From the IMG/VR virus record IMGVR_UViG_3300023055_000005: DNA of 64,000 nt. One strand, given 5' to 3'. Under the pieces are notes generated by a model. The model ran no database searches. It was not told the origin of the DNA and saw nothing but the letters and a program-made list of their open reading frames with translations. This document shows, one piece after another, positions 1 to 64,000 of the stretch. Position 1 is the first letter of the stretch. Every line of letters begins with the position of its first letter. The position numbers were made by a program, and so were the translations under genes. This DNA is from a virus (taxonomy: Duplodnaviria > Caudoviricetes).

Positions 1-177
1 GCCCAGGAACTGACGGAGCTTACCTCCACCGTCGATGCCAATGCAGCGGCACGTAACAACTTCAGGTCGAACTTCATGGGCACCCGTGATGACGACACCA
101 TCGACGATCGACCCACCAATAGCGGCCGTAGCCGCTGGACCGAGAATGACCGCAATGACGCTGATTCCGTTCTATAG
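1..177 (+). CDS. 3' end of upstream gene (partial); by synteny possibly the phiKZ gp68-like nvRNAP subunit
   Basis: Frame 1 is open from base 1 (AQELTELTSTVDANAAARNNF...NDADSVL) to TAG at 175-177 and overlaps the next start. Identity rests on synteny only. Confidence 0.5.
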   Translation, partial: AQELTELTSTVDANAAARNNFRSNFMGTRDDDTIDDRPTNSGRSRWTENDRNDADSVL

Positions 178-1573
178 TTCCTTGCTCGATTCGCTCAACG
201 TTGTACAGAGCGATGATGGCAAGCTTTCCCTGCTCGTCGGCAACGAAGAGCGCCCGCTGCTGATCAGCGGCAAACGTGCGGCCATGCCGATCGCTGAAGT
301 GCTGCGTGGCGGCATCGATGATGGCGTCGTGGTATTCCATCCGCTGTCGGAGAAGATCTTCCGCGGCGAATCGGAAGTCCTGAAGAAGCTGAAGGAGCTG
401 GTGACCCTGCGACTGGGCACCGCTCTGACGCTGACGATGGCGCACATCCTGGACATCGCCGCAGAACCCGAGCAGCACAAGAAGCTGCCGCCGCAGGCCA
501 TCAAGCTGCTGCGCAACCTGCCCGACGCTGACGACAAGTTGGTCAAGACCTTCGAGAAGATCACCGAGACCTTCGCCGAGCACAAGGAGCACCGGCCGTT
601 CAAGCTGTTCCTGCGCAAGAGCGGCGTGATCGGTGATACCACCTACAGCCGTGTGGCCAAGGTGGACTTCCCGTACATCGACCAGATCGATCTGGAAAAG
701 ACCGACCTGTTCGGCTTGAAGGTCCGCAAGCGTGATCCGAAGGCGCTGTTCAACCTGATGGATATCGTGGTGCCTGGCTGCGCGGTGCCCAACACCTACA
801 GCTACGGCAGCAACGCGCTGATCGCTCCCAACTTCGATGCCCTGATGCGTGCCTACCACAAGGTGGCCAAGCAGATCAACGAAGTCAGCGAGCTGTTCCG
901 CGACAAGAACGAGGAAGTCAATGAGCTGTACATCGACCTGAGCTGGTTCGATGGCATGGACGACCTCGACAACCTTGCCGTGCAGGTGCCCTCGATGTCG
1001 GGCAACGAAGGCAACGTGGCCATCGAAGAACGTGCACCGGGTGATGACAAGGAACGCGAGAAGCCGGTCGAACCGGAACGCGTGCCGGAAACCCGCCGCA
1101 ACGAAGAACGCGACGATCGTGATGATCGACGTGATCCGCTGCGTGACAACCGTGGTGACCGCGAGTTCTCCGAATCGCGCGATCGCTACCGTCGTGAACG
1201 TGATGAAAGCCGTGGCCGTGATCGTGACCGTCGTGATGACGAACGCGAACCGGCCCGTAGCAGTCTCACCGACCGCTACACCGGCAAGGCGGATAGCGCC
1301 CCTTTCCGCGACTCGTCGTCGTCCAGGGATCGCGACGATTCGAGGTACGGAAGCCGGCGCGATGGCTCCTCCGAGCGCGCTGGATATCATCAGAGGCCTC
1401 GGAATGGCTGGCGTTCTGATGATCGCGACGATCGTGGTCGTGATCGTGACTACCACTACCGCGGTGAGCGCGATCGCGATGATCGTGATGACCGTCGTAG
1501 CAGTCGGCGTGACCGTGATGACCGTTACGACCGCGATGACCGCGGCCGTGGACGTCGTGACCGTCGCTACTGA
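146..1573 (+). CDS. Conserved Chimalliviridae core protein, likely PicA/Imp1 (phiKZ gp69-like) phage-nucleus import factor, with Arg/Asp-rich disordered C-terminal tail
   Basis: Coding-like codon usage. Start is probably ATG 146 or 155 rather than 35. It lies just before a small opposite-strand gene and the nvRNAP beta/beta'/helicase block, as gp69 does in phiKZ. The last ~175 aa are R/D/E/S low complexity. Confidence 0.55.
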   Translation: MTAMTLIPFYSSLLDSLNVVQSDDGKLSLLVGNEERPLLISGKRAAMPIAEVLRGGIDDGVVVFHPLSEKIFRGESEVLKKLKELVTLRLGTALTLTMAHILDIAAEPEQHKKLPPQAIKLLRNLPDADDKLVKTFEKITETFAEHKEHRPFKLFLRKSGVIGDTTYSRVAKVDFPYIDQIDLEKTDLFGLKVRKRDPKALFNLMDIVVPGCAVPNTYSYGSNALIAPNFDALMRAYHKVAKQINEVSELFRDKNEEVNELYIDLSWFDGMDDLDNLAVQVPSMSGNEGNVAIEERAPGDDKEREKPVEPERVPETRRNEERDDRDDRRDPLRDNRGDREFSESRDRYRRERDESRGRDRDRRDDEREPARSSLTDRYTGKADSAPFRDSSSSRDRDDSRYGSRRDGSSERAGYHQRPRNGWRSDDRDDRGRDRDYHYRGERDRDDRDDRRSSRRDRDDRYDRDDRGRGRRDRRY

Positions 1574-1578
1574 GTAAC

Positions 1579-1620
1579 GGCATAGGCGGGGGGATAAACC
1601 CCCCCGCTTATTTTTTTGCC
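1579..1620. terminator. Bidirectional hairpin terminator between convergent genes
   Basis: GGCATA-GGCGGGGGG-ATAAA-CCCCCCGCT-TATTTTTTTGCC. Confidence 0.75.
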
Positions 1621-1626
1621 TTCGAC

Positions 1627-1986
1627 TCACTGGCCAGAGGTCATCAGAGTGCGCTTCTCGGTGATGTAGCGAGACCGCAGCTTCTCGATAACTTGAGAAG
1701 ACGGAACCCGCAGAACCGTTTCGGTCCCAAGGAAGTCTTCATTGCTGCGCATGTTGTTGACGCGCATGACAATGTGGTGCATGAAGCGTGGCACATCCAT
1801 GGCGGTGAGCAAGCCTGCCAGATCGCCTTCATTCTTCCACCCGTGACGTTCAGGCACAGGCATCAACGTCGTCGAGGCGTCCCGACGCAACAGCCCCAGG
1901 TGAGACTCAATCATCCGGATGAAGTCAGGGTCGTAGTAGATATCGAGCCCGTCGTCTCGTTTCGTTCTGCGTAGACTCGATTGCAT
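1627..1986 (-). CDS. Small conserved protein (phiKZ gp70-like position)
   Basis: 119-aa ORF convergent on the upstream gene and divergent from RNAP beta. The C-terminal VMRVNNM...VLRVP segment is faintly LysM/tail-X-like. Confidence 0.7.
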   Translation of the reverse strand: MQSSLRRTKRDDGLDIYYDPDFIRMIESHLGLLRRDASTTLMPVPERHGWKNEGDLAGLLTAMDVPRFMHHIVMRVNNMRSNEDFLGTETVLRVPSSQVIEKLRSRYITEKRTLMTSGQ

Positions 1987-2000
1987 GACCGCTCCAAAAG

Positions 2001-2030
2001 AAAAAAGTACAAACCTATATCATTCATTAG
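2001..2030 (+). promoter_or_regulatory. Candidate phage promoter for the nvRNAP operon
   Basis: AAAAAAGTACAAACCTATATCATTCA in an AT-rich divergent gap; resembles the A-tract...CC(T)TATAT(A/C)A motif found elsewhere in the window. Confidence 0.4.
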
Positions 2031-2078
2031 CAGAAGAGATTTGAAGTCTGCATTCGCTAGGTTAACGGAGCACCAAGA

Positions 2079-4190
2079 ATGTCCGAGCATTCGCACGACT
2101 TTCACAACCCCAAAGGTCGTGAACAGTTGTCCCCGCAATTGCTGGGGTTGAGTTCGCTCAACAGCTTTCCCGCAGAAACATCATCCTCACGTGCGCAGAT
2201 GTGGACATCGCACATGGGGCAGACCCAGGTAGTAAAGGGAGCATGTCCGCCTGTAATTGCCACTGGCACGGAGTGGGATTACGGTCAGTACACCTTCAAC
2301 ATCAAGATGCCGTGCAATGCGATCATTCGCAAAGTCATTCCCAAATACAACACGCGCACGGTCGGTTACGAGTCCATCCGCGAGAACCCATCCACGCTGG
2401 TGATCTTCGAAGATGCCGACAGCCGCGCTGGCCGCATCGACTGCATCGAGATCCCCCGCCACTGCATCCACCATCAGCACTTCGGGTTCATCTATGTTCC
2501 CACGGCCGCTGAGAAGATGCTCTACGAAGGTGCAGCCATCGAGGAAGGCACGATCCTCGCAGACTCGCCCAACGTAGATGAGAACGGCGACTACAACTTC
2601 GGCATTGAGGCGCAGGTAGCCCTGATGTCGTTGCCGGGCGTCATCGAGGACGGCATCATCGTCAGCGAAGACTTCCTGGAGTCGATCACCTCAGTTGGCA
2701 TCGAGACCCGTACCTTCAGCTTCGGCAAGAAGCGTTTCCCGCTGAACATGTACGGCCGTGACTCCGGTGACTACCGTCCGTTCCCCGAGATCGGTCAGGC
2801 GGTTGCTGAAGATGGCATCGTGTGCGCACTGCGTGAGTACGATCCGATCCTTGCCCCGATCCACATGTCTCCCCAGGCACTGCGGACTCCGGATGCTCCC
2901 CACGATGACGTGATCTACGCACCGCCCGGTGCTATCGTGCGTGACATCCAGGTGTGGCATGACAACCGTCGTTCCTCGGCACCGCCGACTCCGGTGGGTA
3001 TGGAAGTACAGCCGGCACGCTATCACTCGGCGGCATCGCGCTATTACAAGGCGATCATCGACACCGTGGAAGGCGTGGAACGTGAGCGCAAGCGCGCAGG
3101 TCGTCCGTTCCAGTTGGGCGAGCGGCTGGAGGAAGTGATGGTCAAGGCCATCGCTGATGATCCCAGCAACGGCGGCGATCAGAAGATCACCTACACCTAC
3201 CGCAACGAACCGCTGGATGACTGGCGTGTCGAGATCACTCTGGAATATCCGGTGATCCCCGACATCGGTTCCAAGGCGACCGGGCAGGATGGTGACAAGG
3301 GCGTCTTCGTGGAAGTGCGCAAGCGTGAAGAAATGCCGGTGGACATGCACGGCAATCGCGCTGACATCGTCATGGATGCTGAGTCTGGCATCAAGCGCAT
3401 GAACATGGGCCGTCTGTACCGTCAGTACTTCGCATCGTCCTGCCTGTACCACACCGGCGTGGTGCGTGACATGTACGACAAGAAGGTGCCGATCGAAGAG
3501 ATCTGGGACTTCATGCTGGGCTACTACGCCATCTGCTCCCCGATCAAGCACCAGCTCCTGACCAGCGCAAGCTACCAGGGCACGCCCGAAGAGCACATCC
3601 GTTCCATCGTCAAGGATCAGATCCGTCTGACCATCCCGTGTGACAACCCGGCACGTTCCATCGACATGGTGCGTGAGCTGGAGAAAGCCTACCCGACGCC
3701 GTATGGTCCGGTGAGCTTCATCGGCAAGCGGGGCAACAAGATCACCACCAAGAACAAGGTGCGGATCGGCGGGCTGTATATCCTGGTGCTGGAAAAGACG
3801 GGTAACGACTGGGCAGCAGTATCGTCCGGCAAGACCAGCCACTTCGGGTTCCCGGCCAAGCGTACGCAGCGTGACCGCTACAGTGAACCGGGTCGTACCG
3901 GCTCCACTCGCGTGGGCGGTGAGGCGGAAGTCCGTCTGGGTGAAGCAATTGCCCAAGGTACGTTCGCTGAACTGATCGAGCAGTCCAACAGCCCGGTAAC
4001 GCACGGCAACATCGTGTTCAACATTCTGACCCACCCAACGCCGAGCAACATGGATACGGCAGTGGATCGGAACATTGCACCGCGCGGCCAAGGGCGCAAC
4101 CTGCGATTCCCGAAGCACATCTTCGGATGCTTCGGCTTCAGGATGATTCAGGTTGATCCCGAAACGGGTGAAACCCTCCAGCGTCTGTGA
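2079..4190 (+). CDS. Non-virion RNA polymerase beta subunit, C-terminal part (phiKZ gp71-73-like)
   Basis: Beta-type motifs SSSRAQMWTSH, EDGIIVS, GSKATGQDGDKGV (two catalytic Lys), DIVMD, RMNMGRLY, YILVLEK, RVGGEAE. Confidence 0.93.
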   Translation: MSEHSHDFHNPKGREQLSPQLLGLSSLNSFPAETSSSRAQMWTSHMGQTQVVKGACPPVIATGTEWDYGQYTFNIKMPCNAIIRKVIPKYNTRTVGYESIRENPSTLVIFEDADSRAGRIDCIEIPRHCIHHQHFGFIYVPTAAEKMLYEGAAIEEGTILADSPNVDENGDYNFGIEAQVALMSLPGVIEDGIIVSEDFLESITSVGIETRTFSFGKKRFPLNMYGRDSGDYRPFPEIGQAVAEDGIVCALREYDPILAPIHMSPQALRTPDAPHDDVIYAPPGAIVRDIQVWHDNRRSSAPPTPVGMEVQPARYHSAASRYYKAIIDTVEGVERERKRAGRPFQLGERLEEVMVKAIADDPSNGGDQKITYTYRNEPLDDWRVEITLEYPVIPDIGSKATGQDGDKGVFVEVRKREEMPVDMHGNRADIVMDAESGIKRMNMGRLYRQYFASSCLYHTGVVRDMYDKKVPIEEIWDFMLGYYAICSPIKHQLLTSASYQGTPEEHIRSIVKDQIRLTIPCDNPARSIDMVRELEKAYPTPYGPVSFIGKRGNKITTKNKVRIGGLYILVLEKTGNDWAAVSSGKTSHFGFPAKRTQRDRYSEPGRTGSTRVGGEAEVRLGEAIAQGTFAELIEQSNSPVTHGNIVFNILTHPTPSNMDTAVDRNIAPRGQGRNLRFPKHIFGCFGFRMIQVDPETGETLQRL

Positions 4191-6148
4191 GGACTATGAG
4201 CAAGTATTACAAGGCAAGGGACGTCGCAGCGATGTCCCACGACGAACTCTGGGATATTCCCGATGGCCTGCACGAGGTCGAGTTCGACGACGGAACTGTG
4301 GAGGTCAAGGGTCGCTACCTGATCCTGTCCTCCTACATCTGGCGATTCGTCAACGAGTGGCCTGACGCACCGCTGCTGAAGGAGCACTTGTACTCGGAGA
4401 AGGAGTTCTCCAACAAGGCCTTCCTGAAGCTGCTGGGCACCATGCTGTTCAACGTGTTTGACACGTACGACATGCGGCGTGACCCGGCTAACATCGAGGA
4501 TCTGTGCAAGTACTTGTACGAGATCGTCAATGCGGTGTTCAACAACTTCACGCTGAACTGTGAAGAGAACGCAACCTCCCTCGATATCCTGGACTTGATC
4601 GAGGTGGTGGACTACCCGGAGATCGCAGCAGCCAAGGCTGCGGCACTGCCCACCCAGCGCGGCATCAAGAAGGCCCACGCGGCTATCAAGGATTCCCTGC
4701 TGGATGCGGAAGATCTCAGCCACAACGCCACGGCGAAGATTGCCCGGCGTCTGCTGGTTTCGATCGACCAGATCATCCAGTGTATCGGCCCCCGCGGCTT
4801 CATTACCGATATCGCATCGGTGACGTTCCGCGAGCCGGTGATGTCCGGCTACATCGAAGGTCTGAACACGCTGTACGAGTTCATGATCGAGGCGCAGTCG
4901 GCTTCCAAGTCGCTGCTGTTCAACAAGGATCCGTTGGCTGACTCGGAGTACCACAACCGTAAGCAGCAGCTGTCTGCTAACGTGGTGCGCCGTGTGGAAC
5001 GTGGTGATTGCGGTACGCCGTACTACACCACCTTCAACATCAAGGCCAGCGACCTTCGTGCATTTGCGGGCAAGTACTACTACGGCGATGACGGCAAGCT
5101 GTTGACGCTGAAGGAAACCGACCGCCACCTGCACGGTGCCAAGATCAAGATGCGCTCGGTGCCGCATTGCCAGCACAAGGATCACGGTACGGTCTGCTCG
5201 ACGTGCTTTGGTGAGTTGTGGATCTCCATCCCCGACGAAACCAACCTGGGCCATGTGGCAGCAACGGTCTTCTGTAAGCTGATCTCTCAGCTGATCCTGT
5301 CCACCAAGCATTTGGATAGCAATGCCTCGGTGGATGAGATCAACATCAGCGACATGGACAAGATGTACATCCAGGTTGCCGATGACCCCAACCAGATCCA
5401 GTTCACGGAAATGATGGGGAAGCAGAAGTTCAAGATGGTGATCCATGCATCGGAAGCCAAGTACCTGTCCGACGTCAACTTCGTGTCGGAAGTGGATCAG
5501 CTGCCGATCTCCCGCATGAGCGAAATGACGGCTGTAAAGTTGGTCATCGGAGAAGGATCTAATGTACAGGTTATGGTCGTCCCGGTTGAGATGAATGGTC
5601 GCAAGGCCTACTTGACCTACGACATCCTGGACTACATCAAGCGCAAGAGCTGGACGATCAACCACGAAGGCAACATCGTGATCGACATGTCCGAGTTCGA
5701 TGTGAACAAGGCTGCTTTCGAGCTGCCCCAGCGTCACATCAACATGGTCGACTACATGCGCTGGATGGAAGCGTTCCTGCGATCCTCCGGTCGTTCCGAG
5801 CGTAAGAAGATGGGTATCGAGAAGCGCCGCGTGCTGAGTGACTTCAACAGCATTGACGCTGCGTTGGCCGAACTGTATGAGATGGCCAGCTCCAAGCTGA
5901 CCGTCCCGATCGCATACCTGGAAGTGCTGATGTACTCCACCATGGTGCGTGATCCGGCCAATCGCGACCATCGACTGCCCAAGGGCGGTGACCCGATTCA
6001 CTTCGGTACGTTCGGCGACAACATGACCCGTCGTTCCTTGACTGGTCCGCTGGCGTATCAGGATCAGATCGGCGTCATCACCGACGTGGAGTCCTACATC
6101 CTGCGGCATCGTCCGCCGCATGTGCTGGATGAGATGGTTATCGGCTAA
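4187..6148 (+). CDS. Non-virion RNA polymerase beta' subunit, C-terminal part (phiKZ gp74-like)
   Basis: Bridge-helix-like LADSEYHNRKQQL...GDCGT, Zn site RSVPHC...VCSTCFG, trigger-loop-like LGHVAATVFCKLISQLILSTKH; overlaps the upstream stop. Confidence 0.92.
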   Translation: MRTMSKYYKARDVAAMSHDELWDIPDGLHEVEFDDGTVEVKGRYLILSSYIWRFVNEWPDAPLLKEHLYSEKEFSNKAFLKLLGTMLFNVFDTYDMRRDPANIEDLCKYLYEIVNAVFNNFTLNCEENATSLDILDLIEVVDYPEIAAAKAAALPTQRGIKKAHAAIKDSLLDAEDLSHNATAKIARRLLVSIDQIIQCIGPRGFITDIASVTFREPVMSGYIEGLNTLYEFMIEAQSASKSLLFNKDPLADSEYHNRKQQLSANVVRRVERGDCGTPYYTTFNIKASDLRAFAGKYYYGDDGKLLTLKETDRHLHGAKIKMRSVPHCQHKDHGTVCSTCFGELWISIPDETNLGHVAATVFCKLISQLILSTKHLDSNASVDEINISDMDKMYIQVADDPNQIQFTEMMGKQKFKMVIHASEAKYLSDVNFVSEVDQLPISRMSEMTAVKLVIGEGSNVQVMVVPVEMNGRKAYLTYDILDYIKRKSWTINHEGNIVIDMSEFDVNKAAFELPQRHINMVDYMRWMEAFLRSSGRSERKKMGIEKRRVLSDFNSIDAALAELYEMASSKLTVPIAYLEVLMYSTMVRDPANRDHRLPKGGDPIHFGTFGDNMTRRSLTGPLAYQDQIGVITDVESYILRHRPPHVLDEMVIG

Positions 6149-6154
6149 GTGTAA

Positions 6155-6245
6155 GGAGGGCTGGGCAACTAGCCCTCCATGTAACAGGCGGCACCTCTGG
6201 ACGGGGGACTTCGGTCCCCCACGTTCACGGGTACAGGTTTTTTCT
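6155..6245 (+). terminator. Tandem hairpins after beta' gene (probable terminator)
   Basis: GGAGGGCTGG-GCAA-CTAGCCCTCC (6155-6178) and GGGGGAC-TTCG-GTCCCCC (6203-6220), followed by a T-rich tract. Confidence 0.6.
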
Positions 6246-6258
6246 TTTGGAGATATCC

Positions 6259-7791
6259 GTGGATCAGCTCAATTACGCGATGCGCATTGATGTCTACACG
6301 CATTACGTGAAAGCAACCAAGTTTGACACCATGGGCAAGACGGCGCTCTTTGAGTTCGCCATCGCCCAAGGTATCCGCGGATGGAAGCCCATCGGTCGCG
6401 GTAAGTCAGTCCAGTGCATTACGTCGATCTTCGCTGCGGCGACCAAGGATCGATCAGAGTTCCGTTTCCACATCAACCATTTCGAAGCGCTGAAGCGCCA
6501 CCTGATTGCTCACGACATCGGTCCGAACAAGATCGAATTCGTCCAGCATGGGGAATACATCCCGGCGATCGCGAACTTCGTCAAGATTTCGGATAAGAGC
6601 CTGTTTGATTATCAGGTTCCTCTCCATGAGTATTTCATCGCCCCAGGTAAGACAAAGGTCGTCACCCTCCAGACTGGTAAGGGTAAGACGATGCTGTTCC
6701 TGGAGTCGGTGTACAAGATCCAGAAGCGGGTGATCTTAATCATCCGTCCCAAGTTCATCGACAAGTGGATCCTTGACTTCCGTGAGATGTTCAAGGAGAC
6801 CGACACGTCGCTGGCTGTTATCCGGGGCGGTGGGCCGCTGTCTAACATGCTGCAGGCCTGCGTTGACGGCACCTTCGACGTCGACTTCACGATCATCTCC
6901 AACAAGACCTATCAGCTCTGGCTGAAGGACTACGAACACACGCGTGGTCAGTCCGGGGAGTATCCGCTCAACCCTGACATGCTGTGCGAGGCAACCAAGG
7001 CTGGCGTCATAGCCGTGGACGAGGTGCATCTGGACTTCCATCTGAACTACAAGATGGACCTGTACACCCACGGCGCCAAGTCGATGAACATGTCGGCTAC
7101 GTTGGTCAGCGGCAACCCGAAGATCACCGAGATGTATCAGGTCAAGTTCCCGAAGTTGGAACGATCACCTGAGATCGAATACGACAAGTACATCGCAGTG
7201 TCCGCTCTGTCCTACACCCTGCTCTCACAGAAGGGGATGCGCTACAAGCGCAGCATGGGCTACTCGCACACCGCGTACGAAGAATCGATCATGAAGGACA
7301 AGGAGCGCTTGCGCAACTACCTCTCCATGATCGCAGGTATCACCAAGACGACTTACGTCAATCGCATGGTGACTGGCCAGAAGATGCTGATCTTCGCATC
7401 CACCGTTGAGATGTGCACACTGATCACCAAGTTCATCGAACCGATGTTCCCCGATCAGAAGGTGAATCGCTACGTGGGTGAGGACGACTACAGCGATCTG
7501 CACACCGCAGATATCGTGGTCAGTACCATCCAGTCGGCAGGTACAGCGGTTGACGTTGACGGACTGTGGATTGTGTTGATGACTGACTCGATTGACTCGA
7601 TCCAGTCCAACCTGCAGGTTCTCGGTCGTCTGCGCAAGATGAAGGGTAAGTTCCTCGGCATCACGCCGGAGTTCTACTACCTGTTCTGTAATCAAGTCGA
7701 AAAGCAAGTCCAGTATCACATGAACAAGTTGGAGCATTTCTCCGGCCGCGTAATTGGACACAGAACCTTGCTTACCTCCTACAAGGTGTAA
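6259..7791 (+). CDS. SF2 DExH helicase (UvsW-like; phiKZ gp75-like)
   Basis: Walker A LQTGKGKT, Walker B AVDEVH, motif III SAT, motif VI QVLGRLR. Probable GTG start at 6259 after GGAGA. Confidence 0.9.
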   Translation: MDQLNYAMRIDVYTHYVKATKFDTMGKTALFEFAIAQGIRGWKPIGRGKSVQCITSIFAAATKDRSEFRFHINHFEALKRHLIAHDIGPNKIEFVQHGEYIPAIANFVKISDKSLFDYQVPLHEYFIAPGKTKVVTLQTGKGKTMLFLESVYKIQKRVILIIRPKFIDKWILDFREMFKETDTSLAVIRGGGPLSNMLQACVDGTFDVDFTIISNKTYQLWLKDYEHTRGQSGEYPLNPDMLCEATKAGVIAVDEVHLDFHLNYKMDLYTHGAKSMNMSATLVSGNPKITEMYQVKFPKLERSPEIEYDKYIAVSALSYTLLSQKGMRYKRSMGYSHTAYEESIMKDKERLRNYLSMIAGITKTTYVNRMVTGQKMLIFASTVEMCTLITKFIEPMFPDQKVNRYVGEDDYSDLHTADIVVSTIQSAGTAVDVDGLWIVLMTDSIDSIQSNLQVLGRLRKMKGKFLGITPEFYYLFCNQVEKQVQYHMNKLEHFSGRVIGHRTLLTSYKV

Positions 7792-7792
7792 C

Positions 7793-8428
7793 ATGGAATC
7801 GAACGAAGAGCGTGTCTTAGTGTACGCTGACCAGATCCGGGGTGGCGTCAACCACCCCGGCGTAGCTGCCCACACTCCGGCAGAGAAAGACTGGCGCTAC
7901 TACATGGACGAATGTCAGGATACCGAGAAGGCCTGGCTGACCATCCATGCAAAGCACTACCAGCCCCGCTGGATGGCTATCCTGATCCACAAGCCGCGTC
8001 TGTCAACGATCGCCACCGTCTGGAGTGAAGACCGGATGGTGAAAGAAGAGTGGCGTCAGGGCAACCGTGCCCAGGATCTGCTGACTGGCATCAAGCGTGC
8101 ACTGACTGGCATGTGCTACATGCTTGGTCCGGACACCACGATGAAGATGATGAACATCAACGGTCGCGCCTTCATCACTGCCGCTCTGGCTTCGTTGGAC
8201 ATGGAAGCATCTCCGCATGAGAACCCGGCGCTGAACATGCTGGCGGCAATCATGGCAGACGCTTCGTGCGAGCTGTATCCGACCGACCCGCGTTGTGGCT
8301 ACATCCACCTGTGCGGTCAGGTAGGCGTCCCGTTCCGCTTCCTCAGCGCTATCATGCCCATCGTTGATGAGTACTTCGAAGCGCGCGATGAAGCTGTGGC
8401 CGAAGGCTACCAAGAACTTAGTTCGTAA
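7793..8428 (+). CDS. Hypothetical protein
   Basis: ATG immediately after the helicase stop; coding-like codon usage; no motif recognised. Confidence 0.75.
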   Translation: MESNEERVLVYADQIRGGVNHPGVAAHTPAEKDWRYYMDECQDTEKAWLTIHAKHYQPRWMAILIHKPRLSTIATVWSEDRMVKEEWRQGNRAQDLLTGIKRALTGMCYMLGPDTTMKMMNINGRAFITAALASLDMEASPHENPALNMLAAIMADASCELYPTDPRCGYIHLCGQVGVPFRFLSAIMPIVDEYFEARDEAVAEGYQELSS

Positions 8429-8431
8429 GAA

Positions 8432-8466
8432 CATAAAGCCCCTCCCGTCTTGGGAGGGGCGATATG
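8432..8466. repeat. CATA-hairpin-TATG element; inverted near-copy of 58377-58410
   Basis: CATAAAGCCCCTCCCGTCTTGGGAGGGGCGATATG; its reverse complement matches 58377-58410 except for one extra A in the loop. Confidence 0.85.
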
Positions 8467-8495
8467 CTGTTAATCAACCAAGGAGCAACACAAAG

Positions 8496-9668
8496 ATGTC
8501 GATGTCACATGAAGCAATTGCCCTGCGTGGTAGCTTGATCCGCTTGCAGGCGATCGTTGGTATCATTCTCGAAGCCGGTGCACAGATCAACGAAGAGCAC
8601 GTGCAGGAGCTGTCCAAGTACATCGGTGAGCTCGGGTTTGTCAACGAGAGCTTCCAATACGAGCGCGTCATCTCGCTGATCAACACGGGCAATTACGAAA
8701 GCTACGCTCGCCCGCCGAATGAACTGATTGATGCAATGGCTGCTCGCGTGAGCAACTCCAACGTCGCCGGCGTTCTCTCGGCCGCGCAGTCCCTGAAGAA
8801 GATCACCACGCCCAAGGAGTACAAGAAGGTTGATTTTGCCGAGGTCATTGCAAGGCAGAAAGCTTCTTCCGCAGAACAGGTCTACGAGCGTACCCGTGAC
8901 CTGATGCTGTACTTCCGCGATGATGCCCAGAAGAGCCACCCTGCCAATCCGGCGCTGGCTTTGCGTCACGCCGTCCAACTGACGGAGAACGAACTGCGCA
9001 AGGAGTTCGATGGAATCTGCAAAGTCATGCTTCGCGTTACGGACGGTACGGCAACGGTTATCATCAACCTGGATGAGCCGGGGGTCGGTCAACACCCGCC
9101 GCGTGAAGTGAACTACGACTACACCTACGCTGAAGGCAGTGTCATCAGCCAGATCGTCAAGGAGGCCAAGCATCTTCTTGCTACTGGGTTTGTTCAGGGC
9201 TGCAGGCAGTGGCCTGATAACCGGCTCTTGGCTGCGCACATGACTGTCAATGGGACCAGCGGTGTGCTCAACCTGCGCGGCGAGCGTCACTATGTCTACC
9301 GCATCAATCTGGTGGAGGACACCGGTGAGGTGCTACTGAAGGTTACCGATCGAGCGGGCAACGTCATTGGTGAACAGATCGTCGGTGACCTGCTCAACAA
9401 GAAGTACGCTCACCTCGAAGCTCCAGTTCGACAAATGGCGGAGCAGCTCATCAACAGCACCGAGCTCCCTACGTACGAGGAGTGCGTCGCTATCGAGCAT
9501 GACCTGCGCGCCATGTACCTCAATTTCATTCACCCGAAGTTGCGCGACATCTCCGAGGTCGAGATCAAGACGTTCAAGTACGCGGCAAATGGGCGCCCGT
9601 TCTTCATGGTGGCCATCGATTCCACCGACCTGGAACATGAGATCGTATTCCCGGTCTACATGGAGTAA
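8496..9668 (+). CDS. Hypothetical protein
   Basis: AAGGAG Shine-Dalgarno at 8480-8485 before ATG 8496; ~390 aa; no motif recognised. Confidence 0.8.
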   Translation: MSMSHEAIALRGSLIRLQAIVGIILEAGAQINEEHVQELSKYIGELGFVNESFQYERVISLINTGNYESYARPPNELIDAMAARVSNSNVAGVLSAAQSLKKITTPKEYKKVDFAEVIARQKASSAEQVYERTRDLMLYFRDDAQKSHPANPALALRHAVQLTENELRKEFDGICKVMLRVTDGTATVIINLDEPGVGQHPPREVNYDYTYAEGSVISQIVKEAKHLLATGFVQGCRQWPDNRLLAAHMTVNGTSGVLNLRGERHYVYRINLVEDTGEVLLKVTDRAGNVIGEQIVGDLLNKKYAHLEAPVRQMAEQLINSTELPTYEECVAIEHDLRAMYLNFIHPKLRDISEVEIKTFKYAANGRPFFMVAIDSTDLEHEIVFPVYME

Positions 9669-9673
9669 GCGGA

Positions 9674-9710
9674 CATACTCCCCCTCCCGGTTGGGAGGGG
9701 GAGCTATGCC
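9674..9710. terminator. Bidirectional hairpin terminator between convergent genes
   Basis: CATA-CTCCCCCTCCC-GGTT-GGGAGGGGGAG-C-TATGCC, then a T-rich tract. Confidence 0.75.
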
Positions 9711-10171
9711 TATCTCTTTTTCTTTGTCCCGATTACGATATCGGTTTCGAAGGGTAACGGATCAAGGTAGTGATACATCAAAGGACGGATCATGTCCTCG
9801 TAGTTCAAGTGCCCATTACCGCAACCCAAGGGGACCATGGCCATGTCACTGATCCCCATCTGTTCATGCTTGTCTCTCAAGCGGATCAAGTTAGCCTCGA
9901 TCCAGTCGTAGCGTGACGGGCTACCCCACCATTGCTTGGTGGGAAAGAGCAAGACTTGTCGACCTTCCCCGAAGGGATACAGATACATCTTGTCAATGGA
10001 CAAGGCCTTAGCCTTGAACAACTTCATGTAGAACTCGTAGAGACCTGGGATAGACTCACGCAGACTCAGCGCAACTCCAGCCCCCATAGCACCTGTGGTA
10101 TTGATGGTACACACGAGCGTTTGACGCGGGGACGCCGAAACGTCCCCTACCAGTTCCTGTACGATCGGCAT
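9710..10171 (-). CDS. DarG/TARG1-like macrodomain (ADP-ribosyl hydrolase)
   Basis: VCTINTTGAMGAGVA, LLFPTKQWWGSPSRYDWIE, AMVPLGCGNGHL match the DarG-class macrodomain pattern, including the FPTK Lys. Confidence 0.88.
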   Translation of the reverse strand: MPIVQELVGDVSASPRQTLVCTINTTGAMGAGVALSLRESIPGLYEFYMKLFKAKALSIDKMYLYPFGEGRQVLLFPTKQWWGSPSRYDWIEANLIRLRDKHEQMGISDMAMVPLGCGNGHLNYEDMIRPLMYHYLDPLPFETDIVIGTKKKR

Positions 10172-10701
10172 TATCGACCACTCTTCCCGTCGGTGGCTTC
10201 ACGTGCTGCAGCTTCGGCAGCAGCCTGCAGCTTAGCTTGTCGCTCCAACCAATCCGCGTTGCTCTTGAACATGATCTCCGTTTCCCGCCGACTGAGTAAG
10301 ACGAACTCGCTCCACGACACCCCATACCGGTCCTTGATCCCGTTGATCATGTACCGATACATCTTGTGCTCAAGCGGGCCGTAAGACCCGTATTGCTCTT
10401 TGGGGTGCATGGCAACAGCAGCCATGGGGCGAAGATCTACATCCCCCGTCTCTTCAGTGTAGCGAGAGTCGTGGTAGAAGATCCCGTAGTAGTCGTCGTA
10501 CTCCTCCATGCACATCAACTGCACTGACATGGAGTCAACTTCCGAACTGACCGTAGCCAGCAGGTTGTTGTGCGGACCTAGATCGTTGACCTTATCCAAC
10601 CCGAAACGATCAAAGACTACATGACCGTTCGGGTCTTCTTGTTCAAGGTCTACATCACAGAGGCGGAAATCGCCTTCGCTGTGCGCTGGCCGAGGAGCGT
10701 G
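10171..10701 (-). CDS. Tail/baseplate assembly chaperone C-terminal extension (phiKZ gp76-like; T4 gp51-like), probably reached by -1 frameshift
   Basis: The frame is open upstream of the track's TTG start (10599) through the slippery run at 10701-10707, with no ATG in that stretch. The C-terminal YGVSWSEFVLLSRRETEIMF resembles gp51/GT-type chaperone ends. Confidence 0.65.
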   Translation of the reverse strand, partial: HAPRPAHSEGDFRLCDVDLEQEDPNGHVVFDRFGLDKVNDLGPHNNLLATVSSEVDSMSVQLMCMEEYDDYYGIFYHDSRYTEETGDVDLRPMAAVAMHPKEQYGSYGPLEHKMYRYMINGIKDRYGVSWSEFVLLSRRETEIMFKSNADWLERQAKLQAAAEAAAREATDGKSGR

Positions 10702-12356
10702 AAAAAAAGTCGTGTCACGTCGAGCGGCAGCAGGCGCGGATGCTTGGAGCCTTCCACGGTCTGCGGGGCGGAACAGACACGGCAGTTGTAGCGCGGGATC
10801 GCCACCATTGCCACGGTCACCGAGTCGATGAACTTCTGCACGCCTTCGGTGAAGCGCTCCACCACGTCCTGGCGGCTGGAGATTTCGCCGAGCAGTTCGA
10901 CGAACGATTCACGCACGTCATCCTGGTCATCTTCTTCCGGGTTGAAGGTGAGCACACCTGCAACTTCTTCTTCCTTGTTCTTGAAGATGATGCGCTTGAC
11001 CCAGTGGCTGTACTGACGAGCGGTGGCCATGCGGGACTGCGCCATGATGTACTGGTCGCGTTCCTGCCCTTCCAGGGCGGTGCCGAAGGCCGCGTCCACG
11101 CGCTCTTCGATGGAGTTGATCCATTCGAAGGAGGACTTCTCGTACAGCTCCACCGTGGGGACGGCGAACTCGACGTAGATGTCATCGCTGATGGCGCACA
11201 GCGCGGTTTCGGCGTAGGAGTGGCTGTTGACGTACTCGGTCAGCTCTGCGTCGTTGCTCTTCTGCGTACGACGGGCCATCAGCTTGCGCTGGCTCTGGCT
11301 CAGTGCACGACGGTCCACGAAGAGCAGGCGCGAGAGGTTCAGCACTTCTTCTTCGATGTGCTGGCACTGGCCGGTGTGGTTGGTGCACGGACGGGCCAGC
11401 GGGTAGCCGTTGGGGTTGTTGATCAGACCCAGCTGCAGCATGAGCAGCGGGATATCGGTGATCAGCATCTTCTGCTTGATCGATGCCGGGGAGATGTCCT
11501 TCAGCGTGCTGTCGTACATCTTGCTGATGGCGAAGTTCGTCACCGTCAGCTGATGGTAGACGTTGTTGGCCGAGAAGGCCAAGCCGCCGGAGACACGACC
11601 CAGGGAGATCTTGCTGTTGCCCAGCTGCTGTTCCAGTTCCAGCATCTCGCCTTCACCCGGCGCCTGCAGCGACACCCAGAAGCCGGAGTGCCACATCGGT
11701 GCCTGTGCCAGCGAACCCACGCCCAGACGCGCCTTCAGGCGGCTCTTGGCTTCTTCGCCGGAGACACGGCCGTTGGTGGTGGAGTTGCCGCCGGTGGCGA
11801 TCGGACGGCCGATGGCCAGCTCTTCGCCGTTGTGGTCAACAGTCTGCTGCCAGTCCGAGCCTTCGCGACTCAGGGCACGGCTGCCGTACTGACCGGTGGG
11901 CATCAGGCGCGAACCACGAGCAGCACCTTCCAGCCAGCGGATGATTTCCGGCGTCGGGGTGAGGTTGAGGTTGCCCATGCTTTCACCGACCGGAGCGAAC
12001 TCCTCGGCGGTCTGGTTCAGGGACCACAGGTGGAAGCCCTTCTCCATGTCCTGCGCTTCGGCTTCGGTGGCCAGCGGACGGGTGACCGGACGGGTGAGGG
12101 TCACGGTCTTGCTCGGCGGCACGGCTTCCGAGCGCTTGGGCTGAACGCGACGCGCGGCGTCGGCGGCGAGCACACGTTCCTGCTTGCCGATCGGGGTCTC
12201 GACATTGGTCGCCGGGTCTTCGACGGAAGGCGGGTCAGCCGGGGTACGATCATGGTTCACGAACGTGCGCGGGTCGTCAACCGGGATCGCTGCCGCCTCG
12301 ACGGGCGTTTCCACGGGTGGCTGGTCGTCGATGTTCTCGTTGGGATCCTGCGTCAC
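10650..12356 (-). CDS. Putative tail/baseplate hub assembly chaperone (phiKZ gp77-like; T4 gp26-like C-terminus)
   Basis: 568 aa; C-terminal YNCRVC followed by LDVTRLFF, as in gp26-type chaperones; core-block position. Confidence 0.65.
   Translation of the reverse strand: MTQDPNENIDDQPPVETPVEAAAIPVDDPRTFVNHDRTPADPPSVEDPATNVETPIGKQERVLAADAARRVQPKRSEAVPPSKTVTLTRPVTRPLATEAEAQDMEKGFHLWSLNQTAEEFAPVGESMGNLNLTPTPEIIRWLEGAARGSRLMPTGQYGSRALSREGSDWQQTVDHNGEELAIGRPIATGGNSTTNGRVSGEEAKSRLKARLGVGSLAQAPMWHSGFWVSLQAPGEGEMLELEQQLGNSKISLGRVSGGLAFSANNVYHQLTVTNFAISKMYDSTLKDISPASIKQKMLITDIPLLMLQLGLINNPNGYPLARPCTNHTGQCQHIEEEVLNLSRLLFVDRRALSQSQRKLMARRTQKSNDAELTEYVNSHSYAETALCAISDDIYVEFAVPTVELYEKSSFEWINSIEERVDAAFGTALEGQERDQYIMAQSRMATARQYSHWVKRIIFKNKEEEVAGVLTFNPEEDDQDDVRESFVELLGEISSRQDVVERFTEGVQKFIDSVTVAMVAIPRYNCRVCSAPQTVEGSKHPRLLPLDVTRLFFTLLGQRTAKAISASVM
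10701..10707 (-). other. Predicted -1 ribosomal frameshift slippery heptamer T TTT TTC
   Basis: Minus strand CTT TTT TTC (L-F-F) in the 568-aa frame; a -1 shift enters the open frame of the downstream ORF. Confidence 0.7.
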
Positions 12357-12892
12357 TGCTCGTTCTCCTGTTGCGGGGTTTCGGCTGCTTCGGTGGCCGC
12401 TGCACTGGCCTTCAGCTCGTCACGGGTTTCCTGGTCGTAGTAGCCCAGCGTGTGCACGATGTTGGGCATCACGATGCGCGTGTGGCGACCTTGCCAGTCG
12501 GCGTACTTCTCGCCGATGTCGATGACCTGGATGGTTTCGTCACCGGTCATGCGCGGACGGCTGGTGGCACGCACGCGCTTGGTGACGGTGTTGCTGAACT
12601 CCACGTGTTCCTTGCGGATCGAGTCCAGCTCGTTGCGGAAGGTGCGGCTGTCCTGGCTGACGACCTGAGCCACCTTGACCAGAGCGGGGCGATCTTCGAC
12701 CGGCACCTGACGCAGGGCGTCCTTGTTGCGCAGGATCTGCGAGATCGGCAACACCTGTGCCAGCTGTTCTTCGCAGCCGGAGTAGACTTCATCCAGCTCG
12801 CGCAGGGACTGTGCAGTCACGTCACGATCACGGCCAGCCTTGTAGGGGCGACGGGCGCCAGTGTTCTTGCGGTTCTTGTTGCTTACGGGCAT
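12353..12892 (-). CDS. Conserved hypothetical protein (phiKZ gp78-like position)
   Basis: Start MPVSNKN at 12892 with GGAG Shine-Dalgarno; overlaps the next gene start. Confidence 0.75.
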   Translation of the reverse strand: MPVSNKNRKNTGARRPYKAGRDRDVTAQSLRELDEVYSGCEEQLAQVLPISQILRNKDALRQVPVEDRPALVKVAQVVSQDSRTFRNELDSIRKEHVEFSNTVTKRVRATSRPRMTGDETIQVIDIGEKYADWQGRHTRIVMPNIVHTLGYYDQETRDELKASAAATEAAETPQQENEQ

Positions 12893-12990
12893 GTCTTTAT
12901 CCACTCCGGGGATATGTATGTCAAAAACGAATTGCAGCCTTTTCATATAAAGGCTGGTGTGTGTACTATTTAACCGAAAAGGAGATTTGC

Positions 12991-13818
12991 ATGTCTGGTC
13001 TACTGACTGGCATTGCTCAGCTGGGTTGCTCCCCTGAGCGGGTGTTGTTGCTGGAACGCGTCCAAGACGTGCTGGCTGCTGTGGGCTTCACGGATATCGA
13101 AACTGAAGTGGAGAATGTCTACTTCAGCGGACAGGAAGTGGAGACGCATGTGTTGATCGAACTGATCGACAATCTCTTCCACGGTTACCTCGACAGTTCC
13201 ATCAAACAGCAGGGCGTGTTCACTCGCGACGACGCCAGCATGGAACAGAAGGTGATCCTGCTGGAAGACCTGCAACGCTTCGCCAACTTCGACAGCCCGC
13301 AGTTCTTCATCGAGCAGATGGACCTGGACGCCTCCGATACCGAGCGCCTGTGCGCTGGTCTGGATATCGTTGGCCAGTGGACTGCAGACCAGTATCTGGA
13401 GTTCATCGTCCACGTCAACAAGGGCTTGATCGATCGCATCCGTTCGTTCACCTCCGAAGTGGTCTCCACCGAGTCCGACGACAGTGCTGAGCTTGCTCGC
13501 GGTCGTCTGCGTATCCGTGGGTTCACCGAGACCTTCGGTAGCAACATGGTCGCAGAGCTGATCCGTGAGGGCTACAGCTGCGGTAACGACTACACCCTGT
13601 ACTTGCACCAGCTGCGCGAACTGCTGCCTCAGCTGAGCGATCAGGATCTTTCCAAGAACATGGTGGCAGTAATGCTGGCCAGCTCCTTGCCGAAGGAACT
13701 GGTGCTCTCCACCGCGCTGGAAGAAATCGAACATCTTGATCTGCCGCTGTTGCGCGTGAGTGCAATCAACGGTCTGGTCGCAAAGACCTACGGGGATTTC
13801 ATCAATGCTCAAGCGTGA
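12991..13818 (+). CDS. Conserved hypothetical protein (phiKZ gp79-like position)
   Basis: AAGGAG Shine-Dalgarno before ATG 12991; overlaps the vRNAP subunit start. Confidence 0.8.
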   Translation: MSGLLTGIAQLGCSPERVLLLERVQDVLAAVGFTDIETEVENVYFSGQEVETHVLIELIDNLFHGYLDSSIKQQGVFTRDDASMEQKVILLEDLQRFANFDSPQFFIEQMDLDASDTERLCAGLDIVGQWTADQYLEFIVHVNKGLIDRIRSFTSEVVSTESDDSAELARGRLRIRGFTETFGSNMVAELIREGYSCGNDYTLYLHQLRELLPQLSDQDLSKNMVAVMLASSLPKELVLSTALEEIEHLDLPLLRVSAINGLVAKTYGDFINAQA

Positions 13819-15139
13819 CTATTTCCTCCTCGCCATGAACAGCGGGGCATACCGCTGGAAGGCGTGGACGATCGAAGCGTTCGCTGTCACCAACCTTGCC
13901 GCCAAGGATCAGAACCGCAAGGCTGACCCGTGGACCGACCCGGAAGGTGCAAAGCAGCCTGGTGGCTATCCGTGTTCGCTGTTCTGCGAAGGCGATGTGG
14001 TGTGGTTCCATCATCCGGAAAGCGGCGAGCGCATTGTCATCGAAGACATCAAGCCGATGACCCAGCCGTTCAACTTCATGGACGAACTGGAGATCACCCC
14101 GGATGAAGTACCGAACCTGGACAAGGCAACCGTCACCACCTACGGCAACCTGCTGTTCAACTTCAACGTGTTCGTCTACGCATTCGGCGATGTGATGCCT
14201 TACATCAACGGGCCGGTCAAGGTTCGTAAGCTGGAGGCAGAACTGGAACGCCGGATGTACGATGACGGTGAGACTCCGCCTGAAGGTGGTGTCACCATCG
14301 CGCAGTATAAGAAGTTCGCTGAAGCCATGCTCTCGCTGGCTGGCCTGACGCAGCTGTGCGTACCGGCAGCTACTCCCAAGACGCTCGTGGTCAACCCGGC
14401 CATTATCAAGCGTCGTGACGAACTGCTGGCAGAGAACAAGGATCGTCTCCATGACCCGGCGGTGATTGCCGACATCGAGAACGAGCTGATCGCCATGGAT
14501 CGTGCGGACTTGGCTGGCGATGAGAGCATGGGCTTCTTCATCGACAACAAGTCCTTCGACATCGTCCGTAAGAAGACGCTGATCATGCACGGTGCCGAGT
14601 CTGCGTTCCAGGACGGCAACCATGTCCAGCTGATCCCGACCTCTCTGGATGAAGGCCTCGATCCGGACTACATGACCGAGTACGCCAACTCGCTGCGTGA
14701 GGGTTCCTACGCCCGTGGCACGTTGACGGCACTGGGTGGTTCGAAGGTGAAGGAAACCTATCGAGTCTCACAGAACGTGAGCGTCCAGCCGGAAGACTGC
14801 GGCGTGAAGTTCGGCATCCCCACCCTGATTCCGAAGGGGAAGGAAAAGTTCTACATCGGCAACTACTACTTCGAGAATGGCAAACAAGGCCAGGTCACCG
14901 AAGAGAACGTGTCCGATCTGCAGACCCGTGCGATCGAAGTAAGGTCGCCCATCTATTGCCATGCGGAAGGCTCGAACTACTGCCGCTTCTGCGTAGGCGA
15001 TGCGCTGGCCTCGGCTCCCGAAGCAATCCCCACCCTGCTGGCTGACGTCGGCTCGGACATGATGGGTCGCTTCATGGCACTGATGCACGGCAAGAAACTC
15101 TCCACGGCCAAGTACGATTTCAAAACGGCCATTTCGTAG
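13805..15139 (+). CDS. Virion RNA polymerase beta' C-terminal subunit (phiKZ gp80-like)
   Basis: Bridge-helix-like NSLREGSYARGTLTALGGSKVK, EDCG, Zn-site RSPIYC...NYCRFCVG, C-terminal FMALMHG. Confidence 0.88.
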   Translation: MLKRDYFLLAMNSGAYRWKAWTIEAFAVTNLAAKDQNRKADPWTDPEGAKQPGGYPCSLFCEGDVVWFHHPESGERIVIEDIKPMTQPFNFMDELEITPDEVPNLDKATVTTYGNLLFNFNVFVYAFGDVMPYINGPVKVRKLEAELERRMYDDGETPPEGGVTIAQYKKFAEAMLSLAGLTQLCVPAATPKTLVVNPAIIKRRDELLAENKDRLHDPAVIADIENELIAMDRADLAGDESMGFFIDNKSFDIVRKKTLIMHGAESAFQDGNHVQLIPTSLDEGLDPDYMTEYANSLREGSYARGTLTALGGSKVKETYRVSQNVSVQPEDCGVKFGIPTLIPKGKEKFYIGNYYFENGKQGQVTEENVSDLQTRAIEVRSPIYCHAEGSNYCRFCVGDALASAPEAIPTLLADVGSDMMGRFMALMHGKKLSTAKYDFKTAIS

Positions 15140-15196
15140 CATGGTATGCAGAATGCCAATGCTGCCCAACAACTTCATTGACCCAGAGGTATAAAC

Positions 15197-16072
15197 ATGT
15201 CGTATCAGCAGAAGAAGCTCAAGGACTGGACCGATGCCGATTTCAAGGCCTGGTCGCAGGCCGGCGCCGAGAATGTCAACGGCACCAAGAACACCGTCAT
15301 CTTCAACCGTGCCCGCGGCCGCTTCGAAGGCGCAGCTGATCTGGATGATGCCGCACTGATCGGCCTGCTGAGCCAGCTGGAAATCGAAGGCGAGGCTCCG
15401 GTTGCCGAAGTCGCCTCGGCCAGCGAAGAAGACGCCGGCCCGTCCGAAACCGTCGAAGGCGTCGTGCTCGACGAAGCTCCGACTGCCGAAGAAACCGAAG
15501 CTGCCGAGCGTGTCGACAGCGTCGTGGAAACCCCGGTCAACACCCGCGCTGAACTGGACGCCGTGCCCGACGACATCGCCGGCCCGAACACCCCGACCCC
15601 GCGCGTTGCCACGGTGAAGGAAAACGTGTTCACCCCGATGGGCAAGCTGACCACCGACGTGCTGGTGCGCAGCGAGCTGGAGACCTACCTGAAGGAAATG
15701 GCTCCGGGCAAGGCCGTCAGCGCTGACCGCGTGGTCGAACTGCAGCTGCGCCTGTGGCGCGTCATCAAGCGCGTGCTGAGCTCCAACGGTAGCGACTTCA
15801 GCGCCAGCTTCGGCTACATGCTGCAGGTCTTCGCCGAGAACGACACCAAGCACTTCCACGTCGACCGCATCATGCGTGGCTTCAACCGCATCGGCGCCCG
15901 CCTGCCGGCCCGCGAGTTCAACGCGTTCCGCAACATGCTGGACACGATGAAGCTGCTGGGCAATCCGGCCACCCGCAAGATCACCCTGACGCAGACCGAT
16001 CTGCCGTACGCTCTGCGCCATCTGGGCGATGAAGAGCAGGGCAAGGTCCGCGCGTACTTCGAAGGCCTGTAA
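15197..16072 (+). CDS. Conserved protein, strongly biased codon usage (phiKZ gp81-like position)
   Basis: GAGG Shine-Dalgarno; acidic Ala/Glu linker at about aa 60-130; follows vRNAP beta'. Confidence 0.8.
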   Translation: MSYQQKKLKDWTDADFKAWSQAGAENVNGTKNTVIFNRARGRFEGAADLDDAALIGLLSQLEIEGEAPVAEVASASEEDAGPSETVEGVVLDEAPTAEETEAAERVDSVVETPVNTRAELDAVPDDIAGPNTPTPRVATVKENVFTPMGKLTTDVLVRSELETYLKEMAPGKAVSADRVVELQLRLWRVIKRVLSSNGSDFSASFGYMLQVFAENDTKHFHVDRIMRGFNRIGARLPAREFNAFRNMLDTMKLLGNPATRKITLTQTDLPYALRHLGDEEQGKVRAYFEGL

Positions 16073-16081
16073 CGGGCCATG

Positions 16082-16125
16082 TAGCCTGCCTAGGAGGACT
16101 TCGGTTCTCCTAGGCAGCTATGCCC
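16082..16125 (+). terminator. Hairpin terminator
   Basis: CTGCCTAGGAGGAC-TTCG-GTTCTCCTAGGCAG followed by CTATGCCC. Confidence 0.75.
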
Positions 16126-16136
16126 TTTATGCCGTC

Positions 16137-16169
16137 AAAATAATTTCAACCATACAACACCTACGTGAG
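16137..16169 (+). promoter_or_regulatory. Phage promoter motif, variant class
   Basis: AAAATAATTTCAACCATACAACACCTACGTGAG aligns with the motif copies at 16462, 35800 and 58413. Confidence 0.55.
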
Positions 16170-16270
16170 GTCTCAACAAAACGCAGGCCTTACTAAGCGG
16201 CATAAAGCCCAGGGCGCGGGAACGCCCTGGGCCGTACTGCCTTACTTCTACTTCAATGCGGAGAAAGCGC

Positions 16271-16399
16271 ATGTCAAACAAACGTCCTCGACCCCCAAAG
16301 ATTGAGTACGTCAAACCAACTAAACATCCACTGGGCCAAAAGCCCGGTAGGATCTTGAAGCAGCTCTTTCGAGCGAATGGAGGTGAGGTAGCAGCCTAA
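16271..16399 (+). CDS. Small basic protein (42 aa), not in ORF track
   Basis: GGAGA Shine-Dalgarno; MSNKRPRPPKIEYVKPTKHPLGQKPGRILKQLFRANGGEVAA. Confidence 0.5.
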   Translation: MSNKRPRPPKIEYVKPTKHPLGQKPGRILKQLFRANGGEVAA

Positions 16400-16461
16400 C
16401 CGCCATTCATAGTATCGGCTAGGGGGTAAGAAATTACCTCCTAGACTACCCCTTAAAAGTC

Positions 16462-16500
16462 GATTCCAATAACTTTCACCTCTATATAACTCAGGTGAAG
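16462..16500 (+). promoter_or_regulatory. Phage early-type promoter
   Basis: GATTCCAATAACTTTCACCTCTATATAACTCAGGTGAAG; the core TATAT(A/C)AC resembles the phiKZ early consensus TATATTAC. Confidence 0.75.
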
Positions 16501-16554
16501 AGCCACATCAATCAAAGTAATTCCCTTCCGTTAGACTCACCAAGGAGTAACATC

Positions 16555-16734
16555 ATGGACATCAGTGATAACGCAGTGAAGCTGATCGTAGCAGGTGCTG
16601 TCGTAACTGCTGCTGGTTTGGGTTATGTGACCTACAAGAAGGGTCGCAAAGATGGCGTCCGTCTGGGCGCTGCCATCCAGCTCGGGCTGTACGACGACAA
16701 GCTGCGCAAGAACAAATCCCCCAAGGCCAAGTAA
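16555..16734 (+). CDS. Small single-pass membrane protein with basic tail
   Basis: AAGGAG Shine-Dalgarno; LIVAGAVVTAAGLGYVTY then KKGRK...KLRKNKSPKAK. Confidence 0.75.
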   Translation: MDISDNAVKLIVAGAVVTAAGLGYVTYKKGRKDGVRLGAAIQLGLYDDKLRKNKSPKAK

Positions 16735-16744
16735 GGACACTATC

Positions 16745-16948
16745 ATGATCATCGCAAAAGAAGACGCAATCGTTGCTGGCATCTCTCTGGCTGTTGGCGT
16801 CGCTGCAGTTGGCGCTGCCATGTACTTCGAAGGCAAGGCCCGTGGCCTGCGCTCCACCGGCGCTATCCAAGCAATGGCTGCTGGCGTTCGTGCCACGGCG
16901 GAGGCTGAAGCTGCCGCCAAGAAGCCGGCCAAGAAGACCCGTCGCTAA
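16745..16948 (+). CDS. Small single-pass membrane protein with Lys/Ala tail
   Basis: AAGGA Shine-Dalgarno; IVAGISLAVGVAAVGAAMYF then AAAKKPAKKTRR. Confidence 0.75.
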   Translation: MIIAKEDAIVAGISLAVGVAAVGAAMYFEGKARGLRSTGAIQAMAAGVRATAEAEAAAKKPAKKTRR

Positions 16949-17017
16949 ACGCACCAAGCTGTAAACTGCAATACGAACACCCAACCCCTTCCGCAGTACC
17001 CCTAAAGGAGCATCACC

Positions 17018-17245
17018 ATGAACTTCAAGCACACCGCTATCTTCGCCCTGCTGGTTTCCTTCTTCGGAATCATCGGCTATGGCATCGCTGACAAGGCACT
17101 GGCCTATGAGGTCTCTGTCTGCGGCACCGGCATCACCCTCGCATCCCAGCTGATGCGCGACAACACTCCCCACTGCAGCGTGACCTCGATCGGTTTCTTC
17201 AGTGGCCACCAGTCTTCCCGGATCGTTTTCCAGGAGCAGCAGTAA
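17018..17245 (+). CDS. Small exported/membrane protein
   Basis: AAGGAG Shine-Dalgarno; signal-peptide-like N-terminus ending ALA; two Cys. Confidence 0.7.
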   Translation: MNFKHTAIFALLVSFFGIIGYGIADKALAYEVSVCGTGITLASQLMRDNTPHCSVTSIGFFSGHQSSRIVFQEQQ

Positions 17246-17586
17246 TGACCGGTATCAAAGGAACCTACAAAGACGACAAGGGCGTCGTCCGTGATATCCG
17301 CCAGATGCCCAACGTGGCTGAGGAAGTAATCAAGATGGAAGCTGAGGCCGCTGAGATCGACGAGGCTGAAACTTTCCTCGAAGACCTGGTCAACGTCAAG
17401 AAAGAAGACGTGCTCCTCACGATCGACGTACCCGAAGCCAGCGGTTGGTTCCGTAAGAAGCTGTTCTTGTCCGATGCCTTCATGACCGAACTTGAACGCC
17501 AGCTCTACGGGGAAGGACGTGACCGCATTCGTGCTCGCCGCCGCCGTGCTCGTCAAGCTTCCAATCGCCGCCGCCGCAAGAAGTAA
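17245..17586 (+). CDS. Hypothetical protein with acidic body and Arg-rich C-terminal motif
   Basis: Translationally coupled (TAATG); ends RIRARRRRARQASNRRRRKK. Confidence 0.8.
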   Translation: MTGIKGTYKDDKGVVRDIRQMPNVAEEVIKMEAEAAEIDEAETFLEDLVNVKKEDVLLTIDVPEASGWFRKKLFLSDAFMTELERQLYGEGRDRIRARRRRARQASNRRRRKK

Positions 17587-17680
17587 CCCGCCAGTACTGG
17601 GAGTCTCCGTAAGGAGGCTCTCGGTGCTATGTCCACCCAAAGGCTTTTCTTTTAGCCAGGAGCAATGAGGAACTACAGCC

Positions 17681-18082
17681 ATGATCGACACGGCTACGCT
17701 TAACCAAGTGCACATGGAACAAGTCGCCCAGTGCGGCAAGAAGTTCCACCATGCAGCAGAAGTTATCGGCTGTGACGTCATGCGTCGTATCGCTTCCCTG
17801 CTCCTCGACCGGGACAAGCTGTACAACTACTACCGCCGCCCCGGTTACACTGCCAGCCTGAATCAGCCCAAGCCGGAGATCGAAATCAAACTCCCGCTCT
17901 TCCTGGGCTATGACCTGCTGAACTCCATCGACAACTCGATCCAGCTTACGCTCCAGAGCGAACTGGAACGAGCCCTAGACGAAGTCGCCGAAACCGTCCG
18001 CCTGCAAATTGGCAAGCGTACCTACAGCGGCGAAGATCGTTCCGACAAACTCACCATCGTCCTCAAGGGCGAACTGATCTAA
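17681..18082 (+). CDS. Hypothetical protein
   Basis: GAGG Shine-Dalgarno; coding-like codon usage. Confidence 0.75.
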   Translation: MIDTATLNQVHMEQVAQCGKKFHHAAEVIGCDVMRRIASLLLDRDKLYNYYRRPGYTASLNQPKPEIEIKLPLFLGYDLLNSIDNSIQLTLQSELERALDEVAETVRLQIGKRTYSGEDRSDKLTIVLKGELI

Positions 18083-18110
18083 TTCCCTCAACTACCAAAG
18101 GTATACGAAA

Positions 18111-18479
18111 ATGATCCAAGTCAACACCAACAAGCTGCGCGGCGAACTGACCGAAAACCAGCAGGTGATCGTCAAGACCGCCATCGCCGCCATCGCCACT
18201 GCTCTCACCGACGGTGAGCTGGTTCTCTCCAGCTCGGAAACCATCAAGGACATGCTCATCATCAAGCTGCCGTTGGCCGAGGCCTTCAGCCGCGAACTGC
18301 ACCAGTCCATCGACTTCGCCACCAAGTACGAGATCCAGCGTCGTCTGGCGGCGGAGATTGTCGAAGCCCGCAACGTGATCTTCAACATCGATATCGGCGA
18401 TCGCTACGAGTCCGATGAGCAGTACGAGAAGAAGTGCCTGGACACCCTGAACTTCACCATCCCGGCGCCCACGGTCTAA
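18111..18479 (+). CDS. Hypothetical protein
   Basis: AAGG Shine-Dalgarno; possible paralog of the upstream ORF (IKLPL...SID). Confidence 0.75.
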   Translation: MIQVNTNKLRGELTENQQVIVKTAIAAIATALTDGELVLSSSETIKDMLIIKLPLAEAFSRELHQSIDFATKYEIQRRLAAEIVEARNVIFNIDIGDRYESDEQYEKKCLDTLNFTIPAPTV

Positions 18480-18543
18480 TCGACCTGGGCTCCACCCTTT
18501 CCCCCGCAACAAACCTTCCGTTTACTAGCAAAGGAGTTTCACC

Positions 18544-18960
18544 ATGAAGAACCCGCTCAATGTCGTCGCCGCTTACAACGAAGCCAACCTGGTCAGCTTC
18601 CACAAGACCGGCCTGCGCAACATCGCAACCGAACGTTCCGAGACGCTGGTAACCCTCGGCAATGCCCTGACCGAGATCATGGGCAACCCGAACGAGATCC
18701 GCAAAGCCTACGAACCCGCTGAAGGCGTGGTGCGCTTCTCCGTCCGCGTCAAGTACTGGGACAAGTTCGTCACCGGCATGATGCGTCCGGCCCTCGACGA
18801 CGCTGGCCTGAACGGCACCGAGATCACCTGCAACACCGACGTCGAAGTCATCGGTTACGATTTCGCCGACGTCCTCATGGTCACCTTCACCGTACCGCTG
18901 GTCGACCCGGCCATCCTGGAAGCGGCCGCTCTGTCCGAGCTGGAACCGGCGGGGGAGTAA
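18544..18960 (+). CDS. Hypothetical protein
   Basis: AAGGAGTTTCACCATG initiation region. Confidence 0.8.
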   Translation: MKNPLNVVAAYNEANLVSFHKTGLRNIATERSETLVTLGNALTEIMGNPNEIRKAYEPAEGVVRFSVRVKYWDKFVTGMMRPALDDAGLNGTEITCNTDVEVIGYDFADVLMVTFTVPLVDPAILEAAALSELEPAGE

Positions 18961-19023
18961 TCCCCCGTAACACCCCCCTCCCCCAAGTCATCCACCATCC
19001 CTTAGTCTTTGGAGTACCTAGTC

Positions 19024-19143
19024 ATGATCAAGAACATTCTCGCAGTCGTCGGTGCCGCTGTCGTCCTGAAGCACGCTGTCAAGATCGGTGTCAAGTTGTC
19101 CAAGGACTACGCCGAGCTGGAAGGCTACCGTCGCGTCAAGTAA
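19024..19143 (+). CDS. 39-aa hydrophobic microprotein, not in ORF track
   Basis: GGAG Shine-Dalgarno; MIKNILAVVGAAVVLKHAVKIGVKLSKDYAELEGYRRVK. Confidence 0.6.
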   Translation: MIKNILAVVGAAVVLKHAVKIGVKLSKDYAELEGYRRVK

Positions 19144-19183
19144 GTCTGCAGTACAACTCCCTCCGCTACCAAAGGTAATCGCA

Positions 19184-19393
19184 ATGTCCATGTTCTCCCG
19201 CAATGACCTGATCGCACTGGGCGCCACTGCTGTTGTCGCCATCGGTGTCACCTACGTCAACCACCGCATCTCCAAGAACGTGATCGCCGCACTGACCTCT
19301 CCGGAGTCGCGTGCCAAGATCGCCGGTGCCAAGAACAAGCCGGCTCCCAAGAAGAAGCTGAAGAAGGTTGCCACCCGCGCCGCCGCTGCTTGA
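19184..19393 (+). CDS. Small single-pass membrane protein with Lys-rich tail
   Basis: AAAGG Shine-Dalgarno; LIALGATAVVAIGVTYV then KNKPAPKKKLKKVATRAAAA. Confidence 0.75.
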   Translation: MSMFSRNDLIALGATAVVAIGVTYVNHRISKNVIAALTSPESRAKIAGAKNKPAPKKKLKKVATRAAAA

Positions 19394-19397
19394 AGTC

Positions 19398-19436
19398 GAT
19401 TCAAACAAACTTGAGTTCTATATAACTCAGGTGAAG
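19398..19436 (+). promoter_or_regulatory. Phage early-type promoter
   Basis: GATTCAAACAAACTTGAGTTCTATATAACTCAGGTGAAG; last 19 nt identical to the copy at 16482-16500. Confidence 0.75.
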
Positions 19437-19497
19437 TAGTACCCGCAATACCTGCAACACCCACCCTTATTTCCAAAACAAGCAAAGGAGTTTCACC

Positions 19498-19947
19498 ATG
19501 TCCGCAGTCCTCAAGAATTCCGCCACCACCGTCATCACCGCTGAAGTGCTGCGCCAGATCGCAGCCAAGCTGCCGCAGATCGAATACAACCCCGATTGGG
19601 CCAACGGCACCGGTTACTTCAACGGCGCCTGTGAGTTCAAGCTGGAGCACACCGCCGCCTTCACCGATGACATCGGCCGTGTCGGCATCATCCACCCGGT
19701 TGACCTGCCGCAGGGCCGTACCGGCAACATCGTCCTGTTCCAGCGTGACAGCAGCAGCCGTGTCTGCGCCAACGTCCCGCTGGGCTACAACAACGATGAC
19801 GAAGAAAACGCCAACATCGGCAAGACCTACCAGGGCAAGATGGTCACCAACGGCTTCACCCTCAGCGCCCATGGTCGCTGGTACGACTACGAAGATCTGT
19901 CCAACCGCATGATCTTCGACCTGGACACCCTGCTCGCCCTCGCATAA
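19498..19947 (+). CDS. Hypothetical early protein
   Basis: AAGGAGTTTCACCATG; extreme codon bias. N-terminal YNPDWANGTGYFNGA looks like a recurring phage motif but is not assigned. Confidence 0.85.
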   Translation: MSAVLKNSATTVITAEVLRQIAAKLPQIEYNPDWANGTGYFNGACEFKLEHTAAFTDDIGRVGIIHPVDLPQGRTGNIVLFQRDSSSRVCANVPLGYNNDDEENANIGKTYQGKMVTNGFTLSAHGRWYDYEDLSNRMIFDLDTLLALA

Positions 19948-19975
19948 ACCAACCCAAGTAAAAGGATTCCCGCTC

Positions 19976-20158
19976 ATGTCCCTGGACGAACGCATTGAAC
20001 GTAGTCGTCGCGAACTCCTGGCCCACATTGGCGGGAAGTCCGATTACCAGATCCGCGACGAAGCACGCCGCTTCAACGCAGCACATCAGTACAAGAACAA
20101 CAACTCCTCCGCACAGGTCAAGCGCCTGTGCAACTCCTCCTACAAGTTCGACGCCTAA
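19976..20158 (+). CDS. Small hypothetical protein
   Basis: AAGGA Shine-Dalgarno; 60 aa. Confidence 0.65.
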   Translation: MSLDERIERSRRELLAHIGGKSDYQIRDEARRFNAAHQYKNNNSSAQVKRLCNSSYKFDA

Positions 20159-20173
20159 GAAAGGAATCTCCAA

Positions 20174-20455
20174 ATGTTCATGCACTCCTCCGAACGTACC
20201 GCCCTGTTCGCAACCGCCGCCATCGCTGCAGTCATCGTCGGCGCCGCCGTTGTCCACCAGCGCAAGCAGAAGAAGGCGATGACCGAGTTCGAAGAATCCA
20301 TCGCCAACCTCGGCAAGATCAACCTGAGCCCGGCTGCCACCTTCGCCGCTCACGGCGGCGTGGTTGAACTGTCCAAGTTCCGCGCAGCCAAGGGCAAGAA
20401 GGCCGCAGCCAAGAAGACCCCCACCAAGAAGCCGGCCGTTCGTAAGGTCCGCTAA
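20174..20455 (+). CDS. Single-pass membrane protein with histone-H1-like Lys/Ala tail
   Basis: LFATAAIAAVIVGAAVV, then KGKKAAAKKTPTKKPAVRKVR. Confidence 0.8.
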   Translation: MFMHSSERTALFATAAIAAVIVGAAVVHQRKQKKAMTEFEESIANLGKINLSPAATFAAHGGVVELSKFRAAKGKKAAAKKTPTKKPAVRKVR

Positions 20456-20456
20456 C

Positions 20457-20552
20457 ATGGGCAGCCTGATCTGGCGCGTCTCCTCCCGCGCTGTCGTGGC
20501 TGCGGGCATCATCTACCTCCTCAACTTCCACCCGATGAACAAGTACGAATAA
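20457..20552 (+). CDS. 31-aa hydrophobic microprotein
   Basis: ATG 1 nt after the upstream stop; MGSLIWRVSSRAVVAAGIIYLLNFHPMNKYE. Confidence 0.45.
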   Translation: MGSLIWRVSSRAVVAAGIIYLLNFHPMNKYE

Positions 20553-20601
20553 TCGTACCTCATCAATCCCTTCTCGCAATACCAATCCAAGGAGTTTCAC
20601 C

Positions 20602-21039
20602 ATGACTTTCGCAAACATCGTCTTCGTCGCCATGACCGTCGCCTGCCTGTTCGGTGCATACCAGCTGTACTGCATGCACACCGGCAAGCTGACCAAGCGC
20701 ATCCTGCGCAACGTACACCGCCTGACCGATTCCCTGTTGGCCATGAACCGCCGCACCAGTTCCGAGCGTCAGGACTGGGTGGGTCAGATGAACCTGTGGT
20801 ACGGCGTCATCACCGTGGTCTTCTGCCTGGTGGCCGTGTACTTCGGTGCCATCCACGTCTGCATCCCGCTGATCGCCGCCTTCGGTATCACCCGCGAAAG
20901 CAACGCCATGTACCTGCGACTGGTGGAAGCTGACGTGGCCAACCTCGAAGAGAGCGCCAACACCATCAAGCGTGACATCATGGAAGGTTGCCGTAATCTG
21001 GACCTGAGCAACATCAGCGCCAACGTCGACCGTCTGTAA
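20602..21039 (+). CDS. Multi-pass membrane protein
   Basis: AAGGAGTTTCACCATG; 2-3 hydrophobic segments. Confidence 0.8.
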   Translation: MTFANIVFVAMTVACLFGAYQLYCMHTGKLTKRILRNVHRLTDSLLAMNRRTSSERQDWVGQMNLWYGVITVVFCLVAVYFGAIHVCIPLIAAFGITRESNAMYLRLVEADVANLEESANTIKRDIMEGCRNLDLSNISANVDRL

Positions 21040-21040
21040 G

Positions 21041-21098
21041 CGGCATAGCTGGGCTCCCCGCGAGGGGAGCCCAGTATCCAGTCCTCTTTTTTTTTGCT
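21041..21098. terminator. Bidirectional terminator between convergent genes
   Basis: GGCATAG-CTGGGCTCCCC-GCGA-GGGGAGCCCAG-TATCC, then a T9 tract. Confidence 0.8.
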
Positions 21099-22844
21099 TT
21101 ACGCGTGCTCTGCCTGACGCGCACGTTCACCGATGCGGTGGATGTTGTCCAACACGTCCGGGTTCTGAACCAGTCCGCGGTCACGACGGAAGTTCTGCAG
21201 GAGCGTATCCATGCTCGGGGCGTTGTACAGGGTACGCACGATCTCCACGGCATTGGTAGTGCCGCCGGTGATGTTGATGCCCTGTGCACGCTGCACCTCT
21301 TCGGGAATGTCGCGCATCATGCACAGCTCGCGCAACGTGGTTTCCTTGGAGATGTTCATCACCACTTCCAACGTCGGGTAAGTACCAACGGCGTCGCAGT
21401 CTGCCACGTGAGTGAAGATTGCGGTGGGATGGTTCGGCAGCTCTTCGATCAGACAGACACCATCGTCGACCAGGTACGAAGGCAGCGTCACGATCCAGTC
21501 GTTCATACCGAGCACGAACTTGTCGTTCTCATCCACCATGTCACGACCGGTGGAACCCATGATCTTGCCTTCGTTCTGCACGAAGAAATGCAAGTCATCG
21601 CAGGTGCGCTTGGGCTGAGACGGGAACTTGCTGTACTCGGAGTGTTCGACCAGAACCGAGATCACGCGCTTCAGATCGTTGGTCTCATCATCGAGCATCT
21701 CCATACCAACGCAGTCGAACACGTTGTAGATGCAGTACTCGATCGGGTACTTGCTCTGCATGAACTTGTGCCAGTCCAGACCCTTCAAATGGTCAGCGAC
21801 GTCGAAGTTCAGCTTGCGCACACCCAGGTTCTTGTTGAGGATGTGATCCAGTCGGTAACTGGTTTCATTACCCTTGGTGACACGCAGCTTCTTGTAGACG
21901 CACATGGCGTCAAGGAAGACGAAGGCGGACGGACATTCCATCGTGTGCCAACGATCGGCAGGGTGGATGGGTTTCAGTGCGCCAGTTGCGGTCTGCTGCT
22001 TCGAACGTCCTTCCTTGTATCGGACAAAGCGGAATGCCGGCGGAACACTCGGATCGGAGAACACGTCAGCGGAGTTGATGCGTTCACGTTCCAGTGCAGC
22101 CAGGATCTTGGGTAAGTCGAAGTTGATGTTCCAGATCGCGATGATGTCAGGCGAGATCTCGTGAGCACGTTCGAAGATCTTCCTGATCAGCTCACCCGGC
22201 GTCTTACCAAAGTGAACCTGCAAGTTGATCCCTCGTGCCTTCTTGACTTCGCCGAGGTAGGTTTCCATCGCATTGTGCAGAGCCTTCTCAGGCTCAGGGA
22301 TGTGCTTGACGAACGAGTCCTTGACGCAGAGGATGACATCCTGCTTGCAGGCCAAGGTGATCGAGACGATCTCCTCAGTACCATGAACAACGTCCGTTTC
22401 AATGTCGAGCGTGGCCACCAAGTTATCGCTGATGTGCTGCGGGAACTTGTGACGGTAACTGTGCTTCAGCAGAACCGGGGTGGTGATGTCCGAACCGTAG
22501 AGGTACGGAGACATGCCTGCCATCGGCATGCCGCCCTGGATCATGCCGCGGCCGAGCGCCTTGGATACACTGGCCAACAGCTTGTGCTGAGGCGTGGTGT
22601 ACTTCTGCAGCTTGTCAACGTCCTCCCACTCCTTCTTATCGGTGTGGTTGCGGAAGTTCGGCTTGGTGACGTAGAAGTCACGGGGGTAATCCTTGAAGCG
22701 ACGGATGCGGGGGACACAGCGACCATCCTTCAGATAGACCTTCTCCTTCACGACCAAAAGGTCGAAAGGTGCGTCTTTCGGATGGCAGTAAACGGCGTGT
22801 TTACACTCCAATCCGACAATGTCTTCCTGTTTAATTTGGGTCAT
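21099..22844 (-). CDS. Split family-B DNA polymerase, exonuclease-containing subunit (phiKZ gp82-like)
   Basis: ExoI TLDIETD, ExoII IWNINFDLPKI, FLDAMCVY, ExoIII YNVFDC, then a region-A-like DCDAVGTYPT near the C-terminus; no KxxxNSxYG or YGDTD. Confidence 0.85.
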   Translation of the reverse strand: MTQIKQEDIVGLECKHAVYCHPKDAPFDLLVVKEKVYLKDGRCVPRIRRFKDYPRDFYVTKPNFRNHTDKKEWEDVDKLQKYTTPQHKLLASVSKALGRGMIQGGMPMAGMSPYLYGSDITTPVLLKHSYRHKFPQHISDNLVATLDIETDVVHGTEEIVSITLACKQDVILCVKDSFVKHIPEPEKALHNAMETYLGEVKKARGINLQVHFGKTPGELIRKIFERAHEISPDIIAIWNINFDLPKILAALERERINSADVFSDPSVPPAFRFVRYKEGRSKQQTATGALKPIHPADRWHTMECPSAFVFLDAMCVYKKLRVTKGNETSYRLDHILNKNLGVRKLNFDVADHLKGLDWHKFMQSKYPIEYCIYNVFDCVGMEMLDDETNDLKRVISVLVEHSEYSKFPSQPKRTCDDLHFFVQNEGKIMGSTGRDMVDENDKFVLGMNDWIVTLPSYLVDDGVCLIEELPNHPTAIFTHVADCDAVGTYPTLEVVMNISKETTLRELCMMRDIPEEVQRAQGINITGGTTNAVEIVRTLYNAPSMDTLLQNFRRDRGLVQNPDVLDNIHRIGERARQAEHA

Positions 22845-22929
22845 TAAGAGCTCCGCTGAGTACCGCTATTCCTGAGACTATACTATCACTATGAGCAGTA
22901 AATAATCACAGAGATCCAAAGGAACCCCT

Positions 22930-24237
22930 ATGGCCGCCCTCGGCGACTGGTTGCTCAGTCAAGAAGCAATCGATTTCCAGAACAACCCGCGAGCACTCGA
23001 AGCGCTGGCTGAAGCCTTCACCAAAGCGATGGAAGTGCCGGTGCGTGACGGCCGTCAGCTCGATGAAGCTGGACTGGCCAAACTCGTCTTTGACCTGACG
23101 GGAATGAAGGTCCGCTTCTTCGTCTTTGAGAGCCAGAGCATCGACGCTTTCGTTCTCATCCCGGCAATGCGCAACGGCCACTCCTGGTTCCCTTCCCCCA
23201 CCCCGCAGAAGTGGGCTTCATGGGAAGCGCTGAAGAAACTGGAAGAAGTCGGCAACATGATCGAAGGCGAGGTCAATCTCAAAACGGGCCGCGTCTCCGG
23301 CGTGTTCTCCGAGATCGACATCGACGTCTTCTTCGCCACCGGCTGGTTCAAGCTCAACCTCACTCCGATGGAGCGCGTGGCCATCCTCCTGCATGAGCTG
23401 GGTCACCCGTTCACGTACTTGGAGTATCTGAACGAGACCACGCGTACCAACTACGCAATGGCCGCCATCAAGGAAGGGTTCGCCCAGTCCGAAGATCGCA
23501 CCAACCGCTACAAGTTGGTCGCCCAGCTGGAGAAGACCCTCAACGTCACGCTGGCAGATCACAACGGCCTGGTCACCGCTACCGATCCGGGTGTGGTCGA
23601 AGTCATCGTAGTTACCTCCGTGGTTGACCGGGTTCGCTCTGAAATGGGCAACAGCACCTACGACAACTTCGCCATGGAGTCGCTGGCTGATCAGTACGCC
23701 TCCCGCATGGGTGCTGGCGCTGAGCTGGCATCGGCACTGGTCAAGATCAGCAAGGCAGGCTTCGCTCGTTCGACCGCCTCGTCCGCTCTGCTGTTTGGCT
23801 ATGAGTACTTCGCCACGATGTATCAGGTTCTGCCGCGCATGTTGGTTACCATGCTCGCATTCAGCCTCAGCGGCCCTCTGGCAGTAGCCACGGCATTGGG
23901 GTCACTGCTCTACGGCAAGAACGACCTCGGCAAGTACGAAGACCTCCCAGCTCGTCTGGCGGCAATCGAGCGGGACATGATCGGTCGTCTGCGGAAGGGG
24001 AACCTGCCCAAATCCAAGGTCGAGCAGTTGGTTCGCGATCTGCGTGCAACCCGCCAGATCATCGACTCCACCAAGACCGAAGAAACGGTGGTCTCTCGCA
24101 TCGTGACGTTCTTCTCTCTGCGTGCACGTAGTCAGCGCAATGCCGTCTCTGCCCAGCGTGAGCTGGAGAAGCTGGGTCGCTCGCGTCTGTTCGTCACCGC
24201 AGCCGAAATCAATCTCAATCTGAAGGTGAACAACTGA
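22930..24237 (+). CDS. Virion protein with zincin HExxH motif (phiKZ gp83-like position)
   Basis: ILLHELGH plus downstream ESLADQYASRMGAGAELASALVKI (M48/M56-like third ligand), followed by a hydrophobic segment; first gene of the structural cluster. Confidence 0.7.
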   Translation: MAALGDWLLSQEAIDFQNNPRALEALAEAFTKAMEVPVRDGRQLDEAGLAKLVFDLTGMKVRFFVFESQSIDAFVLIPAMRNGHSWFPSPTPQKWASWEALKKLEEVGNMIEGEVNLKTGRVSGVFSEIDIDVFFATGWFKLNLTPMERVAILLHELGHPFTYLEYLNETTRTNYAMAAIKEGFAQSEDRTNRYKLVAQLEKTLNVTLADHNGLVTATDPGVVEVIVVTSVVDRVRSEMGNSTYDNFAMESLADQYASRMGAGAELASALVKISKAGFARSTASSALLFGYEYFATMYQVLPRMLVTMLAFSLSGPLAVATALGSLLYGKNDLGKYEDLPARLAAIERDMIGRLRKGNLPKSKVEQLVRDLRATRQIIDSTKTEETVVSRIVTFFSLRARSQRNAVSAQRELEKLGRSRLFVTAAEINLNLKVNN

Positions 24238-24695
24238 TGGACGGCATTCCTGATTCTGTGACCATGGCGCTGGACTGCGACGGCCTCATGGGCAAGGAGC
24301 GTCTGGAGGTGGTCACCAGTGCACTGGCGCTTGCAATGGCCTACGCACTTCCCCTGCCCTCTGGCGCAGTGGAGAACGTGGAGCTCTACTTCTCGCAGAA
24401 CTTCCGCGAAGAAACCAACCGCATCATCTCCAAGGTCAACGAACGTGAGCCGCTGAACATCCCGGCCATCCAGTCGTTGACGGCGAGTCTGTGGAAGACC
24501 CGCTACCGCATGGTGTTCGAACCCAGCCACCCCTCGGCGATCATCGCCCTGGAACAAGCGCTGGCCTCCGGCACCCTCGGCGAGATCAACTTCGATCTCG
24601 TCTCCTCCCTCCGTGACGAAAAGCGCCAGCGTCAGATTCGCTTCCTGACCCGGCGCTTTGAAGAGCACACCACCAAACAAGGCGAGAAGTTCTGA
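24237..24695 (+). CDS. Putative virion protein
   Basis: Coupled (TGATG) within the structural operon. Confidence 0.75.
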   Translation: MDGIPDSVTMALDCDGLMGKERLEVVTSALALAMAYALPLPSGAVENVELYFSQNFREETNRIISKVNEREPLNIPAIQSLTASLWKTRYRMVFEPSHPSAIIALEQALASGTLGEINFDLVSSLRDEKRQRQIRFLTRRFEEHTTKQGEKF

Positions 24696-25945
24696 TGGAC
24701 GTTACCGATCTCGATGAAACCACCCTGCTTCCGGAAGACTTCGGTAGCGAAGAGCTGTCCAAGATGGAAGACGTGGAGACCTCCATGGAGGCGCTGCTCG
24801 GACACATCGAACGTATCGCTGAAGTCGGCGGTATCTCGATGGAGCAGGCCGAACAGCTGGTGGTCGAACACGCCATCGAACTTGGCCGCATCCCGGTCAA
24901 GAGCTTCACCAAGGAACCTTCCACCACCAACCTGAAGGTGGCGCAGGAAGCAATCACCGTGGGTCAGGCTGTCCTGATCGGCGCTCTGGTCGGCGTGGCA
25001 GCAGCCCTGCTCATCAAGCTGACGGTGTGGATGGTGGAGTACTTCCGCAGCAACCGCACCAAGGAAGCCAAGACCTCCGTGGTGGTCAACAACGTCATGG
25101 CGCTGAACGAAGCCATGGACGAAGTCGAGCCGCTGTTCCAGGGCACCGCATTGCAGGAGATCCGCAAGCGCCTGGGCAACGACCGTGAAATGGTGTCGCA
25201 GCTGCGCGCCATCCATGAAGACCTGCTGACCAGCGGTCCGTTCTCCACGTTCCTGGGCACCTGCTGGGAGAAGCTGGATCAGTGGGAGGAGAAGCTCAGC
25301 GAGAAGATCTCCAACTACATCCGTCTCTCCGGCCAGACCGTGCGCGAAGGCGACCAGCGCTCCAACGACGTGCTGGTGGAAATGCTCGATGAGATCGCAC
25401 GTCCCATTCCGATGTTCTCCTTCCCCAGCGAAGTGACCGCCGGTGTGTTCGTGTCCGAATCCATCCACTCGGACATCCTGCCGGTGGCCAACGCCATCTA
25501 CCAGTCGGTGACCAAGCTGGATCAGCAGCCGGTGGCAGTGGACGATATCGACCGCCTGGTCAAGCGTGTGGTCGATGGTGCCTTCGTGACCCGTTCGGTC
25601 TACGGTCCGATGGAAAGCTCCCTGCGTGGCGCCGTTCGTCTGAACGCAGCCGCCCGGAAGCTCAAGTCCGTGGAGAAGACCACCTCCAACGATCCGCGCG
25701 TGGCCTCCACCTACAGCAAGGCGCTGAAGAACATCACCGAAGAGACCCGTGCTCTGGTGGTCATGTGGAACTCAGTGGAAGTGATGGCAGCGGCCCGTCG
25801 TCGCCTGCTCACGCTTTCGCTGAACCGCATGCTGGCCTTCTTCTCCGAGTTGAACAAGGTGGCCATGGCATCCGAAGACGCTGAACTGCGTGGTCGTATC
25901 GCCAAGATCACCGCCGAACTGAAGCGCCGCATGCGTCGTTTCTGA
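24695..25945 (+). CDS. Putative internal head protein with acidic propeptide
   Basis: Acidic N-terminus with SME, SME and AQE sites, followed by a hydrophobic helix, typical of phiKZ-like head proteins. Confidence 0.7.
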   Translation: MDVTDLDETTLLPEDFGSEELSKMEDVETSMEALLGHIERIAEVGGISMEQAEQLVVEHAIELGRIPVKSFTKEPSTTNLKVAQEAITVGQAVLIGALVGVAAALLIKLTVWMVEYFRSNRTKEAKTSVVVNNVMALNEAMDEVEPLFQGTALQEIRKRLGNDREMVSQLRAIHEDLLTSGPFSTFLGTCWEKLDQWEEKLSEKISNYIRLSGQTVREGDQRSNDVLVEMLDEIARPIPMFSFPSEVTAGVFVSESIHSDILPVANAIYQSVTKLDQQPVAVDDIDRLVKRVVDGAFVTRSVYGPMESSLRGAVRLNAAARKLKSVEKTTSNDPRVASTYSKALKNITEETRALVVMWNSVEVMAAARRRLLTLSLNRMLAFFSELNKVAMASEDAELRGRIAKITAELKRRMRRF

Positions 25946-25948
25946 ACA

Positions 25949-25986
25949 ACATAGAGGGAGGGGCGAAAGCCCCTCCCCTTATGCCT
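25949..25986. terminator. Bidirectional hairpin between convergent genes
   Basis: CATA-GAGGGAGGGGC-GAAA-GCCCCTCCCCT-TATGCC. Confidence 0.75.
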
Positions 25987-25987
25987 T

Positions 25988-28897
25988 TTACTTGGCTTTG
26001 GCGTGACGCAGCGGATCGATCTGCACGTCGTCTTCAACCGCCAGGGTGTCATCGCTCTTGGCGACAAGACGCTTGCGGACGGAGCAACGCAGAGTATCAT
26101 CCAGTGTCGTGATGACGGGGAAGTTGTTGGCTCCACCCAGACCAGACACACTGAATGCGATCGCTTCATTGCCGATCTCTTCGCGCAGCTTATCGGTGAT
26201 GTCATCGATGCTCACCACCGACTGGATCAGACGATCAGCGATGACCAGCTTGATCGAACGAGTCAGCGACTCACGCAGACGTGCATCAGCGTATTCCGCA
26301 CGGCCCAGGTACAGACCCACACGCAGACCCTGTTCAGCCGGGATGGTGGAGATCAGACCTTCTTCAACCATGACCTGCACGTTGCCCAGCGTGGTCTGCG
26401 GAGCGAAGTACAGTTCGGTGCCTTCCAGCAACTTGGCCCGGATTGCAGCGATGTCAGTGCTGAGCCAACGCACCACCGTACGCGCCGTGGTGTCACGGTA
26501 GTCGATGGAGGTCGGGTTGGTGGAGAACCAGTACTTGCCGTCCAGGAAGAACAGGTCGATCTGACGCTGCATCTTCCGGGTGGACTCCACGATCGGATTG
26601 CCTTCGGCATCACGCATGACGTCACCCTTCGGGAAACGAATCATCGGTTTGCCTTCGTCGTCCAGACGGACCTCGCCCTTGGCATGGAGCATCCGGTACT
26701 TGATCTCGCCATCGACGATATCGTACAGGATCGTGCCAGTCTTGGGATCGCGTTCGAACTCGGGTTCCTCGTAGACCCACGGCACGTCAGCGGCGTACTT
26801 CTTGAAGTCCTCATCGGACACCACCGAACGAGACGCCGTCCACAGTCCGTCCAACGAACTGCCCAGGTTGCTATTGAACTTCTCATGGGTCAAGGCGATG
26901 GCGTCTTCCGGCAGCATCTCCTTGGCAATGATCAGGTCGATATCGGTGGTCAGCGTATCGGCTGGGCGGTAGTCGCTCAGCACGTAGACCAGATCGAAGC
27001 TCTCGGTCAGCGATGCCGGCACCGGACGGGTGCTTCCACCAAACATCTGGAAGTTGGTCAGGTACAGGTCGTGGTTGGAGTTGATGTCCAGGTTGGACTC
27101 CAGCTCGAACACGAAGGCGCGCTCACCGGTTTCCATCTTGACTTCCAGCACGCCATTGAGGTAAGCACGACCGCTCTCACCAGTGGGCTGGAAGCTCAGC
27201 TGAGCATGGACGCTCGAATCGGGCAGCGCCAGTGCTTCTTCGCTCGATGCGGTAACGACGGTGATGCGATAACCCTTGTCGGTACGCTCGATGTCGAAGC
27301 TGTCCGTGGAGATGGTCATCCCCAGCGTGTCGTTCTCGGCGATGAAGTTGCGGCTGTCGATGGACGGATCGTCCAGGTAATAGCCACGGGCCTCGAAGAC
27401 ATTGCCGGTGATATCCAGCACGTAGTGGTACGGGCTGTACAGATAGCGCTCTGCATTGATCAGGCGCGCCTGCGTCTCCAGGATCGTGCTGCGGATCATG
27501 TCCAGCTCGTCTTGCTCCACGATCTTCGTCAGACCGTTGTCGAGCTTGTACAGGATCTCCGGCGTCAGCGTGACGCGCTCACCGTTGTCCCTGACACCCT
27601 TGTAGCCCTTCAGGCCGTCCAGGGACTGCTGGAAGGTCATGATGCCAGCGCCGATGGGGCTGAGCACCGAACCATCTTCAGGCAGCGGCAACGGACGGGA
27701 GGTCTTGTAGATGCGGCGGGTCAGGTTGTCCACGGTCTTGACCGAGGAGTAGCCTTCGTTGGTCAGCGTGGAGATGATCTGCCACGGGGTGATCGGCTGG
27801 TTGGATGCGCCGTGGGCATTCATCATGACCTGCTCGCGCAGTTCTTCGAAGCCCTTGGCACCGCTACCACCAGTCACGACTTCATCGGAGAAGATGAGCA
27901 TCGTGCTGAGGTTCTCCAGCGCAGCCCAGTACAACCCGTTGTCGTCGTTGTCGAAGTCCTGCCAACGGTAGCCGAACGCGTCGGACTCGTAGTTGGACAG
28001 GATCATGGACAGGTCACCCTCGGTGGAGTACACGTCCAGACGCAGCTGACGCTTGATCGTACCTGCCGTGGCGTACACTTCCGGGACCGAGTACAGCACG
28101 CGGTCGGAGAACACCTGCAGCGCAACCGTGGGTTGTGCCGGATCGAAGACCTGCTTGGTCTCGGTGGTGAGGATCTCTTCCCACGGGCCATCGCCGGAAC
28201 GGTGGTAGGCACGGGTGGCGTAGTAGCTACCAGCAAAGCTGATGGCGCCACTGGTCGGCGAAGCACGGCTGACGGTGAAGTTGCTGGTGCTAACCTTCAT
28301 CTGCATCACCGGGATTTCGATGAACAACATCTCGATCCCACCCTGGGCGGTACTCTTCCAGGTCTTCAGCAGGTTGGTGGACAACGGCATCAGCGGAGAC
28401 GGACGGGAGACGTCGTAGACAACGCGCTCGGTGCCAGCACTGTTGATGCGGATCTCGATCGGGTACTGCATCGAGAAGGTGATGCCTGCGACAGTGAACT
28501 CGGTATTGCGCGGGATCACCATCTTCTGCACGCCATTCACGCCGGTCGGCACAGCACGAGCCAGCACTTCTTCCAGTGCCATCGCCACGGTGATCGTGGT
28601 ACGCGCCGGAGTTGCCCAGCGGCCGATGTAGTCCTTGTCGGACATGTGCAGGTACAGTTCCTCTTCGTCCAGTGCCATGCGGGCGAACTGGCGACGGGTG
28701 TTGGCGGCACTTTCATGCATGGCCGAGGCGGCCAGCGTGGCTGCCATTTCGATCAGCTGCACAGCAGGCTGGCTGGCGTCGACGAAGATGAGATCTCCGT
28801 TGTTGGCCTGCTCCAGCATGTTGATGCCAACTTCGAACATGGCGCCGGGGTTGTAGCGTGCCTTGTCCAACAGCACCATTACTTCGTTCGAGTTCAC
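25988..28897 (-). CDS. Large virion structural protein, probably baseplate wedge (phiKZ gp87-like)
   Basis: ~970 aa; probable GTG start 28897 with GAGGAG Shine-Dalgarno overlapping the upstream stop; size and position match the phiKZ-like core. Confidence 0.75.
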   Translation of the reverse strand: MNSNEVMVLLDKARYNPGAMFEVGINMLEQANNGDLIFVDASQPAVQLIEMAATLAASAMHESAANTRRQFARMALDEEELYLHMSDKDYIGRWATPARTTITVAMALEEVLARAVPTGVNGVQKMVIPRNTEFTVAGITFSMQYPIEIRINSAGTERVVYDVSRPSPLMPLSTNLLKTWKSTAQGGIEMLFIEIPVMQMKVSTSNFTVSRASPTSGAISFAGSYYATRAYHRSGDGPWEEILTTETKQVFDPAQPTVALQVFSDRVLYSVPEVYATAGTIKRQLRLDVYSTEGDLSMILSNYESDAFGYRWQDFDNDDNGLYWAALENLSTMLIFSDEVVTGGSGAKGFEELREQVMMNAHGASNQPITPWQIISTLTNEGYSSVKTVDNLTRRIYKTSRPLPLPEDGSVLSPIGAGIMTFQQSLDGLKGYKGVRDNGERVTLTPEILYKLDNGLTKIVEQDELDMIRSTILETQARLINAERYLYSPYHYVLDITGNVFEARGYYLDDPSIDSRNFIAENDTLGMTISTDSFDIERTDKGYRITVVTASSEEALALPDSSVHAQLSFQPTGESGRAYLNGVLEVKMETGERAFVFELESNLDINSNHDLYLTNFQMFGGSTRPVPASLTESFDLVYVLSDYRPADTLTTDIDLIIAKEMLPEDAIALTHEKFNSNLGSSLDGLWTASRSVVSDEDFKKYAADVPWVYEEPEFERDPKTGTILYDIVDGEIKYRMLHAKGEVRLDDEGKPMIRFPKGDVMRDAEGNPIVESTRKMQRQIDLFFLDGKYWFSTNPTSIDYRDTTARTVVRWLSTDIAAIRAKLLEGTELYFAPQTTLGNVQVMVEEGLISTIPAEQGLRVGLYLGRAEYADARLRESLTRSIKLVIADRLIQSVVSIDDITDKLREEIGNEAIAFSVSGLGGANNFPVITTLDDTLRCSVRKRLVAKSDDTLAVEDDVQIDPLRHAKAK

Positions 28898-29928
28898 GAC
28901 AGCAGCCTCCTCTTGGCATCTTCGTAATCGACCTTGGTAACCCACCATTCAAGACGGCTGGATCGGGGGTCGATTCGAGGGTAGCCTCGGTAGTTGAAAA
29001 AGGTCAGTTCGGCTTTGGTCAGGCGCTGCATCTTTTCTTCGCGAGTACCATCAAACATGTCGCTATTGAAGAAGCAGACCGTGGAGTTGAACTCCACCAA
29101 CAGGATCGGATCGTAGGGCTCGTAACCAAGGCACTGGAAACGAACACTGATCTCCTTACTGTCCTGACTCATTGCCTGATCGGCATTGAAGTTGAACACC
29201 GCGCCCAACGGATTTGCCGTGGGGAATGCGCCGGCACAGGCCGTGATACGCTGGACGTACTGGCGGGTCGGATCAAGCACGAGGCGATAGATTCGCGTCA
29301 TGTAGTCGATCTCGTTTTCCAGCACCATCAGCGGATACGGCAGCATCGTGCCCTGCGTCACTTCTGCGATGTACTTCATCCACACGTAATACAGCAATGT
29401 TATAGGGTCGCCTGTCACATTGCGGTAAGTTGCGTTAAGCGGGAAGGCTGAGAAGTCACGCGAGATGCCATCGGCCATCGTGTAAACTTCTCGGTGTGCA
29501 CCCGGCTTCGAGGTGAACGTATCGAGCTCTTGATCAGGCCACCCCGTCAAACTGAGGAGGTGGTTGGTCAATGGCGTTATGAACGCTTGCTTCGGATCGA
29601 CCAGCGGAGTGTTTACTGCCTTTCGAGCGCCGGGGTCTTCAGGATAGTGACCCCACGGATCGAGCAAGCAGCGAATAGCCCGCTGGTAGCTGTATTCCTC
29701 CGGTGTCAACAGAGGAGTCAGCTGGCGACACGACGCTACATTGTCGTACGCAAGATTCAACAAAGGCCTGGTGAAAAAGATCAGACCCTGATTGTCGGTA
29801 TTCAGGGGAATCGGATTACCCAAGCCGCGATGGTTGATGCCGAACATCGCATCACTTGATGCCCGGCTGAAGGAACCAAGGCCTGATCCCTGAGCGATCA
29901 GGTTGATATCCTCTTGATATGTACTCAT
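28894..29928 (-). CDS. Virion structural protein (phiKZ gp88-like; tail/baseplate)
   Basis: 344 aa; FFTRPLLNL...YSYQRAIRCLLDP; coupled to the 970-aa gene. Confidence 0.75.
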   Translation of the reverse strand: MSTYQEDINLIAQGSGLGSFSRASSDAMFGINHRGLGNPIPLNTDNQGLIFFTRPLLNLAYDNVASCRQLTPLLTPEEYSYQRAIRCLLDPWGHYPEDPGARKAVNTPLVDPKQAFITPLTNHLLSLTGWPDQELDTFTSKPGAHREVYTMADGISRDFSAFPLNATYRNVTGDPITLLYYVWMKYIAEVTQGTMLPYPLMVLENEIDYMTRIYRLVLDPTRQYVQRITACAGAFPTANPLGAVFNFNADQAMSQDSKEISVRFQCLGYEPYDPILLVEFNSTVCFFNSDMFDGTREEKMQRLTKAELTFFNYRGYPRIDPRSSRLEWWVTKVDYEDAKRRLLS

Positions 29929-29963
29929 TTCTGTTTCAACCTCCGATAAAAGGGCTTTCCAAA

Positions 29964-31373
29964 ATGATTCTCAAATCGGTGCTGGCGAATACCGCGCTGA
30001 AGTTCGTGACCCAGTCGCTGCCATTCTTGATGGCAAAGAACAACAAGTCACTGATCGACGTCTCTGCTCCCACTCGCGTGGAGCCGGTCGTCCTGGTCGA
30101 TTCGCGTCTGCAGTCTCAGCCCTACATGGGCGATGTCATGCAGTCGCTCACCTCGCTCTTCGCAGCGTACTACATGATGGCGGTAAGCCTGCGTGTCAAC
30201 GTCGGACGTGTCGACGTGGTGCGCCTGTTGGAACCCCTGAATCCCAAGCGTGCTGGTCTTGGCACCAGCGCTGACATGCAGCGCGCCTCGGCGTACCTGA
30301 TGTCGTCCATGGAATCCTACCGCTTCGGCCTGCCCTCGCCGAACCTGCCGGTTCCGGGTCTGGAAAGCTACGGCCTGGAAGCCGACGACTACCAGAGCCA
30401 GCGCATGAAGCTGGACGAACGTCGCCTGGCCCTGGACACCCGTCGCTTCAACGCCGAACAGCAGCGTCAGCGTGAACAGCGCGCCGGCGAGCAGGACAAG
30501 GAATTCCAGAACCGTCTGCGTGATCAGAGTCGTGCTGACGCTGAAGCCCGCAAGCAGGAGCTGGAAGAATCCCGCTTCGCCGACCAGCGCACGCGCGCTG
30601 ATCGACGTGAGAAGCAGGACGCGCTTCGCCAGGCGGCGGAGGATGAACGTCGTGCAGCCGAAGAAGAGCAGCGTGATTTCGAACGCTCTCAGCCCGGTGC
30701 GGAATTCTCCAACGTTGATGTGTTGAAGGACACCGCCAACCTGAGCGTCGGCAAGATGCTGGAAGTGTCGGTCACCGACAACGGTCAGACCGCTCGCTTC
30801 CCCATCCAGCTGCGTCTGATCGCCTCGCTGATCGCGCCCCGGAACCTGGTTCATATATTGGGCGACCTGTCCAAGAACATGACCATCAAAGAGCGCTACC
30901 ACATGTGGCGTTCGGGTCAGCTGGAGTTCGTCAAGGACATCGTCTTCTGCACCGACCTGATCGACAACCACCGTCGTACGCTGGCGCAGGATGGCACCCG
31001 GACCTACCGGAACATCCTGAAGACCCGCAACAACAACGGTCTGGCTGCGATCTTCCGTGGTAGCCCGTCGCTGGCCACCGCTTCGAACATGTGCGTGATG
31101 TCCGGCGACACCGTCAAGGAACTGGAGCGTGAGGCACGTGGCCGTCTGAGTGACAGCCGCTTCCGCCAGCGCATCTTCGAAGGTTCCTACCTGATGGTGC
31201 TGGTCGTGGTCGACGAGAAGTGGGAGAGCGTCACCTTCTACCATCGCGGCATCGACCTGCCGACGGAACTGAACCTGCGCGACATCAAGGGCGCTTCCAA
31301 GGGTGGCAGCAGCACTGCTGACATCATGGAAATCTTCAAGGCCCTCAACAGCCAGAACGCCCCCTCCTTCTGA
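29964..31373 (+). CDS. Virion head protein (phiKZ gp89-like)
   Basis: Divergent from the gp88-like gene; SME, GLE and GLE sites followed by a charged coiled-coil insert. Confidence 0.75.
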   Translation: MILKSVLANTALKFVTQSLPFLMAKNNKSLIDVSAPTRVEPVVLVDSRLQSQPYMGDVMQSLTSLFAAYYMMAVSLRVNVGRVDVVRLLEPLNPKRAGLGTSADMQRASAYLMSSMESYRFGLPSPNLPVPGLESYGLEADDYQSQRMKLDERRLALDTRRFNAEQQRQREQRAGEQDKEFQNRLRDQSRADAEARKQELEESRFADQRTRADRREKQDALRQAAEDERRAAEEEQRDFERSQPGAEFSNVDVLKDTANLSVGKMLEVSVTDNGQTARFPIQLRLIASLIAPRNLVHILGDLSKNMTIKERYHMWRSGQLEFVKDIVFCTDLIDNHRRTLAQDGTRTYRNILKTRNNNGLAAIFRGSPSLATASNMCVMSGDTVKELEREARGRLSDSRFRQRIFEGSYLMVLVVVDEKWESVTFYHRGIDLPTELNLRDIKGASKGGSSTADIMEIFKALNSQNAPSF

Positions 31374-31391
31374 TCCAAGGAACATCGGAAA

Positions 31392-32303
31392 ATGAAAGCC
31401 CTCGAATTTGTCCGGAGTCTCGGTGAGACCCTGCGACGCGATCAGATCACCGCCGCGCTGGCCGCGTTGGACAACGAAGTCAACGAGGTGACCATCACCC
31501 CGTTCCAGCATGGCGTCAAAGTGCTGGAGGGCCGCGGCGGCTTCCGTAGCCGCGCGGTCCAAGAGGTCAGCAAGACCTTCCTGAATGCCAATCGCGCCTG
31601 GGGTGAAAACTACCCCGTGCTGATGCTGCGCTTGATGGAGGAGATGCCCATGAAGGTGGACATGATCCTGCATTACACCAAGAGCAGCTTCAACAAGGAC
31701 GTGACGCCGGAAGAGATGGATTACCGTCGTGCCGCGGTGCTTCAGTACCTCGGTGCGCTGGACTTCTTCGTCACCTACTCCCGCCATCTGTTGCTGTGGA
31801 CCATCGACTGCGAAACCGCAGCGGCCCAGGGCAACGTGAATGAGCGTGGAGCATCGACGATGCCGCAGGCTGAACTGGAGATGCTCCAGAAGGGCCTGCC
31901 GGGCTTCATCGCGGTGTGCAAGCTGCTGGAGATCCCGGTCGCTGAAGTGGACCGTGCACTGAAGTCGATCCCGGACGCCGCCGTGCGTTCTGAGAACGAT
32001 GATGCTCTGCGTCAGGGCATCGGTGCCAACAAGCTCGATCCGCTGCGCATGGACTTCCTGCCGCCGCGCTGGAACCCGTTCTTCCACATCCGTGCTGGTC
32101 TGGCCATGTTCTCGGCCAATCGCTACCAGGCCGCTGTGGAAGAGGCTCGCGCCATCGAGTACAGCCTGCTCAACCTGGAGCAGGTCTACGCTGGCCGCCA
32201 GTCCGATCCGGCTGCTGTCAAAGCACTGGGCTACACCCGCCGCCGTCTTCTGGACAAGCGCCGGGAAATCGCCAAGTACGAAGACAAGTACCTCAACAAC
32301 TAA
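31392..32303 (+). CDS. Virion head protein (phiKZ gp90-like)
   Basis: 303 aa; FLPPRWNPFFHI; position after the gp89-like gene. Confidence 0.75.
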   Translation: MKALEFVRSLGETLRRDQITAALAALDNEVNEVTITPFQHGVKVLEGRGGFRSRAVQEVSKTFLNANRAWGENYPVLMLRLMEEMPMKVDMILHYTKSSFNKDVTPEEMDYRRAAVLQYLGALDFFVTYSRHLLLWTIDCETAAAQGNVNERGASTMPQAELEMLQKGLPGFIAVCKLLEIPVAEVDRALKSIPDAAVRSENDDALRQGIGANKLDPLRMDFLPPRWNPFFHIRAGLAMFSANRYQAAVEEARAIEYSLLNLEQVYAGRQSDPAAVKALGYTRRRLLDKRREIAKYEDKYLNN

Positions 32304-32315
32304 GGAGAGTTACCG

Positions 32316-32825
32316 ATGGCAGCTCTCCTGATCTATCCCCGCCGCTACTTCCGCCGCGTTCCGACGGGCTCGGGTGTGATTCGTGTCAATGGTGATCCGG
32401 AGGTCAACAAGATCTTCGATGACTTCATGGCACAGAAGCTCAACACCCAGTCCTTCGCCAAGCGTGCAGAAGTGTTGGTCGTGGCCGGCCGTCTGCTCCA
32501 CAACTTCGTGGAGTGGGCCAAGGACCAGCAGGCCAACGCAAACCTGCGGGGATACAACTACGACTTCCTGGTCGATACGGTCAACTTCATCAATTCCGGC
32601 AAGCGAAAGATGTCGGCGGTGAACTGGCTGGATCTGGTCAACGAAGACGATTTCCCCACGCATGGGAACAATGTCGTTCGCGCCGTGCCCTTGGATTTGG
32701 GCATGTTTGAGAACGATTCGGCCTATGTTGTGACCAAGTGGTGCTCGCGTGATGGCGGCTTCGAGGACATGATTCTGTCATTGTACCTCATCTTCGGCCG
32801 CAGCAGTCAGAACCGCAACGACTGA
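32316..32825 (+). CDS. Putative virion protein
   Basis: AAGGAG Shine-Dalgarno; structural operon. Confidence 0.75.
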   Translation: MAALLIYPRRYFRRVPTGSGVIRVNGDPEVNKIFDDFMAQKLNTQSFAKRAEVLVVAGRLLHNFVEWAKDQQANANLRGYNYDFLVDTVNFINSGKRKMSAVNWLDLVNEDDFPTHGNNVVRAVPLDLGMFENDSAYVVTKWCSRDGGFEDMILSLYLIFGRSSQNRND

Positions 32826-32852
32826 TCACACTAGACTAGCGCAAGCTATTCT

Positions 32853-32995
32853 ATAGGGAAAATGCGCACCGCTGGAAACATGTGCGTATTTTTCACGAGT
32901 ATTATTTGGACCTATTTTGTTGGTGCGCACCACTGGCAGAAACCCGCAGCAGGGAATGCTGTAACAGCTGTTACTCGCCGCGGGTCATTCCCCGG
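32853..32995 (+). promoter_or_regulatory. Structured 5' leader upstream of abundant internal head protein
   Basis: AAAATGCGCAC/GTGCGTATTTT stem; GGGAATG/CATTCCC stem enclosing the palindrome GTAACAGCTGTTAC. Confidence 0.4.
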
Positions 32996-33021
32996 CACAA
33001 CCCATATAGAAGGACATTGCA

Positions 33022-34353
33022 ATGAGCGTTCGCGACTTTTTCGCCTCCCTGGAATCGGAAGATGAGACCGGTGCAGAGCCGATCGAAGAAACCGGTGCCG
33101 ACAGCCTCGAAGCCGATCTGACCGAAGTGGAAGAAGCCGGCAGCGAAGCCGACGCCGATGCCTCGGCCGTCGAGCAGCTGGAAGAAACCGCCGAATCCCT
33201 GGAATCCATCGCCCTGTCGCTGGAAGCCGACGCCCAGAACGGCGGCCTGGATCCGGTTGCTGCCCGTTACGCGCAGCGCGCCATCGACTTCGCCCTGCGC
33301 CCGCTGGGCCCGTCGGCCAAGTTCACCCACGCCTCGCTCGAATCCTTCGGCGGCGACAGCTCCAAGCGTGATGCCACCCTGTCCATGGAAGCCGACGTCA
33401 AGGCGTGGCTGAAGAAGGTCTGGGAAGCCATCAAGCGTGCCATCGCCAAGGTCCGCGACAGCATCAAGAAGCTGTTCATCAAGCTCTTCGCTGCTGCCCC
33501 GAAGCTGAAGCGCCGCGCCGAAGCCCTGCAGACCGCTGCCAAGGGCCTGGAAGGCGAGCCGAAGGAAAAGCAGCTGGTCATCCCCGGCAACGTCGCCTCC
33601 GGCATCGCCGTCGGCAAGGGCCTGACCTCGCTGTCCGACACCGCCAAGAACCTGCGCGAGCAGGGCGACTGGGTGTTCGACGACTTCTTCAAGAAGACCT
33701 GGGCCTACGGCGAATCCTTCGCCTCGGCGCTGGCCGGCTGGAAGTTCGACAGCGAGAAGAACTTCGATGCCTCGGCCAAGGCCGTCGACACCCTGATCGG
33801 CGCCGTGCCGACCGTCGCCGGTGCCAAGGTCTCCTCGGGTGACAAGCGCTTCCAGGGTCTGGAAGTCGACCGTTCGGAAGCCCTGCCGGGCAACCAGGCC
33901 GTCTTCGTGACCTGCAAGAAGGCTGGTGCCACCCTGGCCTCGAAGATCGAGACCCTGGGCACCTACAACGTCAGCGTCCGTGACTTCACCGCCACCCCGG
34001 TGGAAGTGAAGGAAGTGAAGCTGTCGGTGCCGAGCAAGCAGGAGCTGGAGAAGGTCGGCGAAGAAATCGCTGCCCTGGCCGGCCGCGTGACGAAGTACAA
34101 CAACAGCTTCCAGTCGATCGACGCCCTGATCAACAAGGTGAAGACCGCTGGCGACCAGTTCTCGGCCGCTGCCGAGAAGTCGGACAAGCTGACCGGCGAG
34201 AACAAGGCTTCGGCCCGCCAGATCCTGTCGGCGGCCAAGGCTTGCGCCAACGTGATCGACGCGCCGGCTGCGGCGATGACCCGCTACCTGATCACCACGG
34301 GCGCCAAGGTTCTGGCCCTGGGCGAGAAGGCTGCTGGCATGTACAAGGCCTAA
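33022..34353 (+). CDS. Internal head (inner-body/ejection) protein, phiKZ gp93-family-like
   Basis: Acidic propeptide with repeated SLE/SME sites, then VKAWLKKVWEAIKRAIAKV amphipathic helix; very strong codon bias. Confidence 0.85.
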   Translation: MSVRDFFASLESEDETGAEPIEETGADSLEADLTEVEEAGSEADADASAVEQLEETAESLESIALSLEADAQNGGLDPVAARYAQRAIDFALRPLGPSAKFTHASLESFGGDSSKRDATLSMEADVKAWLKKVWEAIKRAIAKVRDSIKKLFIKLFAAAPKLKRRAEALQTAAKGLEGEPKEKQLVIPGNVASGIAVGKGLTSLSDTAKNLREQGDWVFDDFFKKTWAYGESFASALAGWKFDSEKNFDASAKAVDTLIGAVPTVAGAKVSSGDKRFQGLEVDRSEALPGNQAVFVTCKKAGATLASKIETLGTYNVSVRDFTATPVEVKEVKLSVPSKQELEKVGEEIAALAGRVTKYNNSFQSIDALINKVKTAGDQFSAAAEKSDKLTGENKASARQILSAAKACANVIDAPAAAMTRYLITTGAKVLALGEKAAGMYKA

Positions 34354-34376
34354 TCGGCCTCGTAAGCGCTGATAGA

Positions 34377-34405
34377 GCCGAGGCCCCTCCGGGGGCCTCG
34401 GTTTT
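34377..34405 (+). terminator. Intrinsic terminator
   Basis: GCCGAGGCCCC-TCCG-GGGGCCTCGGT-TTT. Confidence 0.8.
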
Positions 34406-34432
34406 ATATCGTCAACCAAGGAGAGTTCAATC

Positions 34433-35743
34433 GTGGATGATTACAAATCGTCCGACGTCGAAGCTTTCGCCGATGATGCCATTGCTCAGGCAGTGGTTGA
34501 AACCCGTGATCCCAATGTGGCCGTAGCGGAGGACGTTGTTGAAACGGCCTTCACTGAATCGGTTGCAGAGATCGATCGTGGGGCTGGTGAGCTGGATGAC
34601 GTCAATCGCGCAATGGACCTTGCCGATGGGTTGCAGCGTCTGTCTCTGGTCACCTCCGATATCCAGGAAGCTACTCCCCACGAAGCTGCCCTCACCCAGA
34701 TCGCTCTGGAGATGGCACTGGCTGGTACGGGTCGCTTGCCGGAGTCGCTGGCACCGGGGCTGGAAAGCAGCATCGGCTCGAAGATCTCGATGGAAGGTGT
34801 GGGCGAGACCATCGCTCGTATCTGGCAGCGCATCATGGACGTCATCCGTCGTGTGCTGGCTTCCATCGCTGCATTCTTCCAACGCGCCATGGGACAGATC
34901 GCTGTCCTGAAGCGTCGTGCACAACGTATCGTCTCCCGTGCCAAGGCCGCCTCCGGGCAGCCGCTGGAGTCGCCGACCGTCGCTCTGGGCAGTGATGCCT
35001 ATTCGCTGGCAGTGCAGGGGCGTCCCCCGGCAGCTGTGGGCCAGATCGATGCGGCGCTGCGTGAGATGACACGTCAGGGTGAGATCCTGTTCCAGGTCTA
35101 CCCCACTGCCATCAACGATACCCTGGGCAAGGTCAACGAAGCTCTGGGTGATTTCGCCAATGGTCGTGCGCAGCAGGCTGTGCGTGCGGTCAAGTCCGGC
35201 GAAGACATCTTCGATCCGTGGAAGATGGCTACCAAGTTCCGTACCTCGGTTCCCTTTGCTGATCCGCGCTTTGAGCCGGGTACTGCCAAGGTGGTTCGTG
35301 GTCTGCCTGGTGGCTGGGGTCTGGTGTTCGTTGCGGCAGGTCATCAGGGCGCTGGCATGCAGTGGGTCCGTACGGTCTCCGATGCACAGCAGCCCAGTGG
35401 CACCGAGACCATGGCGACGATTCCTGCACAGCAGTGCAACTCGTTGGCTGAACGTGTCTTTGACATGCTCACCTTCGTGGAGAAGGTCGAAGGCGGCAAC
35501 TTCTTCCAGAACATGGAGAAGGCCTTCGGTGAACTGGATCGACGCGGCAAGCAGGTGATGTCTGCCACTGAGGCAGAGAAGAACCCGCAGGCCAGTGGAG
35601 CCAAGAAGGTGCTGTTGGGCTTCCTGTCCAACTTCACCCATCGCACCATCGGTCCGATGAGTCAGTTCCTGGGCCACTTCATTGTGGTCTGTCGTTCGGC
35701 CATGTCCGTCATGGAACGTTCGCTGGCTCTGCATCAGCGTTAA
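34433..35743 (+). CDS. Internal head protein, paralog of upstream gene
   Basis: GTG start after AAGGAG; acidic propeptide, GLE...SME, then IARIWQRIMDVIRRVLASI helix. Confidence 0.82.
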   Translation: MDDYKSSDVEAFADDAIAQAVVETRDPNVAVAEDVVETAFTESVAEIDRGAGELDDVNRAMDLADGLQRLSLVTSDIQEATPHEAALTQIALEMALAGTGRLPESLAPGLESSIGSKISMEGVGETIARIWQRIMDVIRRVLASIAAFFQRAMGQIAVLKRRAQRIVSRAKAASGQPLESPTVALGSDAYSLAVQGRPPAAVGQIDAALREMTRQGEILFQVYPTAINDTLGKVNEALGDFANGRAQQAVRAVKSGEDIFDPWKMATKFRTSVPFADPRFEPGTAKVVRGLPGGWGLVFVAAGHQGAGMQWVRTVSDAQQPSGTETMATIPAQQCNSLAERVFDMLTFVEKVEGGNFFQNMEKAFGELDRRGKQVMSATEAEKNPQASGAKKVLLGFLSNFTHRTIGPMSQFLGHFIVVCRSAMSVMERSLALHQR

Positions 35744-35747
35744 CTGG

Positions 35748-35790
35748 TATGGGGAGACCCTTCGGGGTCTCCCCCTATGTCGCTATGCCC
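35748..35790 (+). terminator. Hairpin terminator
   Basis: GGGGAGACCC-TTCG-GGGTCTCCCC followed by TATG twice. Confidence 0.7.
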
Positions 35791-35799
35791 TAAAACCAT

Positions 35800-35837
35800 G
35801 ATTCAAATAAGTTTCACCCCTATATCACCCATGTGAG
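35800..35837 (+). promoter_or_regulatory. Phage early-type promoter
   Basis: GATTCAAATAAGTTTCACCCCTATATCACCCATGTGAG. Confidence 0.72.
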
Positions 35838-35902
35838 CGTCGAGTTCATTTTCGGCGTTAATCCCAACCAAAGATTCACCACCCTGAAACAAGGAGCTTC
35901 AC

Positions 35903-36289
35903 ATGTCCAAGAATACCCCCGTCCGTGACGTCAACACCGCTGTCAACCTGCTCCGCGCCGCTGCCCTGGCCAACATCAACGGCGAGCTGCTGCCGAAGCT
36001 GATCAAGGATCTGTCCGAGAACGACTCGGTGACCGTCTCCGGCAACCTGATCGACCGCGCCACCTTCGATGCCGCCATGGGCGAAATCAACGCATCGCTG
36101 ATGCTGACCGACGGCCACGCCGCCGGCCTGGAAGCCTACACCGGCGAAGCCGCTGAAGAAGGCATGGGCTGGGTCGGCAAGACCATGATCGCTGGCGTTG
36201 TCGTCGGTGGTCTGGCCGGTCTGGCCTACTGGTACTTCAACCGCGACGGTGCCGTCGACGGCGCGCTGTTCGGTGGCCGCGGCTACTAA
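35903..36289 (+). CDS. Tail-anchored membrane protein, probably early
   Basis: AAGGAG Shine-Dalgarno; C-terminal TM MIAGVVVGGLAGLAYWYF; own promoter and terminator. Confidence 0.8.
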   Translation: MSKNTPVRDVNTAVNLLRAAALANINGELLPKLIKDLSENDSVTVSGNLIDRATFDAAMGEINASLMLTDGHAAGLEAYTGEAAEEGMGWVGKTMIAGVVVGGLAGLAYWYFNRDGAVDGALFGGRGY

Positions 36290-36304
36290 GCCGATTGCCA
36301 GCCG

Positions 36305-36360
36305 GACATAGTCTCCACTCCCCTACGGGGGAGTGGAGCTACAGGTAGTCTTTTTTTTGT
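36305..36360 (+). terminator. Hairpin terminator
   Basis: CTCCACTCCC-CTACG-GGGGAGTGGAG, then a T tract. Confidence 0.7.
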
Positions 36361-36394
36361 CGATGTTATGACCCACGCCTAGAAAGAGGCTGAC

Positions 36395-38104
36395 ATGCCC
36401 AGCGGTTCCATCACGATCGACGAGACCTACGACAGCATCAGCCGTCCTGTGGTTTATGATGTCGTCCGCCAGATCCAGAAGCTCACGGGCGCTCCGATCG
36501 GCACCACCATTCAGTACATCGGTGTATCCGGTGCAAGCTACATGAATGGCTCGACCCTGACTCCAGCCGAAGAGTTCAACACCTTCTCCCATGCAAACAA
36601 GATGCGTGTGGAAGTGGTGGAGGACGTGGACGAGCGTTCATTCCTGACCATGAACACGCACCAGAAAAATGCCATCGCAATCTTCAGCGATCAGACATTG
36701 GGTGTGTTGGTGTATCCGATCTACTCGGCTACCATGGCCAAGATCAACTTCCAGTTCCGTGCAGAGAATGCCACCATCGCCGAACGCTTCCGTAATGACC
36801 TGCGCATGCGCACGGCCAAGGGGCGGATGGAAAACCTGCACGTCATCGACTACAGCTACTCCTTCCCCAAAGAGTTCCAGTACATCCTTTCCCGTATCTA
36901 CGATCTGCGCGAGACGCAGGCTGGCTACGGACAGGAGTTCGAGGAGTATCTGGAAGAGCACGGCACCAACAAGCTGACTGTGGTCGTCAATCAGGCTGGT
37001 GAACAACCGCGCTTGGTGATTGCCGAACAGCAGATTCAGGTGCAGGGCTGGTTCGAGTTCTCCGCGTTGCCCGATCATCCCACCAAGGATGGTGAAGCCT
37101 CTGCGGTGCAGTTCGACTTCAGCTACGTCTTCCAGTACGACAAGGTCACCGGTGCTCACATCGAGTACCCGATGGTCGTGCACAACAGCGTGATCCCTGA
37201 GGACATTCGTCCTGACATCAGTGAGGGCATCTACTCGCCCACTCAGCACAACCGAGCTCAGTCGTTTGACACGCTGGCGCTGGAGCAGTTCAGCAAACTG
37301 TTCCGTCCTGAAGGTTGCTGCTTGGATGGCGTGGTGTTGCCCAACTTCGATGACTGGGTTCCGCGTCGTGTTCCGCTGGATACTTCTTCGATCCTCACGC
37401 TGATGATCGCAGCCAGTCCTGAGTCCGACCGCAACCTGGGTAACCTGAACGAACTGGGTTACTGGAAGATCGACGAAGACCTCATGGCCTTCATGATCGC
37501 TGAGCGTCGCCACATTCCCTTCCTCGGCAAGTCGCTGGTACACATGTGCCTGTTTGAGGGCAACATGCCTCTGACCGATGGGGCCGTGTCACTGGAGGAG
37601 GATGGCTGCGCTATCAAGCGGCTGGAGATCGACATGCGCAAGGTCTACCACCTGCGTCTGTCCATGGTCAACCAGTTGCAGCGCATCGCTCCGGAAGATT
37701 GGAACCGCATGCGTAAGCATGGCAAGGCTGTGGTCAAGCTGCTCACCCAGATCCAGTGCGGCTTTGCTAGCGGTGCGTGGATTCCTGAGCTGCTGCCCAA
37801 TGGCTCGGTTGCCATGCGTGACATCGAGATCATCATCAAGCGCGTGCAGTTGCAGCGCGGCAATCACTTCAACGGCGTGGAGCACGTAATGCTCACCGTT
37901 GGCAACTACACGCTTGTAACCTGGAGAAAAGAAGATGTCCTTCGTAACGGGACCGAATCCGGAGAAAGCTCCTCCGAAACCGACCCTTCAAAAGACTGGG
38001 GCAGTCGTGACGAATCCCGAGTATCGCGGTGTGACGGTGAATACCCGACACGTCCCGAGCTCTTCCCTGCTGACCTACGTCAGCGGCCAAAGCTGGATCG
38101 TTGA
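36395..38104 (+). CDS. Virion structural protein (phiKZ gp98-like position)
   Basis: 569 aa; GAGG Shine-Dalgarno; structural cluster; last ~55 codons overlap the next gene. Confidence 0.75.
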   Translation: MPSGSITIDETYDSISRPVVYDVVRQIQKLTGAPIGTTIQYIGVSGASYMNGSTLTPAEEFNTFSHANKMRVEVVEDVDERSFLTMNTHQKNAIAIFSDQTLGVLVYPIYSATMAKINFQFRAENATIAERFRNDLRMRTAKGRMENLHVIDYSYSFPKEFQYILSRIYDLRETQAGYGQEFEEYLEEHGTNKLTVVVNQAGEQPRLVIAEQQIQVQGWFEFSALPDHPTKDGEASAVQFDFSYVFQYDKVTGAHIEYPMVVHNSVIPEDIRPDISEGIYSPTQHNRAQSFDTLALEQFSKLFRPEGCCLDGVVLPNFDDWVPRRVPLDTSSILTLMIAASPESDRNLGNLNELGYWKIDEDLMAFMIAERRHIPFLGKSLVHMCLFEGNMPLTDGAVSLEEDGCAIKRLEIDMRKVYHLRLSMVNQLQRIAPEDWNRMRKHGKAVVKLLTQIQCGFASGAWIPELLPNGSVAMRDIEIIIKRVQLQRGNHFNGVEHVMLTVGNYTLVTWRKEDVLRNGTESGESSSETDPSKDWGSRDESRVSRCDGEYPTRPELFPADLRQRPKLDR

Positions 38105-39341
38105 CTACTACAGTCAGATCCTGGATCGTGACAACGCCACCAGCGGCCAGCAGCGCGGCAAGCCTGCCGACCAGCAGCCGTACCGTCTGATCAAGGGGCT
38201 GGAGCTTCGTGTCTCCAGCGCCTTCAACGATGGCCAGACGCAGGAAGTGGACACCAAGTCCATGCAGGTGCGTGGCTCGGCAACGATCTACCCCTGCCTG
38301 ATTCCCAACGTCGGTGACATGTTCATTGCTGACGTCGGCGATGGTCGCGAGGCAGTGCTGCAGGTCACGCAGGCAGAGCGCAAGACGATCTTCAAGGACA
38401 CGGTTCACACGATCGAGTACGAGGTCGTCTCTTACAACGACCCCGGTCGTCGTGAGGACTTCCGTCGCAAGACGACGGTGACCTATCACTTCGTCCGCGA
38501 CTTCCTGCATCACGGCCAGAGCCCGCTCATCATCGATGAGCTGTACAACAACCAGCGCAACATGATCCAGCTGTATCAGGATCTGGTGGGTTCGTACTTC
38601 CGTGACTTCTTCAGTCACGATCTGGATACGCTCATCGTCCCGGATCAGACCGGCATCACCTACGACCCGTTCATGGTGCGCTTCGTCAGTCAGTGCTTCG
38701 AGGCTGGCGAGAACCCGTTCCGCGCACGCATGCGTTCGTTGAACGTTGGTGGCGATCGTGCCATGAGCCAGCTCACCGTGCTCGATGCCATCGCTGCCCT
38801 CAATGGCCGTATCCTGCCCACCGCAGTCTACAAGATGCAGTTGGTGGATACGAGCCGGTTCAGGGAGCACGTGGTCTACAACGGCATCTTCTTCACCAAG
38901 GTGCGCGATGTGGTGTTCCCCGCCGAAGTCCGTACCGACGTGGATGCCAACTACACCCGCAACAACGTGGTGGCAGGCTCCAACAGTTCCTTGCAGCGCT
39001 CCGGCGCTCGCGTCAAGGATATCCGCCGTCTCATCCGCACAATGGAAGTGCCCTCGCTGCTCGATCTGGGCACGGCTCCTGACCACCTGCCTGACATCAA
39101 TCGGGTGGCTGACTCGGAGTACTACATCTTCACCGAGAAGTTCTACCACTCCCGTAGTGGCTTGCGCTCGACGAAGATGGAGATCGAGGTGCACAAGCTG
39201 TTGAGCGGTCAGCCGATGGACACCTCGGTGTTGGTGAAGATGGCTTCTGAATGCGGCTACTGGGATAACCTGGAGCGATTCTACTTCATCCCCATCCTGT
39301 GCGTCCTCTTGAAAATTGCATACAGGTCCAATCCATCATGA
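37935..39341 (+). CDS. Virion structural protein (phiKZ gp99-like position)
   Basis: GGAG Shine-Dalgarno; LLTYVSGQSWIVDYYSQ, IPNVGDMFIADVGDGR. Confidence 0.78.
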   Translation: MSFVTGPNPEKAPPKPTLQKTGAVVTNPEYRGVTVNTRHVPSSSLLTYVSGQSWIVDYYSQILDRDNATSGQQRGKPADQQPYRLIKGLELRVSSAFNDGQTQEVDTKSMQVRGSATIYPCLIPNVGDMFIADVGDGREAVLQVTQAERKTIFKDTVHTIEYEVVSYNDPGRREDFRRKTTVTYHFVRDFLHHGQSPLIIDELYNNQRNMIQLYQDLVGSYFRDFFSHDLDTLIVPDQTGITYDPFMVRFVSQCFEAGENPFRARMRSLNVGGDRAMSQLTVLDAIAALNGRILPTAVYKMQLVDTSRFREHVVYNGIFFTKVRDVVFPAEVRTDVDANYTRNNVVAGSNSSLQRSGARVKDIRRLIRTMEVPSLLDLGTAPDHLPDINRVADSEYYIFTEKFYHSRSGLRSTKMEIEVHKLLSGQPMDTSVLVKMASECGYWDNLERFYFIPILCVLLKIAYRSNPS

Positions 39342-39949
39342 GCTTCCTTCCGCCCGATCCCGTAAAGGTTTTCCGTCCCCGTCAGAAGGCTGCAGACAAG
39401 AGTGTGGCGCAGAAGCTGTTCGACTTCCGCTACACTACCCAAATCTCCAAAGTCCATTTGATCTCGGAAAAGGAGATTGCGCAGTTCGGCACCGTCTCCA
39501 CGGGCGACAAGGCAGTAGACAAGGCGATGGCCAACGAGATCGTCAACGCTCGTCTGACCGCTCCGCAGATGGCAGAGTTCCTGGATGAGGACATCACCTT
39601 CGCCTTGGTCAACACCAAGGACAGTGTGGAGATCTTCAGGCACTTGATGGAGCTGTTGAACGACTGGGCCAATCGGGCAACCGAAGAGCTGCAGAGCGTG
39701 ACCGTTCCGCTGGAAGAGTTGGCCAAGCTGGAGAAGCTGGCCGCTCACATGTACCAGAGTGCAAAGTTCTGGATCGCCAAGGGTGAGTACGGCAACGACC
39801 TGATGCATCGCCTGTCGATGTTCGGTTCTCGTCGCCGTCGCCATCTGAGCAACATCGGCGAACCCAAGCGCGCTGTCATCCGTGAGAGCGCAGGGATCAA
39901 GATCGTCGAAGGTATCCAGCGCTCGCTCGCTGAGCGGGAAGAATACTGA
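39338..39949 (+). CDS. Conserved protein (phiKZ gp100-like position)
   Basis: ATGA overlap with the upstream stop. Confidence 0.75.
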   Translation: MSFLPPDPVKVFRPRQKAADKSVAQKLFDFRYTTQISKVHLISEKEIAQFGTVSTGDKAVDKAMANEIVNARLTAPQMAEFLDEDITFALVNTKDSVEIFRHLMELLNDWANRATEELQSVTVPLEELAKLEKLAAHMYQSAKFWIAKGEYGNDLMHRLSMFGSRRRRHLSNIGEPKRAVIRESAGIKIVEGIQRSLAEREEY

Positions 39950-41325
39950 TGGCAAAGACAATCCGCGAATCCCCGCTCTGGGATGAGATCCAGGACGTCA
40001 TGAACGAAGGCTCCAAGGCAATCCAGTATCACTGGACTGCTGTGCTGCGAGCCAAGGAGATTGAGTACGACACCATCTGTGTGCTCAACATCGACAACGA
40101 CCGTCACTTCCACGGACGCTTTGCTGATCACATGTTCGTTGAGCTGGCCGTTCAGCCGGGTACGTTCTACGCTGACATCTTCCCGCACAACGACACGCTT
40201 GAGATGATTCTCACCCGTACGCCCAAGTTCATTGCAGGTTCGACCGAGACGCCGGATGAAGCACCGATGGTGCAGACCTACCGGGCCAGTATCGTCAACC
40301 CGAAGAATCCCTTGGTCACCATGAAGCAGGACTTTGGTGACAACAAGGAAGCGATGAATCTGTCCGACGTGGCCCGCGTGACGTTCCAGGTCTTTGACCA
40401 TGCGCTGGAACAGCTGATGATGAAGACCGTCAACCAGGGCGCGACTCGTTCTCGCCCCGGTGGATTGGCTCGCTGGATTCTCACCAACCTCAGTAAGGAC
40501 ATTGAGGTCGATGACGAATACAAGATCACCGGCGTGAGCATCGTGGACTACTCCAACCAAGAGGCTCGTCCTCTGGTGATGGTGCCTGCCGGTACGCGCT
40601 TCGTCGATGCGCCGCTGTATATCCACGAGCATCAGGGTGGGATCTACTCTGCGGGCTTTGGGTACTACCTGCATGGACGCAGCTGGTACATGTACCCTTC
40701 CTACGACGTGACACGCTTCAACACGGCCCGTCCGAAGCTTACGGTCATCGCAGTACCTGCCGACAAGCTGCCGGGCGTAGAGCGCACCTACCTGCGCGAC
40801 AACACGCATACCACCATCATCGCAACCGGTGGCATCGAGTACATGGATCCAACGGAAGGCCAGAAGCTCTCTGATGGTAACGGTGTCCGCTACAACGACA
40901 GCCGTAACGTCATGGAAGCCTATGGTGAAGTGGAGGGCAACAAGCTCAGTGTCGACAACTCGCTCAACACGACCGAGTACGTCACCGAGCAGCGTGCCAA
41001 TGGGCTGAACAACGTCCAGAGTGGTGCGCGTAAGTTCACCTCCAATCCGTTCGTCGAGTCCTCGTTGCTGGCCAAGCGCAATGGTGCGTATGTACAGGTG
41101 GTCTGGGAGAACAGCTCGGTTGACATGATCGAGCCGAACATGCCAGTGCGCTACATGTACGTGCAGGGCGGAGACGTGAAGGAAGCCTTTGGTACGCTGG
41201 CACATGCTCGGATGCTCGTCAATCCCACCCAGCAGGGCGTGACGTTCGCCACTCATGTCCAGAAGACCATCTTGACGATCTTCATCGGCTCCAAGTTGGA
41301 CTGGGCTCAGGTATCCAATGAATGA
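39949..41325 (+). CDS. Virion structural protein (phiKZ gp101-like; tail/baseplate hub candidate)
   Basis: TGATG coupling; 458 aa; QGGIYSAGFGYY. Confidence 0.75.
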   Translation: MAKTIRESPLWDEIQDVMNEGSKAIQYHWTAVLRAKEIEYDTICVLNIDNDRHFHGRFADHMFVELAVQPGTFYADIFPHNDTLEMILTRTPKFIAGSTETPDEAPMVQTYRASIVNPKNPLVTMKQDFGDNKEAMNLSDVARVTFQVFDHALEQLMMKTVNQGATRSRPGGLARWILTNLSKDIEVDDEYKITGVSIVDYSNQEARPLVMVPAGTRFVDAPLYIHEHQGGIYSAGFGYYLHGRSWYMYPSYDVTRFNTARPKLTVIAVPADKLPGVERTYLRDNTHTTIIATGGIEYMDPTEGQKLSDGNGVRYNDSRNVMEAYGEVEGNKLSVDNSLNTTEYVTEQRANGLNNVQSGARKFTSNPFVESSLLAKRNGAYVQVVWENSSVDMIEPNMPVRYMYVQGGDVKEAFGTLAHARMLVNPTQQGVTFATHVQKTILTIFIGSKLDWAQVSNE

Positions 41326-41360
41326 CATAAGGGAGGGGCCTAGCGCCCCTCCCAATATGC
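41325..41360 (+). terminator. CATA-hairpin-TATG element
   Basis: GACATAA-GGGAGGGGC-CTAGC-GCCCCTCCC-AATATGC. Confidence 0.65.
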
Positions 41361-41365
41361 GCTGT

Positions 41366-41398
41366 AAAAAAGATTTGACCGTACACTATCCAATTGAG
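41366..41398 (+). promoter_or_regulatory. Phage promoter motif, variant class
   Basis: AAAAAAGATTTGACCGTACACTATCCAATTGAG, similar to 16137-16169. Confidence 0.45.
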
Positions 41399-41427
41399 GC
41401 AACACTTCATTCAACAGGGGGAAAGAA

Positions 41428-41922
41428 ATGGCTTTTCGACGTTATCGCATGAAACCGGGTGAAATTGGTCCTTCGCGCCGGGTGACTTACATGAGCATCC
41501 AGAACATGGCCCTGCTCGGTACGCCTTCGGTGGTCATTTCCATCGGCGGCAAGTACGACAGCTGGCCCACCTTCAAGGTCGAGCACAAGGAAGTTCTGCG
41601 TCTGAACTTCGGCATCTCCAGCAACACCTTCGATCCGCACTTCGATGAAGCGATGGCCAAGCAGGTCGTGGAACTGATGGAGCGCTGGCCGGCAGAAGAC
41701 ATCATGATCCACTGCGGCGAAGGTCGCATCCGTTCCTCCTCCCTGGCCCGAGGGATCGAGTACTTCAGTCAGGGCGATATCATGGTCGATGTTGACCACC
41801 CGCTGTGCTCGCGTCACATGAACCAGGAAGATCGTCAGATCGTCAGGACCATGGGACTGTACGAACACACCCCCAGTACCGACAAGGAAAGTGAAGATGC
41901 GCAATCCGGTAACGTACAGTAA
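41428..41922 (+). CDS. Protein-tyrosine/dual-specificity-like phosphatase
   Basis: P-loop IHCGEGRIRS (HCX5RS). Confidence 0.75.
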   Translation: MAFRRYRMKPGEIGPSRRVTYMSIQNMALLGTPSVVISIGGKYDSWPTFKVEHKEVLRLNFGISSNTFDPHFDEAMAKQVVELMERWPAEDIMIHCGEGRIRSSSLARGIEYFSQGDIMVDVDHPLCSRHMNQEDRQIVRTMGLYEHTPSTDKESEDAQSGNVQ

Positions 41923-42622
41923 CAGTCGGCGTGTGGCCGCTTACTCGGCGGCTCTGTTCCGAGCTCTGGGTAAGCGCATTGCTACCTTCGCATCGGCGGA
42001 GGATCCCAACATCGTCTTCAGTGTCGTGGGTGCTCAGGGTGCTGAGCAGTCCATACCTCCGGTCGGCATCGATCTGGATCAGACGCTGCTGGTCCCGGTC
42101 CCGTATGCGGAAGTGGACCCCAACCTGCGGGTGATCTTCGCAGCGCAGGACGACGATGGCATCGGTGTTGGCAATGAGCTGCCCTGGCATGTGCGTGAAG
42201 ACCTGCTGCACTTCAAGGCGGCTACCATCGGCTGTCCGGTGATCATGGGCCTGCAGACCTTCAAGTCGCTTCCGCCCAAGGGCCTGCCCAATCGCCACAT
42301 CATCGTGGTGTCCAGTACGCTGGACTACGTTGTCGGCCAGACCTTCGATCTGGTCCGCAGCCTCGATGAAGCGATCGCTCGTGCACGGCACATCACCGAT
42401 AGCGAGTACTACGTCATCGGTGGTACGCGCCTGTTCGAAGAAGCGATCCGCAAGGCTTCTCAGGTTCACGCCACGGCAATCCATCATGACCTGAACAAGT
42501 TGTGCGACACCTACATTCCCTACGTCTGGGAGCGGCTGGAGTCGGACTACTTCCTCATGGACAAGTTCGTCCAACATGAGCAGTGCACGATCAAGATCTT
42601 CCGTCGGGTGCGTAACCCGTAA
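41897..42622 (+). CDS. folA: Dihydrofolate reductase with N-terminal extension
   Basis: GIGVGNELPWHVREDLLHFK, PVIMG..TFKSL, GLPNRHIIVVS, VIGG, CDTY. Confidence 0.9.
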   Translation: MRNPVTYSNSRRVAAYSAALFRALGKRIATFASAEDPNIVFSVVGAQGAEQSIPPVGIDLDQTLLVPVPYAEVDPNLRVIFAAQDDDGIGVGNELPWHVREDLLHFKAATIGCPVIMGLQTFKSLPPKGLPNRHIIVVSSTLDYVVGQTFDLVRSLDEAIARARHITDSEYYVIGGTRLFEEAIRKASQVHATAIHHDLNKLCDTYIPYVWERLESDYFLMDKFVQHEQCTIKIFRRVRNP

Positions 42623-42667
42623 GCCTCTGCAGAGCCATCCTATGCCTTAACCACAAAGGGTATAACG

Positions 42668-43549
42668 ATGGCTCTGCTCCTCCGTAAGGGCGACTCCTCC
42701 TCGGCGGTCGCCGCAGTCCAGAAAGCTCTGGGCATCAAAGACGATGGTATCTTCGGTCCCGGCACCGAAGCTGCTGTCAAGAAGTTCCAGGCTTCCAAGG
42801 GTCTGGCGGCTGACGGTCTCGTCGGCCCCGGTACTTTCGCAGCCCTGGGTCTGGCTCCCGAACCTGCCCGCAAGAAGCTCGTCGAGCAGGACTTCATCGA
42901 CGCAGCCAAGCTGCTGAGCAAGCCGAACAAGCCGTGCCTGGTCAATGCCATCAAGGCAGTGGCTCAGGTGGAATCGGCCGGTGATGCTTTCGGTGCCAAC
43001 GGCCTGCCGGTGATCCTGTGGGAACGCCACAAGTTCGACAAGTACCTGGTCGAGATCGGCAAGCCCGGCGTGCCGCGTGCGGAGATGATCGCCCTGCGCG
43101 ACAATCTGCGTGCTACCCAGCCCGAGCTGTGCCTGAACGTCGGCAAGGTCTACCGCTCGACCTACAACAAGAACCCCGCCAAGTACAAGCCCACCGATCT
43201 GTATTCGGGTGGCGCTGCCGAATGGGCGTTCATGGAACGTGGTCGTAAGTACAGCGACACCGCTGCACTGATGTCGGCCTCCTTCGGCATGTTCCAGATC
43301 ATGGGGTTCAACTACCAGCTGGCCGGATTCACCTCCGTGCAGGCTTTCGCTGAAGCCATGAAGATCGGCGAGCGTGAGCACCTGCTGGCCTTCGTGAACT
43401 TCATCAAGTCCAACGCAGCACTGTGGAACGCACTGCTGGCACTGGACTGGGAAGAGTTCGCACGCCTGTACAACGGCGCCGGCTACAAGCAGTTCGCTTA
43501 CCACACCCGCATGGGTGATGCGTTCAAGACGCTCAACAACAAGAAGTAA
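42668..43549 (+). CDS. Modular endolysin: PG-binding domain plus DUF3380-type N-acetylmuramidase
   Basis: LLRKGDSSSAVAAVQKALG...DGIFGPGTEAAVKKFQ...DGLVGPGT; AVAQVES, ILWERHKF, SASFGMFQIMGFNY, FARLYNG. Confidence 0.92.
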   Translation: MALLLRKGDSSSAVAAVQKALGIKDDGIFGPGTEAAVKKFQASKGLAADGLVGPGTFAALGLAPEPARKKLVEQDFIDAAKLLSKPNKPCLVNAIKAVAQVESAGDAFGANGLPVILWERHKFDKYLVEIGKPGVPRAEMIALRDNLRATQPELCLNVGKVYRSTYNKNPAKYKPTDLYSGGAAEWAFMERGRKYSDTAALMSASFGMFQIMGFNYQLAGFTSVQAFAEAMKIGEREHLLAFVNFIKSNAALWNALLALDWEEFARLYNGAGYKQFAYHTRMGDAFKTLNNKK

Positions 43550-43552
43550 AAG

Positions 43553-43586
43553 TCATGGGAGAGGGGGCAACCTCTCTCCTATGCCG
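43553..43586 (+). terminator. Hairpin followed by TATGCC
   Basis: GGGAGAGG-GGGCAA-CCTCTCTCC-TATGCCG. Confidence 0.6.
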
Positions 43587-43607
43587 TAAACCTAATGGAG
43601 AAGTACG

Positions 43608-44012
43608 ATGCACGAGATTGTAGTAGGCACCGCTTCGGAGGTGCGGCATATCAGAAAGACCTTAGCTCGACTGAGGCTTCCCGTCCACGAGATTGACGAG
43701 TTCGTGACTGGGATACTTCACTTTGTCGGGGAGATTATCTTCCACACCTTTGCAGACGGGGTAGTTCTATCAGACTACTTTGAGGAGACTGTACAGGAGG
43801 CGTTGTTTGAAGCCTTCCGTGACAGCAACTTCAACGAGGTGATTACCGATGACCAACTGATGTCGTGGACGCGTAGCTTGTATTACATGGTCGCGCCTGC
43901 CCTTGTCGAGATGCGTACCGGAGATGGGTACATTATCTCAGGGGTTGGGTTCTCGCGAACATTTGGCGATGATGCTGTTTACTTCTATGAAGAGACAAGG
44001 CTTCGTCGTTAG
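43608..44012 (+). CDS. Hypothetical protein
   Basis: GGAG Shine-Dalgarno; more AT-rich codon usage than neighbours. Confidence 0.7.
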   Translation: MHEIVVGTASEVRHIRKTLARLRLPVHEIDEFVTGILHFVGEIIFHTFADGVVLSDYFEETVQEALFEAFRDSNFNEVITDDQLMSWTRSLYYMVAPALVEMRTGDGYIISGVGFSRTFGDDAVYFYEETRLRR

Positions 44013-44067
44013 CGTAAAAACAAACACGTATTCACGATCATTTGAACAACTCCTCGGATAACCGACT

Positions 44068-44391
44068 ATGCACGCACAACCGATGATGACCGAGGACGAC
44101 AAGATCCTCAAGTTGCCCGAAGACCAGCCGTTGGGCAACCGGGCCTTCTCGCTTCGTTTCATCGTGAAAGACGCCACCACCGAAAGTCAGCATGCACTGG
44201 CACGCTCCTGCATCTTGGAGAACGCCCTGCTGTGCGACAGCCGCTTCAGTCACCTGAGCGTGCTTCCGGTGGAGTTCATCCAGCCGTTGGTCAACGTCTG
44301 GCGTGAAGAGAACAGTGGTCACGCGCGTCTGCGTTACCTGTTCGAATCCAAGCGTCCCCGCCGAAAGTTCCACAAGAAGAAACGCGGCTAA
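44068..44391 (+). CDS. Hypothetical protein with basic C-terminus
   Basis: 107 aa; ends KRPRRKFHKKKRG. Confidence 0.65.
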   Translation: MHAQPMMTEDDKILKLPEDQPLGNRAFSLRFIVKDATTESQHALARSCILENALLCDSRFSHLSVLPVEFIQPLVNVWREENSGHARLRYLFESKRPRRKFHKKKRG

Positions 44392-44421
44392 TCCCCGCAA
44401 AAAAAAAACTACCACAAGGAA

Positions 44422-44700
44422 ATGTACGAAATGCGCAAGAAGATCCTGACGTCGGCCATCGAGCATGTGCTGGGCGAACAGCACCTGAAGTATCAGCAGG
44501 AACTGCACCTGCAGAACATCCGCCGTATGGCAGAAGAGCGCGCAACCAAGCGCCTGAAGCAGGCTGGTGGCAAGCTGAACTACACCGCGGTGCCGTTCAA
44601 GCCGGCGGCTGAAGCCATCTACGCCGGTGATCCGGAACTGCTGGCCGAAGTCAACACCATCATCTCCAGCAACCTGGTCGCCGCTGCACTGGCGCATTAA
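44422..44700 (+). CDS. Hypothetical protein
   Basis: AAGGA Shine-Dalgarno; strong codon bias. Confidence 0.75.
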   Translation: MYEMRKKILTSAIEHVLGEQHLKYQQELHLQNIRRMAEERATKRLKQAGGKLNYTAVPFKPAAEAIYAGDPELLAEVNTIISSNLVAAALAH

Positions 44701-44743
44701 TCGTCAGAGGGAGGGCGTTGGCCCTCCCTCTATGGAGTTACAC

Positions 44744-45445
44744 ATGGGTAAGAATTACCGCAATGGCCGACTGATTGCCATCGAAGGTGGTGATGCAGTT
44801 GGCAAGGGGACCGTACTGACGAAGTTGGTCGGCTACCTCGAAGATCGCGAAATCCCGTACGCAGTGGCCAGTTCGTGGACCAGTACGCAGCTGGGCCGTG
44901 AGATCTACCCGATCATCACTGACTCCGGTCTGGGTCTCAATCCGTTCCTGCGCGCATCTCTGGCGCTGACGGTGCACCGCTCGATCTGGGATGAGATCAC
45001 CAAGCCTGCGTTGCAAGCAGGCAAGCTGGTGCTGATGGATCGCTCCTACCTGAGCACGCTGGTCTACCAGTGCAAGCTGGAAGGTTGTCCGCGCGATGAG
45101 TTCGAACGTCTGCGCGAGCTGATCCTGCCCTCGGGTATCCCTGACCTCACCCTGTTGCTGTGCTGCAATGTGTCCACCTCCCTGGAACGCATCGCTGCTC
45201 GTACCGGCAAGATGGATCGGATGGATACCAAAGACCCGGTCAAGATCGCTGCCATCCGTCAGCACTATATCGAAGCGGCCCGTCAGGAGACGCGCAACCG
45301 CGTGGCTATCCTCGACACGGACTGTGGTCCAGAGATGGTCCTCAACCGCGCACTGACCCTGCTGCAACAGGCAGGCATTCTGTGTCAGGTGGAGGATGAG
45401 TATCTGGTGGCAAGTGGTGCTGGCATCAGGGGGTTCTCGCTGTGA
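44744..45445 (+). CDS. tmk: Thymidylate kinase
   Basis: LIAIEGGDAVGKGT P-loop, LVLMDRSYLSTLVYQ, PDLTLLL; GGAG Shine-Dalgarno before ATG 44744. Confidence 0.88.
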   Translation: MGKNYRNGRLIAIEGGDAVGKGTVLTKLVGYLEDREIPYAVASSWTSTQLGREIYPIITDSGLGLNPFLRASLALTVHRSIWDEITKPALQAGKLVLMDRSYLSTLVYQCKLEGCPRDEFERLRELILPSGIPDLTLLLCCNVSTSLERIAARTGKMDRMDTKDPVKIAAIRQHYIEAARQETRNRVAILDTDCGPEMVLNRALTLLQQAGILCQVEDEYLVASGAGIRGFSL

Positions 45446-45717
45446 ACCATCGCTCCAGTAAATCTCTTGAAGAGTTGCGTAAGGAATACGGACGTTCCGT
45501 ACGGACCTTCCTCTTCTTCGGCCTTCTCGCAGTCTTCGATATCAGCTATGGCCTCCACTTCCTCCTCGCCCCCACCCATCCGCTCGATCCTATCGCAGCT
45601 GTTCTCTGCTTTGCGATCGCTGTGTGGGCAAATCACCACGCTACGGTGGCGCAGCGGCGGTACAAGATCTTGGAAGGGCGACTCATGCCCTACAAGGAAG
45701 GCAAGAAAAATGACTGA
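45442..45717 (+). CDS. Two-pass membrane protein
   Basis: Two hydrophobic segments and a basic C-terminus; GTGA overlap. Confidence 0.65.
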   Translation: MNHRSSKSLEELRKEYGRSVRTFLFFGLLAVFDISYGLHFLLAPTHPLDPIAAVLCFAIAVWANHHATVAQRRYKILEGRLMPYKEGKKND

Positions 45718-46159
45718 CCTGTCATCGGTTGACCCCTACGCCGAACGCAACCTGTTGCTGGCCCTGCTGTCCCATCACTACCCGGCTTTCATCTGCCGCA
45801 CCAACGAGCACGGGTGGGACGATGACTGGCGCTGGAGTTGCTACCTGCGCCTGCCGGCTGGCCAGATCAACTTCCACTTCCACGACAGCCAGCTGATGAT
45901 CTTCCAGCATCTGCCGGTCAAGGAAGAAGGCTGGGATGGAGCGGACAAGAAAGAAGTCCTCATCCGACTGGACACCATGGTGCGTCAGTTCGGCGATCTC
46001 ACCCACGTACCCAAGGTCGACCTGAAGTGGTTGATCGACGATGTGCGTATTGCCTCCCGTGACCTGGCTGGCAAGTCCCCGCTGACCGCTCTGAACGAAC
46101 TGGTCGATCGAGCCAAAGAACACAACAAGCAGTACGAAATCCAAAAGGAGCTTTTTTGA
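45710..46159 (+). CDS. Conserved phage hypothetical protein (LPxGQ...WDG family)
   Basis: YLRLPAGQINFHFHD...EGWDG. Confidence 0.75.
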   Translation: MTDLSSVDPYAERNLLLALLSHHYPAFICRTNEHGWDDDWRWSCYLRLPAGQINFHFHDSQLMIFQHLPVKEEGWDGADKKEVLIRLDTMVRQFGDLTHVPKVDLKWLIDDVRIASRDLAGKSPLTALNELVDRAKEHNKQYEIQKELF

Positions 46160-46569
46160 ACGCTGTCTATCCCTATCTGGTCTGGTCGCTGGCCATTGTG
46201 CTGGTGATCGCAATCATCGCCATCTTCTACCTCGTGCGTCAGATCGCGCTGGTCTACCAGGCTCGCGCGGAATACGAGCAGAACGCCCAGAAGGCGTCCT
46301 GGATGGTCGCCCGCATGGAGAACGCGTATGAAGATCTGGCCCAGGACTGCCATATCCTCTACTTCGCGCTGGCGCAGGCATGGTCCTCCTTCCGCGTCAT
46401 GAAAGAAGACCGGTGGCACATCTACATCAACCTGCCCACTGGGCTGGTGGTGTACGTCATTCCGCCCGAACAGGACGAGCTGTTCTCGGTGATCGATATC
46501 GGTCCTGAAGTCGACGAAGAGATCACGCCCATCAAGGTCCGCGAGCGTCTGCTCGGCACCGCCCTCTAA
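46156..46569 (+). CDS. Membrane-anchored paralog of upstream protein
   Basis: N-terminal TM; RWHIYINLPTG. Confidence 0.7.
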   Translation: MNAVYPYLVWSLAIVLVIAIIAIFYLVRQIALVYQARAEYEQNAQKASWMVARMENAYEDLAQDCHILYFALAQAWSSFRVMKEDRWHIYINLPTGLVVYVIPPEQDELFSVIDIGPEVDEEITPIKVRERLLGTAL

Positions 46570-46578
46570 GGAGCTGCC

Positions 46579-46854
46579 ATGAAACGCGAGTTCTTTGTCG
46601 AACGACTGCAAGGCCCTTTCGATTCGCTGACCACTACCGATCTCACTGAAGCTGTGAAGGCGTACTACCAGTACCCGAAAGGCTCCAGCATGTACCTGCT
46701 CGGGGACTGGGGGCAGAAGGTCTTCGTGCGCATGCCGCCCAACGTCGACACCTTCTCCGAGTTCGAAACCACCGCTCAAGCCAAGGTTCCCTCGCCAGAG
46801 CTCACCGATGAACAGAAGTTCGAGATCGTCCTCGGACTTCGCAAGCTGATCTAG
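46579..46854 (+). CDS. Hypothetical protein
   Basis: AAGGAG Shine-Dalgarno. Confidence 0.75.
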   Translation: MKREFFVERLQGPFDSLTTTDLTEAVKAYYQYPKGSSMYLLGDWGQKVFVRMPPNVDTFSEFETTAQAKVPSPELTDEQKFEIVLGLRKLI

Positions 46855-46862
46855 GAAGAGCA

Positions 46863-47249
46863 ATGCAGAAGCACTTTTACATCAAGTACGGCCAGGGTAT
46901 GAACCATGGCGTTGGTGCCATCACCACGATGGACGAGAAGGGCGAGATCAAGTTGAACGACTCGCTGATGATCGCCGTCTTCGCCTACTTCAACGCCTAC
47001 GGCAAGCCGAACCTGCGCCTGTTGGCTGGTCCGTACATCGACACGCGTGGTGTGCCAGCTGACGGTACGGCCGAAGAGATCCGCTCCATCGAGAAGTACA
47101 GCTCGCTGGTTGAACTCTTCCAGGCCATCGGTCTGCCCATTCCCGATGACCGCGTGTTCTACATGCGTGGACGCACCGCTGGCAGGACTGCGGCGATGAA
47201 CCACGTCAACAACGCCCTGCGCAGCTTCCTGCTTGGGGATGAGAGTTAG
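46863..47249 (+). CDS. Hypothetical protein
   Basis: Operon context; coding-like codon usage. Confidence 0.75.
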   Translation: MQKHFYIKYGQGMNHGVGAITTMDEKGEIKLNDSLMIAVFAYFNAYGKPNLRLLAGPYIDTRGVPADGTAEEIRSIEKYSSLVELFQAIGLPIPDDRVFYMRGRTAGRTAAMNHVNNALRSFLLGDES

Positions 47250-47251
47250 CG

Positions 47252-47614
47252 ATGGGCAAGGATAAGAAGATCAAGATCTACAGTGAGGGGAAAGACAGTA
47301 CCTTCACTTCCAACGGTAAGACCTACGCGTTGGACGGGTTGTTCCGCGAGACCCACAAGTACTCCATCACCATCCTGCCGATCTCCAAGCTGGACTGGGT
47401 GTTTGAGTATGTCACCCCCGACCCTGACCGCGTGGTCAAGGCCGACGAAGAAGTCCCTATCATCGTGGTGCGTGATCTCCATGCGCCGGCAGGGCAGCAG
47501 TTCATCGTGGTTGACGGTCTGCATCGATTGATGAAAGCGGTGAGCAAGCGCCGCAACACCATCAAGACCAAGCTGATCTCCAAGCCACTCCTCGACATGT
47601 TCGAAATCAAGTAA
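47252..47614 (+). CDS. Small ParB/Srx-N-terminal-like domain protein
   Basis: PIIVV...IVVDGLHRLMKA (DGxHR motif). Confidence 0.7.
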   Translation: MGKDKKIKIYSEGKDSTFTSNGKTYALDGLFRETHKYSITILPISKLDWVFEYVTPDPDRVVKADEEVPIIVVRDLHAPAGQQFIVVDGLHRLMKAVSKRRNTIKTKLISKPLLDMFEIK

Positions 47615-47623
47615 AGGGAAACC

Positions 47624-48847
47624 ATGCGTCAGTACATTGAGATGCTCAAGCACGTGTTCAACGTCGGGCGCCATCGTGGCGATCGCACCGGCACTGGCAC
47701 GATGTCCACCTTCGGCTATCAGGCCCGCTTCAACCTGAAGGACGGCCTGCCGGTGGTGACCGGTAAGGAGATCCACCTGCCGTCGGTCATCCATGAGCTG
47801 CTGTGGCTCATCAAGGGCGACACCAACATCGCCTACCTGCAGGCCAATGGCGTGCGTATCTGGAACGAGTGGGCTGCTCCGGAGGACGTCTACGTGGTCT
47901 CCCCGTTGTTGCCCGAGCAGATGCGTGATGCGATCGTGGCACATGACCCGTTCCTGAAGGCATGGGCCAACGTCAACATCTTCTGCCCGGACTACCTGAG
48001 CGAAAAGCTGGTCAAGCTCGGCCTGCCCATCACCCAGAACGTCAAGGTCAAGAGCAAGGGTGACCTGGGTCCGGTGTACGGCAAGCAGTGGCGTAACGTC
48101 GAAGATACCCGCCTGATCACCCAGGACGAGTACGTGGCCGGCGTGTACGCTGACAAGTACGACATCTCGAAGATCCCGGTGCGGATGGCGCATGGCGAGT
48201 TCTACGTGGCCACGCGCAAGATCGATCAGCTGGCCAACGCCATCGAGATCCTCAAGCGCGATCCGGACAGCCGCCGCATCCTGGTGGATTCGTGGAACCC
48301 GGCTGACCTGGACCACATGGCACTGACCCCGTGCCACAACCTGTTCCAGTTCGGCACCACCCCGCTGAACCGCGAAGAGCGCTGGGCCCTGTTCAACCAG
48401 TTCGCCAAGACGTCGGACATGGCCAAGATCCGCAAGGACATTCGCGACAATGGCTTCGATGCGAACAACATCGAGCACACGGCCTTCGATGAAGCCCTGA
48501 AGCTGCATGGTGTACCGACCCACCGCCTGAACTGCATGCTGAACATCCGCTCCAATGACATCTTCCTGGGCGCGCCGTTCAACATCACCAGCTATGCGAT
48601 CCTGACCCACCTGGTGGCGCAGGTCGTCGGCATGGACGTGGGTGAGCTGGTGTACAACATCGGTGACATGCATGTCTACAATAATCATGTCGAGCAGGTC
48701 GGCGTCCAGCTCCAGCGCGAGCCCTACCCGCTGCCCACGCTGATGCTCAACCCGACGATCAAGAACATCGACGATTTCACCATCGACGATATCGTGGTCA
48801 CGAACTACAAGCATCATCCCAAGATCAAGGCCAAGGTGTCCGTCTGA
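47624..48847 (+). CDS. thyA: Thymidylate synthase with insertions
   Basis: DRTGTGT, ELLWLIKGDTN, IWNEWA, DLGPVYGKQWR, MALTPCH, RSNDIFLGAPFNI, GDMHVYNNH. Confidence 0.96.
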   Translation: MRQYIEMLKHVFNVGRHRGDRTGTGTMSTFGYQARFNLKDGLPVVTGKEIHLPSVIHELLWLIKGDTNIAYLQANGVRIWNEWAAPEDVYVVSPLLPEQMRDAIVAHDPFLKAWANVNIFCPDYLSEKLVKLGLPITQNVKVKSKGDLGPVYGKQWRNVEDTRLITQDEYVAGVYADKYDISKIPVRMAHGEFYVATRKIDQLANAIEILKRDPDSRRILVDSWNPADLDHMALTPCHNLFQFGTTPLNREERWALFNQFAKTSDMAKIRKDIRDNGFDANNIEHTAFDEALKLHGVPTHRLNCMLNIRSNDIFLGAPFNITSYAILTHLVAQVVGMDVGELVYNIGDMHVYNNHVEQVGVQLQREPYPLPTLMLNPTIKNIDDFTIDDIVVTNYKHHPKIKAKVSV

Positions 48848-48881
48848 TGTCTCTTCCCCTCATGAACCTCAATAACCAACG

Positions 48882-49169
48882 ATGAGCGAGAAGACCAAGG
48901 AGATCCTTGTCGTACTCGGATGCCTTGCTTTCCTGGCCGTGATGATCACGGCCATCATTGTCAGTTCTATCCAAGCGCAGAAAACGAAGAATCTTGAGCG
49001 GACACTGGTGCGGGACTGCACTGCTACAGGTTATCAGCGCGTGGAGAAGCGAGGGAGTGCCTCCTTCGGGGTTTCTGCTAGCGGTAACCTTGTGGCGGTG
49101 CCTACCGACGAGATCATCATCTACAACGAGTACCTCTGTCCGGACGGTACGAAACGCTACGCCCAGTAG
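48882..49169 (+). CDS. Membrane-anchored hypothetical protein
   Basis: N-terminal TM; two Cys in the soluble part. Confidence 0.65.
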   Translation: MSEKTKEILVVLGCLAFLAVMITAIIVSSIQAQKTKNLERTLVRDCTATGYQRVEKRGSASFGVSASGNLVAVPTDEIIIYNEYLCPDGTKRYAQ

Positions 49170-49185
49170 CGAGGAGAGCTAGGTC

Positions 49186-49386
49186 ATGTTCAGCAAAGAG
49201 AAACACTTCACATCGGTGATTGCGCAGGGGATCATCAGTGACCTCAGTCGCTCTGTACGCGAGGCAGAGAAGGCGGCCAGCGAAAGAGCCAAGCGCGAGG
49301 CAATTCGCACCGGTGGTCGGAAGGCTGGTCTCCAGAACTCCGGCGGGAAGAAGTTCCAACGCATGGCTGCCCGTAGCCGCGGGTGA
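49186..49386 (+). CDS. Small basic protein
   Basis: GAGGAG Shine-Dalgarno; 66 aa. Confidence 0.65.
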   Translation: MFSKEKHFTSVIAQGIISDLSRSVREAEKAASERAKREAIRTGGRKAGLQNSGGKKFQRMAARSRG

Positions 49387-49471
49387 TAACGCAGGAGAGC
49401 CTTCGGGCTCTCCTGTATGCCGTAAATGAAAACGCAATGAAAGAATGTAATGACTAACCGAGGAGTATGAC

Positions 49472-49810
49472 GTGGAAGAGATTGTTGATAACGAAGCAAT
49501 GCGCCAAGCCCGCAAAGAGGCGGCACTGGCAGACCTGACCGCACTGGCATTGTCCACCTGGGGGATCATCTCCGAAGAGTGCGACAAGGACAAGGGTTCC
49601 AAGGAACTGTACCGCACCAAGTTCGAAGCCATGCTGGCCGACCGACTGGTTACCATCAGTCAGGGCTGGTCCTCCGCCTACGGGTTCGAGAAGATCGAAG
49701 TGATCTGGGACGGCCCTTCGCTGGTCACCACGTTCCACTACCAGCGCCGCACCATCAAGGACCATGTCATCTTCAGCTACAAGGTAGACCCGAAGGCGTG
49801 GTGGGTGTAA
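49472..49810 (+). CDS. Hypothetical protein
   Basis: GAGGAG Shine-Dalgarno. Confidence 0.7.
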   Translation: MEEIVDNEAMRQARKEAALADLTALALSTWGIISEECDKDKGSKELYRTKFEAMLADRLVTISQGWSSAYGFEKIEVIWDGPSLVTTFHYQRRTIKDHVIFSYKVDPKAWWV

Positions 49811-50169
49811 TGGACGAACGGCAACTACGCAAGCTCTGGGAGGATGAGGTCAAAGACATCATCCTGGAGGCCGTGCTCGAATCCAGGCTGAACCGAAACA
49901 GCTGGCAGGACAACGGAGACCGCGAGTACGAGCTGAAGCGCACTGTACCTGCGTTGCTGAAGACGCGTAGTTCCTACACCGGCCAGATCCCCGGTCAGTA
50001 CTACTCCAGTGAAGTGAGCTGGGATGATCGTGAAGTTTCTGTGCTGGTGGACTTTCGCCATGGCGACGACATGTACACCGTCGAAGTTGTCCACTCACTG
50101 CGCACCAAGTTTACCAACGTACGGCAGGGAACTCTCTTTGCCAATCATCGACAACCGAAATTAGTCTAA
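49810..50169 (+). CDS. Hypothetical protein
   Basis: TAATG coupling. Confidence 0.7.
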   Translation: MDERQLRKLWEDEVKDIILEAVLESRLNRNSWQDNGDREYELKRTVPALLKTRSSYTGQIPGQYYSSEVSWDDREVSVLVDFRHGDDMYTVEVVHSLRTKFTNVRQGTLFANHRQPKLV

Positions 50170-50179
50170 GGAATTATGT

Positions 50180-50914
50180 ATGTCTGATGTAAAGGCTGTA
50201 GCCGTAGTTGCCACGGACCATAGTCGTTTGCTCGCGCGGATCATCCGTACTTTGATTCACGATTACTACTCCATGCGTACCAGAATGCTGCCGCCGGAAG
50301 ACTACGACAAGCAGCTAGGTGATCTGATCAAGGCCAAGCTGTGGCATGGTTACAATCGCGGCTATCTGCCGGGACGTCACATGCGTATTGACGTCACCAG
50401 CAACCACAACTCCGTCGATGTTGACTTCAAGGCCTGGGGTGATCCGGGTGGGAATGAGGTAAACATCAAGATCCACGAACCCTTTGGCAATGGACTCGAT
50501 CCGCGTTTCTTCGATAGCGTGAAAGAGGACTGGACAGCGGACGGTTTCCTGCATGACCTGATCCTGTTCGCCAAAGGTCAGTACGGTCGTTGGACGGATT
50601 TCGACGGGCTGGTGGAAATCTACATGCACCACTACGCCACCCTGACCCCGCCCAAGATCACTGAGCGGAACTTCTTCTACATCTACCCTGTGATCGAAAG
50701 AGCACTTTCCGAAATCGGAGAGCGGCTCAATCCGCATGAACACATGGACATGCTGCGTCACCTCAGTCAGCGTGACTTCGAGGCGGCCATTGGGGTGAAT
50801 ATCAGCCATCTGACCCTCATGCCGGTCGGACGTGTCAACGATGTCCCGATGATGTGGAAACCCAATCCGGTGATAGCTGAAAAGCTCGCACCTTTTGTCA
50901 ACAGGGAGCCGTAA
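50180..50914 (+). CDS. Hypothetical protein
   Basis: AAGGA Shine-Dalgarno. Confidence 0.72.
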   Translation: MSDVKAVAVVATDHSRLLARIIRTLIHDYYSMRTRMLPPEDYDKQLGDLIKAKLWHGYNRGYLPGRHMRIDVTSNHNSVDVDFKAWGDPGGNEVNIKIHEPFGNGLDPRFFDSVKEDWTADGFLHDLILFAKGQYGRWTDFDGLVEIYMHHYATLTPPKITERNFFYIYPVIERALSEIGERLNPHEHMDMLRHLSQRDFEAAIGVNISHLTLMPVGRVNDVPMMWKPNPVIAEKLAPFVNREP

Positions 50915-51246
50915 TGCCTGATCGTCACCTCATCATGCGCAATGGCACTACCCAGTACAGCTACGCTCACAAGGGTCGTGTCTACGAACCCACGGTCAGC
51001 CGCATCAACCCCGATGGCTCCCTCACTCGGCTACAGCCCGGCGAGAAGGGTGACTACGTCATGGAGTTCCGTGGGCGTCAGCGTCGGATTACGTTGCTGC
51101 CGGGCGCACTCCCGGAAGGCGCGGCACCGGATGCCGAAATCCCGATGGACATCCGCGTCTCCAGTTGGCGCAAGCGTGATCCCCGCAGGCTGCGTCGCGG
51201 TCAGCAGCGTACGCTGTACAAGAAGCGCAAGCAGACTCGTGCATGA
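50914..51246 (+). CDS. Hypothetical basic protein
   Basis: TAATG coupling. Confidence 0.68.
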   Translation: MPDRHLIMRNGTTQYSYAHKGRVYEPTVSRINPDGSLTRLQPGEKGDYVMEFRGRQRRITLLPGALPEGAAPDAEIPMDIRVSSWRKRDPRRLRRGQQRTLYKKRKQTRA

Positions 51247-51518
51247 AGTACGTTGTCATGGTAGCCAGCACGATCATCTTCGCCGCGCTGGTGATCATCT
51301 CGATCATCCTCGCATCGCTGTTGTTCATCTCCGGCTATAGTCCTCGTGTGCAGACTGCCAATGTTGAAACTCCCAGCATTGGCGTGGAGGTGCGGTACTT
51401 CATGGTGGACGGAATGCAGTGGGTGCACTTCATTCCTCCTGGTAGCTCCATGGAGTGCATACAGCGCCGGCACAAAGCCCTCTCGGTCCAATGTGTACCG
51501 CTGAAGCAAGAGCCCTGA
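51243..51518 (+). CDS. Membrane-anchored hypothetical protein
   Basis: ATGA overlap; long N-terminal TM. Confidence 0.65.
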   Translation: MKYVVMVASTIIFAALVIISIILASLLFISGYSPRVQTANVETPSIGVEVRYFMVDGMQWVHFIPPGSSMECIQRRHKALSVQCVPLKQEP

Positions 51519-51522
51519 GAAA

Positions 51523-51563
51523 GGCATACAGGAGGCCCTACGGGGCCTCCTGCTTTTATGCCG
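51523..51563 (+). terminator. CATA-hairpin-TATG element
   Basis: GGCATA-CAGGAGGCCC-TACG-GGGCCTCCTG-CTTT-TATGCC. Confidence 0.75.
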
Positions 51564-51581
51564 TTTCTTTTCTTTTGGCTT

Positions 51582-51612
51582 AAAGATCTTTCAGCCCTAC
51601 ATTACCTAGTTG
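51582..51612 (+). promoter_or_regulatory. Phage promoter motif, variant class
   Basis: AAAGATCTTTCAGCCCTACATTACCTAGTTG upstream of a new operon. Confidence 0.45.
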
Positions 51613-51654
51613 TACCATACCCAAACCGAATCAAACTACTAACGGAGTAATACC

Positions 51655-52407
51655 GTGACTCGCAAGATTGGTCCCTACGAACACTACCTGCACATCGAAA
51701 CCTCCGCAGACGACTACGAACGTCTGAAGGCTGCCGGCATCAATGGCGCCCATCACTGGAACACCGACCGGCAAGCCTTGGACGCCCTGGCACGCACTGT
51801 CGAAGAGATCGCTCCCAAGGCGATGTTGATGTACTGCTCCGGCACTGACATGCGTGTGCGTGGTACGCGCGTCTCTGTCCTGCAGCTCCCTAGCTGCATG
51901 CAGTACGAGGTTCGTCAGGATCTCGGCTATGGCTACAAGATCCTCCACTCCGACGAAGAGCTGGCTGACTGCGACTGCCTGCTCTCCAGCATGATCAACG
52001 AAGATCACCCCAAGGTCCAGGGACTGCCCTGCGGCACGACGATCAAGGTCATCAGCACCAAGATCGTGGAGAGCGCAGACTTCACCTCTGACGAACAGTT
52101 GGAGTACTGGATCAATGGCCGGGATATCCACCGCAGCAAGGACGCTGAGCAGACCATCAAGTTCACCAACCTCAACGAAGGTGAGTGCTGCCCGGACTTC
52201 GGCTGCTGTGCTCCCACCACGGGCTCTGTGGAGGCGCGTAAGGCCTATTACAATGCGCACAAGGCCAAGGACTCCGATACCAAGCAGAAGCTGCTGATGG
52301 GCTTCCTGGGCAGCGCTGTGCTGAACGCAAGCGAGGCTGCCGGTGATAAGCCGAAGAGCACTTACATCGCTGGCAGTGGTCCGGCGCGTTCCACCAAACT
52401 GAACTGA
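51655..52407 (+). CDS. Hypothetical protein with Cys-rich C-terminal module
   Basis: GTG start after GGAG; W..G...H...ECCPDFGCC. Confidence 0.75.
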   Translation: MTRKIGPYEHYLHIETSADDYERLKAAGINGAHHWNTDRQALDALARTVEEIAPKAMLMYCSGTDMRVRGTRVSVLQLPSCMQYEVRQDLGYGYKILHSDEELADCDCLLSSMINEDHPKVQGLPCGTTIKVISTKIVESADFTSDEQLEYWINGRDIHRSKDAEQTIKFTNLNEGECCPDFGCCAPTTGSVEARKAYYNAHKAKDSDTKQKLLMGFLGSAVLNASEAAGDKPKSTYIAGSGPARSTKLN

Positions 52408-52416
52408 GAAATCGCA

Positions 52417-53079
52417 ATGAAGAAAGAGTACAAGGTCAAGTTCTGGGGCAGCTGCATGAACGATGGCTGGATCTGGAAGCAGATGCCCGAACTCGGCGAA
52501 TCGAAGCATCATTGGTTCGACACCGCTGAAGAGCGCACTGCTTTCATCGAAAAGATCAAGGCAGTGATGGCTACCGGGGAGAAGAACGGTCCTGTCGCAA
52601 TCTTCGATACCTGTGAAGGGGATGACACGCGCATTCGTAGCGTCGCCGTCTGCACCATGGTCACGCCCGATGGTAAGCGCTACACCATCACCGAGGACTT
52701 CGGATACGGCGATCTCCAGAAGACCGCTGATTTCATCTTCTTCGACTACGAGGAGAACAACCGTTCTTGCGATCATCGTCGGCAGGCCATGATTGCGGCA
52801 CGCTATCCGGATTACGTGCGTAGCGATGAACTGGATACGTGCAATGAAACCATCGTCTTGGAAAACCTCCACGTTACGCTGGTCAGCGAGTTTATCACCG
52901 AGGAGCAGCAGGCGGAGTTGCTCAGGGATGGACGCCATGTCATCGCAATGTTCCCGGAGGCATTCGGTGGCCCTGACGGTTCGGTGGATTTCACCAAGTG
53001 TCGTCCGTATTTTTTCCAGAGCATGCCGCAGGTTGACGTCGCTGCTTTCTACGCTGCCAGTAACAAGCAAACCCACTGA
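52417..53079 (+). CDS. Hypothetical protein, possible metal-binding
   Basis: EENNRSCDHRR...DTCNE. Confidence 0.75.
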   Translation: MKKEYKVKFWGSCMNDGWIWKQMPELGESKHHWFDTAEERTAFIEKIKAVMATGEKNGPVAIFDTCEGDDTRIRSVAVCTMVTPDGKRYTITEDFGYGDLQKTADFIFFDYEENNRSCDHRRQAMIAARYPDYVRSDELDTCNETIVLENLHVTLVSEFITEEQQAELLRDGRHVIAMFPEAFGGPDGSVDFTKCRPYFFQSMPQVDVAAFYAASNKQTH

Positions 53080-53210
53080 GTATTTTCGAACTCCCCCTGG
53101 CTATGAAATAGGGGAAGCAGAGACCGCTCTTACGCGTAGCGTTATGCCTTAAATATTAGGGGAGGCGTAGCCTCCCTTTCCTTTTATCTTTTGCCCTTCA
53201 GGAACTGCAA

Positions 53211-53795
53211 ATGGAAAAGTACGGACCGCATGCAAGTTCACCTGCAGACCGGATCAACACAGCTGAGCTGTTGCAACACCAGATCACAGCAGCGTTGAAC
53301 AGGCATGCGACTTACTCCAAGGTCGGAACCATTGAACAGCGTATCACCTACCCGCTGGACTTCTACTGCTATCGCACGGTGCGGTATGGAGGCCCCAAGG
53401 GTACTGGCAAGAGCACTGCCATCGCCAAGCTTGCTCGACCGGGGGACATGATCATCGTCTCCTCCCAGCCGTGTCGTAACAGGATGGCGACCTTGCTGGT
53501 GGAGAACGGCAAGAGCGACAATGACATCACGATCTTGGACGCCGAAGAGTTCATGGACAAGATCTTCGCCAAACTGCCTGAGGAACCACCTGCAATCCTC
53601 AACAAGCGTCATGAAGTTCACTCGGCAGGTGATGAAGGTATCCGTCGCGTGTTTGTAGATGACGTCATGCTCATCTGCCCACGTTTCCAGAAGATGGTGC
53701 ACGGTACACCTGTCCCGGCCTTCGTACCGGCGGTGTTGCGCTATGGCTGCCATTGCAGCTACCCCCAGCCTGTCATTGTGCTGGTGAACCTGTGA
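53211..53795 (+). CDS. Small P-loop NTPase
   Basis: Walker A GGPKGTGKST; Walker-B-like RVFVDD. Confidence 0.7.
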   Translation: MEKYGPHASSPADRINTAELLQHQITAALNRHATYSKVGTIEQRITYPLDFYCYRTVRYGGPKGTGKSTAIAKLARPGDMIIVSSQPCRNRMATLLVENGKSDNDITILDAEEFMDKIFAKLPEEPPAILNKRHEVHSAGDEGIRRVFVDDVMLICPRFQKMVHGTPVPAFVPAVLRYGCHCSYPQPVIVLVNL

Positions 53796-53806
53796 GCGGG
53801 GAATGC

Positions 53807-53956
53807 ATGCGGATGGCCACCAACGCTGAGGCGGCACTGGCAATCAGTCTCTACGTGATCATCATGGTCGCCACGATACTGATCCTCCCCAACACCAAGC
53901 ACATCTGGAGATGGGTCAAACGCCTCTTCTCCAAGAAGGCTGACGACAATGCCTGA
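53807..53956 (+). CDS. Small membrane protein
   Basis: ALAISLYVIIMVATILIL; overlaps the next start. Confidence 0.5.
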   Translation: MRMATNAEAALAISLYVIIMVATILILPNTKHIWRWVKRLFSKKADDNA

Positions 53957-54179
53957 CTACGTGAAGCGATTTGAGTTTCGTCTTCGCCAGAGCGCTGCAC
54001 TTGTCAATGCAAGACAAGAGCTGACTCGTTTAAAAGCTTACATGTCATCCCCTTGTTACGAGGAGCTCGATGCAGCCCGGCAGGAATGGGTTCGAGAACA
54101 GATCGTAGTGGAAGAGAAACGCCTGCAGTACCTGACGGCGTGGAGTCACTACTTCGAGTCCTCTAAGAGCAAGCCTTAA
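53949..54179 (+). CDS. Small coiled-coil hypothetical protein
   Basis: 76 aa; AAGG Shine-Dalgarno. Confidence 0.6.
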   Translation: MPDYVKRFEFRLRQSAALVNARQELTRLKAYMSSPCYEELDAARQEWVREQIVVEEKRLQYLTAWSHYFESSKSKP

Positions 54180-54201
54180 TCAATCACTTGGGGAGGGGGT
54201 C

Positions 54202-54669
54202 ATGGAAATTGCACTGTACATTGGCGCTGGGCTGCTGGTCATCATCATTCTGCTGGCACTGCGCAATCGCTCGTATCTGAAAGACCTGATGGCTTCCATG
54301 GATGAAGTCTTGGGGGATGCCGACGACGTCGCGTTCCCGAAGGAGATTCCGGAGGACATCATCCAGCAGACCCGCCAACGCGAATGGCCGCCTGCTCCGT
54401 GGCAGACCGACCCCAGGGTCACACTGGCTACCTCTGGTCTGTATCCGTTCTTGCGAATGGAAGCGTCCAGTAGTGAAGCCAGACTGAGGGCACTCACCCA
54501 GGCCTACGAACAGGAAAAGGGCAAGGAAAATCCTGACGAAGAACTGGTCAAACACCTGCAACAACTCCGCCTGCATGAGAGCAATCTCGGGGCAAGTTTT
54601 CTGTTGGCGTATCTTCGCGCCGAAACCATCGCTGCACAACCACAAGGAACCGCTACGCATGTCGGGTAA
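54202..54669 (+). CDS. Membrane-anchored hypothetical protein
   Basis: GGAGG Shine-Dalgarno; N-terminal TM. Confidence 0.65.
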   Translation: MEIALYIGAGLLVIIILLALRNRSYLKDLMASMDEVLGDADDVAFPKEIPEDIIQQTRQREWPPAPWQTDPRVTLATSGLYPFLRMEASSSEARLRALTQAYEQEKGKENPDEELVKHLQQLRLHESNLGASFLLAYLRAETIAAQPQGTATHVG

Positions 54670-55099
54670 CTTCTTCAAGGAAAAGATCGTCGTCCATCAC
54701 AGCCCGTTCGTCGAACAGGATTTGCTGAATGCGGTCAAGGAACAGATCGCCGACCGCCTGGACAGCCAGGGTCTGCCGCACGATCCCAGCGTCATCGTGT
54801 TCAACAACCTCGGGCCGTCCGGCGCCGGTGATGTGCTGACCTTCGCATGGGAAGGCGAGTTCTTCGTGGCCGGTCCGCAGAACGCTGGCCAGAGCCTGGG
54901 CACCGTCGTGCACAACAGCGACGTGAACGTCTTCCTCGGCAAGCGCGAAGCCAAGCTCGGCACCTTCGCCAAGAACTTCATCAACGGCCTGGGCAACATC
55001 GACCTGAACGCTACCCAGGTTCCGTCGCTGGCCGACGTCATCCGTCAGATCAACGACTTCCGCGACATCTTCCCGCGCCTGGAAGCAACCCGCGTCTAA
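54659..55099 (+). CDS. Hypothetical protein, strongly biased codons
   Basis: AAGGA Shine-Dalgarno before ATG 54659. Confidence 0.8.
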   Translation: MSGNFFKEKIVVHHSPFVEQDLLNAVKEQIADRLDSQGLPHDPSVIVFNNLGPSGAGDVLTFAWEGEFFVAGPQNAGQSLGTVVHNSDVNVFLGKREAKLGTFAKNFINGLGNIDLNATQVPSLADVIRQINDFRDIFPRLEATRV

Positions 55100-55152
55100 T
55101 AGCGCCGGCCTGTAATACCTGCCCCCACCTCCGGGTGGGGGTTTTATACCGA

Positions 55153-55302
55153 ATGGAGAAAGACGTGACACCCGTCGAAGCCTACCTCATCAGCCAGATC
55201 ATCTACGCTGTCATCGTTTGCGTGTTTGTAGTACCCGCAATGATCGGCGCAGGTATTGATGTGTACCGTATCCACAAGACCAAAGTGAAGGTAAAGAAAT
55301 GA
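55153..55302 (+). CDS. Small membrane protein
   Basis: IIYAVIVCVFVVPAMIGAGI, basic tail; ATGA overlap with the next gene. Confidence 0.5.
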   Translation: MEKDVTPVEAYLISQIIYAVIVCVFVVPAMIGAGIDVYRIHKTKVKVKK

Positions 55303-56495
55303 CGCAGCATTACGTTGGAACCAAGGTCATCCAGGCATACGAGAACGAGAAGGACGGCAAGCCCGGCTTCGCCGTTCAGTACCCGGATGGCTACACCTCC
55401 TGGTCCCCGAAGGAAGTCTTCGAAGAAGCTTACCTTCCGATCGGCGTCATCCCGGCCGGTACGCCGGACTTCGTGCAGCGCATGATTGCTGAACGTGTCC
55501 AGCTCAACGACCGTAAGAATAAGCTTAACGATTTCTACGTCGAAGCCAAGAAGAACGGCGGTCACCCGGATCTTCAGGGCGACGAGCTGTCGGACATCGA
55601 CGATCAGCTTGAACGGATGGTCGAATATCTCCAAGCACTGGATCAGCGCATCCAACGCCACGGCTTCATCTTCCACGACACCGGCCGTGTGCTCACGGTG
55701 CAGCAGGCCCAGGTCGAAAGCTATACCCGGATCAAAGAAATCATCGTCCAGATCATCGCCGCCGCGGAGAAGAAGGGCGAGCCGCTGGACCTTGCTGCCA
55801 CGCAGGATATCCCGAAGGCAATCCGCGAGAAAATCTTCCTCGAATTCGACGCGGGCAGTGTAGTTGAATGCTCTTTCGAGAATGCCTATTGGAATGTGAG
55901 GGTGAGGGGGATGCTGCTGTTCAGCCGCTCGGTCCACGAGTACAAGATCCGCCACCTGGAATGCTACCGTAGCACCGTCGACAAGCGCATCGCCCAGGCT
56001 ATCCAAAGTGCCTATGCGGAAGTCACCTCGATTGGCAATACCGCCAATGATGTCGTGTTCATGAACTACCTCTCTACGCACTTCCTCAAGAAGGTCGGGG
56101 ACATGGGTCAGGTCGCCATCGCCGGCCGCCGCATCGACGACTACTGGAAGTTCATTGTCGATTACACCGATGACGTGCTGCAGGGAATCTTCCTCTGCTA
56201 CAATTCGGTCAGATACTCGGCTTTCAGGGTGGAGATGCTGAGTCTGAACTCTCGCCAGTCTCGCTTCGAGCAGGCGCTGGACTCCTTGCGCACGCTCGTC
56301 CCCGACAGTGTCAGGGAAGCAATCCTTACCAAGCTCGATGAAAGCATCTGCCCGGTGGGCGACGTACTTGGGCCGTTGCCAACCCTTACTATCACCCGCC
56401 GCGGCGCGGCTATTGTCTACAAGGATGAAGCCTTGGAGCGTCTGAACCAGATGATCCAGGCGGCCGTCGCCAAGATGCAGGAGGCCAAGGCATGA
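55299..56495 (+). CDS. Multidomain phage protein (YxGTK...YPDGY.SWSPK module, coiled-coil module, unknown C-terminal region)
   Basis: HYVGTKVIQA...YPDGYTSWSPKEVFEEAY; FVQRMIAERVQLNDRKNKL...QLERMVEYLQALDQRI. Confidence 0.8.
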   Translation: MTQHYVGTKVIQAYENEKDGKPGFAVQYPDGYTSWSPKEVFEEAYLPIGVIPAGTPDFVQRMIAERVQLNDRKNKLNDFYVEAKKNGGHPDLQGDELSDIDDQLERMVEYLQALDQRIQRHGFIFHDTGRVLTVQQAQVESYTRIKEIIVQIIAAAEKKGEPLDLAATQDIPKAIREKIFLEFDAGSVVECSFENAYWNVRVRGMLLFSRSVHEYKIRHLECYRSTVDKRIAQAIQSAYAEVTSIGNTANDVVFMNYLSTHFLKKVGDMGQVAIAGRRIDDYWKFIVDYTDDVLQGIFLCYNSVRYSAFRVEMLSLNSRQSRFEQALDSLRTLVPDSVREAILTKLDESICPVGDVLGPLPTLTITRRGAAIVYKDEALERLNQMIQAAVAKMQEAKA

Positions 56496-57220
56496 CCGAC
56501 TCCTACGGAAACTACGCGCTGCTCGTATCTTTCCCGGATCAGAGCGAGACCTTCACCCTCGGCGTAGAGGCCGGTGTGTTCTGGCAGCGCCTGTCCATGG
56601 GTGAACGTGAGTTTGAGTACTTGGCTCACACCAAGAACCTCGCATGCCTGGAACGGATGGCCGCGTCGATGGATCTCCAGGTCAAGACCATCGCCAGTGA
56701 CGATGAGTGGACGACCCTCGGTATCTACCCGAAGGCGGCGGAGAAAGAAAGGCCGCGGCTGATGCTGATCAACGGTGGCATTCACGTGAGCACGGAGAAG
56801 ATGGAGGGCGTGTCTGAAGCACTCGCCAATCATGAACTCCAACGCACATTGGTGCAGGTGCTCGATGGCAAGTACCGTGCCGGTGAGGTTGTCACTGTCC
56901 GCCGCAATCTCGAAGGCATCATCCCGCTGTTCGGCAATATCTTCAGCGCAGACACCACCTTCATCGTCAACACCAACGCCACCTTCGACGAGCTGCAGGC
57001 AGTCATCGAACCGCTGCTCGTGCCCATCGGCAGTAAGCGTTCGCAGGTCTACCTGTCGTACTCGCTGCCGGTTGTCGATGCGTGCTATGCCAAGTATGTG
57101 GTGATCGATCGTCGCCGCATGCCTGGCAGTGAGAGCGATGCCTTCCAGCGTACCGAGGCCTTGATCAAGGGTATTACCAAGATCGCCAAGGTGCCGCCGG
57201 TGTTCATCGTAATGGACTAA
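56492..57220 (+). CDS. Hypothetical protein
   Basis: GGAGG Shine-Dalgarno; ATGA overlap. Confidence 0.75.
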   Translation: MTDSYGNYALLVSFPDQSETFTLGVEAGVFWQRLSMGEREFEYLAHTKNLACLERMAASMDLQVKTIASDDEWTTLGIYPKAAEKERPRLMLINGGIHVSTEKMEGVSEALANHELQRTLVQVLDGKYRAGEVVTVRRNLEGIIPLFGNIFSADTTFIVNTNATFDELQAVIEPLLVPIGSKRSQVYLSYSLPVVDACYAKYVVIDRRRMPGSESDAFQRTEALIKGITKIAKVPPVFIVMD

Positions 57221-57223
57221 GTG

Positions 57224-57268
57224 AACGGGAGGGGCTTCGGCCCCTCCCTCTATGTCTTTTTTTTTGTC
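57224..57268 (+). terminator. Intrinsic terminator
   Basis: GGGAGGGGC-TTCG-GCCCCTCCC, then TATG and a T tract. Confidence 0.8.
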
Positions 57269-57325
57269 TGGTTTTCTGCCCACTATATGGGGCGCTTTCG
57301 CCCGTCTACGCAGCTAACCGGGATC

Positions 57326-57718
57326 ATGGCAATGTTGAAACACTTCGTACTACTGAAAACTTTCGAGCACGGCTGGCAGGCCAAGCAGTTTGTTCTGATC
57401 CTGCGTCAGCGCCTGACCAGCTCCAAGTCCTTCCTGGGCGCATGGAGCTGGGCACAGACGACGATGACTCTGCCCGACCACCCAGAGCAATTCGAAGGTC
57501 CAGTCATTCTGGAGAACGGCTATCGCGACGTGGCCTGCTATCGCGACAAGTGCCGCAACGGCGAAGGTGACGTGTACACCTATCCGGCCATGAAGGACTG
57601 GATCGAAGGTGGGTTCTGCGGTGAGCCGCCGTCCCCGCCACAAGAGTCCGACGACCAACAGACGTTGGGCGACTTGGGCAACATTTCCAAACTTACCAAG
57701 TCTGAGGACGCGCCATGA
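57326..57718 (+). CDS. Hypothetical protein
   Basis: Start likely ATG 57326 or 57332; ATGA overlap with the next gene. Confidence 0.65.
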   Translation: MAMLKHFVLLKTFEHGWQAKQFVLILRQRLTSSKSFLGAWSWAQTTMTLPDHPEQFEGPVILENGYRDVACYRDKCRNGEGDVYTYPAMKDWIEGGFCGEPPSPPQESDDQQTLGDLGNISKLTKSEDAP

Positions 57719-58146
57719 GCAGTACCAACAAACGACAGTGCTGCTACCTCGGTGAAGGTCGCTATCTGGTCCGCAGTGCAGAAGGCTACGAAGAAGCCAA
57801 GCAGCAAGCGCTCAAGCAGAGCGGCCTGCGTGGTCCGGATGTCAAGATCAAGTACACCGGCGTCTTCCGCTTCGGCTATCCGGCGGTGGTCTGGTTCTGG
57901 CCGATCTTCCGTGGGAACATGCGTTGGGACATCTACGCCTGCTCCTACCACCTGAACACGTACATGGAGTTCCTCCACAAGCGCCTGAAGGAGCTGGAGA
58001 ACCATGACGTGCTGATCGCCGAGCTGGGCTATACCAAGCTGGCCGAGGTGGCCGCCGGTCGTGCAGCCGATGATCCGGAGTTCCACGCTGATCTTCTGCG
58101 CCTGCTCGAAGAAGGCGCTGCCTCCAACGAAACCAAGGAACCCTGA
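57715..58146 (+). CDS. Hypothetical protein
   Basis: GAGG Shine-Dalgarno. Confidence 0.72.
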   Translation: MSSTNKRQCCYLGEGRYLVRSAEGYEEAKQQALKQSGLRGPDVKIKYTGVFRFGYPAVVWFWPIFRGNMRWDIYACSYHLNTYMEFLHKRLKELENHDVLIAELGYTKLAEVAAGRAADDPEFHADLLRLLEEGAASNETKEP

Positions 58147-58376
58147 TGTTCATCGGTCTGTTCAAAATGGCACTCGGCATCGGCGGGTTGTTCTTCACCC
58201 TGCTGGGCATGTTCGTGTTCTTCAAGGTGTTCATCGCGCCCAAGGTTGCGCCGATGGATACCTCCAACCGGATCAACCACCTGCGCCTGCTTTGGTTCGT
58301 GCTGGCCAGGCCGGAACTGTTCGTCGACACGTTCCCGTGGCTGAAGAACGATGAGCTGAAGAACGTCACCAAGTGA
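58146..58376 (+). CDS. Small membrane protein
   Basis: TGATG coupling; long hydrophobic N-terminus. Confidence 0.7.
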   Translation: MFIGLFKMALGIGGLFFTLLGMFVFFKVFIAPKVAPMDTSNRINHLRLLWFVLARPELFVDTFPWLKNDELKNVTK

Positions 58377-58410
58377 CATATCGCCCCTCCCAGACGGGAG
58401 GGGCTTTATG
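58377..58410. repeat. CATA-hairpin-TATG element; inverted near-copy of 8432-8466
   Basis: CATATCGCCCCTCCCAGACGGGAGGGGCTTTATG. Confidence 0.85.
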
Positions 58411-58412
58411 CC

Positions 58413-58450
58413 GATTCCAATATGTTTCAACCCTATATAACTCATGTGAG
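58413..58450 (+). promoter_or_regulatory. Phage early-type promoter
   Basis: GATTCCAATATGTTTCAACCCTATATAACTCATGTGAG. Confidence 0.75.
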
Positions 58451-58500
58451 GTTCCAATCAAAAGACCTCATTCCCTTCTTAAACTCAATGGAGATTCAAC

Positions 58501-58707
58501 ATGAACAAGTCCACCCCGAAGACCAACAACGTCGCCGCTCGTCGTATCGCTCCGGCACGTAAGCCCCTCATCAAGCGCCTTGGTTCGGCTGTCGTCGATA
58601 CCGCCAAGGACAAGCAGGTCCAGATTGTTGTCGGTGGTTCGCTCGCAGTTTGCGCGCTGATCATCACCGGCGCAGTCCTGGCTGATAAGTACCTGGAACG
58701 TAACTAA
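58501..58707 (+). CDS. Small tail-anchored membrane protein with basic N-terminus
   Basis: GGAG Shine-Dalgarno; IVVGGSLAVCALIITGAVLA. Confidence 0.75.
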   Translation: MNKSTPKTNNVAARRIAPARKPLIKRLGSAVVDTAKDKQVQIVVGGSLAVCALIITGAVLADKYLERN

Positions 58708-58781
58708 CTCCAGACCGCAGCAAACTGAGCCGTCATTTCGGCGGCTCTTTTATTTCCCTTCCAATAATGGAGTAACAAAGA

Positions 58782-59807
58782 ATGAAAAAGAAAGTAACTG
58801 AAACGAAGAACGCCGCAACTACCGTGGACAACACCGAGTACTACGAACTGATTGCCAAGCGCAAGAAGCTCGCCGCTCGTGCCAAGAAGCTGACGGACGC
58901 TGGCAAGCCGGTCCCGACCAAGCTTCGCGACGAAATGGCTGCCCTGAAACGACAGACCAACAAGTCCTCCATCGTCCTCGGCAAGGGTCTCAAGACCCTG
59001 GCTACCAAGCCGAACGATGTGAAGGAAGTCAAGGTGGTTGACATCACCACCACGACCACCATCACCGAACTGGCAAAGGCGCTGGGCATGCGTCCGAGCG
59101 GACTGGTGAGCCGCCTGTTCCGTCATGGGACTACTGCGGTGAGCGGTGACAAGGTGACCACGCTCAAGAGCGCCGTCAAGGTTCTCAACGAGATCGGCTC
59201 GAAGGAAGGCTTCAAGGTCCAGCTCGTCGAATCCACTGCGGTGGACAAGCTCACCGATGCGTTCAGCACTGCGACCAAGAATCGCCGTGTGCGCAAGAAG
59301 CCGCTGACCAAGATCGCCATTTCCCCGCGTATCACCATCGAGCAGCTGGCTGAAAAGCTGGACATCACCAAGAACGCGCTGGTCAAGCACTACTTCGCCG
59401 AGAAGAAGATCGTGTCCACCTCGCAGACCGTTGCGTCGGCAGGTCGCATCCTCGCTCGCAAGATCGCTCACGAGCTGGGCTTCGAGTTGACCTACACCAA
59501 GGTCGGCAAGGTGTCCAAGACGGTCTCCCAGTCCGAAGCGGGTCTCACCATGCGTCAGCTGGAAAACGAGATCTTCAAGGTCGACGGTCTGCGCATCGTC
59601 TTCCGCGTCGATCAGAACGTTCGCTCGGGGATTGCCAAGTGGGGTCAGCGTATGCCTGACAGCGCCACGATCTCCAGCCTGCACGCTCGGCTGAAGCGGC
59701 ACCACGCGGACTTCAAGGACTGCCAGTTTGTCATCACCGACAAGAACGGCGACGCCTTCACGTCCACCAGCAACCGCAAGCAGAAGCTCTCGGCTCTGGC
59801 TTTCTAA
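58782..59807 (+). CDS. Lys-rich protein with two IF2-N-like domains and a small C-terminal domain
   Basis: TITELAKALGMRPSGLVSRLFRHG...AVKVLNEIG and ITIEQLAEKLDITKNALVKHYF...LARKIAHELG; GGAG Shine-Dalgarno. Confidence 0.75.
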   Translation: MKKKVTETKNAATTVDNTEYYELIAKRKKLAARAKKLTDAGKPVPTKLRDEMAALKRQTNKSSIVLGKGLKTLATKPNDVKEVKVVDITTTTTITELAKALGMRPSGLVSRLFRHGTTAVSGDKVTTLKSAVKVLNEIGSKEGFKVQLVESTAVDKLTDAFSTATKNRRVRKKPLTKIAISPRITIEQLAEKLDITKNALVKHYFAEKKIVSTSQTVASAGRILARKIAHELGFELTYTKVGKVSKTVSQSEAGLTMRQLENEIFKVDGLRIVFRVDQNVRSGIAKWGQRMPDSATISSLHARLKRHHADFKDCQFVITDKNGDAFTSTSNRKQKLSALAF

Positions 59808-59843
59808 GCAGTACCCACCAACCACTGGTATAAGGAGATAGAA

Positions 59844-60284
59844 GTGAACGTTGGTGTTTGTGAGAAGGTTGTCCCTCAGCGTCGTGAGTTCTACGTGACG
59901 CACTCGTTTGAGGGTAACCTCTACTTCAGGAATCTCCACCCGATGAATGTCGAGGAGCCTGTCCTGAAATTGACGTGTGAGATCCCTACGCTCGGCATGG
60001 AACATGCTGATCGGAATGGTCGCATTGACGTCATGAAGTTGTGCATCTTGAAGAAGTTCGAGGCTCAAGGTCTGAACGGTATGGAACTGGGCGCCCTGTT
60101 AGGGTTGCTCAGTCCCCGCTGCATATGCCCTGAGTTACTCGATGAGCTGCCTGCGACTGTGCTGAACCATGTACAGATCGAGGATGAACGGCTGATCAAA
60201 ATCTCCGGTACGCATTGGGGCGAATATCTGGAAGCTAACTACCTGGCGGTAAGTTGGCCCAGTGAAAAGTTCCTCGGCTGCTGA
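59844..60284 (+). CDS. Hypothetical protein
   Basis: AAGGAG Shine-Dalgarno before GTG; AT-richer codon usage. Confidence 0.65.
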   Translation: MNVGVCEKVVPQRREFYVTHSFEGNLYFRNLHPMNVEEPVLKLTCEIPTLGMEHADRNGRIDVMKLCILKKFEAQGLNGMELGALLGLLSPRCICPELLDELPATVLNHVQIEDERLIKISGTHWGEYLEANYLAVSWPSEKFLGC

Positions 60285-60377
60285 GAAAGAGTAGTAACTG
60301 GCTGTACTCTGCTGTACCATGTATGGCGGAGGTAACCCCTCCGCCTTTTCTCGCTTAAACCTAATGGAGTTTCAAAT

Positions 60378-60920
60378 ATGTGGGGCAATTACGTCGGAAC
60401 GTTGGAAATCAGCCGTGCCAAGAGCACCGCTCATCGCTCGGGTCGCATCATGTTCTTCGATCGCGCTACTGACCTGTTCGCTCACGTCCTGTTCGATCTG
60501 GACCCGATCAACTACGAAGACCCCAAGGACTACCGCGGTCTGTTCGTGGTGGATGAGATCTTCACCAACATCCTCGATGAAAACGAAGCCGACCGCTTCC
60601 GCGACATCATCGCGCTGTCGATCCACTTCCTGTTCAACAACAAGGACTTCAAGGATCGGCACCGCATCACTCACACCGAGATCCTCATCGGCGTTGGCGA
60701 GCTGGATGAGAATCCTGTCCACAGCTCGCTGATGCAGAGCACGACCAAGTTCCTGGTCGACGAGCATCACGAGGAAGGTGACAATGTCATCACCATCGAG
60801 AAGCTGCGCGAGTTCGCTCGCAACGACTCGGTCATGAACAAGCAGATCGGCATGTACACCGCCGGTGAGCGCGAGCCCACCATGGTGATCGACTGCACGT
60901 CGGCATTCGCCACGCTGTAA
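60378..60920 (+). CDS. Hypothetical protein
   Basis: GGAG Shine-Dalgarno. Confidence 0.8.
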   Translation: MWGNYVGTLEISRAKSTAHRSGRIMFFDRATDLFAHVLFDLDPINYEDPKDYRGLFVVDEIFTNILDENEADRFRDIIALSIHFLFNNKDFKDRHRITHTEILIGVGELDENPVHSSLMQSTTKFLVDEHHEEGDNVITIEKLREFARNDSVMNKQIGMYTAGEREPTMVIDCTSAFATL

Positions 60921-60925
60921 CATCC

Positions 60926-60960
60926 TAGAGGGCAGGACTTCGGTTCTGCCCCCTTTCCTT
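60926..60960 (+). terminator. Intrinsic terminator
   Basis: GGGCAGGAC-TTCG-GTTCTGCCC then a T-rich tract. Confidence 0.7.
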
Positions 60961-60989
60961 TCGTAATACCCCCCAATGGAGAAATTCGT

Positions 60990-61493
60990 ATGAACAGCAA
61001 GACCCCGCGTTACATAGCGGTCCTTGACATGCTGAACATCGGCCGCATGACCAACGCCGACGGTGACCTCATGGTCATCGATACCACCACCGCTGAACAC
61101 GTTTTTCTTTATTTGGCAATTCGTGAAGAAGGAAGTGAAGAAGAGGGGGATTATGGTGTCGAGTTGGAGATAGTCGGCGCACGCGACAACATTCCCCAGA
61201 ACCCGGTCGAAGAGGACAACCTGGCAGCTGCTCGGCGACTGGCCAACGGTGCCTACAGCATCCTCTGCAGCGCTCTGGACATCATCCGGGAAAATCCAGA
61301 AAGCGAAGTCTTCGCCCACCGCGCCCTGGCTAAGGCCTCCGTCAAATACAACTGCGAAGATAGCGAACATCTGACTGAGAAAGTGCTGTACTCGGTCATG
61401 CAATCGAATGATGCCTGTCATGAAAAAGTCGAACTGACCATCCTGACCGACAAGTTGATCAGGCGCACCTTTGATCTGGGTGATCGTACCTAA
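60990..61493 (+). CDS. Hypothetical acidic protein
   Basis: GGAG Shine-Dalgarno. Confidence 0.72.
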   Translation: MNSKTPRYIAVLDMLNIGRMTNADGDLMVIDTTTAEHVFLYLAIREEGSEEEGDYGVELEIVGARDNIPQNPVEEDNLAAARRLANGAYSILCSALDIIRENPESEVFAHRALAKASVKYNCEDSEHLTEKVLYSVMQSNDACHEKVELTILTDKLIRRTFDLGDRT

Positions 61494-61532
61494 GTCCCAC
61501 ACTCGCCCAACAACTACCCAACCGAGGTTCCC

Positions 61533-61787
61533 ATGGCCAGCAAAGCCGTCAAGCGGTTGACCGCAAGGTATACCCGCAAGCGCAACTCGTTCCTGCTCTA
61601 CGCAGCCCTGATGATGATCGTCTGTTTCTCGATGGGACTCATCCTTCCCAACGCCAGTGTGTTCGGCAGTTACAAGTGGGCGGTACTGGGAGTGCAGCTG
61701 GGATTGTTCTTCTTCGCCGCAGTCGCCGCAGTCAAGAAGTTCTGGCCGGCATACTACGACTACCTCCGATTGCGGAGTGTGGCGTAA
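61533..61787 (+). CDS. Two-pass membrane protein
   Basis: GAGG Shine-Dalgarno; basic N-terminus and two TM segments. Confidence 0.72.
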   Translation: MASKAVKRLTARYTRKRNSFLLYAALMMIVCFSMGLILPNASVFGSYKWAVLGVQLGLFFFAAVAAVKKFWPAYYDYLRLRSVA

Positions 61788-61797
61788 TTTGCTACAC

Positions 61798-62092
61798 GAG
61801 CAGGCCTATAATCTGTACAAGTCAGTGTGCACTGCAGCTCCTCCGATAACCCGAATGTAGGCACGGCCATGCGTGCTGATCATCTATCCCGTTCGTGTAC
61901 GGGAAAGCTCTTTAGGGGGAGCCATAATCGGAGTCAAAGCGCAGCACATACCCTGCATCAACATCGTTTGTCTGATCGACCTACTTGCTCGGGTTGCTAG
62001 GATCGCGGAGTTGTTGCCTGACTCTTCTGCTAGGTTGGGGTGGCAGTTTATTCCAAGCATTAGGCCTGCTCCTTCGGGGGCAGGCTTTATGC
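61798..62092 (+). ncRNA. Candidate structured non-coding RNA or attenuator
   Basis: 11-bp end-to-end stem (61798-61808 with 62061-62071), an internal four-way junction (61841-61933), further hairpins and a terminal UUCG hairpin; ORFs here lack a Shine-Dalgarno and coding bias. Confidence 0.45.
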
Positions 62093-62128
62093 CCTTATGC
62101 GCTTTTCGAATACCACAACGGAGTTCCA

Positions 62129-62293
62129 ATGACTGAAGATAAGTTCACCAAGTGTAAGCCGGGTTCCTTCCTCGACAAGATGTACCGCGAGAAGTTCGGG
62201 CAGGTTTACATTGACTACATTGAAGTGGAAGAGCAGTGCACCTCGCGCTCCTCCACTGGGCCGGAGTTTGAGTTCGAGGATCTCGACGCATGA
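62129..62293 (+). CDS. Small hypothetical protein
   Basis: GGAG Shine-Dalgarno before ATG 62129; ATGA overlap with the next gene. Confidence 0.6.
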   Translation: MTEDKFTKCKPGSFLDKMYREKFGQVYIDYIEVEEQCTSRSSTGPEFEFEDLDA

Positions 62294-62823
62294 ACTTCAT
62301 GCCCCTGCTCTGCAATAAGCTGTGCATCTGCAAGTCCTCGTTCGGCTGGCTCATCATGACGCCGCTGTTCGTCTACATGTCCTCCTCTTCGGCGATGATG
62401 GGTCCGATCGTCTCCGGGTCCACCGCACTCACGATCAACGGCTGGTTGGTCACGTGGAAGTGGAAAGGCAAGCTGGTGTTCATGTGGTCCTTCACTGAAC
62501 TGCTCCCCGCGGTTAAGAAGTGGATCCTTGGACCGAATACCAACGAGTTCAAGGAGACCGGGGCGTGGACCTACGCCTACCTGCCTGATGGCTCGTCGGC
62601 GATCGTCAAAGAGGGCTACCTCACCGTCCACAATCGCCGCTGGCGTAAGAGCGTTCCACATGGCCGTCTGTACGAGGTCGTTGGCTTCCCCGGTTATCTC
62701 AAGGCGCCATGCCTTCAAAGCGCCGCAGAAAAGGCCGAAGCATCCTTCAAGGCACTCGAAGAGTTGTCGGGACTGGTCAACGAACTGCAAACCGATATCA
62801 ACAACTCTGCACTGAAAGCGTAA
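62290..62823 (+). CDS. Hypothetical protein, hydrophobic N-terminus
   Basis: 177 aa in operon. Confidence 0.65.
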   Translation: MNFMPLLCNKLCICKSSFGWLIMTPLFVYMSSSSAMMGPIVSGSTALTINGWLVTWKWKGKLVFMWSFTELLPAVKKWILGPNTNEFKETGAWTYAYLPDGSSAIVKEGYLTVHNRRWRKSVPHGRLYEVVGFPGYLKAPCLQSAAEKAEASFKALEELSGLVNELQTDINNSALKA

Positions 62824-62872
62824 CACCCTCCTTCGCAGTATCACTAAAACACAACGTATCACGGAGATAGAC

Positions 62873-63379
62873 ATGAGCAACATTGCACAGCTGACCCAGA
62901 CCGTTTCCCTCGAAGTCAATGCCTACACCGATCAGGCACGACTCCAGGAGATCGCAGCCAAGCTGCGTTCGATGATGGTCCAGGACGGCCAGGATGAAGC
63001 AAACCTGACGACCCACGCTTCGTCCGACAACAAGCCGGAATATCCGACGGCTGTGATCAAGACCGAGTTCCGCTGCAAGGGTTTTCGCAACATGCTGGAG
63101 ATCGACATCCAGCTCAGCGAAAGCCTGCTGACCAACAACCTGCTGATGGTGGACCACAAACGTCGCCTGCAAGCCTACGCCGCCGGTAAGGAAGCGCTGT
63201 GGGTCATCAACGAGTTGAACAAGACTCTGCTGGATGATCCGGAAAGTTCCAACCCGCAGCTGGACAAGTACATCAACCGCGGCCAGCGCATCATCCTGCG
63301 GAAAGAGTACGACGCTCACGCATTCCACCGCGAACTGGTCAAGCTGCAGGACGAAATCCTCGGCTCCCTCCCCAAGTAA
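62873..63379 (+). CDS. Hypothetical protein
   Basis: GGAG Shine-Dalgarno. Confidence 0.78.
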   Translation: MSNIAQLTQTVSLEVNAYTDQARLQEIAAKLRSMMVQDGQDEANLTTHASSDNKPEYPTAVIKTEFRCKGFRNMLEIDIQLSESLLTNNLLMVDHKRRLQAYAAGKEALWVINELNKTLLDDPESSNPQLDKYINRGQRIILRKEYDAHAFHRELVKLQDEILGSLPK

Positions 63380-63450
63380 CTGACCCACCCTCTCAGGGCG
63401 GGGGCACAACCCGCCCTTTCCTTTGAGCAATACCCTTAACGGAGTTTCAC

Positions 63451-64000
63451 ATGACCAACGTACAGCTTACCCAGAAACTGGACTTCCCCGGCTGGCATGA
63501 TGTCAATGGCATCCCCAGTGGACTGTGGGACGATCCCAACTGCGACTTCGAGTCCTACATCGAGGGTCGCTACAACTACGCCGATGTTGAGTTCCATCAC
63601 CCGCAGTTCCTGCCCTACGGCGTTCGTGAACAGGCTCGTGCCGATACCAGCCTGAGCCGTGGCATGAATGAGTTCAAGACCGACCTGCGTTACGTGGTCA
63701 CCAACGGCATGCTGGTGTTTGAAACCTACTACACCTACAGCGGCGCCAGCGTTGATCGGTTCCCGGCAGTTGCTGTACTGACCCCGGACGAACTACTGGT
63801 CTTCGGCGCACCTGACTGGGGCCTGTGGGCGGATCGTACTTTCACCAAGGACGATTACCTGCGCTTCAACATCGCCAAGCTGCGTCTGTCGTTGCCGCTG
63901 CTGATGCGGCACAACCTGATCATGCAAGGCGACAACAAGTACGTCTTCGCCGAGATCTATCGCTCCAACCGCTCGGCCAACACCAGCAACCGTGCAGCCA
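63451..64000 (+). CDS. Hypothetical protein, runs off window end (partial)
   Basis: GGAGTTTCAC-ATG; open frame MTNVQLTQKLDFPGWHDV... to base 64000. Confidence 0.75.
   Translation, partial: MTNVQLTQKLDFPGWHDVNGIPSGLWDDPNCDFESYIEGRYNYADVEFHHPQFLPYGVREQARADTSLSRGMNEFKTDLRYVVTNGMLVFETYYTYSGASVDRFPAVAVLTPDELLVFGAPDWGLWADRTFTKDDYLRFNIAKLRLSLPLLMRHNLIMQGDNKYVFAEIYRSNRSANTSNRAA

Follow-up and report, generated by a model that had tools for sequence, protein, structure and literature searches.

A conserved structured element, predicted to be a clade-specific non-coding RNA, in a soil jumbo phage related to Xanthomonas phage Xoo-sp14

The non-coding gap of 342 nt at positions 61788-62129 of the window, i.e. 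of the 64,000-nucleotide stretch of viral DNA analyzed here (IMG/VR record IMGVR_UViG_3300023055_000005), probably encodes a structured non-coding RNA (ncRNA) on the + strand that is specific to a clade of Xoo-sp14-like nucleus-forming jumbo phages. This reading is drawn from sequence comparison and structure modelling, and transcription of the element is a prediction. Judging from the aligned copies, the conserved structured non-coding element is very probably a functional RNA and represents a new family in a small phage clade. A preliminary description of the window had suggested a new phage ncRNA; in support of this suggestion, six sequences show conservation and covariation, and no Rfam family or tRNA was matched. 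The RNA would be about 270 nt long, with a core of approximately 205 nt closed by the long-range helix P1, followed by two hairpins, the last of which is the ordinary transcription-punctuation hairpin of this phage. It would act in its own right and not as a terminator/antiterminator switch in cis. Most likely it would be stable, with the invariant junction and loops serving as binding sites for a protein of phage or host or for another RNA.

The soil jumbo phage from which the window derives is a relative of Xanthomonas phage Xoo-sp14 (MT939492). Positions 21.1-48.9 kb of the window are 84.5% identical to Xoo-sp14, and the right-hand part can be aligned in pieces only, mostly at 64-80% identity. 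The DNA polymerase shares 94% identity with the Xoo-sp14 enzyme; its next relatives all belong to chimallivirus-type jumbo phages and share 47% identity or less. The gap is located between the gene of an 84-aa predicted membrane protein (61533..61787), which forms the 5' boundary of the element, and the gene of a 54-aa acidic protein (62129..62293, placed from the ORF list and the sequence) with the SD sequence GGAG at 62120-23. The latter is followed by overlapping genes for proteins of 177 aa and 168 aa. All genes around the gap are on the + strand and all are ORFans; homologs of the 84-aa and 54-aa proteins were found in the Xoo-sp14 clade only. No Pfam or PHROG family was matched by the neighbouring proteins, which gave no pointer to an RNA-binding partner. 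The homologous gap of Xoo-sp14 is 340 nt long, is annotated as intergenic and is the longest among the first 67 genes, so that the earlier remark on the longest non-coding gap holds in the Xoo-sp14 annotation. An N-terminal mimic of IF2 is encoded approximately 2 kb upstream of the RNA element, within the same early operon.

Five homologous copies of the element were found via the flanking proteins, namely in Xoo-sp14 (L001), in an IMG/VR contig of 230 kb (L002) and in the Logan contigs L039, L050 and L051. Together with the window they make up a six-sequence alignment of three lineages, and the gene context of the element is identical in every copy. A covariance model of 233 positions (R1) was used for whole-genome searches and detected exactly one copy each in Xoo-sp14 and in the IMG/VR relative, both of which are complete genomes. 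Nothing credible was found with R1 in seven other chimalliviruses, the Xanthomonas phages RTH11 and LucasX, Erwinia phage pEa_SNUABM_54, Burkholderia phage FLC9, Vibrio phage pVa-21, phiKZ and 201phi2-1. When IMG/VR, the JGI metagenomes and 185k species genomes were scanned with exact and degenerate motifs, nothing beyond the known IMG/VR contig and chance matches came up. The weak covariance-model matches among the hits of these scans (9-16 bits) share the seeded 19-mer, and no Rfam family was present in any of them; one (L106) codes for the histidine-kinase ILDLSRLESGKL motif. Within the reach of these searches, the element appears to be confined to the Xoo-sp14 clade. No mention of an ncRNA in Xoo-sp14 was found in the literature searched.

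The consensus fold was computed with RNAalifold on four sequences, and the pair counts were repeated on six. In this fold a closing helix encloses the four-way junction and the variable hairpin; the small hairpin and the terminal hairpin, the latter extended by flanks of the GCAUA/UAUGC type, come after it, all on the + strand. The RNA body (61820..62023, ~205 nt), which is present both in the RNAalifold consensus and in the minimum free energy (MFE) structure of the window, is closed by P1, where AGUCAG at 61820-25 pairs with CUGACU at 62018-23 in six of six sequences without variation. The four-way-junction domain (61826..61948) comprises P2 (61826-39 with 61938-48), in which one U-A pair is replaced by C-G, and P3, the invariant closing stem of the junction (CTCCGAT at 61841-47 with ATCGGAG at 61927-33), which encloses three hairpins at 61855-83 (core 61860-65 with 61872-77), 61887-61904 and 61907-61922. 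One-sided changes in this domain leave the pairing intact (G-U to A-U, U-G to U-A and U-A to U-G), and one apical pair is broken in one of the six sequences. The four-way junction with its three hairpins had been proposed in the preliminary description, whose quoted strings were all found again where it had placed them; it was reproduced as the RNAfold MFE structure of the gap, of the isolated domain and of positions 61818-62092.

The variable hairpin domain (61955..62017) carries a conserved apical stem-loop (61978-82 with 61991-95, loop ACUUGCUC). Folded separately for the three lineages it gave the same long hairpin each time, despite the low identity of 64-70%, with the compensatory replacements U-G to G-C and A-U to G-C. 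It is followed, after the 3' strand of P1, by the small hairpin CUGCUA-GGUUGGGG-UGGCAG and the sequence UUUAUU (62027..62052), a terminator-like match with one compensatory change from U-A to C-G. Judged by its sequence, the small hairpin is a possible weak terminator of the RNA's own. Its stem (CUGCUA at 62027-32 with UGGCAG at 62041-46) is a conserved alternative to the previously proposed stem TGCC..ACTC/GGGT-GGCA, which lies outside the consensus. The small-hairpin loop UUGGG (62035-39) is complementary to the joiner CCCGA (61850-54), and AGGG (61914-17) is complementary to CCCU (61951-54); all four segments are invariant in the six sequences. On this complementarity CCCGA/UUGGG is a candidate pseudoknot, and both pairs of segments are candidate tertiary contacts.

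The consensus contains 80 pairs, and 98.3% of the 480 sequence/pair cells are paired in this fold, which was derived from these same sequences. Partner-slid controls, in which the 3' partners were moved by 1-3 columns, had 35-43% of cells paired. Compensatory double changes were observed at 6 pairs, compared to 0-1 in the slid controls (six sequences, three lineages), and are distributed over P2 (1), the variable hairpin (2), the small hairpin (1) and the terminator (2). Nine more pairs show one-sided changes with pairing kept; the few pair breaks are located at helix ends. Most helices, including P1 and P3, are invariant, and the covariation amounts to about five or six independent events in three close lineages. 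G-U pairs account for 46 of the 480 paired cells (counted from the per-pair table). Since such pairs are frequent and would be A-C mismatches on the - strand, the folded molecule would be the + strand RNA.

Folding energies were compared with those of shuffled sequences using RNAfold. The whole 343-nt gap including flanks is unexceptional (z = -1.40), and its MFE structure still contains the four-way junction. For the isolated junction domain (-48.4 kcal/mol) z is -2.84, with 1 of 200 shuffles as good, and for positions 61818-62092, again with the four-way junction in the MFE structure, z is -2.60. The Xoo-sp14 counterpart folds into the same four-way junction with z = -2.59.

Conservation is unevenly distributed along the gap. 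Between lineages, P1 and the four-way-junction domain are 92-99% identical, the 3' strand of P1 together with the small hairpin 94-100%, and the terminator region 76-83% (94-100% within lineages). The variable hairpin domain reaches just 64-70% between subclades, and the leader of the downstream gene 59-84%. For comparison, identity between lineages is 59-80% at third codon positions of the adjacent 84-aa gene, and the neighbouring 177-aa protein shares 47% identity with its Xoo-sp14 counterpart. Positions 61780-61960 form the longest block with at least 92% identity to Xoo-sp14 within the divergent segment of 48.9-64 kb. The rise in identity coincides with the stop codon of the upstream gene, a sharp fall follows the terminal hairpin, and the internal variable domain has diverged as much as neutral sites. 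The jump at the stop codon and the neutral-looking domain in the middle fit purifying selection on a structured molecule rather than a recent transfer of DNA, and the pattern as a whole is consistent with purifying selection acting on the gap at the nucleotide level.

No match above the gathering scores of Rfam 15 was found in the whole window. With the threshold relaxed to E<=10, positions 61500-62400 gave matches at chance level only (E ~0.4-7), which lie over the 3' hairpins. Among these sub-threshold matches are STnc70 (18.4 bits), the Na+ aptamer (16.2 bits) and a toxic sRNA (14.2 bits). The Na+ aptamer, which is the best riboswitch match, has a gathering score of 40.5 and E = 1.3, and it covers the terminator and not the junction. 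ARAGORN detected no genes in the window, and the Rfam models of tRNA, tmRNA and Y-RNA did not match the element. The junction, which had been called loosely tRNA-like, resembles a tRNA in its 7-bp closing stem and three hairpins. It differs in its joiners of 12, 9, 2 and 4 nt, in its stems of 5-6 bp with 6-nt loops and in that no T-loop or D-loop signature was seen; with no ARAGORN gene and no Rfam tRNA match, the likeness was not upheld.

Nucleus-forming jumbo phages keep transcription apart from translation and possess their own RNA polymerases. To our knowledge, hardly anything is known of the ncRNAs of these phages beyond a handful of mapped sRNAs, whose function is unknown. The sRNAs of 201phi2-1 and phiKZ were mapped by ONT-cappable-seq, are smaller than 250 nt and are often derived from 5'-UTRs by premature termination (PMC11512511); one chimallivirus sRNA is conserved by position among giant phages (PMC11512511). 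Like these sRNAs, e.g. sRNA005 upstream of the gp277/gp182 tail gene, the element described here would be a non-coding structured RNA of a nucleus-forming jumbo phage with an intergenic or 5'-UTR site, a hairpin terminator just before a gene and conservation by position. The RNA of the Xoo-sp14 clade differs in being bigger and multi-domain, with a four-way junction, and in its location in an early ORFan operon as opposed to a tail gene. The 201phi2-1 and phiKZ sRNAs were filtered to less than 250 nt and have measured start and stop sites, whereas the RNA of the Xoo-sp14 clade is known from sequence alone; the covariance model has no counterpart in 201phi2-1 or phiKZ. A multi-domain RNA of ~270 nt with a slower evolution than that seen at third codon positions of a neighbouring gene is a concrete and cheap experimental target in Xoo-sp14 and Xanthomonas oryzae, which can be cultivated.

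Upstream of P1, the 32 nt that follow the stop codon of the 84-aa gene (61788..61819, + strand) form a conserved, single-stranded 5' element, TTTGCTACAC-NNN-CAGRCY-TATWAT-CTGTACA, which includes the 11-mer at 61798-61808 singled out in the preliminary description. It is 84-100% identical between lineages and consists of two conserved blocks, TTTGCTACAC and TATWATCTGTACA, which flank a variable spacer in the middle of the element. A TATWAT box (TATAAT or TATTAT) is located at 61807-12, ~7 nt before P1. A sigma-70 scan of the 5' element returned no site, the spacer between TTGCTA and the box being merely 12 nt, and the element could not be aligned with the promoter copies of the window, of which four are early and three of the middle type. 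It is unique in the window, and a search allowing up to 3 mismatches showed it to be unique in the genomes of Xoo-sp14 and the IMG/VR relative as well. The 5' element may serve as a unique promoter, or else it may be transcribed as the 5' part of the RNA. There is nearly an even chance that the RNA is the structured 3' end of an early-operon transcript from the 58413 promoter, possibly processed. That a unique promoter in 61788-61819 yields a stand-alone RNA starting near 61819 is a possibility somewhat short of even. Under either origin the transcript would end at 62085-62092 or, possibly, close to 62050 at the weak hairpin. The stretch is contained in at least 21 soil 'metatranscriptome' runs. 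In one of three RNA runs the whole 234-kb genome is a single contig, in the other two it is split into contigs of 12-77 kb, and in all three the coverage of the stretch is continuous with flat depth. As coverage in the RNA runs is flat and a DNA run looks alike, these data are uninformative on transcription, transcript ends or level.

Two more specific functions can be considered for the predicted RNA. It is conceivable, at long odds, that it is a trans-acting RNA of early takeover that binds the ribosome or a translation factor as scaffold or decoy, or that it assists the non-canonical phage RNA polymerase in cis as an antitermination RNA; if true, either would constitute a new functional RNA class for nucleus-forming phages. 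Processive antitermination of the put/EAR type would mean that the element, acting in cis, enables the non-canonical phage RNA polymerase to pass the terminator hairpins of the early operon. The element does lie within an early operon with internal terminator hairpins (60930-51, 62064-85 and 63395-417), its single-copy position in cis agrees with such a role, and antitermination in chimalliviruses has been proposed by the authors of the 201phi2-1 study (PMC11512511). However, no similarity to put, EAR or nut RNAs was found with Rfam, and one copy per genome stands against many such terminators in the phage. Moreover, known put and EAR elements are far smaller than ~205-270 nt. This type of antitermination is therefore an unlikely role for the RNA.

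A signal at the DNA level, such as a promoter or operator array or a replication or packaging site, or else a recently exchanged segment, would also explain a conserved block without involving RNA. The 5' block does resemble two conserved boxes with a variable spacer, and transcription of the element is a prediction only. However, the compensatory changes and the many strand-specific G-U pairs favour RNA, and conservation tracks helices and loops, with a variable hairpin that keeps its shape in between. A recent transfer is at odds with the sharp drops of identity at both edges and with the divergence of the internal domain to the level of neutral sites. A DNA-level or transfer origin is thus improbable, and the structured RNA remains the preferred reading.

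The terminal hairpin GCCUGCUCC-UUCG-GGGGCAGGC (62064-85), with the flanks GCAUUAG and UUUAUGC, occupies 62057..62092 on the + strand. Four arm variants preserve it at -18 to -20 kcal/mol, the differences including two compensatory pairs and three wobble changes, and its tail is UUUAU or GUUAU, a poor U-tract. The hairpin belongs to a phage-wide family in which CATA, a GC hairpin often with a UUCG loop, and (T)TATG(C/T)C follow one another. About a dozen such elements are located at gene boundaries on the + strand of the window (8463, 9705, 16119, 25980, 35776, 41356, 43580, 49416, 51557, 57251, 58407 and 62088). Mirror copies occur on the - strand, and the elements can often be read both ways. 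The element looks like a terminator fused to a TATG start signal of the nvRNAP type. TATG is the late-promoter motif of the phiKZ nvRNAP, the start site being its G (PMC4666361). The sequence TTTATGCCCTT 3' of the terminal hairpin is invariant in the six sequences except for its first base, which is G in Xoo-sp14. Taken together with the phiKZ motif, this invariance indicates that the downstream genes probably have a start signal of their own, and TATG at 62088-91 is likely to be such a signal of the nvRNAP type.

The preliminary description had put forward a terminator/antiterminator alternative. Its underlying observations are correct: GAGCAGGCCTA (61798-61808) and TAGGCCTGCTC (62061-62071) are exact reverse complements of each other, and the latter overlaps the 5' arm of the hairpin GCCTGCTCC-TTCG-GGGGCAGGC (62064-62085). 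As a cis-acting attenuator or riboswitch, the element would control read-through into the downstream genes by ligand- or factor-dependent pairing of 61798-808 with 62061-71 at the expense of the terminator. In favour of this, all 11 bp form in the window with a stability equal to that of the terminator (-22.8 vs -20.2 kcal/mol), a perfect inverted repeat of at least 11 nt occurs in the gap in only 12 of 1000 dinucleotide shuffles, P1 would place the two partners near each other, and the element is located immediately upstream of a gene cluster. However, the pairing is complete (11/11 pairs) in the window only and is missing from all five relatives, in which the duplex energy of the two segments is -3.7 to -7.6 kcal/mol as compared to -22.8 kcal/mol in the window. 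Over the six sequences 53% of cells are paired, compared to 52.3% with shuffled and 52.5% with -1 slid partners. The terminator arms covary among themselves instead, no other conserved alternative pairing was found, no riboswitch family of Rfam was matched, and the hairpin is a generic family member followed by the conserved TATG start motif.

Since the competing pairing is limited to the window and the terminator arms are conserved, the switch cannot be a conserved function, and since the terminal hairpin is one of about a dozen generic elements, it is probably not a dedicated expression platform, and a riboswitch-like switch is unsupported. Ligand- or factor-dependent attenuation is accordingly a quite improbable function of the element. 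With riboswitches and attenuators it shares a structured leader and a GC-rich hairpin upstream of genes, and, in the phage of the window only, a competing 11-bp pairing; it differs in that this pairing is unconserved, the hairpin is generic with a poor U-tract, and no aptamer family was matched. The attractive riboswitch-like reading is thereby corrected to a hairpin that is generic punctuation and a competing pairing that is the peculiarity of one lineage. In this one phage the 11-mer could weaken termination, since P1 would draw both segments together.

That the gap encodes a small protein, by an ATG frame at 61870-62001 (43 aa) or a GTG frame at 61873-62136 (87 aa), is highly improbable: both frames are open in the window, but in L039 the 43-aa frame is interrupted by a stop at codon 32, the subclades encode unrelated C-terminal thirds in this frame, the 87-aa frame is ~25 codons shorter in Xoo-sp14 and L002 and extends into the start of the next gene in L039, the changes are mainly non-synonymous although the nucleotides are highly conserved, and there is no SD sequence, the ATG being placed inside a hairpin loop. 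The frame at 61873-62136, which had been named beforehand as a potential refuter of the ncRNA, is thus not conserved between lineages.

Several further features were noted in the early region and in the phage genome. The leaders at 60952-60989 and 62100-62128, both of which follow terminator hairpins, have TTTCG(T)AATACC..AAYGGAG in common, which may be a common leader or promoter-proximal motif. Further short blocks with at least 92% identity to Xoo-sp14 are located at 53100-53240 and 57260-57430, in an early region that is otherwise ~70% identical. They match Xoo-sp14 positions 32595-32734 and 37553-37723, respectively, each consists of an intergenic stretch and a gene start, and they could be conserved leaders or promoters. 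Xoo-sp14 positions 33448-33758 (L038, corresponding to ~53.9-54.3 kb of the window) contain an unannotated gap of 309 nt, the second-longest in the first 50 kb. A hairpin of 29-30 nt at 57226-57256, of the type GGGAGGGGC-TTCG-GCCCCTCCC, is present at five or more other sites on both strands of the 234-kb genome. The early-promoter block at 58377-58413 (~37 nt) also recurs, and assemblers join across the hairpin and promoter repeats.

Positions 56001-64000 are contained, along with the whole phage genome, in at least 21 soil 'metatranscriptome' runs and 3 DNA runs with 24 study codes from 2018-2019. Phage depth in four runs is ~21-35x in libraries of 165-357 million letters, corresponding to ~2-5% of each library. 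This odd abundance in soil suggests a bloom sampled in one campaign, carry-over of DNA into RNA libraries, or a shared contaminant or spike-in.
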